Shown: positions 1-64,000 of the stretch, piece after piece | Numbering within the stretch: the stretch's first letter is position 1 | How the letters are laid out: the number at the start of each line of letters is the position of its first letter | Assembly: GCF_964213995.1 (NCBI RefSeq) | Contig: NC_135805.1 | Location: forward strand, 74,090,001 to 74,154,000 | DNA: 64,000 nucleotides | Reading direction: 5' to 3' | Origin: Mustelus asterias | Lineage: Eukaryota | Position numbers and translations under genes: made by a program | The notes under the pieces: model-generated | The model's database searches: none | Told to the model about the DNA's origin: nothing | Seen by the model: only the letters and a program-made list of their open reading frames with translations

Positions 1-9352: not shown

Positions 9353-12084
9353 GGAGTCCATTTGTGTTGGTACCTGGTAAAACTGTTTGCACTCCCACAA
9401 GACATTTTGTTTATTTCCCCGAATAAATGTAAAAGTTACAGCATATCATTTCTGAAAATGAACCAAATGTTTGTTTCAACAAAATTGACACTAGATTTAG
9501 CAACAATTTGTGGAGCAGTAGTTAAAATGCTTGGGTTACTAACCTGCCATTAAGAAGTCATCTGGATCTTTCAGTTTCCAATTGTGAGGCTTCTGGACAG
9601 GCCACTTCTAATTCACAATTGGTGGTTGGGATCTGATGACAACAAAGGGTCCTGACAGCAACTGTAACTTCAGCCTGAATGGGAAACTGCTTTAGCTTTC
9701 CTACCAGGTAAAGGCCAAAGTGAAGAGGATCATGGATAAAGCAGTGCTTCTCTGATGCCAAAGGGAAATTTTAGACCTACCTTGCCCCTGACCTTTCATT
9801 GCTTTTCCTTTCACCAGCAACTCTTTAAACCCTCTTGCCATATTTGAATGTCATTTTCCCCAAACTTCGTGCCCATCCTGAGCAGCAAGTTGATTGCAGC
9901 ATGTTGGTGAGGCCTAGTAATTAAAATCTGTAAGTCCTCATATATTCATTGGCAGACTCAAAACTAACAGGAACATGTTGGAAGTTAAACCATTCCAGCC
10001 CCCAACTCTTCACCCCTTGGTGTGTGTAAGTGAACATATTGATCCATATGTGGTTTGTTGCAAATAAACTCATGACAGGGAATCATGGATTTTATTTGGT
10101 AAACATGCAGCAGAATTGTAATTTGTCAAGGCACAGAAGGTGGCACAGGCTTTCTCACTATCCTCATTTTGCTCAGAGTTTCCTACTTCTTCTTTGTTCT
10201 TCAGCTCTGAAGTCTGTAATGGATTAATCTGGTCCTATCCACAAACACTTATCTCATTTCCACAGTTTGGTTCTCAGGTCATCTGTGTGATGATCTCTCC
10301 AATTTAAACTGCTGCAATTGGCTCTGATACTGAATTGAATGGAAAGAAAAATCAATGGAGTGTACAATCAGCATATGCTAACAGTTCTACACCATGCCAA
10401 AGTTGAAAGTTCTGCCTAATATGTGAAGTGTATGTCACATTTATATTCAAATTTAATATTTCTTGTGCTTGTACATTCAAAAGTCTGTTATATTTGGGTT
10501 GAAAGGTCTGTTACTGTTTTGTACATTCTTTCTTAATTATAAGTAACTAAAATTGAAAGAAATCCTGTCAAACTCAAAAGAACTATAAGTGGGATGTTCC
10601 TGAGTTGCATAGATCTGAAATGTCTCAACTTGTTGAGACTCTGAATTGGATTTGATTTGATTGAATTGGAAAAGTATAGACAGCAGGCATTGGCTACAAA
10701 GAAGCTTCAGCAGCAGATATGTTTAGTGACTGAACTTGCATACCTGTTTGATCTAACAAAGTTTGTCAATAAACAGGAACTAAGTGCTGCTTTTGAAAGG
10801 TCTGTCATAATGGATTATAAAAAGAACACACAAAAATCTTTAAAGGAAGATTAGCTAATCAAATTAAAGTGACATTTCCAGCAAGAATGACACACTCGAA
10901 TCCCGATGAGGCCCAGCAGTAGCAGGAGGTCTCATGTATACTTGTCGAGGTCTATCTTATAGAGAACTTTCTATCAGGGATCCCACCTCCTCCAGCTGGC
11001 AGGATGGAATGCCATGGAGTATTCAAATGGCCAACAGGATGAGTAAGTGGAGGGTGTGATAGACAACCTGTACTGGAAACCCCTCTGTGCAGAGTGAAGG
11101 GGATGAGGCTCCGTAGGGAGGTTCTGGAGCCTGACATGCATGAGCCTGGGCCTCGAGATTACTAGTTTAGTGACATAACCACAATGCCACCTCACCCCCT
11201 AGATCTCCTACACCTGAAGCCCACTTAAATTGTCTCGCTTTTGTCCCTATGCGATCCCTCTTATTTCTGACCTCCCCTTTATTCTGTCTTAACTTGCATC
11301 ACCCAACCCACTATGAGCTTGTTTCTCTTCTCCAATGTTTCATCCTGGTGCTCAGTCCCCTACCAAATTTGTTCAAACACCTCCTCCATATTCTCACATG
11401 GCTCCAATACCTTTCATTATCATCCACCAGGACTGGTCCCAATGGCACAGCAATCTGAAACAATTATTTGTTTATTTCTCCAGCCATGTATTAACTTGTT
11501 TTGTCCTACTATTCCTATGCTGTACAATGTTTTAATGTTTCTTTTCTGATGAGCTTTTACATTGGTTGTAATGGGAAATCTGATTTTCTTAAACATGCTT
11601 CATTTAAAGTCGCACTTTTCAGGAACACAATAACATTAAGTGAGGGATTACTATAATCACTAGCACATGGCACTTTAAGTAATCCAGAGATTACAATGAG
11701 ACCCTGCTTTTTAGCTTCATCTCTTGCTTCTAAAACTCTGACTTCAGGACCTTAACCTTTTCCCTCTCTATGTCATTGGTTCTCATTTGAACTATGCTTT
11801 CAGGCTGTTTCGCTTTCCCCCTCAAAATTTTTGTTCTTTCCCATTGATATCCTTTGGCCTGGTACCTGAGCGGCAAGACATCATGTGGTTTCACAGCCAA
11901 AGCCCACATCAGATTCCTGATCTGTGAAGAGCAGTGAAATTTTACCCAGGGCAGTGAAATGAGCCTCAGTATTCCTAAAATACATAAGGTTCATGATTCT
12001 GTCCCTGTATCAGCCCTGCTGGAAAGGCAAATGTTTAGATGCTGGATGGAAGAAGATCCAGAGCTGGCACGGTGGTCTGAGGAT

Positions 12085-12323
12085 ATGTACCAACTGAATC
12101 AAGAACAGCTCCTTCCCTGTTGCCATCAGACTTTTGAATGGACCTACCTTGTAATAAGTTGATCTTTCTCTACACCCTAGCTGTGACTGTAACACTACAT
12201 TCTGCACTCTCTTTTTTCCTTCTCTATGTACGGTATGCTTTGTCTGTACAGCGCACAAGAAACAATACTTTTCACTGTACACTAATTCAGGTGACAATAA
12301 TAAATCAAATCAAATCAAATCAA
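12085..12323 (+). mobile_element. Rex1/Babar-like LINE 3' end
   Basis: Ends ttttcactgtacactaattcaggtgacaataataaatcaaatcaaatcaaatcaaa; same family at 22487-22617(-) and 59250-60750(-). Confidence 0.65.
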
Positions 12324-12325
12324 AA

Positions 12326-12467
12326 ACTGCCCTTTAGTGTCCCAAGATGTGTAGGTTAGGGAGATTAGCGGGGTTAGGGAGATAGGCGTGGTCAAGATGG
12401 TCTCTCGGAAAGTCGGCGCAGACTTGATGGGCCGAGTGGCCTCCTTCTGCACTGTCGGTATTCTGTA
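12326..12467 (+). mobile_element. HE1-type SINE 3' half
   Basis: tgccctttagtgtcccaagatgtgtaggttagg...ggcctccttctgcactgt. Confidence 0.75.
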
Positions 12468-12921
12468 CAGCACAGTGGGACTGTGAAATCTGGATGTCTC
12501 AGACAATGCAGGATGTTTGAAGGCTATAGCTAAAAGCAGCTATAAAAATAGGCTCAGCATTTCGGAAGCTGGTTTAATTTGCAAGCAATTGACAGCTATG
12601 TTTCATTGCCAGGAAACTGCAGTAGAATAATACCACCACTGTCACTTCAGCAGAGATCAGCTAACTCAGCACGGACTAAATGTTGTGACTGATACTTTGC
12701 TGGTTCAAACTAAATAAATTCACTGAGCCATCAGAGATTAAATAACATTTTAATTCTCATTCAAAGCAAATCCAATTATGGGTGAATCAAACTGTTGTTT
12801 CCAGGAATGTATTTGAACTTGGAAACATGATGAACCAATAATTGGAACCAGAAGCTTGTTGAATTGCTTTACTTTTAAATTCTTGCAAGAAAGTAAGCAA
12901 GCTAAAACCATGAGAAAATAA

Positions 12922-13965
12922 TGTAAGAACATAAGAAATAGGAGCTGGTTTGGGCCATTAAGTCCTTTGCACTTGATCCACCATTCAACAAGATCAAAGC
13001 TGATGTTCTACTGCCACTTCACCTTCCTCACGCTATCACTGATCCCTTAACTCTGTTAGTCCCTGAAAAACTTTTATTGACCTCTGTCTTGAAGAAACTT
13101 GATGTGGAGATGCCGGCATTGGACTGGGGTGGGCACAGTAAGAAGTCTCACAACACCAGGTTAAAGTCCAACAGGTTTATTTGGAATCATGAGCTTTCGG
13201 AGCGCTGTTCCTTCCTCAGGTGAGTGAGGAAGGAGCAGTGCCACTCACCTGAGGAAGAAGCAGCACTCCAAAAGCTTGTGATTCCAAATAAACCTGTTGG
13301 ACTTTAACCTGGTGTTGTGAGACTTCTTATTGAAGAAGCTTAACAAATAAGCATTGAGGCTGTCTGAGGTAGAGGATTTCAAAGGTCCACTACCCATTGA
13401 GTGACAAAATTTCTCGTCACCTTAGTCCTATATGGCCGACCCGTTATTCTGAGATTATGACCACTGTGTTCTTGAAATACCAATCAGGGGCAAAATTTTC
13501 TTGACATTTACCCTGTCAAATTCTTTGACTTTTATTTGCTCCAATTAGATCATCTCTCATTCTTCAAAACTTCAGCGATTATAGATCTAGTCTTCCTAGC
13601 AAAGTTGAAGCTCATTGAATAATGAGCAACACGGATACAAAGTTGGTTGAATGACAGAAGACAGGGGGTAATGGTGAACGGCTATTTTTCAGACTGAAGT
13701 AAGATGCAGAATGGTGTTTCCCAGCGGTCAGCTTTTGGACCACAGCTTTTTTTGATCCTAGATCCTAGAACCTAGACTTGAGTGTACAGGCCACAATTTC
13801 AAAATTTGCCGATGACACAAAACTTGGAAATACTTCAAAATATGAAGACTATAGTGATAGATTTCAGTAAATCATAGACAAGCAGGTGGAATTAGTGGCA
13901 GGTGAAGTCTAATGCATAGAAGCGTGAAGTAATACATGTTAGTAGGAAGGAGAAGTTAAACCTTT
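12922..13965. mobile_element. Old CR1 fragments (12922-13590 on -, 13598-13965 on +)
   Basis: (taagaaca)n tail on -; FADDTKL (tttgccgatgacacaaaactt) at ~13805 on +. Confidence 0.7.
13101..13329. mobile_element. Fold-back Penelope-like mini-element #2 (older)
   Basis: Inverted arms 13139-13226 and 13242-13329, extension on the left, TSD ttgaagaaactt (13089-13100) and ttgaagaagctt (13330-13341); hammerhead CTGAGGA...GAAA on - strand. Confidence 0.85.
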
Positions 13966-14799
13966 TAAATACTTTTAAAAACTTAAAATGGTAAAGTGCA
14001 TGGATATAGGAACATGTATTGGACAGTCTATAAAACTGATGAGCTAAGTAAAATAAAACCATTTGAAAACACCAATTTACTTGCACACAGAAAATTTGAT
14101 GGCTGTGCAAAATGCAGATGAGTGGAAGAAATGTCTAAAATTTGTGATGAAGACTTCAACATATGTCTCAATAAGGAGGTGAAGCATCACTGGCTTATCA
14201 GTATTGATATGTGCAGGGTATATAAAAAATGTAGATCTTGATGTGGAGGCTATGATTGTTAACAGCACCATCCCCACGGACTGCTGAATAATGTCACAAA
14301 AAATTTGAATGGTTTGCCAGGATTTATAGAAGTCTTGGAATTTATTTTCATTTAAGATTTTAAAGACTATGAAATTAAGATTTTTTTGTGGGCTGGTTGG
14401 TGGTTGGCTGGGATGTTTAGGATTACATGAGGTCAGGAGATTCAAAGGCCTCTGAGCCCCCCCGACCTGATCATCACACCAGGTCTCTGCTAGTGGAGAC
14501 CAGTAGTGATTCTTGCCGGGCCCGCGCTGTGTCCAAGGGTTGGAAGATCCGGGCTAAGCATATTTAAATGCTTCCTTAAATATGCTAATCGACCTTGGAC
14601 CCTTTTTGGGCCAGCAGAAAGGGACTGGGACTATAGCAAACCATTTTGTGGTGGGCATGAAACCCGTTTTCAGGCCCACAGGCAATTTTCCGGGATTGGC
14701 ACGGCAAGACTGGAAGATTGCCCCGTGTCTTTAACTATTTACATTGCACTTCTGTAACTCCCTTTTTCACAACTACAGATTTTACCCAACTTCAACTCC

Positions 14800-15960
14800 T
14801 ACTCTTCCAATCCAAAAGTCACAGACCCAGGAGATTCAATCTCCCACAGTATTTTCAGCTCTTAGGGAAGACATCTTGGAAACATGAAGGCTTTCTTCTG
14901 AATCTAGTAGAACATCATCATCTGCAGAATGGAATAACATTGCCAGGAGACAACGGTTAGGTGCCAGGATGACCGAATTTCAAGGACAACAAAGACTCTT
15001 CAACAAAGGGTTGATCCAAGAGAGAAACCGGAAGAGGATCGATCTTTGGACTGTCTGGGCCCAGAAGAGAAGAACTCAGGACACTCTGAGGAGCTTGAAC
15101 ATACAGGGAAAGAGCTTCAGAAGAGGAATGATCTTCAAACCCAGGAAAGATGATCACAGCTGTTTCATCCACTGTTGTATCAAAGACTGAAAGTCATTGA
15201 ACATCTGAGATTTCAATGAACTTAGACGACAAAGGAAAAAACAACCAACAATGAACTGTCCAGTAAAGAAGAGAGGATTTTCTAATGATATTTCTGGAGG
15301 ACTGGAAGTTCTGTAGACAGTGATAAGAGAGCCACACTTTTCTCCATGTGAGGATGCTCCACCATGGAGAGTGGGAATAATTGCTGAGAGTATGGAGACA
15401 AAACAAACTTATCTTCTGTAATGAGATTAATTCCTGTAGAGTATCAACTTGGTAAAAGACTGTTGTACAGGATTCTGCAGCACCAGAAGTGCGAAAGATT
15501 CTGCAACTTCTGTGCTGACATACAGCTTGGGAGGGAAGAAGACTTTCAGCTGGGAATGAAGTGTAGGTGGCAATTGACTTTCAACCCTGGAAAGTATAGT
15601 GTAATCCTCTACAGAATCTGAAATGGACTCAGGCAAATCATTTTCTGTGGAAGATTTTTCATGGACAACAGGAGTTGGGCTAGGCAATAGTGGGTTCAGT
15701 GGAACTAAGATCTGAATGCTGCTCAGCCGCTAGAAACACTGTGGACACCTCCAAAAAAACAACAGGACTTCATGTGGTGTATCCTCAATGGAAAGATGAA
15801 TCACCCTCTTGGACCTTAAACTCCAAAGGATCGCTGAATGCTGCAAACGATTCTTCCTCGGCACATTCTGTTCAACTGTTTCACTTGATGGAGGGGCACA
15901 TTTCAATTTCCTGTTGCTCGGGCGACCGATGCGCAACTTTTGGGAAGGAAAGGTAGCAAG
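14800..15960 (+). mobile_element. Highly decayed LINE ORF2 remnant
   Basis: Frameshifted GDFNLP-like endonuclease motif at ~14830; WQLTFNPGK at ~15567-15594. Confidence 0.4.
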
Positions 15961-16069
15961 TGCAGAGAAATTGAAATTTATCCAAGCACCACAAATCTGT
16001 CACTATGAACAAGCTACAGATGAGAAGACTAACTTATCCCCTTACCTTCTCTACCTAATGACCTCTGAC

Positions 16070-16240
16070 TTAGTGAGGCATATGTCCTTGTTTTTGTTTG
16101 CACAAGAAGTCAATGCCTACCCATATACTTGATGTAGTGCCATGGAGGATTGCAAACCTGAAGCCCATCTCTCAGAAGTGATACTTATTTTGTATTCTTG
16201 TCCATTGTCTTGACATGAGAGACCACATTTCCATTCGTTC
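16070..16240 (-). pseudogene. Second, diverged hAT transposase C-terminal tail
   Basis: AILHGTTSSIWVGIDFLCKQKQGHMPH* (stop 16070-16072), paralogous to LLCKQKQCQISH* ending at 16384. Confidence 0.6.
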
Positions 16241-16383
16241 CTTGCTCACAAAAGTCCCTTGCGCAATTTCTGGAAGAGAAACAACCAGATGATTTGAAAT
16301 TTATCTTGAACAGTAGAAATCTAGATTTGTATGAGAAGGCTAATTTATCACCTTACCTTCTCCACACCACAGTGAGCATGGAT

Positions 16384-18260
16384 TCAGTGAGATATCTGGC
16401 ACTGCTTTTGCTTACATAAGAGGTCACACTTGAGGTACCTGTATGGAATATTCTGGATAGATGTCCATCTGTCAGCAATTATCTTGATTTTGACTAGATG
16501 TTTTTCATCAACAACATCATGAGGAGGTTGGACAGAGTAGATTGGGGGAAATTGTTCCCACTTCTAAAAGGATTGAGAATGAGGGGGCACAGATACAAAG
16601 TGATTTGTAAAAAAGGCAAATATGATGTGGAAAAAAACTCGTTCACACAGCAAGTGGTTCAGTTCTGGAATGCATTGCCTGAAAGGCGGTGGAGGCAGGT
16701 TGAGTTGAGGCATTCAAGAGGGCATTAGAAGATTATTTGAATGTAAACAATGTGAAGCAGTACGGAGAATAGTAGGAAAATGGCACTAAGTCATCATGCT
16801 CATTTTGAGAGCCAGTGCAGAGACAATGGGCTGTGAATGGCCTTCTTCTGTACTGCAACAATTCTGTAATTCTGAAAAAGGTGCTTGCAGCAATATGTGC
16901 TACCAAACAGTACAATGAATCGCCAAGCATGTCTGGACAGGTTTGATATGAATCAGAGGGAAAATAACACCTGTAAAATGTCAGAAGACCAAACTTTGCA
17001 AAAGTTCTCTGTAGGGCACTGCATCTCCGCTAGCTTCATCTGGAACGCACCAGAAGGATCTATGGTATCAAAATCGATCTGCAAACAGCTTCATCCTATT
17101 GCAGTGCCCCCTGAAATAATCCCTCAAACCACTGATCAGTGCAGCATACTGCTCATGATCAACTATCTCAACATGCCTTGTGGAGAGTATTGTGAGATGG
17201 ACAACCTTCTTCATGGCCAACTGTTTCTAAAGCAATTCCAACTTCTAAATGAATGTTTGGACATTCTTATATGGTCCATTGATGAATTGATCTTTCCTTG
17301 CAGTTTTTCATTCAAGTCTGCAAGAAGCTTAGGGATGTTAATGAGGAATGCTAAGCCATTGAGCCACTCATTATTTTCCATGAAATTCATGTCTTTTCCT
17401 TTGTCAGCCTGAAGCTTTATATCTTTTCAAGTAGTGCCCAGAATATGGCTAGTGTGGCCACTTTGCTGAGCTAAATGGCATCCTCATGCTGTGAGCCCAC
17501 CTCTATGAGAAATCCTCGGAACTACGTGTGATTGAGTCCTTTGGATCTTATGAAATTAACTGTTGAGAGAACCTTCTCCATCACATGTCTCACTCCAGGA
17601 TCTTTGCACACAGCTGTTTTTGGTGGATTATGCAGTGATGTTATAACAATCCCAGAAATAGCTGCAAATCAGGAAATAGAAGGGTCTCAAAGTCCATGGT
17701 GGGCTCCTGCAGCATCAGAGAACATTGTCTGCTACTGGACCTACCGCATAAAGAAAAGAACTGACTTGAAGCTTTTCTCTGTTTTTGCGAAGGCATGAAA
17801 CTACTCCATGCTGGAGAAAATGTATTTTCCCATAACTTCCTTTGGTGGTCTCTGAGGGCCCTCAAGGCAGTCAAACAGGAGGGGCAAGAGCAGGGTTTGC
17901 TCATCAGGTATGGTCACAGCTAACTCTCATCAACATGCCTCCTCTTTCTGCTAATTTGTTGCAAACTGCTATAAAGGTGTTCTCCACTCTATGGTTCGTT
18001 CATGAACACTAATGTGTTTTTTTGCATCAATGTCTCCACAATTCACCATGTTCTGAGATGATTCTTCTATCTTGGACTCCAGCTGTGGGACTTGATTTGT
18101 AGATGGACTATAGTCATTCTCTGATATCTGCTTAGCGCTTGTTTATGAGTGCGACATCTATACATGTTACAGAATGGGCATGGTGCTCCTAGACAAGATT
18201 ACAACATTTCTCTCTCCAGTTTGATTTGTTGTGATCTGCTATAAAGGTGTTCTCCACTCC
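16384..18260 (-). mobile_element. Decayed hAT (Charlie/SPIN/GTF2IRD2-like) transposase
   Basis: HCIIHQKQLCAK (~17602-17637), VMEKVLSTVNFIRSKGLNH, WLNGLAFLINI..L.DLNEKLQGK, LFGSTYCC (~16893-16907), LTDGHL, KQCQISH*; many stops and frameshifts. Confidence 0.85.
16497..16872 (+). mobile_element. CR1 3' fragment inserted in the hAT
   Basis: ORF 16498..16728 LDRVDWGKLFP...RGHRYK...FTQQVVQFWNALP plus tail. Confidence 0.85.
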
Positions 18261-18264
18261 TTCA

Positions 18265-18642
18265 GAATAACAAAATGGTTACATCACAGAAGGAAGTCAT
18301 TTGGCTGATTGTGCCTGCACTGGCACTCCAAAGGACAATTCACAAGTGTCACTACCCGGCCTTCTCCCTGTAGCCTTGCACATTTTCTCCTTGTCAGATA
18401 ATAATCTATTCCCCTTTTAAATGCCTTGATTGAGTCTGCCTCCACCATACTCTCAGGCAGTGCATTCCAAATCCCAGCTGCTTGTTACCTGAAAAAGCTT
18501 TTCCTCTTGCCTCCATTGCTTCTTTTGCCAATACTTTGGATCCGAGCCCTCTTTTTCTCAATCCTTTCCACCAATGGGTACAGGTTTCCCTATCTTCTCT
18601 TTCCAAATCCTCATGATTTTGTACACCTCTATCAAATCTCAT
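18265..18642 (-). mobile_element. Old CR1 3' fragment
   Basis: Reverse CR1 3' end (gcagtgcattccaaatcc...ttttgtacacctctatcaaatc). Confidence 0.75.
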
Positions 18643-18724
18643 GACCCATATTTAAACAAACAATCTGAATAAAGATTGAATATGATGCCTTTGCAAGTGA
18701 TAAGCCATAAGAAGACATCAAACT

Positions 18725-19075
18725 GGGCGGCACGGTAGCACAGTGGTTAGCACTGCTGCTTCACAGCTCCAGGGTCCCGGGTTCGATTCCCGGCTCGGGT
18801 CACTGTCTGTGTGGAGTTTGCACATTCTCCTCGTGTTTGCGTGGGTTTCCTCCGGGTGCTCCGGTTTCCTCCCACAGTCCAAAGATGTGCGGGTTAGGTT
18901 GATTGGCCAGGTTAAAAATTGCCCCTTAGAGTCCTGAGATGCGTAGGTTAGAGGGGTTAGCGGGTAAATATGTGGGGGTAGGGCCTGGGTGGGATTGTGG
19001 TCGGTGCAGACTCGATGGGCCGAATGGCCTCCTTCTGCACTGTAGGGTTTCTATGATTTCTATGATTTCTATGAT
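18725..19075 (+). mobile_element. HE1-type V-SINE, full length, young
   Basis: gggcggcacggtagcacagtgg A box, ggttcgattcc B box, V-domain, (ttctatgat)3 tail, CpGs retained. Confidence 0.95.
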
Positions 19076-19129
19076 CATGTGAAATAGGAGGGATATCTGT
19101 CCCTTTCTAATGGACCATTGAATAAATAA

Positions 19130-20966
19130 TTGACACAAGACTTCTACAAATACATAAAGGGCAAAAGAGTAACTAGGGAGAGAGTAGGGCCTCTTAAGGA
19201 TCAACAAGATCATCTATGTACGGTTCCACAAGAGATGAGTGAGATCCTAAATGAATATTTCTCATCAGTATTTACTGTTGAGAAAAGCATGGATGTTAGG
19301 GAACTTGGGGAAATAAATAGTGATGTCTTGGGGAGTGTACAAAAAACAGAGAAGGAGGTGCTGGAAGTCTTAAAGTGCATCAAGGTAGATAAATCCCCGG
19401 AATCTGATGGAGTGTACCCCAGGACATTGTGGGAGGCTAGGGAGAAAATTGCCAGTCCCCTAGCAGAGATACTTGAATCATCAATAGTCACAGGTGAGGT
19501 GCCTGAAGATTGGAGGGTGGCAAATGTTGTGCCTTTGTTTAAAAAGGGCTGCAGGGAAAAGCCTGGGAACTATAGGCAGGTGAGCCACACATCTGTAGTG
19601 GATAAGTTGTTAGAAGGTATTTTGAGAGACAGGATCTACAGGCATTTAGAGACGCAAGGACTGATTAGGGACAGTCAGCATGGCTTTGTGAATGGAAAAT
19701 CATGTTTCACAAATTTGATTGAGTTTTTTGAAGAGGTAACCAAGAAGGTAGATGAGGGCAGTGCAGTTAATGTTGTCTACATGGACTTTATCAAGGCCTT
19801 TGATAAGGTACCACATGGTAGGCTGTTGCATACGGTTAAATCTCACGGGCTCCAGGGTGAGGTAGCTAAATGGATACAAAATTGGCTTGATGACAGAAGC
19901 CAGAGGGTGATTGTAGAGGGTTGTTTTTCAAACTGGAGACCTGTGACCAGTGGTGTGCCTCAGGGATCGGTGCTGGGTCCACTGTTATTTGTCATTTATA
20001 TTAATGATTTGGATGAGAATATAGGAGGTATGGTTAGTAAGTTTGCAGTTAACACTAAGATTGGTGGCATAGTGGACAGTGAAGAAGGTTATCTAGGATT
20101 GCAATGGGATCTTGATCAATTGGGCCAGTGGGCTCTCGAATGGCAGATGGAGTTTAATTTAGATAAATGCGAGGTGATGCATTTTGGTGGATCAAACCAG
20201 GGCAGGACGTACTCAGTTAATGGTAGGGCCCTGGGGACAGTTATAGAACAAAGAGATCTAGGGATACATGTCCATAGCTCATTGAAAGTGGAATCACAGG
20301 TAGACGGATTGGTGAAGAAGGCATTCGGCATGCGTGGCTTCATTGGTCAGAACATTGAATACAGGAGTTGGGACATCTTGTTGAAGTTGTACAAGACATT
20401 GGTAAGGCCACACTTGGAATATTGTGTACAGTTCTGGTCACCCTATTATAGAAATGATATCATTAAACTAGAAAGAGTGCAGAAAAAATTTACTAGGCTG
20501 CTGCCAGGACCTGATGATTTGAGTTATAAGGAGAGGCTGGATAGACTGGGACTTTTTTCTCTGGAGCGTAGGAGGCTGAGGGGTGATCTTATAGAGGTAT
20601 ATAAAATAATGAGGGAAATAGATCAGCTAGATAGTCAATATCTTTTCCCAAAGGTAGGGGAGTCTAAAACTGGAGGGCATATGTTTAAGGTGAGAGGGGA
20701 GATATACAAAAGGGTCCAGAGGGGCAATTGTTTCACACAGAGGGTGGTGAGTGTCTGGAACAAGCTGCTAGAGGTAGTAGTAGAGGCGGGTACAATTTTG
20801 TCTTTTAAAAAGCATTTAGACAGTTACATGGGTAAGATGGGTATAGAGGGATATGAGCCAAATGTGGGCAATTGGGACTAGCTTAGGGGTTTAAAAATAA
20901 AGGGCGGCATGGACAAGTTGGGTCGAAGGGCTTGTTTCCATGCTGTAAACCTCTATGTCTCTATGA
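19130..20966 (+). mobile_element. 5'-truncated CR1 LINE, 583-aa open RT frame, catalytically dead
   Basis: ORF 19130..20881 has RT motifs, but FADDT reads FAVNT. Confidence 0.95.
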
Positions 20967-21236
20967 ATCTAAGACTGTCATGTATTACAATCTTTATTGA
21001 TATTTGAAGTTTATTCAAGGTCCATTGTACCTTCTGTTCAATTCCCCTCAAATTCAGTCAGATGGTGTTAATCTCAAGGACACATAGTTGAGTTATGAGC
21101 CCTGCCCAAGCTCCAGATGAAGGATTGAAATCAACCAGAATTATTAGCTTTTTCTTGATAAACATTTGAATATTTCTAAAAAGATTGTTATTTCTCAGGT
21201 ATTATAAGGGCCCAGTAAATGTTCTCTCACCACACA

Positions 21237-22291
21237 TGCAGAACTGGAATGTGGGTTCGTGAGTCTTTGATACAGAAGGTTAAATGAGGCGATTAAAGTT
21301 TTCAGCGCACAGAAATTTATTAAAATAAGAAAGCATGCAATTTCGGTGGTTATACAAAAGGTATAAATCGCAAGCTAGATAAATTCCAAAAAGAAAAGAT
21401 CGTTCTTATTTATATAAGACAATCCCAGGTTTAAACTTGACTTTAACTTTAATAAAACCTTTAAACTTTAACTTTGTTACAGATATAGCATTTCAAAAAA
21501 TGTAAGACCATCCATCAATTTTTAAAGTGATATTACCTGAATCTCTGAGCATGTGAGATTTGCATAAGTTCAGAATAGATTGATGTCAATTTACAGGAGT
21601 ACAACGAACCTGAAGGTCGTATAGTTACATGGAAGATATTTATTTGGTCAATAATAGACCATCCCTAATTAATATCCTACATTTGGAAAAAGGACCACCC
21701 ATTATAATGAGATGCCCATTCAATTTCTAGGAAATGTTATTTTGAATTTATTCCTGAAAACTGAACTTTATTGTCAGATGGACAATGTTGCTAAGTCAGG
21801 GGGAAGTGTCCAGCCAGATAATAAGACTTGAGATTTAACATTCTTTTATCTGATTGCAGATTTAATTATCGGGGTGGCATTGTATGTACTAATACAATGG
21901 TAAGAACCATAGAATACCATTTTTTAGGTGTTTGCATTTCTTGTCGGTAAACATTGTTGTGAAAGAAGTTAATCTTGCTGTTTGCAAGCTAATTTTGGCT
22001 CCTGTTAAAATATGTTTTAGTGTGAGTTTACCCAGAGTAATATTTAACGTAATACTCCAGTGTTAATTGCACTTTATTTGACCCTTATTCCTTCATGAGA
22101 CAACCATCAAGCCTCTGGAAATAAGGTATATAAGTGAGAAGGAAAAATCATTTTGGACAGAAAAGAGCTTTTTGAGGTGGATCCATTTTGGCTTCGGTCT
22201 AACATTTTGGTTAGCTAAAAAATATTTTGGACAGAGGTGAGCTTTTCAAAGATCCATGCTGACGTTGGGTTAATAGTTTGGCTAAGAGACA
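21237..22291 (-). repeat. Possible LTR-like/unclassified repeat
   Basis: tg...ca ends, AATAAA on - at ~21316 followed by a U5-like segment, imperfect internal ~75-bp duplication at 22148-22285; no TSD seen. Confidence 0.25.
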
Positions 22292-22304
22292 GCAGAAGAG
22301 ATTA

Positions 22305-22405
22305 AATAAAAGAGAAAATAATGGAGAAACGCTTTAGGTCTGTCAGCATCTGTGGAAAAAGAAACAGAGTTAATGCTTCAAGTCTGTATGACTCTTCTTC
22401 AGAGC
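22305..22405 (-). mobile_element. Second-family Penelope-like terminal fragment with decayed hammerhead
   Basis: Reverse complement gctCTGAAGAagagtcatacagacttGAAGcattaactctg...ccacagatgctg. Confidence 0.6.
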
Positions 22406-22486
22406 AGAAGAGGTTGCCACCTCCAGCTATGGAGATCAGCTTCATCCATTTATTTGTCCAGTCTAGGATCAGTAGACCATTCTTGG

Positions 22487-22617
22487 ATTTGATTTAATTT
22501 GATTTATTATTGTCACATGTATTGAAAATTGATATTGAAAAGTATTGTTTCTTGCATGCTATACAGACAAAGCATACCTTTCATAGAGTACATAGGGAGA
22601 AGGAAAGGAGAGGGTGC
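22487..22617 (-). mobile_element. Rex1/Babar-like LINE 3' end
   Basis: atttgatttattattgtcacatg...aaagtattgtttcttgc, matching 12085-12323. Confidence 0.65.
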
Positions 22618-23099
22618 TATTCTGAGAAGACTGCTATGCACCAGCCATAAAAATCAGCTTCCCCCATGTCTCCCAACCATTCATCGGATCCAGCACCACT
22701 AAACTGTTCTCTTCACCAGTTACAGATTATGTATTATTTCTGCCTAGCTGGTGCATCGTATCTTAACTGTGTATTTTTAAAACTGCTTTTAAATCACCTA
22801 TGATTATGACTTCCTTTTGGGTAATCTATGACCCCCAAACCCCCAAACCAAATCTTGCACTGATACTATCCTGTTCCCGAATGGATCATTATTAATTTTA
22901 TTAACACAAAACATTTTAATGTTACAATAGTCTAAAAAGCATAGAAGTAGCTAACCAACACAAATTGTATTAAAAGTCTTGCACTAAGCAACTAAAGTTG
23001 ACATTGTTCAACAATGATTCCCTCCAGGAGTCTTTGTTGCTAAAAGAAAACATTGCTTCTTCCACTTTATATCTACAAGAAACCCAATGTCCATATGCA

Positions 23100-23400
23100 T
23101 CAGCCATCAGCAGCCTCCAATCCACCATCGGTCGCAGCAGCCAGGGCCTCCTAAAGGCCCTCCAGGAAGCTTGACTCCCATGCCATCCATACTGGGATCC
23201 TCATTTTGATGATTTTTGATGCAATCTTGTCTGTGGTGTGAAGGGACAGTCCTTCCTGAAGGGTAAAGCTGTGTATTGTGCAACAAGCCATGGCAATTTG
23301 ACACTTTAACTTGAATACTGTGAAGCGCCCCTGACCAGTCCATTTCCAGAAATGTGATTTCAGCCCTTGGATTGTCCTCTTGTCATGTCATTTGCATTTA
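23100..23400 (-). mobile_element. PIF/Harbinger transposase C-terminal remnant
   Basis: ORF 23107..23343(-) DWSGALHS..KVSN...LLHN resembles the HARBI1-type LDRSGGALQY.P.KV...CC.LHN motif. Confidence 0.5.
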
Positions 23401-24326
23401 AGCAGGATTTTGAAAGATCACTTCAATCTTCCTAAAAAGAATGTTTCATACTGAAACCTCAGAAAAGTCAGAACGTCAAAGAAGTCAATCTTGTTAAAAA
23501 AAACCTAGCCCACCCTCTCACTGATCCTTGCCTTCACCACATCTCCCGCTCCCCAACTCTCCTGCTTGCTGCTTCCCTCTTGTGAACCATCACTGTGAGT
23601 GATGATTCTGGATAGGCAGGAATAGGTAGCAGGAGAGGGTGGGTTAGCAAGCAGGAGAGGCCACAGATGGAGAGTGGCAGTGAGACAACTTGTTATAGAG
23701 CAGGAGAGGCCATTCCAAAATGACGCCGATCAGGTTACACGGCCCTAAGTCAGACTTTGAGAAGCAACTTTAAAACAAAACTTGCGACACTAAATGAGAA
23801 TACAGGTCCCATCAACTGATTGATGTTCAAGCAACACAGTGTAAAATGGGGCAAAGTTAAATAAGGACTTAGTCAACAACCTTCTCTTGAAATGAAAGGT
23901 GGAGACTTAAATACTTAACCACAAAGAAATAAGACACAGTGGTGAGGCAATTGGCTGAATAAATGACTGCAGTCAATTCAACAAATGGGCTTTCTGGGAA
24001 CACACAATGGAGAAAGAAAAAATATTCAGATGGGGAGATTACCAATATGGACAGAATTTTATCAAAGATTCCTTTTAAATCAAATTCAGGTGACTATGGA
24101 CACCAACCAAGATAAGATTTTAGGGTTGACCAAGTTAATAAAACTTTTCCTGTGGATTTTTAATGTGGATTAAAGTTGAAATAGGGATTAACATGTCCGC
24201 ACCCCCCGCCGCCCCCATCCTGTGAATGTCACAAATAAGTGTGGAAGGTAGTTCTTGGTAGCATCATGATTATGTAAAAGCTTTTTCCTTATCGTGGTTT
24301 GTGAGCTAACAATTTGTGTGTGGAAA

Positions 24327-25060
24327 TGTAGCACCATTCTAATTTATGAATAGTTCAATTTTTAAAAAACAGACAAACTTTAGTTTTAAACAAGACTAAA
24401 GGCCAGTTTATTGCAAAAACTGCTGCTGAAAGTTACTTCGGTAAAAGTGATAAAGTTTTTAACTACATACAGATACAAAGATTAAAAATAGATAAAGGAA
24501 AAGGATACTCAAAGATGAAATTTCAAATCTGTGAGATATTTTTACGGGCCGTTTGCTTGAATTCCTTCTTTGCGAAGAGAAGGGGTCAAAACTCAAAGTT
24601 TGGTTGAACAGCTGTGATGGCTTTCATAGTTGAAGTTTGCCTTGCGGGTGTACTCAACTAGCAGAGCAAGTACTGGAAGTCATGAGTACTGTACTGCCCT
24701 TAGTAGCCTCATGCAGCAGTCTGACAGCTGTTTCTCAGTCTCTTCCTGTTGAACAGCAGTTTCTATTTCAAGGTATCTTTTTCATGATGTTCAAGATGGT
24801 TCTCCCTTTATTGGTGGAAAAGTGAAGTTAAGGCAAGTGATCAGCTATGATCATATCAAATTGTGGAGCATGTTAAAGGGGCCATGGAGTCTAATTCTGC
24901 TCAAGATTGTGATAACAAACTTTGGGCTAGACAGATGAAGAGTAGGAAAAAAAGTATTCGGAAGAGGGGAACTGTACCAACATAAGAGATTAACGTTAAA
25001 AAGGAGAAAGACATGATTCCAAAGATATTTCATAAAGAAAGTGACTTTGGAAAGCCCAGG
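24327..25060 (-). repeat. Possible LTR-like sequence
   Basis: Ends ...ggtgctaca on -, with AATAAA ~80 nt before that end (tttatt at ~24407); other boundary unresolved. Confidence 0.3.
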
Positions 25061-25065
25061 AACAT

Positions 25066-25383
25066 TTTTATTTATTTGTCACAAATAAGGCTTACATTAA
25101 CACTGCAATAAAGTTACTGTGAAATTCCCCTAGTCGCCACAGTCCAGCACCTGTTTGGGTCAATGCACCTAACCAGCATGTTTTTCAGAATGTGGAAGGA
25201 AACCGGAGCACCCGGAGGAAACCCATGCAGAAATGGGGAGAACGTGCAAACTCCACACAGTGACCCAAGCCAGGAATCGAACCTGGTACTGGTGCTGTGA
25301 AGCAGCAGTACTAACCACTGTGCTACCGGAACCTGGTACTGGTGCTGTGAAGCAGCAGTACTAACCACTGTGCTACCGTGCCC
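25066..25383 (-). mobile_element. HE1-like SINE with alternative (non-CR1) tail and 50-bp tandem duplication in the head
   Basis: Head gggcacggtagcacagtgg; perfect duplication 25279-25328 / 25329-25378; tail ...gcagtgttaatgtaagccttatttgtgacaaataaataaa. Confidence 0.88.
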
Positions 25384-25393
25384 TAAAGATCAT

Positions 25394-25466
25394 TGCCCGA
25401 ACAGGGACTTGAACCCTAGACCCTCAGATTAAAAGTCTGATGCTCTATCGACTGAGCTATTTGGGG
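25394..25466 (-). pseudogene. tRNA-Lys(TTT) copy, probably a pseudogene
   Basis: CCCCAAATAGCTCAGTCGATAGAGCATCAGACTTTTAATCTGAGGGTCTAGGGTTCAAGTCCCTGTTCGGGCA; 6 differences from canonical, two acceptor-stem mismatches, D-loop GG changed to GA. Confidence 0.9.
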
Positions 25467-25944
25467 AAACTTGTTAAACTTTAAGAAAAAAAATCATGTT
25501 TCTCTACTTTCAAGTAGTTAGGGCTAAATTATCCAATTGTATTGAATCACATTGTCTGATAAGAAATGGATCCTCTGTAGATTTGAGTACATGGCTGGCC
25601 ATCTGGATAGGTAAATAACCCAAAGTCTCTTAAAGGTACAATGGAGTTTTTGCAATCCTGAGAAACTATACCAATGTGACAGATAGTTAATGATTTACAG
25701 TAGCCACACTAAGCAACATAAAAGATTTATCTCTCTGAGTTAACAAAAGAGTTATAACACCAGAAGTCGTTTGATTTAACGACCTTTAAAACCAATACAC
25801 AGTTTATTGATGCAGGTTTAAAACCTCTTGTTTACATATGAATAAAGATTCCATATTTGTTCATTTTGAAATAGCAAAGCTATATTCTGGGAAAGAAACT
25901 GATATGGAAGCATTAATTGGAGACTAATTTTGTGATTTAAAACA

Positions 25945-26155
25945 ACCTGGCAGGGGTGAAACCATGATCACGTGGCAGGGGTGTGCTTCTCAGTCTTTTG
26001 GCTAAGATCAAATGTCAGATCAAACCCAAGATGGGGTGCAATGCCTTTTCTTGTCAGCTTGGATCTTGTATGTCTCTCTGCGAGGACAATGAATTGGATT
26101 CAATTTGAATCTGGTTTTTGGAGCAAGCAAGGAGATAGGTTTGGGTTTGCCCTGT
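25945..26155 (+). pseudogene. Chimeric U1/U2 snRNA-derived sequence
   Basis: 25945-25972 = U1 nt 7-34 (26/28); 25973-25983 repeats tggcaggggtg; 25985-26015 = U2 nt 4-34 (28/31); 26028-26155 is a diverged U2 body (cgaggacaat; tggtttttggagca Sm region). Confidence 0.85.
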
Positions 26156-26529
26156 GTGCTCTGCTCTTTGGCTTTGTAACTTTAAGAATGGAGTAAAATT
26201 AAGAAATGAAAACAACCTGCGCTTGATATGGAAAGCTTCATTAGAGAGGATCACTTTGATATTAACTAGAGGGGGCCACATTAATAAGAGGTAAAATTTG
26301 GTCCTATTGGTTTAATTGTAATGCAACTAATGCGGCCTTTAACTGAATTGTACATGCCAGTGCAAAACAGAATCAGTTTATATAATTCCATCTGAAGGAT
26401 ATGTGATAGAAAGATCAATCAGGCAGTGGAAGGAAAACAATCAATATTGTAAACTGTGTAAGGTATTTCAAAAGAAATTGAGCTGAAAGTTGAAATAGGG
26501 GGCATATTTTCAATAAATTTGACCAAATG

Positions 26530-26680
26530 GCAACAGCAGATTAAAACTGCTGGTGCTTAGAGGCAGATTGTCAAAGGAAACAACTAAAGGAAATGTTTCA
26601 GGAATTTGCAGATCTTTTTGGCAAAGATGTATATGATTGTGGTAAAACCAACCACAAGAGAATAAAATGCCTCCTGATCT
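26530..26680 (+). pseudogene. LTR-retroelement (Gypsy/retroviral) pol remnant just upstream of RT
   Basis: QRKQLKEMFQEFADLFGKDVYDCGKTNHKRIK matches the L..L..EF.D.F.K...DCG.T pre-RT pattern. Confidence 0.55.
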
Positions 26681-26710
26681 GAAACAAAAAGAATGAAGTC
26701 TGTGCAACAG

Positions 26711-27488
26711 TATAAATGCGAAGTGATGCATTTCGGTAGATCTAACGTAAGGGGGAGCTATACAATAAATGGCAGAACCATCAGGAGTATAGACACACAG
26801 AGGGACCTGGATGTACAAGTCCACAGATCCTTAAAGGTGGCAGCACAGGTGGAGAGGGTGGTGAAGAAGGCATATGGCATGCTTGCCTTTATTGGACGGG
26901 GCATAGAATATAAAAGTTGGCATATGAGGTTGCAGCTGTATAGAACGATGGTTAGGCCACATTTGGAATACTGCATCTAGTTCTGGTAGCCTACCAGAAG
27001 GACGTGGAGGCTTTGGAGAGAGTACAGAAAAGGTTTACCAGGATGTTGCCTGGTATGGAGGGTCTTAGCTATGAGGAGAGATTGGGTAAACTGGGGTTGT
27101 TCTCCCTGGAAAGGCGGAGGATGAGGGGCAACCTAATAGAGGTGTATAAAATTATGAAGGGTATAGATAAGGTGAACAGTGGGAAGCTTTTTCCCAGGTC
27201 GGAGGTGACGAACACAAGGGGTCACGGGTTCAAGGTGAGGGGGGCAAGGTTCAACACAGATGTCAGGGGGACGTATTTTACACAGAGGGTGGTGGGGGCC
27301 TGGAATGCACTGCCAAGCAAGGTGATTGAGGCGGACACGCTGGGATTATTTAAGACTTACCTAGATAGCCACATGAACAGACTGGGAATCGAGGGATACA
27401 AACGAATGGTCTAGTTGGGCACATGAGCGGCGCAGGCTTGGAGGGCCGAAGGGCCTGTTCCTGTGCTGTATTGTTCTTTGTTCTTTGT
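26711..27488 (+). mobile_element. 5'-truncated CR1 LINE, closely related to the 3206-6428 element
   Basis: ORFs 26693..26980 and 27004..27414; (ttctttg)n tail. Confidence 0.93.
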
Positions 27489-27809
27489 TTGTACAGAATG
27501 GCTTTCAGATTTATGCAAACTATGTCAAGAATGCTGATGAAAAAAGCAGGGCCGAGTTTATTGAATTATTTTGGAAGAAGGAGAAAAGGAATATATATTG
27601 ACTGTACATAATTGAAAAGAAGAAAAACATATTGACCTTTTAAATGGAACAAAGGATGAGAGGGCTTCATTGGCAGCTGCTCCTGAGTCAAGTGTGTTAC
27701 AATCAATTCCACTGAAACAAAAGAGGCTGACCACAGCTCTTCAGATAGAGAGGTGCCATTTCAAAAGCTGTGAAAGATTTTCTGGCTTCAACAATTCATG
27801 GGGAACAGC

Positions 27810-29680
27810 ATTCCTCTGGGCTCTCCTTTCCTTCCACTCATTTTTGACTCAACTGTGGTTCCAATCTCACCCCTGACTTGTATTCACAATATCCTCCAAC
27901 TTTTCCTCTCTCTGACCCTGAATGATCTGTCCTTAGCAAAGACTCAACTTCTTCCCCTTCCACCCCCACTTCAATGAATTTCATGCTTGGCACCAGCCTG
28001 AGCCCTTCTTCTACTGCCTTCACCTCCGCATCCACTTTGTTCACCGGGATCCTTCCCCAAGCTCAGTGGACCCTTCCACCCATCTAAATTAATTTCCCTC
28101 CACCTGGACTCCTCCTTCTTACCCTCTCGATCTTTTCATTGAAAACGGCCAGCGTGACATTGGCTGTCTCAATTTCTCTGTTTCCTCACTTACTCTAACG
28201 TGTCTCCCTCTGAACTGGCTGTGCACTGTTCACTCAGGCCCTTAACATTGTGATCAAACATGCTGACAAGGAAGGTCTTGTTTTCTGGTGAACTGATATC
28301 TACTGGACAGAAGTGAAACGCCAACACTCCAATAATTCCTCCTATCTAACACAAAGCATGACCCTACTCCTGAAATCAAGCAATTCTTTCCAGGACTGTC
28401 ATTGATCTTATCACCTCTGGAGAACTTTCCTCCATGGTCTGCAACCTTGAAGTCCCTCAACCCCAAAGAACCCACTTCGACTTGCTTCTCAAATTCCAAT
28501 AGGAGAACTGCCCTCATATACCCATGTTTCAGCCTATACCTGCCCAGTGAGCTGATTTCCTTCCCTTGCAACTCCATTTTATTCTCTCCTTGTCCAATTT
28601 CTTCCCACACATTTCCATGATTCTTCTCATGCCCTCCTTGACTTTAACAATTTCCAATTTCCTAGCTCTAACCATTTCCTGTTCACCATGGACATCCAAT
28701 CTCTCTGCAACTCCATCCCCCATCAGGACAGTCTGAGAGCTCCCCATTTGTTCCTTGAAAAGAGGTCCAACAGGTCCCCATCCACCATCGCCTTCCTTCA
28801 CTAAGTTGACCTTGTTCTCATATTGAACAATTTCTTCTTAAACTCCACTCAACCGCATGGGTCCCAGATGTGCCTGTCTTTTTGTGGGATGTGTGGAACA
28901 TCCTTTGTTCCAATTCTACTTATGTCCCCTTCCTCACCTGTTTTTCTGTACATTGGTGACTATTGGTGCCATTTTCTGCTCTCGCCCTGAACTGAAAAAT
29001 ATCAGATACTTTGCTTCCTATTTCTGCCCTTCTCTCACCTTCTCCAACACTTTCCTTCATTGACTTCTCTATCTCAATTTTGGTGGATAAGCTATAATAT
29101 ATCACTATGTGCCATCACAGCTACCTTGATTACACTTCCTCACACCCTACTTCCTGCAGGGACTCTATTTCACTCCTCAATTTCTCCAACTTCATTGCAG
29201 CTGTATGGATAATGCAAACTTTCATACTGGCACTTACGATATGTCTTCTTTTTTCCTCAACCGAGGACTGCACCATGGTTGGCAAGTCCCTTGACCATGT
29301 CCATTCTATTTCATGAACTTTTGCTCCCACCACTTCCCCTTCCTCCCAGAACCAGACTAGGGTGCCCCTAGTCTTCACCTTCCACCCCACCAGCCTCCTG
29401 TTAACAGATCATTCCCTGCCATTTACACCTCCTCCAGCATGATGTCACCACCAAATATGTCTTCCCATCCTCTTTCAGCATTCTGGAGGGATCGTTCCCT
29501 TTGAGATACCCTAGTCCATCCCTTAGTCACCCCTAACATTCTCTTTCCTACAGCACCTTTCCACTTAAGCGCAGGAGACACAACATCTGTCCTTTTACCT
29601 CCTCCCTTCTCATGGTTTAAGGCTCCAAAACTCCTTCCAAGTTAAACAGCAATTTATTTATATTTCCATTAAATAATCTC
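27810..29680 (+). mobile_element. Decayed Penelope-like element RT region
   Basis: MDIQSL..SIPHQD (~28687), MGP..ACLFVG.VE (28857), HSYLDYTSSHP.SC.DSI (~29116), PLVFTFHP (~29365). Confidence 0.8.
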
Positions 29681-29689
29681 CCTGCTGTG

Positions 29690-30820
29690 TATTGCTGAAA
29701 AAGTACTTTCAGGATTCTGGCAAAACAGTTTGGTACTGCATCTCAAACAGGACCTTCTACTAGAGAATCAAAAGGTCTGGGTATGGTTGACATAATGTTT
29801 GCTGTGCATCAGCTCCAGGCGAAATGGCAAGAGCAGAACTGATATTTGTACTCAACGTTTCTTGACTGGACTACAGGCTTTGACAGTCAGTCATGAGGGC
29901 ACATGGGAGATCGTGGCAAAGTTTGGCTTTCCAGAAAAGTTGATTACTATGGCACAGCAATTCCATGCCAGTCTTCTTGCTCATGTTCTGGATGGTGGAG
30001 AGTCTCCTGACACCTTGCCAGTCATAAATGGAGTGAAACCAGGCTCCTCCCTTGTTCAACATGTTTTGTGCCATGCTTTCTGAAACATTCTGTGTTAGTG
30101 AAAGTGGCATCCACATTAGACATTGCAGCAGGTAGCAGAGTCTTCAATTTGAGGAGACCATCACAGGGCATGAAGATGTGGTTCAGGACTTTCTTTTCTC
30201 TGATGACTGTGCTCTAAATGCATAGTCAGAACAAGAAATGCAACATAGCATGGACTCATCTACATGTGATAACTTTGGTCTCACCATCAGAATTAAAAAG
30301 GCTGATATTCTGTACCTACCTGCCCAAGATTGATGTGAAATCAACAGTTTCTCTCAATGGTCAAAGGCTTGAAACTGTTGACATATTTACCTACCTTAGC
30401 TGCAACCCCTCCAAAATTGTTCACATTGACAGCCAAAATAACTCAGGTCAGTGTTGCCTTTGTTAAGCTACAAAAAACTGTCTGTTGGGGAAGAGCGATT
30501 CGTCTATCAACAAAAATGAAGGCATAAAGAGCAATTGTCCTTGCTTTCCTGTGGATGCTTGTGAGATGTGGTCAGTTACTCTAGGCACATATACGAGCTA
30601 CACTACTTCCACAAGACCTATTTGTGAAGACTACTCAAGATCAGATGGCAAAACAACAGTTTCGCTCCCTGACTGACATGCCTAGCATCCATACTTTGCT
30701 GAAGAGATTTCAGATAGGGTAAGACATGATGCCAGATTGCTTGTTTAGCACTGGCCAAAATAGCTCTGTTACGGAAAACTAATTGAAGCGACATATTCAC
30801 ATGGAGGCTAGAAAAAAGGG
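29690..30820 (+). mobile_element. Decayed RTE-clade LINE
   Basis: ORF 29799..30083 TVSHEGTWEIVAKFGFPEKLITMAQQFH...INGVKPG; FLFSDDCAL at ~30190. Confidence 0.8.
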
Positions 30821-31381
30821 ACCAATAATAGATGGGTGTCCAAATGCAACAAATTTTCATGCTCAAATTCACTGAATGTTTACAGGGCAGAAGGAGGCCA
30901 TTTGGCCCTTAAAGTTGGACTGGTTCCTGAAAGAGCTGTCTACCTAGTCCCACTTCCCTGCCTTATCCCTGCAACCATGCACATTCTTGGAACTTGAAAT
31001 TAGACTGATTAATCATATTTGAAGACATTGCAGCTGAAACAACATGGAATTCTCAATGATGTCATGCAATTCAGGATCCAGCCATTCACATTTCCTCTGG
31101 ACTCCTGTGGTCTAAATCACATTTCCTCGCCATCGTTTTTCATTTGGTCTGGAGAAATTCAGGAGCATTGCTGAGAAGGGGAATGTTGGGGAAAAGGTTA
31201 GGAACTCCAAAGTATGGGGGTGGGGTGGAGAGAAATAAGAGGAATGAGCAGAGGGAATATAAACAAAATGGTACAATCGTAAAAGAAATGCACGAACAGA
31301 AGGTTGTTCAGTTGTATGTAAGAAAGTTTCTGATGGTGGCAAGAAGAGAAGGTTGCTGAAAGATGCGCAGGGTCCTTAGAA

Positions 31382-31672
31382 GAATAGAATCCCTATAGTG
31401 CAGGAGAGGCCATTTGGCCCATCGATTCTGCACCGACTCTCTGAACGACCATCCCACCCAGGCCCTCCTCTCTGTCCTATCCCCATGACTCCACACATTT
31501 ACCAATCCACCCAACCTACACATTTCCAAAGATGTGTAGGTTAGGTGGATTAGCCATCTGTAAACACTAAAGGGCAATTTAGCATGGCCAATCCACCTAA
31601 CCTGCACATCTTTGGACTGTGGGAGGAAACCTGAGCACCCGGAGGAAACCCACACAGACACGGGAGAATGTG
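31382..31672 (-). mobile_element. HE1-type SINE, 5'-truncated, with an internal inverted segment
   Basis: V-domain and CR1-type tail; inverted 32-bp piece at ~31526-31557. Confidence 0.8.
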
Positions 31673-33737
31673 CATTGGCTTTGATATTAGAAACATGGGT
31701 GGATTTAACCGGAACTGCAATCTTTGGCCCTCCCCTCTTTCCCTCCCTCCCCTCCGGATAAAATGTTGAGGGTTCCGGACACAGCAATTTAATGTGGGGA
31801 GCATGCAGCGTTAATGTTCTAAGATGAGATTTGCACCTCTTTCTCAGGTGGAACCTTGTTGATTAGCCAGCAGCTCTCTAATCCCAGCAGTGCCAGACAG
31901 GAGCAGTGGCTACTGCTGGGACTACAAGTAGTCACATCATGCCATGGAGCCTAACTAGGTCTGGGGTCAGGGTCTCAGCCAAGGAGACAAAGTGAGATAC
32001 TGGAAGGAGGGTTGAGTGGAGGAATGATGTTGTGAACGTCCCATGGGCCCAGGCAACCTGTCATGCAGGCTCCCCCCCTCTTGCATGACACCAGCCCATA
32101 CAGCTAAAGCTGCTGGGCTCCCCAAATGGCATAGTCCCACCCCCACTGTGGTTAAAATACCAGTGGGGGAGCCCAAGATGAGCGGGACTGTCAATGCTGC
32201 ATCCGCCGCCACCCATAAAACGTTAGATGTCAGAGATGGGTTGGTGGCTGGAAGGCCACCTGGTGGATTTTACATGTGCCCCACCTTCAAGTCCACTGGT
32301 GGGGCCACAGCCCATAGCCCAAAGTGTACAAAAGCAAGACATTGTACAAATCTTTACAGACACTGGTTAGATTTCAACTGGGATACTTTTGATAACTCTG
32401 GGCATCACACTTTAAGAGGGATGTCATGGCCTTAGATAGGATGATTAGATAGAGAAATTTACTGGAATGCTACCAAGAAGACTTCAGTTGCATGGAGGCT
32501 TCAGAGAAACTGAAGCGGTTCCCTTTGAAAAAAATAGTGCATTATGTGTTCTTACCAACATGCACTACTTAAATTTACTTGTTATGTGCTAGATTCCTAT
32601 TCCCATGTGCGGGAATGGTGCTAAGGAATGAAGGGCTTCAGTTATGTGGATAGAGGGAAGAAGCCATTGCTCTCTTTACAGAAGCGAAGGTTGGGCGATT
32701 CGCCAGAAATGTTTGTGGGGCCCAAACAGAGAAGTCTCTTTGAAAGCCGTCATGTTCACACCCTAAGCTTGAGAACTTACCTGACAATGACATTTGTTGG
32801 GTGTATCTTGTCTTGCAAGGGAACCAATCAGAAATCTAGCATGACCCATTTGCGATGCAAATAAATGCAGCCCAACGAAGTGCACATAGCTGAGAAGAAA
32901 TTGCCATAGCAACAAAAACATGCCCATATCTGTTGGAGGATATTTGAATATCTGTTTACTACTGTACATTGAAGATCCTGAGTGGAAAATTGTTTAAAGT
33001 TTATTTATTCGTGTCACAAGTAAGCTTACATTAACATTGCAAAGAAGTTACTGTGAAAATTCTCCAGTTGCATCTAACAAGATGTGTTAATCAATCTTGA
33101 GTTGTGTTTGTAGGAATCCATTGTTGATAAGCCACCGCCTTAGAGATGTGGCCCTATGTTAAAAATGTATTGAAAAAATGTTAAAAATGTGTGCTTAAAA
33201 ATGTTACAAATGTGTTTTAAAGCCAGGAAGAATTCATAAGAGAAAGAGACACAGCTTTATCATGAATGCTCCAAACTTGCCTTTCACGTTTTGGTGGTGC
33301 CACCTCAGCTCATATCTCCCATATCTCTCGTGCTTATGCAGATTTACAGGTTGCCTTTGAAGCAGATTTGGCTTCAAGAGAAAGCTATGCTGCACTACAA
33401 CAATATCCATCAACATACTTTGAATATTCCCAACAAGTTTGAGCCATTCATGAGCATATAACTTTGACAAAGCATTAGTCAAAGTTAGACATTTGACTTT
33501 TAAAAGGTTAAGTATGTTGCCAATTCAAAAAGTGTTGCCGTTGAAGCAATTCTTATTAATGCATAAAATCTAACATTTATTTAAATTCTAAATCAATTCT
33601 CTAGTTTATTAATAATAAATAGTTTTATTTATATAGTCATGGTTTGTGCTTGAAGTTTTGCCAGGAAAGAGAATCCATTAAGCTCAAAAGTAAAGTTAAA
33701 TCTTGAGAAAATTAGAGGGCAATTCCTCAAATTAAAC

Positions 33738-33920
33738 TCCAAAGATGTGCGAGTTAGGTTGATTGGCATGATAAATTGCCCCTTAGTGTTCCGAGGTGCG
33801 TAGGTTAGATGGATTGGCGGGGTAAATGTGTGAGGTGACAGGGATAGGGCCTGGGTGGGATTGTTGTCAGTGCAGACTAAATGGGCCAAATGGCCTCCTT
33901 CTGCACTGTAGGGATTCTAT
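33738..33920 (+). mobile_element. HE1-type SINE 3' half
   Basis: tccaaagatgtgcgagttaggttgattggc...ggcctccttctgcactgtagggattcta. Confidence 0.85.
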
Positions 33921-34009
33921 TCTAAAGTTCATAATCAGGTACCTGTTTTTGCTCCTACAAAGGGTTTTATGACCCATGGAGGAAAAAGGCTGAGAAATTA
34001 ATTTAAAAC

Positions 34010-35270
34010 TAAGACCATAAGAAGTAGGAACAGGAGTAAGCCATTCGGCCCCTTGAGCCTGCTCTGCCATTCAATAGGATCATGGCTGATCCAACATTCC
34101 TCACGTCCACTTTCCTGCCCTTTCCCCATAACCATGATTCCCTTTCTGATCAAAAATCTATCTATCTCAGCCTTAAATATGCACAATACCTCTCTGTGAC
34201 AAGGAGTTCCAAATACTAAAACCCTCTGAGAGAAGAAATTCCTCCACATCTCAGTCTTAAATTGGCACCCCTTTATTCTGTTCCCCCTCGTCCTAGACTG
34301 TCCCATGAGGGGAAACATCCTCTCAGCCTTTATCCTGTCAAGCCCCTTAAGAATCCTATATGTTTCAATGAGATCACCTCTCATTCTTCTAAATTCCAAT
34401 GTACTCCAGATATTGTTTCACCAGTACCTTGTACAATTGCAGCAAGACTTCCCTATGATTATACTCTAATCCCTTTAAAATAAGGGCCAACATTCCATTA
34501 ACCTTCCTGATTACCTGCTGCAACTGTGTGCTAGCCTTCTGTGCTTGATGCACAAGTATCCCCAAGTCTCTTTGTGTTTCTGCAGTTCTTCTTCACCTAA
34601 TTACTACTCTGTTCTTTTGTTCTCCCTTCCAAAATGAACAATTTCACATTTTCCCACATTATACTCCATTTGCCAACTTTTTGCCCATTTACTTAACCTA
34701 TCAATATCTCTTTGTAAACTGGTTGTATCCATCTCGCAACTTGCCTTTCCACCTATTTTTGTGTCGTCTGCAAATTTGGCTGCAATACATCGGCTTCCTT
34801 CCTCCAAGTCATTAATAGACATTGTAAACAGTTGCAGTCCGAGCACTGATCCCTGTGGAATCCCTGTGGTTACAGGTCACCAACCTGAAAAAGAACTCCT
34901 TTTCCCCACTCTCTGTTTCCTGCCCATCAGCCAATTCTCTATCCATGCCAATATGCTACCTCCGACACCATGGGCTCTAATCTTATGACTTTACCTTTTG
35001 TGAGGCACCTTGGCGAAAACCTTCTGGAAGTACAAATACAACACATCTACTTGTTTCCCTCTATCCACTCTGAATGAGACTTCCTCAAATTAGTCAGCCA
35101 TGATTTTCCTTTCACAAAGTCATGCTGACCTGCTTGATTAGATTATGATTTTCCAAATGTGCTGCTAGTACTTCGTTAATAATTGATTCCAACATTTTTC
35201 CATCAGTATATGTTAGGCTAATCAGCCTATAGTTACCTGCTTTTTGCCTCTTTCCCTTTTTGATTAGGAT
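34010..35270 (-). mobile_element. CR1 LINE with internal deletions
   Basis: ORFs 33998..34399, 34604..34846 (KFADDTKIG), 35112..35378 (GNYRLISLT). Confidence 0.9.
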
Positions 35271-36082
35271 TAATTTTCTGAAAAATAGAATACTATCTTT
35301 AGAAAAACATGGCAAGAGCAAAATAAATTGGGAAAGAACAATGGCAGCATTTTCAGGCCCAGTCAAGATCGAGAACAAAGTCAGATGGAACTGATGCGCA
35401 GGTTTCCCGAGCCTGTTCCTATTGTAACTATTTTGGCTGAGGTGAGTTTAGAGCTGGCCCATCCACATGAGGTCGGCAACCAATTAGGTTTAAGAGCATT
35501 GTTAAGGGCAGCTAAGAATTCCAGTCAGCCTCCAGTTTGATGTGACGGTGAGAGGAGTCACCCAATGGCAGGTCCTCTCTTCCTAGCTGAACATGGAGCT
35601 GAACACTGTCCTTCGAGGGATTCCAACCCCCTCATCCCTTGCAGAGTGACCAAGCTGCGTTTTCTGTTTTCTTTAATTGAATCTTTAAATAAAGGTTGGT
35701 GAGAAGGCACCTTCATGTTGAAACACACTCTCCGTTACTTACCCTTTACTGTATCCTGCTCTTCTCACAAGCTGGAAGGCCTCTGGTCCGCCCCCTGGTT
35801 TCGAGAACCACCTGCTACCCTTAATGGGACAGTGAACCTGACAATTCAGGGGGTGCCCTGATCATAATACCAATTAAAATTTGTCTGTTCTGCACCTGAG
35901 TTTGGAAATTCCTCCTTGAATGGTACCCAGTTGTTCTGCTGTAGGTCTCCATCTACTGCTTCCAGAATACTTAGTTGTGTACATGCATTTCAAAGACATT
36001 CCCTTATTTTCTTTCTTCAATGAAATATTTAGATTTACATAACTGATCAAAGTTTCCTGTCTTTTGATATTGGAAACACTCT

Positions 36083-36096
36083 TTGCCCTCTGCTGG
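36083..36096 (-). promoter_or_regulatory. Candidate CTCF site
   Basis: CCAGCAGAGGGCAA, 13/14 consensus match. Confidence 0.4.
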
Positions 36097-36113
36097 GCAA
36101 TCTTGGCTTCTGT

Positions 36114-36401
36114 TTAAGGTTTAAGGTGCGAGGGGCAAGGTTTAAAGGAGATGTACGAGGCAGACTTTTTGCACAGAGAGTAGTGGGATGCCTGGAACTC
36201 GTTGCCGGGGGGAGGTAGTGGAAGCGGATATGGTAGTGACTTTTAAGGGGCGTCTTGACAAATACATGAATAAGATGGGAATAGAGGGATATGGTCCCCG
36301 GAAGGGTAGGGGGTTTTAGTTAAGTCGGGCAGCATGGTCGGTGCAGGCTTGGAGGGCCGAAGGGCCTGTTCTTGTGCTGTAATTTTCTTTGTTCTTTGTT
36401 C
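36114..36401 (+). mobile_element. Short CR1 3' end
   Basis: Very similar to 2875-3138; (ttctttg)n tail. Confidence 0.9.
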
Positions 36402-36489
36402 TGCTTTTTAAGTAGCCAATGTAGTGTTTCCTACCCTTTTGTTCATTTTGGTGGGCTTTTGAGTGAGTGCAACTGCCACATTTGGACCT

Positions 36490-36734
36490 AGTAAGAAGTT
36501 TAACAACACCAGGTTAAAGTCCAACAGGTTTATTTGGTAGCAAAAGCCACACAAGCTTTCGAGGCTCTAAGCCCCTTCTTCAGGTGAGTGGGCCCACTCA
36601 CCTGAAGAAGGGGCTTAGAGCCTCGAAAGCTTGTGTGGCTTTTGCTACCAAATAAACCTGTTGGACTTTAACCTGGTGTTGTTAAACTTCTTACTGTGTT
36701 TACCCCAGTCCAACGCCGGCATCTCCACATCATG
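36490..36734. mobile_element. Fold-back Penelope-like mini-element #3: perfect spacerless 206-bp palindrome
   Basis: Arms 36490-36592 and 36593-36695 centred on gggccc; extension to 36734; 13-bp TSD acatttggaccta at 36478-36490 and 36735-36747; hammerhead at 36595-36635(+) and 36550-36590(-). Confidence 0.92.
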
Positions 36735-36823
36735 ACATTTGGACCTACCAGGCTAACAGGTGCAACCAAAGCCTTTGTATCATGATGAATTATAACCTAA
36801 CTTTGCACCCTAGGTTTTGCCTG

Positions 36824-39800
36824 TGTAAAGATGCTCGTTCACCAGTTTAAGGAAAACACAACTCATTTATTTACAGGTTAAAACTATACAGATTCTTTCA
36901 TGGCTGCAATCAGCTCCTGAGATGGCTCTGAATCCAGAAACCCAAGCTTACCAAGGTGATTCCCCCACCTTGCTCCCTGATTGGCACCCAGGTCATGTGA
37001 CCCTTACTCTGCAGATTGATCCCTAAAGGGACAATCACCATATCCCTCCCCCTCCAAGTCCTTTTATACAAATGTCAATACTCAATTTACACATTAAATT
37101 CAACATTTAGCACATGAATTTAATCAATTATAAATTAAGTCTTTCAAGAGATCTCCAAATACTCTCTTTTTCTCAAATGGTGCATGTGTTTTCCGACGAT
37201 CCTTCCTTCTATGTCCACTTAATAAGACTGGGGTCTAGTTTTAGAGACAATGATTCCAGGGATCCAACTCGATCCACTGTGATAGCGTGTGATGTAGGAC
37301 ACTTCAGCTCAATAAAAAAAATCCAGTTAGACAATAAGCAGACCATTCATTGTGCTCATGAATGGACCAACATAATAAATATAGACTCGTGCCCATTGCT
37401 GGCCAGGCCATTCCCAAGGGTACAATGAGGCTGCAGCAGGCAACCTTTGTTGCAATTGCTACTGTTCACTGTGCTTGACAAGGATCTCGGCATTGGCATC
37501 AATGCCAGGCTACCAGACATAACTTCTGGCGATCATCTTTCAGATGCCCAGATGAGCGCTGTGTAATTCCATTGGAAGTGGTTGTCTGCCTGGTGGGATT
37601 CAACTACTCATGAGAATGATGTCATCCTGGCAACTCATTTTGTTCCTGCGGGTAATAAATGGTTTGATTTCTTCAGAAACTGGTTCAGTGGCCCAACCTG
37701 TAAGTATCATGTGTCTCATTTTAGACAAAAGTGGATCTCGACTGGTCCAGTATCTGATTTGCATCACCGAGATTGGAAACATGTTCAAAAATTCGATGCA
37801 TGACAATTTCCTTCAGCAGCTGTAACACTTTCATGGAAAGGTAGGCGGCTAAGTTCATTCGCATATTCTATGTCTGTTCCAGGTCGGTGCTTGAATGTAT
37901 ATCCATAGGTGGACAGAATTAATGGCCAATGTTGAATTCTTGCTGATATGATTGGCGGAATAGTCTTGTCTTCTTTAAAAAGACCCAAGGGTGGTTTGTG
38001 ATCAGAAACTATGACAAAGTGCTTACCATATAAGTAATGTTGGAATTTCTTGACACCAAAAACAATTGATAATCCTTCTTTCTCAATTTGCGAATAGCCT
38101 TTTTCGGCCTTTGAGAGGGTTCTTGAGGCACACTCTATTGGATTCTCAGATCTGTCGTCCATCTCATGGGCCAACATTGCACCAATGTCAAGTGGAGAGG
38201 TATCGCAGGTCAACACCAGTTCCTTAGACAGGTCGAAATGTACTAACAAGTCGAAGAATGCAGCAATTGTTTTACACTGTTAAAAGCTTCTTTTTGGGGA
38301 GTCTTCCAAGACCAACTCTGGTGTTTCTTTAGCAGAATATGCGTGACCAATAACATTGACAAGTTCAGTAAAAAACAGAAATCGCCCGTAGTAATTTACT
38401 ATTCCCAAAAGTGACTTGAGCTTAGATATGTTTTTGGGGGCTGGTGCCTCCATTATGGCTGTGACCTTGACATTGAACCCCAGATAGGTTACCTCAGTGG
38501 CTTGAAAAGTCCATTTCTCCTCCTTGAGGCAAACTCAAGCACTTGAAATCTCTTGAGCACCTCCTCTAGATGTTTGCTAGATGTTTGTCTCCTGTCCATC
38601 CAGTTATGAGAACATCATCAAATTATACCACAACAAACAGCCCCTGCAGCAGACTCTCCATTGTCCTTTGGAAAATTGCACATACTGAAGACTTACCAAA
38701 AGGCAGAAACATGTATTGGAATAACCCTTTGTGTATGTTTCACATGACAAAACCTTGGGAAACATTGTCTAATTGAGTTGCAGATATGTGTGACTCATAT
38801 CCAGCTTTGTATACGATTGACCTCCAGCCAGCTTTGCATACAGGTCTTCAATCTTCGGGATTGGATATTTATCCAACTTGGCAACCCAATTAATTGTCAT
38901 CTTGTAATCACCACAAATGTGGACTGTCTTGTCCAATTTCAGCACAGGAACTATGTGTGCTGCCCTTCCGAGAACTGAACTGGCTGGGTAATGCCCAGTT
39001 CTTCAAATCACTTTAATTCAGTATTTACTTTCTCCCGTAAAGCATATAGTACTGATCTCGCCCTATAGAATCGTGGGGTCGCCTCTGGATCCACATAGAT
39101 GTTCGCTTGCAGGCCTTTTATTTTGCCTAATTCGTCCTTGAAGATGCTCTCATATTTCTTCATCAGTTTGAGCAGTTCTCCTTCACGCTCTTGATCCAAT
39201 TTAATTTGATTTCCTTAAGCCAACCATGCCCGAAAAGGCTTGGTCCTACACCCGTCACTATGATCACTGGGAGTTAGGCACACTTCTGCCCATAGCTTAC
39301 AGGCACCATTGCAGTGCCCATTATTTTTATCCTTTCTCCACTATGGGTTGTTAACTTAGCCGCTATACACTTCAAATTCAATAGTGAACACCTTCTCTCA
39401 AGTACCAATATGTATGCTCACCTGTCACAGTAGCTGATGCCCCTGAATCAACATCCATCTTTACCTGAAGCATTACAGTAATAGGGGCTATGCTGCCTCC
39501 TTTTATACTAAACACTGAGTGAATATTTAAATCATTGGTGCGAGACTCGTCCACATTCTACCTTGGTGGTGGATTACTTAATCAGCTATTCGGTAGACCT
39601 GACTTGGCTCTGCACCTATGCCTTAAGTGGCCTCTCCTGTGACAAAAGAAACACTCAACCTCCTTATAATTGCAGGATTCAGGGGAATATTTACCTCCAC
39701 ATTGATAACATTCAACTTCAAACTTTGCTGATTGATTGTCTCTTCTAAATCTTCTTATCTTACTTATGGCTGAAATCGTTTCCCACCTTGCAGCTACTTC

Positions 39801-41177
39801 TTTGGTTTTGGCACCACTGCTGACTACAGGTTGCCACTCTAACTGATGAAGGGCACCCTCTTGTGTGCTCTATAACCCCTTATGCATCTTTGCGCTTTAC
39901 GTTGCCTGCACTATCTCCATTGCTCATTTAAAATTTACATCAACTTTTGCAAGTCATCACCTTGTTATTCACCCTGCATACTCATCTATCCCATAACATA
40001 TCTTTCAAGGTGGTTCAAAAATCACAATACTTGGATATCTGTTTCAATTTAGTGATATAAATTGCAATTGTTTCAGTGGGGCTTGCCCCTTTGAATTAAA
40101 TTGAATCTCGGGAGTACGATTGATGGTTTAGGCTGGAAATGTGACTTCACGAATTCCACAAGCTCAATGCATGATTTGGAGTTGGACATGCTGAGACTGT
40201 GGGACTGCGAATCAGATTATAAATATGCGTTCTACATGCATTCAGGAGGATTGCCTTGCACTTTAATTCACTTGGAAGTAATACCCAAGGCGCTCTACAT
40301 ATTGTGTCCAGTCCTCGGAATCCAATGGACCTATCCATCCAAAGAGTAAGAAGTCTTACAACACCAGGTTAAAGTCCAACAGGTTTATTTGGTAGCATGA
40401 GCTTTCGCAGCACTGCCCTTCATCAGGTGAGTGGAGAATTGGGTTCACAGACAGGGCGTATATAGACACAGACTCAATTACAAGGTAATGGTTGGAATGC
40501 GAGTCTTAACAGGTAATCAAGTCTTTACAGGTGCAGACAATGTGAGTGGAAAGAGGGTTAACCACAGATTAAAGAGGTGTGAATTGTCTCAAGCCAGGAC
40601 ATTTAGTAAGATTTTGCAAGCCCAGGCAAGTCATGGGGGTTACAGGTAGTGTGACATGAACCCAAGATCACGTTTGAGACCGTCCTCATGTGTGCGAAAC
40701 TTGGTTATCAGTTTCTGCTCGGCGATTCTGCATTGTCGTGTGTCTTGAAGGCCGTCTTGGAGAATGCTTACCCGAAGATCAGAGGCTGAATGCCCGTGAC
40801 TGCTGAAGTGTTCCCCGACAGGAAGGGAACACTCCTGCCTGGTGATTGTCAAGCGGTGTCCATTCATCCGTTGTCGTAGCGTTGACGAGTGTATTGTCGC
40901 CTATTGTAGTGTATTGTTCCCGACAGGAAGGGAACACTTCAGCAGTCAAGATGTTTATTCACTAGTTTAGAGAAAACATAACTCATTTATTTACATGTTA
41001 AAACTATGCAGAGACTTGCAGTCTTGTGGCTGCAATCAGCTCTCGAGGTCTCTCTGAGTACAGAAGCCCACGGTTACCAGGGTGATTTCCCCGTCCTGCT
41101 CCCCGATTGGTTCCCCAAGTCATGTGTCCCTTGCCCTCTTTTTAGGCAGATTACTCTTTAAAGGGTCAATCACCACA
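36824..41177 (-). mobile_element. Decayed Gypsy (Mag/K02A2.6-like) LTR retrotransposon
   Basis: LTRs 36824-37042 and ~40948-41177; PPT 37043-37053; RNase H ORF 37785..38249 (LTCD...ASRTLSKAEKGYSQIEKEGL...SDHKP); pre-RT ORF 39008..39199; possible TSD gcctg/gccag. Confidence 0.9.
40346..40947 (-). mobile_element. Penelope-like element 3' part (GIY-YIG C-terminus plus pLTR with hammerhead)
   Basis: ORF 40640..40867 MNGHR..I....SLPVGEHF..HGHS..DL...AEQKLI.KF.T...GL.RD; CTGATGA...GAAAGCTC at ~40398-40432(-). Confidence 0.88.
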
Positions 41178-42000
41178 GCCAGCCGAGCACATTGAAGTGC
41201 TTGATCAAATATTAGGTCATCTTTTGTGTGTAAAGTATCTGCCAGTTTTTCATCATGGACTCTGATGACAATGCATTCGCGAATGAGCTAATCTTTTGAT
41301 GCACCATATCTGCAACAACTGGCAATATGCAAGAAACAATTCAACAGATTCCCATGCCTTTGAGATTTCCGATTGAATCGCGTTTGTTCCATTGTGAGGT
41401 TCCATTTTGGTTGAAATATGCTTTTAGGACAGTTTGCAGGGGCCTCTTCTACCCCCTGTCTCAGGGTGTCATTGCAGGCGACAGGCCTGCTGCATAGAGG
41501 AATGAACTAACCTGGTACTTCTGCTCTTTGACAGACAAACCTGATGCTGTTCGATACCAGTTTTTTTCCACAACTCACAATGCTGGTCTCTCTGTGAATC
41601 TTAGCGGTTTTTGAACGGTTGCGGAAGGAGCAGTGACTTGATTGGTTCTGACTTCGCTACCAATTCTGTGTGCCTCTCATCGAGACAATCTTCTTTTTGA
41701 AGAATTATTCTTCCGATTTCTCCCTGTGGGTGTCCCGTCGATGGCATCAAGTTGTTGTAAGATTGGTGTCACCATTGCTGCTACCATGTTTTGTGGTTTA
41801 TCTTGTGGCCTAATCTATACTGAGAAAGTTTCCCTCTACTCATGTCTGACTCAGGTAGCTTTCTTCAAAATGACTTTATTTACATGATATATATGATAAA
41901 CTGCTGGGTAAGTGCATTTCTTTTGTGTGCAGACCATTCCATCTTCTCCATAGAGTCTCCAGTACATAATTGCTGATGTCATTGTACATCTTGCTACACA
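41178..42000 (-). mobile_element. Second Gypsy remnant (LTR, PBS, gag) interrupted by the first
   Basis: LTR-like ~41787-42000; PBS TGGTAGCAG (tRNA-iMet type) at ~41778-41786; gag-like ASGL..KEQKYQVSSFLYAAG and DDLIFDQALQCAR. Confidence 0.6.
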
Positions 42001-42431
42001 TCACTGTGTCATTACCATTACTATTAACCCATTATGCTACATTGAAGTGCTCTGCTATGTCCCTAGATTACTATCTCAATTTATCACTTAAGACTTGTCT
42101 GATCTGGACAAAAGTAACACACCAGCTACACATCAATCAACTCCTCCTCTATATGGAAATTACGTCAGGTGTTTTTAACTTCTTTTCCTGATGCTCACAC
42201 TCACTTTCTTTTGAACTCTCTGACTGAGGCCTACACTCAGGTACTTTCCCTTCACTCTACTACTTCACCCCTGAACAATCTCAGGCCTGTGCTCCCTTGC
42301 CTCCTAGGTTCTCCAATTTTGCTGCTGCCACTCAGTTTAAATCTCAGGCCTCTCTTTTTGTGCATATTTATTATTTTAGTTAATGAGAGTATTATTTTTA
42401 AACAATGTGGTAATGTTGCACAAATGTTGAT

Positions 42432-43037
42432 TAAATTATTCCAAGCATAATGCCCAAACCAACAAAGCAAATTGCTCAGTGAAAAAAGTATACAATTTAC
42501 AACTCAATGCTGGTTTATTTTTCCCTAAATAACTGAGTCATAGTGAACCTTGTTTATACCAAACATTTATTGATTTTACACTTAAATGTTACTGTTAAAA
42601 ATAGAGAACATCGTTTTATTATGAGAGGACATACAATTGCTGTGGTTCTGTTTAAAAAGCTGATGTACCATGACGCAGTCATGTGGCATTTAACTATGCA
42701 TATTAAAACGAGCAGAAGGAGTGAACAAAATGTTCTGTTGTTCAGTAAGTTATGATGACACAGAATACCATATTAAATGCCAAATGACAGTGTCATGGTA
42801 CATCAATTCCTTAACAGCACTCCTGCAATCAAATGCCCTCACATAATAAAACAATGTTTTTTATTTTCAAAATTAACTTAAAGTGCTAAAATCAAAAAAT
42901 GTTTGGTGCAAACAAGGTTAACTATGACTCAGTTATCTAGGGAAAAATAAACCAGCACTGGATTGGAGTAGTAAATTGTACCTTTTTTACTGAGTGATTA
43001 CTTATTTTGATTTGAGCATTATGTTCAGAATGATTTA
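42432..43037. repeat. Old ~600-bp imperfect inverted repeat (MITE/fold-back)
   Basis: Arms ~42432-42700 and ~42770-43037, e.g. tgctggtttatttttccctaaataactgagtcatag pairs with ctatgactcagttatctagggaaaaataaaccagca. Confidence 0.85.
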
Positions 43038-43718
43038 TTCTAAATTATCCCGAGGAACATAATGTATTAAGGTGAGATACATTTGCTGTTTGGTTAATTA
43101 CATTGCAAAGGGTGAGACAGAGATAGATAAAGTGAATTCAGCAGAGGAACCTGTACTATGGGAGTAAGTTTTGCAGACTATAGTTTATATTCCTGCATAC
43201 AAAGGTAGGTGTGATATTTGTTGATGTACATCATGGTTACTGTTGTCTCCTGGAACTCCTTCTTGGTTGCCTTTATGAGTCAGAGAAAAATTATTTCCTC
43301 TGTTGAATTGCCTTAGGATTTAAAAATAACTTTAATCTTTTCCATGTGTTTATAAAGCTGCTGATGAGTAAAGAGCATTGAGCAGTGTTACCAAATTGTT
43401 ACATGGTCGAACATAGCAGGTTCAATGGACAATCAGGTCATTTTTGTACGTTTGCAATTTCAGTATAAACAAAGATTGTTTAAAATATTATGTTTTTGCA
43501 CTGTATTTGAGACAACAAATACCAGAAATAATCCAGAAAGTATTAGTCATTAATATTAAAGTCCACATACATGATATAAAATTGAGAGTATTTTAATTAG
43601 AGGTCCTAATGCCCTAACTGTTCGCTTTGTTATTGCAACATTTACAACATTTGTTCAGTAGTCACTATAAAAACACACAGTATAAGCATTGTGTAATCAT
43701 GTAAGTGTACCTAAGTCT

Positions 43719-43996
43719 TTTATTTTTTTTATTGTCACAAGTAGGTTTACATTAACACTGCAATGAATTTATGTGAAAATCCCCTAGTTGCCACACTCTG
43801 GCATCTGTTCAGATACATGGAGAGAGAGAGAGAATTTAGCATGGCCAATGCACCTAATCCTGGAGGAAACTAGAGTACCCAGGGGAAAACCCACACAGAC
43901 ACGGGGAGAACGTGCAAACTCCACACAGTGAACCAAGCTGGGAATTGAACCCAGATTCCTGGCACTGTGAGGCAGCACTGTGCCACCCCACCGTGC
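43719..43996 (-). mobile_element. HE1-like SINE with alternative tail
   Basis: tRNA head, V-domain, and the same tail as 25066-25160. Confidence 0.82.
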
Positions 43997-44296
43997 AGCT
44001 GGGGGTCATAGCTTGAGGATAAGGGGTAAACCTTTGAGAACTGAGGTGAGGAGAAATTTCTTCACCTAGAGAGTGGTGAATGAGTGGAATTCACTACTAT
44101 AGAAAGTAGTTGAGGCCAAAACGTTGTTTGAGTTCAAGAAGAAATTAGATATAGCTCTAGGGGCTAAAGGGATCAAGGGATATGGGAGGGGGAGGGGGGG
44201 ATCAGGATATTGAATTTGATGATCAGCCGGGATCAAAATGAATGGCAGATCAAGCTGGAGGGGCCGAATGACCTACTCCAGCTTCTAGTTTCTATT
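43997..44296 (+). mobile_element. CR1 3' end
   Basis: RGHSLRIRG...RRNFFT.RVVN.WNSL; tail ttctagtttcta. Confidence 0.85.
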
Positions 44297-44349
44297 TAAA
44301 CGACCGAGATTTTAGTCATCTGTCCTGATATGGCTCAGCGTCCAATGTT

Positions 44350-45035
44350 GCTTTATAACGCCCCGGCACGAAATGCCTTGTTCGGGGGGGGGGGGGGGGG
44401 TTCAAGGCGCTAGATGGATACAAGTTGTTGTTGTTCTTTAGCAGGGGTCTGGAACCTTGGCCCGATCCTATTGTGACGCGAGGGCGTGGGAGCGCAGGCG
44501 CGGCGGATGGGGCGCAGTAACGGTCCGGGGGGAGGGGACGGCTGTGGGGGCGGCGGCAGCAGCAGCAGCAAGAGGAGGAGACGGTGATGGTGGAGGAGAG
44601 CAGCAACAACAACAACAGCAGCTCGGGAGAGGAGAGGAAGAGGTACCGTGTACCCGGGGTGTGTGTGTGAGGGAGAGAGAGAGAGTGGGGGGACAGACAG
44701 GGCCTTGCTCAGGTTAATGAGCTGCTGAAACCGACGAGCCGTCAGCGTAGCCGCCTTTGCTTCCCCGACCGGTGAGCCAGCACCTGCCTCCGCTCCCCCC
44801 GCCGGGAGAGGGGGGCCCGGCCGCTCGGACTGGTAACCGGCCCGGGGGGAGGTAGGTGGCGGATTGCGGCTGGGCCTGGACCCGGACCTGGACCTGGACC
44901 CGGACCCGGGCCCGCCCGGCCCCCGGAACTGCCGTCTCCCTGCCTGAAACGAGCAGTCCGCAAACCTCCGAGCCCTGAGCTGCAACGTTTAAAACTGCAA
45001 ATGAATATTTTTTGGGTGTGGATTCTCACCACGTA
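44350..45035 (+). promoter_or_regulatory. NCOA7: CpG-island promoter / first exon, probably of NCOA7
   Basis: Only extended GC/CpG-rich unique segment; GC boxes, G17 run, donor candidates AG|GTACCG (44643) and CG|GTGAGC (44772); 8 kb upstream of the NCOA7-like exon. Confidence 0.8.
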
Positions 45036-46004
45036 TATTGTTGCTTCCTTGAAGTTTCCGCAGTTCCACTAAAACCCAGTCTGATGAATGGTTTTAGTCA
45101 AATTAAAAGGGACTTGTATTTCTGATATGATTTTCATGCCGTGTGAAGGATTATTGACATGCAACTTCTAAAACGGCTTAACGTGTCATTATTTAGGACT
45201 GCTTGGTTGAAGCATTCTCGTGTCGATTTTGTTTTGCATTGGGGAACTGTGCCTTGTCAATGTGCACCTGACCCAGCATTGTGCCCGTCTGGCATTTTGC
45301 CACCCCACCAGCTAAAAAGGGGCAGGGCTAATGATTCAGTCTCAACCTTCGGTTCAGAGACAAGGCATGCAACAGGTCCTGTTTGTTCTTTATCTAAAGT
45401 TTTCTCCATTTATTTATGCCTCAAATATCTGTATTAGGTTCGTGCTGCTGTCGCATTGTGGAAATTTGCTGCATAACCTATACATTTTTGTGAAATTTGC
45501 AATAATTGCAGTACTGTGATAATCAATGTTACATGTTGATCTAAAATGAAAAATGCTCATTCGAGTTAATTGTTTAGTAAAATCTGTCTTGTTTGTTATT
45601 TTATAATCTGGACTGTTTTATTTGGATGTTGACAATTATCCTAATTAAGTTCCATACAGATTCAAAGGATGTTCTACGTTAGTTTGTAGTGATACAGCAA
45701 GAAAATCCAAAAGACCTATGACATGACAGTATTTGGTAATATTCTTAAACCACCTTGTTAATTTTATTGTGCAAAATTTACACCATTTTTGATCAGCTAA
45801 ATGACAAATGATGACTGAATTTGAGTTGCCCCTAGGTGCATCACTAACTAAACTTTCAGAAGGCATACATCATAGAAGTTTATTTGAATGGAAATGATCA
45901 GGCCCCCTTGGCTGCTCTGTGTTCTCCATTTGAGTGGTTAAGGCAATTATCCAACTACTTTTGTAGTGAGCTAGAGATGATACTTGCACAGCTTTGTTGA
46001 TCAA

Positions 46005-47055
46005 TTCTGATCAATGTTGATCTGGAAGATGGAACTGAGAGCATGGTTGCTAAATTTGCAGATAATACAAATTATTAGTCTTGAAGTGGGGAGGCTGCAG
46101 AATGACTTGGACAGGGTAGGAGAGTGGGCAAAGACATGGCAGATGGGATACAATGTGGGAAAGTGTGAGGTTCTGCACTTTGGTCGGAAGAATAGAGGCA
46201 TAGACTATTTTCTAAATGGGGAGAGGCTTCGGAAATCTGAAGCACGAAGGGACTTGGGAGTTCTGGTTTGGGACTCGAGGTTAACGTGCAGGTTCAGTTA
46301 TAAGAACATAAGAAATAGGAGCAGGAGTAGGCCAGTTGGAAGGCAAATTCAATGTTAGCATTCATTTCTAGAGGGCTAGAATACAAGAGCAGGGATGTAC
46401 TGCTGAGGCTGTATAAGGCTCTGTTCAGACCCCATTTGGAATATTATGAACAGTTTTGAGCCCCATACCTAAGGAAGGATGTGCTGGCCTTGGAGGAGGT
46501 CCAGAGGAGGGTCACAAGAATGATCCCAGGAATGTCATATGAGGAGTCTGGGTCTATACTTGATGGAGTTTAGAAGGATATGGGGGATCTTATTGAAACT
46601 TGCAGAATACTGAGAGGCCTAGATAGAGTGGGCGTGGAGAAAATGTTTTCACTAGTGGGAGAACTAAACTCGAGGGCACAACCTCGGGTTGAGGAGAAAT
46701 TTCTTCAGCCAGAGGGTGGTGAATCTGTGGAACTCATTGAAGCAGAGGGCTGTGGAGGCCAGGTCATTGACTGTCTTTAAGACCGAGATATATAGGTTCT
46801 TAATAAAAACAAATTACTGCGGATGCTGGAATCTGAAATCAAAAGAGAAAATGCTGGAAAATCTCAGCAGGTCTGGCAGCATCTGTAAGGAGAGAAAAGA
46901 GGTGTCGGTGATAGGTTCTTGATCAATAAGGGGATCAAGGGTTATGGGGAGAAGGCAGGAGAATGGGGATGAGAATCATATCAGCCATGATTGAATAGCA
47001 GAGCAGACTTGATGGGCCAAATGGCCTAATTCTGCTCCTATATCTTATGGTTTAA
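46005..47055 (+). mobile_element. CR1 LINE fragment with two small nested insertions
   Basis: ORFs 46014..46358, 46580..46780, 46689..46922; 33-bp reversed CR1 tail at 46300-46332 (TSD cagtt); Penelope fragment 46802-46910 (TSD ataggttctt). Confidence 0.88.
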
Positions 47056-47109
47056 TTCCCATGACTTGAAAACACTCAGTTCCAAATGGCTTAGTCTGCA
47101 TCCACACAG

Positions 47110-47405
47110 TGGGAGGAAGTGGTATTGTCGCTGGACTAGTAATCTAGAGACCCAGAGTAATGCTCTGGGGACTTGGGTTCAAATCCCACATGGCAGTTGG
47201 CCATGAAACCATTGTCAATTGTTGTAAAAACCCATCTGGATCACTAATGTCCTTTAGGGACATCCTTACCCGGTCTGGCCTACATGTGACTCCAGACCCA
47301 CAGCAATGTGGTTGGCTCTTAAATGTCCTGTGAAAATTAGGGATGGGGCAATAAATGCTGGCGCAGCCAGTGACACCCACAACCCCAAACGAATAGGAAA
47401 AAAAA
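47110..47405 (+). mobile_element. SacSINE1/DeuSINE-like tRNA-derived SINE (internally deleted)
   Basis: gtggtattgtcgctggactagtaatc...gggttcaaatccc; aaaacccatctggatcactaatgtcctttaggga; tail shared with LINEs at 450-1035 and 50500-51642. Confidence 0.75.
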
Positions 47406-47894
47406 TGGCATTTCATTTGAAAATTGAAAGAAATGTTTTGTTGCATGAATGACTGCTAATTAATTGAACATCCAAACTCCATCTGAGCATGGACCAAGGT
47501 CATTGCTGTAGATTGTGTGAACATTTTATTCTGGCAGATATGTGGCTCACCAGCATGATATACTGAAAGGTACAGTACTCCATAATTTCAGTTCAGAACA
47601 TGGGAGAAATCCAGATAAGGCCTAAACAAAGAACATCGTTTTCCAAATCTTGATTCCACAAACGCTGATAGCACTGGGTTCGGGTTCAAGGTTTCACCAC
47701 CTGCTCTGGTTTAAGTATTTTAAATGTTGTTGCTGATGTGGTCTTCAAGTTGGAATTACCATGTCTATTCTTAAGAAAAACCAAAAACAGGTTCCAATAA
47801 CTACAGACCAATGTACGGATTATCAATTCTGCAACATGTTGTGATAACCATAATGAATGTGAACTTTTTGCAGCATGTCAGTCTAGTTGGATCA

Positions 47895-48885
47895 CATATC
47901 TAAGCTATTTGGCACAGATCAGGCCATTCAGCCCAACTAGTGCATGTTGGTGTTTATACTCCAGTCGGACCTCCTCCCATTTTTCCTCATCTAAATCTAC
48001 CATTAATTATGTATTCCCTTTCCCCTCCATTTGTTTGTCTAGCTTTCCCTCAAATGCATCTCTAGTCTTCCCATTAACAGCCCCCTGTGGTAGTGAGTTC
48101 CTCCTTCTCACCACTCTTTCGGTAGAGAACTTCTTCTGAATTCCCTTTTGGGTTTTTAGGGACTATCGTCTATTGATGACCTCAGCTAGAATTTCCCCAG
48201 TGGAAACATTCTCTCTGTATCAACTCTATTTAAAACCTTTCATAATTTGAAAGACTCCTGTTAGGCCACCCTCCATCCTTTTTCCCAAGATAAAGCAGCT
48301 CTGCTTGTTCATCCTTTCTTGATATTTATGTCCATGTATTTCTGGTACCATCCTTGAAAATCTCTGCATCACCTCCAGTGTCTCTATCCTTTTTAATATA
48401 TGGCGACCTGAACTGCATGTTGTACTTTATGTGTGGCCTAACCAAAGTTAGTACAGGCTCAACATAAACCTTCCTACTTTAGAATAAAGCCATGTGTTTG
48501 GTTTGCTTTTATTGGCCTTGCTAATCTGTGGCCCAATTTATTGATGTGATTGAATACTTTGATCTCCCTTTGTTCCTCTACCCCATCTAGACTCTAACAA
48601 GTGGAGGTGATGGCCGAGTGATATTATCACTAGATTATTAATCCAGAAACTCGGCTAATGTTCCGGGGAGCAGGATTCGAATCCTGCCACGGCAGGTGGT
48701 GGCATTTGAATTCAATAAGAAATATCTAGACTCTCGCCAACTGGAAATGAACCTCCCTATTCTTCCTACCATATTGTACTACTACACATTTATCTGTGTT
48801 GAACTATATTTGCCAATTATTTGCCCATGCTGCAAGATTGTTAATGTCCTCCTGCAATTTGTTGCCATCCTCCTCAGTATTTGTC
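47895..48885 (-). mobile_element. Old CR1 fragment containing a short SINE head (48596-48723, +)
   Basis: Reverse CR1 3' end; SINE head flanked by 11-bp TSD atctagactct. Confidence 0.7.
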
Positions 48886-49944
48886 CCCCAGGGTACAGAA
48901 CAAATAAGTTGACATGTCAGCACCTGTTACAAGTGAAATGATTTTTTCTATTGGCATGAAGTAGAACTAATAATGCTAAATGTTCCAAGAACATTTGATT
49001 AAAGTAAGTAGCTGGTGCTTTTAGTTTGGACTTGAATTTTGTCAAAGGATGCTAACTAATTTCGGATGTTCGTTGTGAAGAAAATAGATTTTCTTCTGTT
49101 TTGCTCTGTATATTGACACATTAACTTGCAGAAAAAATTAAAGTTGGTTTAATCCTGTTCCTTAGATGAAGTTGGCAGACCACAGCAATTCAAATATGAC
49201 AATTCAAAAAGCTAATTTTAATCCTTGGATAAATTAACAGCTTTTAAATGGGGATAAATGTATTGTTAACTAAGCCTGATTTCAAAGCTGATGGTAAAGG
49301 TGTTGGCTTAGTCATTAGAGTTGCAGGTTAGCTATTATTCTGAGTGTTTGCCATTGGTGAAATGATCGTCTGGTTCAAAGTTTATATTTGCAATGTTGGC
49401 TTTTGAAAGAATGCGCAATTCGGAGAACTGACAAAGCCAAAGTGTTTTGGCTTGTTCTCAGCCTTGCAGGAAAAGAAAATTGTAATATTGACTCATTCTA
49501 CTGAATTTATTCTACATTTTTTCATTATCAGGCATCACTTAAGACCTATATTGATTATTCTTCATTGCCCTTAAGGTACTGGTGTATCACCATCTGGAAC
49601 TGCAGTGCAGTGAAATTACTCCTACAGTGCTGTTAAATAGTTCCAGTATTTTGAATTGGTGACAATATGTACAGCAACATGTCCCAGTCACAAGGGCCTG
49701 TGACTTGGAGTGGAATGTGGGGTTGGCGTCTTTGTTTACATTCATTTGTTGGATTCGGTTGTCATTGGCAAGGCCAATTTATTGCCCATTGTTAGGATTA
49801 ATGTAGTGATCATAACTTTTAGGGTCATAGAATCAAAGAATAGTTACAGCACAGAACAGATGTGACAAAATTTCACATTTTAAGACTTACTGCAATAAAC
49901 TCAAATCCACATCAATTGAACATAATAGGCCACTAATACATAAA

Positions 49945-50197
49945 CTCTCCCCTCCCACCACCCCCCTGCATTTACCATGGCTAATTCACCTAGCCTATGC
50001 ATCTTTGGACATTATGGGGCAATTTAGCATAGCCAATCCACCTAACCTGCTCATCTTTGAACTGTCGGAGGATACAGGCGCACCTGGAGGAAACCATGCA
50101 GACACGGGGAGAATATGCAAACTCAACACAGTCACCCAAGGCCGAAATCGAACCCAGGTCCCTGATGTTGTGAAGCAGCCAACCACCGTGCTACCCA
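49945..50197 (-). mobile_element. HE1-type SINE
   Basis: ggtagcacggtgg A box, ggttcgatttc B box, V-domain. Confidence 0.82.
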
Positions 50198-50499
50198 TAT
50201 GATCCCTAACTTCCGGACACAACCTAAACCCCATGCCAAGTTTAAACAATAACATTGATCTTCACAGAATTCTAGGTTTTACAGAAACCAAAAAGCTAGT
50301 TTTGTTGTTTCATCATATTTGGTGACCATAGAAAAGTAATTTCCCTCAGTCTTCTGAGAATCGATGAACTGACCTCCAGCAGCAAGGTCCATTTTGGTTT
50401 CTCTTGGCTGTTCCAGAGCGAATCTTCTAGTGTCCTTGAATCTCTGTAGATTCCGTCTCTTTGACCAAAGAGCAAGTCCTGCCACCAATTCAACCTGGT

Positions 50500-51642
50500 A
50501 GCTAACAGCCATTATGCCATGTGCAAAAGCTGGCAACTCCATGACAACCAGGTCAGGCAGAACTTGTCCAGCAACTGAGAATCTAACCATCTCCCTTTGG
50601 AATTCAATTGCATTACAATTGCTGAATTCACCACCATCAATACTCTGGGGGGGGAGGTTACCGTTGCCCAGAAATGGAACTGGACCAACTATATAAATAC
50701 TATGGCAGGACAGAGACTGGGGATTCTGAGGCGACTATCTTGCCTTCTGACTCCCAAAGCCTGCCCACCATCTACAAGGCACAAGATGGGAGTACAATGG
50801 AATACTGTCCACTTGCCTGGATGAGTGCAGCTCCAACAACACTCGAGATGCTCAATACCATCCAGAACAAAGTAACCTGCTCGATTGGTACCCCATCCAC
50901 TACCATAAACATTCACTCTCTTCTCACATGCCTCAGAATTCCTAGCCTCGAACCTGCTTATAGCCACAGCATTTATGTGGCTGGTCCAGTTCAGCTTCTG
51001 TCAATGATCATTCCCAGGATGTTGATAATGAGGATTTAGTGAAGATGATGCCATTGAATGTCAAGGGGTGATGGTTATATTCTCAGTTGTTGCAGATGAT
51101 TGTTGCCTGGCAGGAGGGTTACTTCTCATCGGTCCAAGCTGGATTTGTTCCCCAGATCTTCCTGTATGTGGGAATGGATTGTTTGTGTTTGAACAATAGC
51201 AAATCATACAGAACACCAGTGGAATCATGAATGAACATCCCCACTTTGACCTTTTGATGGAGGGGAGGTTGTTGATTAATGTAATGTTGGTTAATGCATT
51301 GTGTACCATCTGCAAGATGCACTGCAGCAACTTGTCAAGGTTCCTTTACCAGCACCTCCCAAACCCATGACCGCGATTACCTGGAAAAACAAGGGCTATC
51401 GAGGCATCTGAACACCACCTGGAAGGTCCTGTCCAAGTTGCACACCACCCTGACCGGAAATTACATTGCCGTTTGTTCATTCTCTTGGGACAAAACACTG
51501 GAACTCCTTCCCTATCAGTGCTGTGGGTGTACCTACAGCTGTTCGAGAAGGCAGCTCACCGCCATCTTCTGAGGAGCAATTGGAGATGCGCAATGAATGT
51601 TGGCCTGGCTAATGACTCTCTGACCCCATGAACAAATAAAAA
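50500..51642 (+). mobile_element. CR1/L2-group LINE 3' part with an oppositely oriented related piece at ~50930-51290
   Basis: AGQRLGILRRL, TIYKAQ..S.MEYCPLAWMSAAPTTL on +; INNLPSI...VGMF on -; Deu-type tail. Confidence 0.7.
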
Positions 51643-51691
51643 GGTGATGGTGCCACATAAGGGCTGCAAGTTAGCTGTCATTTAAATATGT

Positions 51692-51863
51692 AAGAAGTCT
51701 CACAGCACCAGGTTAAAATCCAACAGGTTTACTTGGAATCATGAGCTTTTGGAACGCTCCTCCTTCATTAGGTGAGTGGAGAGGTAGATTCACAAACACA
51801 GCATATATAGGCAAATACACAATTGCAAGATGATTACAGATTGGAATGTGAAGAATGGTGGAA
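51692..51863 (-). mobile_element. Penelope-like pLTR fragment
   Basis: Same terminal sequence as 8155 onward; 14-bp TSD tcatttaaatatgt at 51678-51691 and 51864-51877; hammerhead core mutated. Confidence 0.82.
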
Positions 51864-52560
51864 TCATTTAAATATGTGCTATTGATAAAATCAACATTGT
51901 TCCAATGTTATGTCTGCAATAAATTGTGAAAATGTACTTTAAGAATTTTACACCAATTTTGAACATAGAGCTAACTAATCTCTGATTCATTCTAAATTTT
52001 GAACCAGCAGAAGAAAACTATAACATAGCAAGATCAATTCTATTTAAATTTGCTGGCTGGCTATTCAATTAAGATTATTGGTCCTGTAGGGATGTTTGGA
52101 TCCTGCACACTATTTCTTTCATGAGATCTAGTGGGATCCCAATGACCTGGTTCCAGACATTTTGTGAACTTATACTCCCACTATACATAATTTAAATACA
52201 GTGACTTTCTGCCTTTGACCTTGTGCCATGAAAACTGAAGTAAAGTGACTTTGATGAAGTCAAAGTTCAATCAATTAGTGCAATGTGGTAATTGCTTAAT
52301 GCTCACCCAATCTTTTAAAAAAAATATTGACTGGTACTAGAAGGTTTTACATAATGTGAAAGCATGTGACTGGAATTCTTGAGATAAGTTCATCTACAGG
52401 TAAACAATAAGTACCAGAGGTGTCACTCTGTTTGTGAAGCAGTCTTTGAGTCACAAGGTTATGTTATTACAGGCCTTGCATACGGATGACAAGAAACTGG
52501 AATCGAAAGCAATTTACTGAACACCGAAGGAAAAAGTAATCTGCTTTTAAATACTCTACC

Positions 52561-52610
52561 ATGGAGACTAAAGATTTGAAAAAAGAGAGAAGACCAGGTT
52601 ATTTTGCCAG
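52561..52610 (+). CDS. NCOA7: NCOA7 (nuclear receptor coactivator 7, OXR1/TLDc family) first coding exon, METKDLKKERRPGYFA(R); exon probably starts at 52473
   Basis: Kozak accATGG, upstream in-frame TAA, donor CAG|GTAATT after 50 nt (phase 2), acceptor ttattacag| at 52472; peptide resembles the human NCOA7 N-terminus as recalled (MDTKEEKKERKQSYFAR). The rest of the gene was not found in the window. Confidence 0.85.
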
Positions 52611-53849
52611 GTAATTTGTTGCATACTGTACTTGGGTTTATTTAAACCAGAAACAGAACATTATGAAAAATAATTATAGAACTGCTTCTGAGTTGACATG
52701 TCCCTGCTTCGAGGGGATAAAATGCAGATGAGATAAGCTTTGCTGACCACAACCTCAAGTAGGTACAAAAGGTAATAAATACTGTATGTTTTGTATGGTC
52801 CAACTAATGAGATTGGTATTTAATGGAATGCAGTGACAAATGTGTCATCAGTTATATTGTTGGGGGGGTTATTTTTTTTCTCTATGTTTTGCATCTAAGT
52901 TTTTAGGTCACCTTCGTGCTGAAGGCCAATGACTTTGTTGGTGATTGCAAGATTTTCCTTTTTTTGGAATTAAATAACTCTAGGACAGACACATTATGGA
53001 AAAAAATCCATGCAGTGTATCTGTGATTCATAATAATGCCTTACCTCCAATCTTTGAAAGATTTTCCCACATAAACAGCTTTGCTGAGAGCAATTGCCTT
53101 TTAATTTTCCCTTTTTAAAAAAAATGTTTTTAAGCATTGCTAAGTTCTGGACCCTTGTCCACTATGAAGCAATTTTTAACATTGATATACCACTGGATGC
53201 ATCAGTACAAACATTAGAAGAAATTTATGAAACCAAGTACATGCAGCATCATACATAAAATAATCCCCGGAAATAGAACTTTGCTTTTATATTTCTAGGA
53301 GTTCCATAAATATTAGATACTATTTTGTGTTGTTGCACCCAACCAACCGGCTGTTTAGTATTTATGTCGGACATGTTTAAAAGCAGTGGGATAACTGGAC
53401 CAAGAATGAGGGGGGAAATAATGACTGGAATTATCTGGCTGTTCATGCCAGTGGGATTCTCTGGCTCTGCTGCAGAAAATGGGGATTTGGCTAAGTGCCA
53501 AATTCTCTGTCCTCGCTCGCAGTGGTGGCGGCGGGGTGTGAACGGCTGCAGAATTCTGTCCCATGAGGATAAAATCTGAGGAGAATTTGGAAATCTCGGG
53601 TCATTAGAAAGCAATAAAAAGCTGCACCGGACTGTGCCAGGCTATTTTCTTATTGAGTGGAGGGTGAGCTACCACTTTGTGAGACAAAGAAATAGCTCTA
53701 GATTTGTTCATGGTGTTTTGGATTTGCTCTCAAGTTTGTGCTCAGTGGCAGAAGTATGGTGTAGTTTCTTTTCTGTGGGAATGGTGATGGATAGGATGGA
53801 CTGAGACTAAATTATCCTGCACTACAACTGAGAAGATAGCAGGACCCCT

Positions 53850-55440
53850 TTGTGTTGAGGTAGTGTTGGGTAAGCAAATGGGGCTAAAGGTAGACCAGTC
53901 TCCTGGCCTTGATGGAATGCATCCCAGGGTACTAAGAGAAGGCAGGGGAAATAGCAAATGCACTAGTGGTAATTTACCAAAATTCACTGGACTCTGGGGT
54001 GGTTCCCGCAGATTGGAAAACAGCAAATGTGCTGCCACTGTTTAAAAAAGGAGGTAAACAAAAGGCGGGTAACTATAGGCCGGTTAGCTTAACTTCTGTA
54101 GTAGGGAAAATGCTTGAATCTATCATCAAGGAAGAAATAGCGAGACATCTGGATATAATTTGTCCCATTGATAAGATGCAGCATGGATTCATGAAGGGCA
54201 GGTCAAGTTTGACTAATTTGGTGGAATTCTTTGAAAACATTACATGCGCAGTAGACAATGAGGAACCTGTGGATGTGGTGTATCTGGATTTCCAAAAGGC
54301 ATTTGACAAGTTGCTGCACCAAAGACTGCTACATAAGATAAAGGTGCACGGTGTTAGCATGGATAGAGGATTGGTTAACTAACAGAGCAAAGAGTGGGGG
54401 TAAATGGGTGTTTTTCTGGTTGGCGATCAGTGGCTAGTGGTGTGCCTCAGGGATCAGTGTTGGGACCACAATTGTTTACAATTTACATAGATGATTTGGA
54501 GTTGGGGACCAAGTGTACTGTGTCAAAATTCGCAGATGACACTAAGATGAATGTGCAAAGGACGCTGAAAGTCTGCAAAGGGATATAGATAGTTTAAATG
54601 AGTGGGTGAGGGTCTGGCAGATGGAGTACAATGTTGGTAAATGTGAGGTCATCCATTTTAGTAGGAATAACAGCAAAATGGACTATTATTTAAATGGTAA
54701 ATTGCATCATGCTGCTGTGCAGAGGGACCTGGGTGTCCTTGTGCAAGGGTCACAAGGAGTTGGTTTGCAGGTGCAGCAGGTAATTAAGAAGGCAAATGGA
54801 ATTTTGTCTTTCATTGCTAGAGGGATGGAGTTTAAAAACAGCGAGGTTATGTTGCAGCTGTATAGGGTGCTGGTGAGGCGACACCTGGACTACAGTGTAC
54901 AGTTTTGGTCTCCTTACTTGAGAAAGGATATACTGACACTGGAAGGGGTGCAGAGGAGATTCACTAGGTTGATTCTGGAGTTGAGAGGGTTAGCTTATGA
55001 GGAGAGACTGAGTAAACTGGGGCTATACTCATTGGAATTCAGAAGAATGAGGGGAGAACTTATAGAAACATATAAGATTATGAAGAGAATAGATAAGATA
55101 GAAGCAGGGAAATTGTTTCCACTGGCGGGTGAAACTAGAACGAGGGGGTATGGCCTCAAAATAAGGGGGAGCAGATTTAGGACTGAGTTGAGGAGGAACT
55201 TCTTCACACAAAGGGTTGTGAATCTGTGGAATTTCCTGCCCAGTGAAGCAGTTGAGGCTACCTCATTGAATGTTTTTAAGGCAAGGATAGATACATTTTT
55301 AAACAGTAAAGGAATTAAGGGTTATGGTGAGCAGGCGGGTAAGTGGAGCCGAGTCCTCAAAAAGATCAGCCATGATCTTCTTGAATGGCGGAGCAGTCTC
55401 GAGGGGCCAGATGGCCTACACTTGCTTCTAGTTCTTATGT
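53850..55440 (+). mobile_element. CR1 LINE (frameshifted RT)
   Basis: ORFs 53863..54045, 53966..54382, 54394..54588 (FADDT), 54606..55460. Confidence 0.93.
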
Positions 55441-56249
55441 CCTTGGTAGGCATACGTTGAGTCCTTGTTGAAAGTTGCCCTGCTTGAAGTTGTTCCACTT
55501 TAAAGTCACATTTTTTAAAGCTGATATTCCTGATTTGCATCTTCAATTTCAATTTGACATTCATTTGTATATTTTCCATTCTTGTTTTGCATCATGGTGT
55601 TTCATTGATGTGACATTGGGTCCTGTGACCCAATTGATGCCATTCTGAAGTGAGTGTGAACACTTGCATTTTAGGGAACTGTGATTTTTTTTTCCTCCAA
55701 AATACTTTGAAGCAAAGTTTGCAACAAAGAATATCCAAGCCAACAAGTTTTTTTGCAAGGTAGAAGTTGAAGCCTACGTTGCTCATTTCATGTGCAGTAA
55801 AAGGCCTATTTCTTGACTGCAAGTTGATAATTTTGGAGTCGCGGGGTCTTTGCTGTGGCTAAAAATGTGTTGGGAAATTGCAGCAGGTCTAGCAGCATCT
55901 GTGGAGCGAGAAATAGAGTTAACATTTCAAGTCCAATGCTCCAGCATCAATGTTTTGCTTTTGTCTGCTGTGGAGCTTTACATCAGGTGAGGCAGAGAAG
56001 ACATTTTTAAAGTATCAGTAATGTAAGAGAATGGCATTTGTTACCGTACACAGGTAAAATTGTTTTCCTTGTCTTGGAGCTTGATTAAGTGAAAAATACA
56101 ACCTGCACTACTTACCCTTCAGGTGCCTGACTCTGCAATTGTATTTACTTGGGAGTCCCCAAGTCTCAACTGGTGAACCAGCGGGGAATTTGCTGAAGGT
56201 GGCAAATCAATGTTTCGATCAGCAACGTGATAATCGCTCAAAGCCACAT

Positions 56250-56830
56250 GCGAGTTAGGAGCAGGAGTAGGCCATTCGGCCTCTTAAGCCTACTCTGCAA
56301 GATCATGGCTGGTCTGATTGTGGCCTCAACTACACATTCCACCTACCCCTGATAATCTTTGACTCCCTTGCTGATCAAAACTCTATCTACCTCTGCCTTA
56401 AAAATATTCATTGACGTTGCCTCCATCTTGCTCTGGGGAAGAGTTCCAAAGATTCGCAACTCTGAGAGAAAAAATTCTCCTAATGGGGCCCATTATTTTT
56501 AAACCGTGCCCCTTAGTTGTAGTCTGCACTGAAATACTTTAGGGATGTGCTCAAGCATCTCTGAAGAGGTTAAGCATCTCCATCGACTCCTGGTAACCTA
56601 CCAAAATGGCAGAAGATCATTCAGGAAGGCACTGAACTCACATTTTGGGAACATGTGGAGGCAAAGTCAAAGGCGGTGGAGAGAGTGCAAAAACCGCTAA
56701 GCAACTTGTCTCACTGATCCTCTAAGGAACACCTAACCCACATGTGGCAGAATCTGCAGACTTATCAGGCATCTCGGAACCCTTCTAAATGGAGTGGAAG
56801 CCAGTCGTTCCCAAACCTGAGGAACTGCCA
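56250..56830. mobile_element. CR1 3' fragment (-, ~56250-56520) and RTE 3' remnant (+, ~56525-56830)
   Basis: Reverse CR1 tail; F.DVLK.SLK...I..DSW and CP.CGR.C zinc-finger-like RTE end. Confidence 0.6.
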
Positions 56831-57463
56831 AAGAAGAACAGGTGCAGTATTATCAAATTTGAATTTATATGGTTTTTATATTTAGTGATTTATTTTTGTT
56901 TGCTACTTAGCTCAAATAGGGATGCACATTATTACACATGTATGATATGGTATTTCAACTTGTATATTGGTTTTTCAGTGAGAAATGTCTGAAGGACCCT
57001 AACTTGTGTTTTAAAATTGATTCTGTGATCCACTTAAATTTGTTTCACTTAAAGTCACTATTTTCAAGAACACAAAACAACTTTGTGAGGTGAGGCCATA
57101 ATCAGATCAGCCGTGGTCTTATTAAATGGTGGCAAAATGACCGATTTTTAAAATTCTTATGTAGAGCTTGCTGTATGGAATTTGGATGACGTTATTACAT
57201 TACATCTTCAAATAGTCTGGTTAGAATTAGAGGAACTGGTATGTTTATACTATATGTCAGTGAGAAAGCGAGGGAGAGGAAAACATTTTCAGGCAAATTG
57301 CAGAAAGATACACTAACTGGGGGAAATAACAGCGTAAAGGCAAAGAAGAGTTGGAATTCCCGAAAGATATGCAAGAGCACTTTTTTAATATGCCTCAAAC
57401 CTAACAAGGAAGGAAGCAGTGCTGAATCTATTTTTGGGGAATAAAGTAGGACAAGTAAGAAAA

Positions 57464-58985
57464 ATGGCAGATGGAGTTTAATGCAGACAAGTGTGAGGTA
57501 TTGCACTTTGGAAGGACAAACCAAGGTAGAATGTACAAAGTAAATGGTAGGACACTGAAGAGTGCAGTAGAACAGAGGGATCTGGGAATGCAGATACATT
57601 CCCTAAAAGTGGTGTCACAGGTAGATAGGGTCGTAAAGAGTGCTTTTGGTACATTGGCCTTTATAAATCAAAGTATTGAGTATAAGAGTTGGAATGTTGT
57701 AGTGAGGTTGTATAAGACATTAGTGAGGCTGAATTTAGAGTATTGTGTGCAGTTTTGGCCACCTAATTACAGGAAGGATATTAATAAGGTTGAAAGAGTG
57801 TAGAGAAGGTTTACAAGGTTATTGCCGGGACTTGAGAAACTGAATTACAGAGAAAGGCTGAATAGGTGAGGACTTTATTCCCTGGAGCGTAGAAGAATGA
57901 GGGGAGATTTGATAGAGGTGTATAAAATTATGATGGGTATAGATAGTGAATGCAAGCAGGCTTTTTCCACTGAGGCTAGGGGAGAAAAAAACTAGAGGAC
58001 ATGGGTTAAGGGTGAAGGGGGAAAAGTTTAAAGGGAATATTAGGGGGGGCTTCTTCACACAGAGAGTGGTGGGAGTGTGGAATGAGCTGCCAGGTGAGGT
58101 GGTGAATGTGGGTTCACTTTTAACATTTAAGAAAAACTTGGACAGGTACATGGATGAGAGGGGTGTGGAGGGATATGGTCCAGGTGCAGGTCAGTGGAAC
58201 TATGCAGAAAAATGGTTCGGCACAGCCACGAAGGACCAAAAGGCCTGTTTCTGTGCTGTAATGTTCTATGGTTCTAACTGAAGCATGTTTAGTGGGAGAG
58301 AATTTGGCAATCGTCAGTAGGTATAGATTAGTTATTGCAAAGGATAAAGAAAAATCAAATGTCCGTATAATTCAATGGGAGAGGGGCTAATTTTATTAAG
58401 TTGAAAAGATTTCTGGCCCAGATGGAAGGCCTTTAAACAGGACTGTGGTGAGACTACGTTGAATGTGTAGTTTTGGTCTCCATATTTGAGGAAGGAAATA
58501 CTTGCACTGGAGGTGGTATAATGCAGGTTCACTAGATTAGTCCCTGGGATGAGAGGGTTGTTCTATAAAACGCTGAGTAAATTGAGCTTGTACTCTGCAT
58601 TTAGAAACATGAGAAGTGATTTCATTGAAACTTACAAGATTCTGACGGGGCTTGATAGGGAAGATACTGAGAAGTTGTTTTTCTTGGGGAATCTGGAACA
58701 CAGTCTCAGGATAAGGGACCAATCGGTTCAAATTGAGAGGAGGAGGAATTTCTTCATTCAAAGGGTTGTGAATCTTTGGAATTCTCTAATCATAAAGGTT
58801 GTGGATGCTCCATTGTTGCATTTATTCTCGGCTGTGATAGACAGATTTTTAGTGTCTCTGGGAATCGAGCAGTATGGGGAGTGGGCATGACACTGGGGTT
58901 ATGACCAATGATTAGCCATGATTGTATTGAATAGCAGTGGGCTTGAGGTCCCTTATGGTCATCTGTTCCTATTATATTGTTCTGT
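57464..58985 (+). mobile_element. Two tandem CR1 3' fragments (57464-58277 and 58455-58985)
   Basis: ORFs 57471..57803, 57946..58281, 58549..58890. Confidence 0.88.
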
Positions 58986-59249
58986 CCTAAACCAGGAGGT
59001 AGTTTGGCTATGCTCTGGATAGCAACATTCCCAAGAAGGCATTCAAAGCCGATGCTTCCTGGGTGACTAAATATATGAAGATTAACATGAACAGAAAAAG
59101 GAAGTCGACAGTAAATGCAATGTCAGTGAAAAACCAAGCTGAACACTAGAAGTACACTGAGGAACTGAAAAAAAACAAATAAAAGGGGAAAAGAGAGCAT
59201 GAGAATAGATTAGTTGATAACCTAAAAAGGAACTCAAAAGCCTTGTATA

Positions 59250-60750
59250 ATTTGATTTATTATTGTCATATGTATTAGTATACAGTGAAAAGTATTGTTT
59301 CTTGTGCGCTATACAGACAAAGCATGCCGTTCATAGAGAAGTAAACGAGTGAGTGTAGAATGTAGTGTTAGAGTCATAGCTACGGTAGAGAGAAAGATGA
59401 ACTTAATCGAGAGAGATCCATTCAAAAATCTAATGGCAGCTGGGAATAAGTTGTCCTTGAGTCGGTTGGTATGTGACTTCCGACTTTTGCGTCTTTTTCC
59501 CGACGGAAAAAGATGGAAGAGAATATGTCAGGGGTGCGTGGGATCCTTAATTATGCTGGCTGCTTTGCCACGGCAGTGGAAGTATGCCATCATCTCACGT
59601 GAGAACACCATCCACCAGGTACACGGTACATACTCTTGCAACTCGGCCAACGTTGTCTACCTGATACGCTGCAGGAAAGGATGTCCCGAGGCATGGAACA
59701 TTGGGGAGACCATGCAGACGCTACGACAATGGATGAATGAACACCGCTCGACAATCATCTCTTCCTGTTGGGGAACACTTCAGCGGTCACAGGCATTCGG
59801 CCTCTGATTTTCGGGTAAGCATTCTCCAAGGTGGCCTTCATGACACACGATGACGCAGAGTCGCTGAGCAGAGACTGATAGCCAAGTTCCACACACATGA
59901 GGACGGCCTCAACCGGGATCTTGGGTTCATGTCACACTACCTGTAACCCCCATGACTTGCCTGGGCTTGCAAAATCTCACTAACTGTCCTGTCTGGAGAC
60001 AATACACAGCTCTTTAACCTGAGCTTAACGCTCTCTCCACTCACATTGTACCTTTACGAATGATTACCTGTAAAGACTTGCATTCCAGCCATTATTTTGT
60101 AAATTGAGTTTGTGTCTTTATATGCCCTATTTGTGAATAGAACTCCCACTCACCTGACGAAGGGTCAGCGCTCCGAAAGCTAGTGGATTTTGCTACCAAA
60201 TAAACTGTTGGACTTTAACCTTGTGTTGTGAGACTTCTTACAGCGGAAGTATAGACAGAGCAATAAATAGGAGGCTGGTTTGCGTGATGGATTGGGCTAT
60301 GTTCACGACCTTTTGTAGTTTCTTGCGGTCTTGGGCAGAACAAGAGTCATACCAAGTTGTGATACAACCAGAAAGAATGCTTTCTATGGTGCATCTATAA
60401 AAGTTGGTGACATGACAAATTTCCGTAGTCTTCTGAGAAAGTAGAGGCGTTGATGGGTTTTCTTAACTATAGTGTCAGCATGGGGGGACCAGGACAGGTT
60501 GTTGGTGATCTGGACACCTAAAAGCTTGAAGCTTTCGACTATTTCTACTTCGCCCCCGTTGATGTAGACAGGGGCATGTTCTCCACTACGCTTCCTGAAG
60601 TCGATGACAATCTCCTTCGTTTTGTTAATGTTGAGGGAGAGATTATTGTCGTCGCATCAGTTCACCAGATTTTCTATCTCATTCCTGTACTCTTGTCTCG
60701 TCATTGTTTGAGATCCGACCCACTACGGTGGTGTCATCCGTAAACTTGAA
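59250..60750 (-). mobile_element. Rex1/Babar-like LINE 3' region split by a Penelope-like element
   Basis: KFTDDTTVVG.IS at ~60750-60710(-), NNLSLNINKTKEIVIDFRK; (atttg)n tail. Confidence 0.78.
59586..60240 (+). mobile_element. Penelope-like element, GIY-YIG endonuclease remnant plus pLTR with hammerhead (60147-60185)
   Basis: YSCNSANVVYLIRCRKGCPEAW.IGET...LRQ.MNEHR; cac-CTGACGA-agggtcagcgctcc-GAAA-gc-TA-gtg; TSD cagtggaagtat / cagcggaagtat. Confidence 0.9.
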
Positions 60751-60754
60751 ATAT

Positions 60755-61700
60755 AAACAGCAAAAGAAATAGTGGGAAAGATTAGGGATCAAAAATAGAT
60801 AATTTTATGAAACTAGCTGAGGTACTAAATTAGAGCTTTACATTACTTTTCATGAAAGAAGGGGATGCTTCCAATGTCACAGTAAAGATAGTTGTAGAGA
60901 AAATGGGAAGAATGAAAATGGAAATGCTGTGCTCAGTGGAAAAGTCACCTGATTCAGATGGGATGCATTCTAGCTTGCTGAAAGAAGTAAGGATAAAAAA
61001 TACGGAGGCTCTGGCCACAACCTTCCAATCTTCTTTTGAAATGGGAATAGTGCCAAAAGGACTGGAGGATTGCAATATGGTGGATAGAGGTGAACCTACA
61101 GGGCAGCCCAACTAATATTTGTAGTGGGGACACTTGAGATATTAATTGTGGACAAAGTAAATTGGGAAGAAATGTAGGTTTAATGAATGAGTTTCAAAGC
61201 AAGTCGTAATGAACTCCAAACGTTAACTCTGTTTCTGTCTCCACAGATGCTGCCTGACCTGCTGAGTTTAACAGCATTTTTCTGTTTTTATTTCAGATTT
61301 CCAGCAGCCACCATATTTTGCTTTTATTTTAGAGGAATTGAGTTTATTGTTCTGAGATTAGGGAAAGTGAAGTGGAAATTTGATTGTGATGCTCAAAATC
61401 ATGAGATCTAATCATAAATTAAATAAGGGGAAACTGTTTCTGGTGGTAGTAGGGTTAGAAACAAAGATACAGATTTAAAGTCATTGGCAAAATAATCAGC
61501 AGTGCCATGAAGAAACCTCTTATGCAGCAAGCTGTTAACATCTGAAATGTACTTCATGAGAAGGTGGTGGAGGCAGATTCAATCATAACTTTCAAAAAGG
61601 AATTGGATAAATAGTTGAAGGGAAAAAAATATTGGATAATAGGATAGCGCTCAAGGAGTCTGCACAGGTCTGTTGGCCTCTTCCTATCCTTTATCATTAC
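60755..61700 (+). mobile_element. Old deleted CR1 with a Penelope terminal fragment (~61205-61330)
   Basis: ORF 60852..61115 KSPDSDGMH..LLKEV; CR1-like 3' end. Confidence 0.6.
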
Positions 61701-62139
61701 ATTTTGGTAGCTGGATTTATATTCATTAGCGGGTGGTGGAAAGAACATGGTATTCTGATGGCATCTCTTTTGTTGCAAAGAAGTTGTGGGTTTTCTATGT
61801 ATTGTGGGTAGTTTGAGTACTCTTTTGTGTTTGAGATTGTTGGTAGAAGGACTTCAGCTTTGTTGCCCTGCCCTATTTACTAATCATTGAAGGGGTTTGT
61901 GTGCTTTTCTAAATTGGTAACTGTAGGTTGTTTTCTAGGATGGTGAGGTTTATGAAGAGATTTCTGCTACATGGTGAAAGATGTGTTTCTCATCAGTGGG
62001 AGATGCGTGTAGATAATTACATAGATTAGTTCTCATAGAGGGTGAAGTGGGTGCTCAGTGGGCAAGGTTTGTTTCAAAGGAATTCCCATTTGCTTTTACT
62101 CATGGTCCTTCAGGTTTCTTTCTTTGTGTACTGTCTGTA

Positions 62140-64000
62140 TCAAAAACCTGTATTATATAGTGCCTTTTAAATTAGAAACATGTTCCAAGATGCTTCATAG
62201 GAACATCATCAAACAAAATTCGATAGAACCATGCGAGGAAGTATGAGGACAGATAACCAAGAACCTGATCAAAGTGGTCTGTCTTGAGGAGGAAAGAGAG
62301 GTTTAGGGGGAATTTCAGATCTGTGACCCTTAGCAACTGATAGCAGGACTGCCAATGGTAGAGGGATTAAAATTGAGCATGCCCATGAGCCTGATTTGGA
62401 AGAATGGACAAGAGCTCAGTGGGTTGTAGAGCTGGAGGAGGTTAGCAATGAATAAGGGACTGGAGGGTTTTGAAAGAGAGAATTCGACTTCGTGTCTGGA
62501 GATGCACGAGTCAGACCAAGCACATGCTTATGTTTGTTTCCATAGATTGTTTTACCTGGAACAGGCCACTAGCCGAAGCTAGAGACTATAGCTTGAAGGG
62601 TGTCACATCATATCAAACATGGCTGATGAGGATTCTCTCCCAGTCTTGCTGTCCATAGGCAGGTTGGAAGAATTTGCAGATTGATAATAGACCCGTTTGG
62701 TCGCATTATGAACACATCTTCTGTGGTCATGAAGTCTTGAAATGGGACAGACCCAGAGCTTCAGACTCAGGTAGAGAGACAATCCATACACCACAAGACC
62801 TCCCTCTTGAAAGAAAGGATACGGATTTTGAAATTAAGACATTTCCAGGCTCAGAACCAATGTAGGTCAGTGAGCATTGGGTATGGCTGAATGGGGTTTG
62901 TTTGTTAGGATTAGGGCAGTAGAGGTTTGGATGAGCTCCTGTACACATGTTGAAAGATGGGATTCTGGCCAGGTGTGCATTGAAATAGTTTTGTCTAGTG
63001 GTAACACAATAATGGATGAGAGTTTCAGTAGGAGGTGGGTGGATTTGGATGATACTAAGGTGGAAGTAGGCACTTTGGTGATGAAGCTCATCTTGGTTTA
63101 GAAGGACATCCAAGTTCCAAACGATTTCTTAGCATCAAAAGGGTGCCAGGAAGTGGGATTGTGGGAACTGGAAATAATCTCTCCAATCTTTCCAATATTT
63201 AGTTGGAGTAAATTTTTACTCATCCAATACAGGATGTTGGATGAGCAGTGTGACAAATTGGAGACAAGTGGGAGGGTTTAAATAAAGCCGAGTGTTGGCG
63301 GTATACCTGTGAACCCTGATGTGTTTTTGGATGATGTAGCCGAGGGGCAGCAGGTAGATAAGAAGGACGCCACGGATCGATTTTGGAGGGAATTCAAGAG
63401 AAGATGGTGCAGAGTGGACAGAGAAACTGTTGGGTGATTCTCTGGCTACTATTGGATAAGAATGGATCTAGTTGGACAACAGAGGAATGACCTTGGAAAA
63501 GAATGCTGTATTGACTGTGACAGTGGTCGAGAATGATGAGGAGGAATGATTTATCAAGGTCACAGCCAAATAGGGTGCCATTTGTGATTTTGAGGGATGT
63601 TTTAGTACTGTGCAGATGTATAAACCTAATTAGAAGGATTCAGTTTTGGAGTTGCAAAAAAAGTGTGCATGGATTTGGCAGAAGCATGTTCAAGGACTTC
63701 AGAGAGGAGATGGGACAGTAGTTTGCAAGAACAGAAGATTTTGTTTTGAGTGGACTGGTGATGGTGAAAGATTTGATGGGGTTGGGTGATTATACCTGAA
63801 GAGAGGTATCTATTAACAGTATCAGTTAATGTGGACCAGAAAGTGAAGTTGGATGTTTCGCAATTTTAGTGGGAACAGGGTTCAGTAAACAGGATGTAGA
63901 GATCATACAACATTTCTTCCAAGCTGCACTGGTGCGTGGCAGTCCAGAACTTACTGCGCAGATGACAAACAGGCTATGTACAAACAGGCTGCTATAGCAG
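62140..64000 (-). mobile_element. Old L2-like LINE
   Basis: ORF 62727..63113(-) SAYFHL..I...ETLIHYCVTTRQNYFNAHLARIP resembles the L2 ORF2 C-terminal ETLIHAFVTSRLDY.NALL motif. Confidence 0.65.

Follow-up and report, generated by a model that had tools for sequence, protein, structure and literature searches.

The window, i.e. the whole stretch of 64,000 nucleotides that was analysed, contains at positions 25950–26208 (259 nt) one copy of a high-copy, snRNA-derived SINE-like family. The family is very probably a non-autonomous, SINEU-like retroposon family derived from U2 snRNA, with the window copy as a U1-headed, neutrally decaying member. The initial annotation had described a U1-U1-U2-U2 chimera at this place. 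This proved to be real: Rfam matches to U1 and U2, a direct repeat of the U1 piece (25945–58 and 25970–83, 93% alike) and a flanking duplication all attest to it.

An snRNA chimera between short direct repeats

The pieces lay where they had been annotated (25945–26155), but the annotated end was too early (Table 1). The flanking 11-bp repeat, the A-rich tail and the extra U2 nt 25–30 piece at 26018–23 had been missed.

Table 1. Features of the element in the window.
Feature	Positions	Strand	Basis and remarks
Left copy of the 11-bp target-site duplication	25939–25949	+	T run in front (site of TT/AAAA type); its final 5 nt are also U1 nt 7–11
U1 5' piece (nt 7–34)	25945–25972	+	Rfam U1, E = 0.029
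Partial duplicate of the U1 piece (nt 10–20), joined at TGG	25973–25983	+	Direct-repeat family D5
U2 5' head (nt 4–34; in the master copy probably to nt 36)	25985–26017	+	Rfam U2; junction variants among loose ends
Repeat of U2 nt 25–30 and 4 additional letters, where the family body starts	26018–26027	+	U2 comparison; loose ends
Diverged U2 body from nt 23	26028–26198	+	Rfam, folding, contig depth
Body: hairpin in branch-point stem-loop (BSL) register	26027–26053
Body: stem IIb-like	26072–26087
Body: new hairpin over the Sm-like site	26091–26117
Body: decayed stem III/IV region
Decayed A-rich tail	26195–26208	+	Sequence; A-rich loose ends behind 26198 in 4/4 runs
Right copy of the 11-bp target-site duplication	26209–26219	+	2/11 letters differ in runs X9 and X13

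The direct repeat that brackets the element is exact and has no third occurrence within the 64-kb window. When random zone pairs at equal spacing were compared, 9 of ~20,000 reached 11 letters, and none did so with one real zone kept. The repeat starts with AAAA behind the T run, and an A-rich stretch lies ahead of its right copy; TT/AAAA is the L1-type target site consensus, according to the accessible part of PMC5322556. The two differences in the right copy in runs X9 and X13 are at 26213 and 26219, with a chance of 0.12–0.16 under neutral change at that divergence.

Since the last five letters of the left repeat copy are shared with U1, the simplest account of the missing U1 5' end is joining at this microhomology with the target site. 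The absence of U1 nt 1–6, which had been read as the disabling of a recognition element, would then be an ordinary 5' truncation. No second copy of the element was found within the window by blastn, nhmmer or motif search. Two ORFs run over the element, neither with a Pfam match.

Relationship to U1 and U2 snRNA

The best Rfam match of 25938–25974 was U1 (model positions 1–36, E = 0.029 over 4227 families). The Rfam U1 consensus is generic; the annotated 26/28 identity of the U1 5' piece to vertebrate U1 fits what we take to be the vertebrate sequence. For the U2 head (25985–26015), a count by eye against the Rfam consensus returned the same 28/31 as had been annotated, with differences at 25992, 25994 and 26012.

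The Rfam U2 model (RF00004) matched 25982–26201 with 36.9 bits and an E-value of 2.5e-5. The body by itself scored 14.3 bits, corresponding to an E-value of 0.64 over all 4227 families and of ~1.5e-4 with U2 as the only model. Run on the body alone, cmscan set its 5' part in a different register. The score for the whole U2 part stayed below the gathering score of 46. The U2 origin of the body is further supported by stem III-like loose ends behind 26136 (72 contigs in run X1, 71 in run X9), which by eye are closer to stem III in the Rfam consensus than the window copy is.

Compared with U2 nt 25–45, 8 of 21 letters of the body differ. Three of these changes (U34C, G36A and A38G) fall in the branch-recognition hexamer, in agreement with the annotated alteration of this sequence; whether they are the family state or decay of the window copy could be seen in part, from 40 of 163 difference rows. 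As had also been noted, no match resembling a proximal sequence element (PSE) occurs near the element, with up to three mismatches to what we take to be the PSE consensus. The element is not a functional U2, given a score under the gathering score, the altered hexamer, a missing stem IIa, a defective Sm site and the absence of a PSE-like match.

Abundance and junctions of the family

Contigs from four of 21 listed sequencing runs (X1, X3, X9 and X13; three labelled organisms and one unlabelled) were aligned to positions 25500–26700 at 80% likeness. The numbers of aligned contigs were 6880 for X1, 6267 for X3, 5993 for X9 and 5016 for X13. A 'shark metagenome' run with a small share (0.06) was left out of this comparison. 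Contig depth rose in the bin 25910–25950, was very high over 25992–26196 and fell beyond 26237 to a single contig in each run. In five body bins, the summed depth was ~1,300–20,000 times that of the right flank. Depth is not copy number, and real U2 genes and pseudogenes may contribute to it over the head; we claim only thousands of distinct variants. In all four runs, 26033–26073 stood out with a depth ~4 times that of the bins next to it. A head-to-tail duplication of 26018–26069 occurs in some copies, but such joints are too rare to account for this peak.

The right flank (26220–26711) was single-copy at 80% likeness, with one contig in each run and no empty, element-free site among these contigs, while the left flank (25500–25909) had no contig cover in any of the four runs. 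Our guess is that left-flank records were left out by a filter, possibly since such a contig would carry a tRNA-Lys gene. Long, unrelated AT-rich loose ends before 25995 were present in all four runs, as were the A-rich ones behind 26198 and joints that lead from 26194/26198 back to 25987–26035 via A-rich linkers, i.e. tandem copies. The consensus strings of loose ends had a low agreement of 0.39–0.72.

Among the 32 listed of 24,647 pieces, 28 were pieces of the element. They differed by 9.0–18.1% (mean 14.4%) from the window copy, as against 3.0, 5.5 and 6.6% for the orthologous flank. These pieces and 40 of 163 difference rows were too few to yield a family consensus. Four of the 28 span the U1-U2 junction (X3 records 17 and 18, X9 record 25, X13 record 9) and are 10.9–17.1% different, which is too far for an orthologue, so U1-headed pieces exist at other loci and the junction is not single-copy. 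One joint in X1 has a longer U1 piece before another U1 start, and one in X9 has an extra U2 head; these are single joints and may be related. The depth of the U1 bin was 1.5–2.7% of that of the next bin, in which short heads may be under-represented. U1 heads are thus a minority addition that is at least partly shared.

The junction between the U2 head and the U2 body gave a different picture. Five letters separate the head from the restart at 26018. They read TGTCA in the window, and each of the four runs has CATCA in its loose ends before 26015; other forms are CATTG in X3, TGTTG in X9 and X13 and a mixed TATTG in X1. These junction pentamers are plurality consensuses with an agreement of 0.40–0.48. 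They match the four CpG-decay products of one sequence, which points to a single master event: it looks as if one master junction, with the head running to nt 36 and the restart at nt 25, was inherited by the family. Of the serial recapture of snRNA 5' ends by template switching, as proposed in the initial annotation, a recurrent addition may apply to U1 heads only, whereas the U2 junction looks single and inherited.

Two other sources for such junctions were weighed. The copies might be the sum of independent chimeric U2/U1 pseudogenes, each formed by its own template switch. The mechanism is known in mammals, according to the accessible part of PMC4494074, and the joint in X1 does hold a different tandem U1 head. 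However, the diverged body finds matches at ≥80% in thousands of contigs, and in all four runs the head/body junction shows a single length and a single pattern of decay. We consider this origin very improbable overall, and for the U2 part it is largely refuted.

Alternatively, Keno or Utopia, which target U2, might have left the junction behind as a scar in a U2 gene that was amplified later. The head end and the body restart overlap by 12 nt and are shaped like a target-site duplication within U2. Yet the 3' flank of these elements starts at nt 39, whereas here the head ends at nt 34–36 and the restart is at nt 23–25; Utopia duplications in reptiles are 20 bp long in the part of PMC4640811 that is accessible. 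Moreover, no retroelement sequence lies between head and body, and the two are of different age. A scar of this kind is hardly credible, and the parallel with Keno and Utopia that had been drawn did not hold, as their site is U2 nt 38|39.

Age and decay

In each run, the right-flank contig starts inside the element, at 26171–26176, and hence the insertion is common to all four runs. The orthologous right flank differs by 0, 3.0, 5.5 and 6.6% across them. A copy-to-copy distance of 14% corresponds to ~7% from the master. The U2 head is 10% from U2, which is of the same order, whereas the body is ~38% from U2 over nt 25–45. This indicates that, at insertion, the heads were still almost new whereas the body had diverged earlier, and it upholds the two age layers described before, with the body farther from the snRNAs than the heads. 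The 259 nt of the element contain 2 CpG versus 30 TpG and 15 CpA, as expected for methylated, decaying DNA. The window copy itself is most likely inert.

RNA structure

The hairpin in BSL register had a z-score of −2.3 (3/200 shuffles). In U2, this register comprises the pairs 25–45, 28–42 and U27–U43 and an A–C bulge, according to the accessible part of PMC13019295. Despite 6 changes in the stem, 7/8 pairs are formed, versus 6/8 in the Rfam consensus. With random change from U2 as the null model, the probability was 0.017–0.068 for at least 7 pairs and 0.09–0.26 for at least 6; the reversed null gave 0.11–0.33. The pair probability of the hairpin was 0.01–0.4 in longer contexts, and it was mostly unformed in the whole element. 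From two tests on one copy, for a hairpin noticed after folding, selection on the BSL is suggested, at a significance too low for a claim. Stem IIa does not fold. Stem IIb, annotated together with the Sm-like site as roughly kept, does fold, but the Sm-like site is without its A and is enclosed in a 12-bp hairpin.

These structures bear on two further explanations. The copies might be mass retrocopies of a transcribed variant U2 gene under the master-gene model, i.e. with one or few loci bearing a genuine snRNA promoter, a U2-like RNA of its own constrained structure and dead-end copies. BC1/ID is an example of this model. The element is almost wholly U2-derived, a LINE-derived tail was not seen, and copies begin near U2 nt 3–5, as judged from the loose ends before 25995; the kept BSL register would also fit. 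Against it stand the weak BSL retention under both nulls and its low pair probability in context, the missing stem IIa, the paired Sm site without its A, and the U1-headed copies at several loci, which suggest secondary source copies. We judged this explanation unlikely. A further proposal is rather unlikely: that the master of an undescribed, independently evolved shark snRNA-SINE class is transcribed to this day as a U2-like RNA whose structure is under selection. Its BSL would be locked by compensatory changes, its hexamer altered and its Sm site buried, so that it would avoid the spliceosome although it relies on the snRNA promoter and the cap pathway.

Proposed origin of the family

For the SINEU-like family favoured here, we hypothesize a master copy that combined a diverged, near full-length U2 body with a nearly intact U2 5' head (nt 1–36), the restart at nt 25 having arisen through slippage or a template switch. 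Its RNA, with an A tail, may have served an L1/Tx1-type LINE enzyme as the template for target-primed reverse transcription at sites of the TT/AAAA type. Short target-site duplications, truncated 5' ends and dimers joined head to tail would be the result. In a minority lineage, a U1 5' piece would have been gained by template switching, followed by its partial duplication at TGG. The window copy may descend from this U1-headed lineage; it would have joined at the 5-nt microhomology, been inserted before the split of the organisms of the four runs and decayed neutrally since. Transcription may have started from an upstream promoter, either the snRNA promoter of the master gene or by read-through. 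LINE1 is reported in all vertebrate lineages in the accessible part of PMC4350176. No L1/Tx1 partner LINE was identified in the window, where the LINE ORF tested was CR1-like by its relatives.

Relation to crocodilian SINEU and other snRNA-derived sequences

The parallel with SINEU that had been suggested was well founded. The shark family has a U1/U2-derived 5' head, many dispersed copies with a shared structure, an A tail and an 11-bp duplication; it is short and non-coding, and no promoter of its own is evident. The likeness is one of mechanism. In the accessible part of Kojima 2015 (PMC4494074), SINEU-2 of crocodile and gharial consists of a 5' U1 and a 3' U2 part and has a poly-A tail as well as short target-site duplications. 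The shark element shares with it this order and these ends, as well as a length of <500 bp and the lack of an internal promoter, and possibly repeated 5' addition of U1. It differs in its host and in that U1 heads are a minority, the core being a U2 head plus a duplicated, diverged U2 body. As described in the same source, SINEU-3 is likewise U2-only, with a 32-bp 5' piece and tandem insertions. Unlike the shark element, which has an internal duplication and a single-copy right flank at 80% likeness, SINEU-3 has an internal deletion, and 90% of its insertions are in Mariner-N4_AMi. A preference for Mariner-N4 targets, with Tx1-Mar as the mobilising element, marks the crocodilian families. No Mariner was seen in the right flank of the window copy, and family-wide only AT-rich plurality flanks were visible. 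The partly duplicated U1 head of SINEU-1G is attributed to TGG in that text, as is the case at 25973.

Keno (Tx1) and Utopia are also tied to the 5' part of U2, but they are autonomous and insert at nt 38|39 (accessible part of PMC4640811), whereas the window element encodes nothing and has its junction elsewhere. Mammalian tailless and chimeric U2 retropseudogenes resemble the shark element in their L1-type target sites and 3'-truncated snRNA pieces (PMC5322556, in its accessible part). They are single events from normal snRNA, whereas the shark family propagates itself and has a shared derived body and a tail.

The accessible part of PMC4494074 reports no SINEU families outside crocodilians, the only group from which snRNA-headed SINEs had been described, and leaves their transcription as an open question. 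As the host here is a shark, an independent, second origin is likely. A literature search, with most subscription papers and Repbase Reports outside its reach, returned no paper on a shark snRNA-SINE, and the accessible parts of PMC7245038, PMC5499810, PMC5381603, PMC10468316 and PMC5786205 mention none. The family is new relative to the papers searched; Repbase or Dfam may hold it. If a distant vertebrate lineage holds another abundant family of this kind, the route from snRNA to SINE would be repeatable, down to details such as U1 on U2, head duplication mediated by TGG and tandem copies. Its thousands of copies are material for finding source loci and the promoter, and its insertions might serve as presence/absence markers for shark phylogeny.

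Genomic surroundings

At the gathering threshold, two tRNAs were the sole Rfam matches in the whole window. Dispersed tRNA genes are tRNA-Glu(CTC) at 7168–7241 (−), tRNA-Lys(TTT) at 25393–25467 (−) and tRNA-Ile(AAT) at 47124–47198 (+); the tRNA-Lys gene is on the strand opposite to the element and 470 bp upstream of it. A tRNA-headed SINE at 25066–25382 (−), which we take to resemble HE1 of elasmobranchs, has an internal 50-bp tandem duplication in its head (25280–25378). In the right flank, one short stretch resembles, by eye, the beginning of a reverse transcriptase from an old LTR element. A pol relic of such an element in the flanks is not claimed, as 0/12 frames had a Pfam match. A metagenome scan with a 22-nt motif gave one match, a bacterial coding sequence attributed to chance.

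No host gene was found near the element: of 135 non-repeat ORFs, 124 were scanned against Pfam, and the two with matches are both away from it. An LTR-retrotransposon RNase H relic was recognized at 37785–38279 (−; Pfam RT_RNaseH, E = 1.6e-29). A weak match to SNU71_RBD at 43368–43550 (+; E = 1.7e-4, under the cut-off) may stem from a gene for an RNA-binding protein, as an exon or a pseudogene piece. A CpG island at 44300–45000 holds a probable first coding exon on the + strand (ATG near 44587, donor near 44646) with CAG/CAA-type triplet runs.

The window is vertebrate and rich in LINE ORFs. Among the 120 best relatives listed for a LINE ORF, a catshark protein was the highest named animal match (63%), against 51% for a ray and 40–55% for bird and turtle proteins, which points indirectly to a shark host; relatives with higher identity are unnamed or filed under bacteria. 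At 76% and 73%, the closest named relatives of the LINE ORF at 4405–6462 (−; P0001, P0070) appear under the names of bacterial species, probably through contamination of those records with host DNA.
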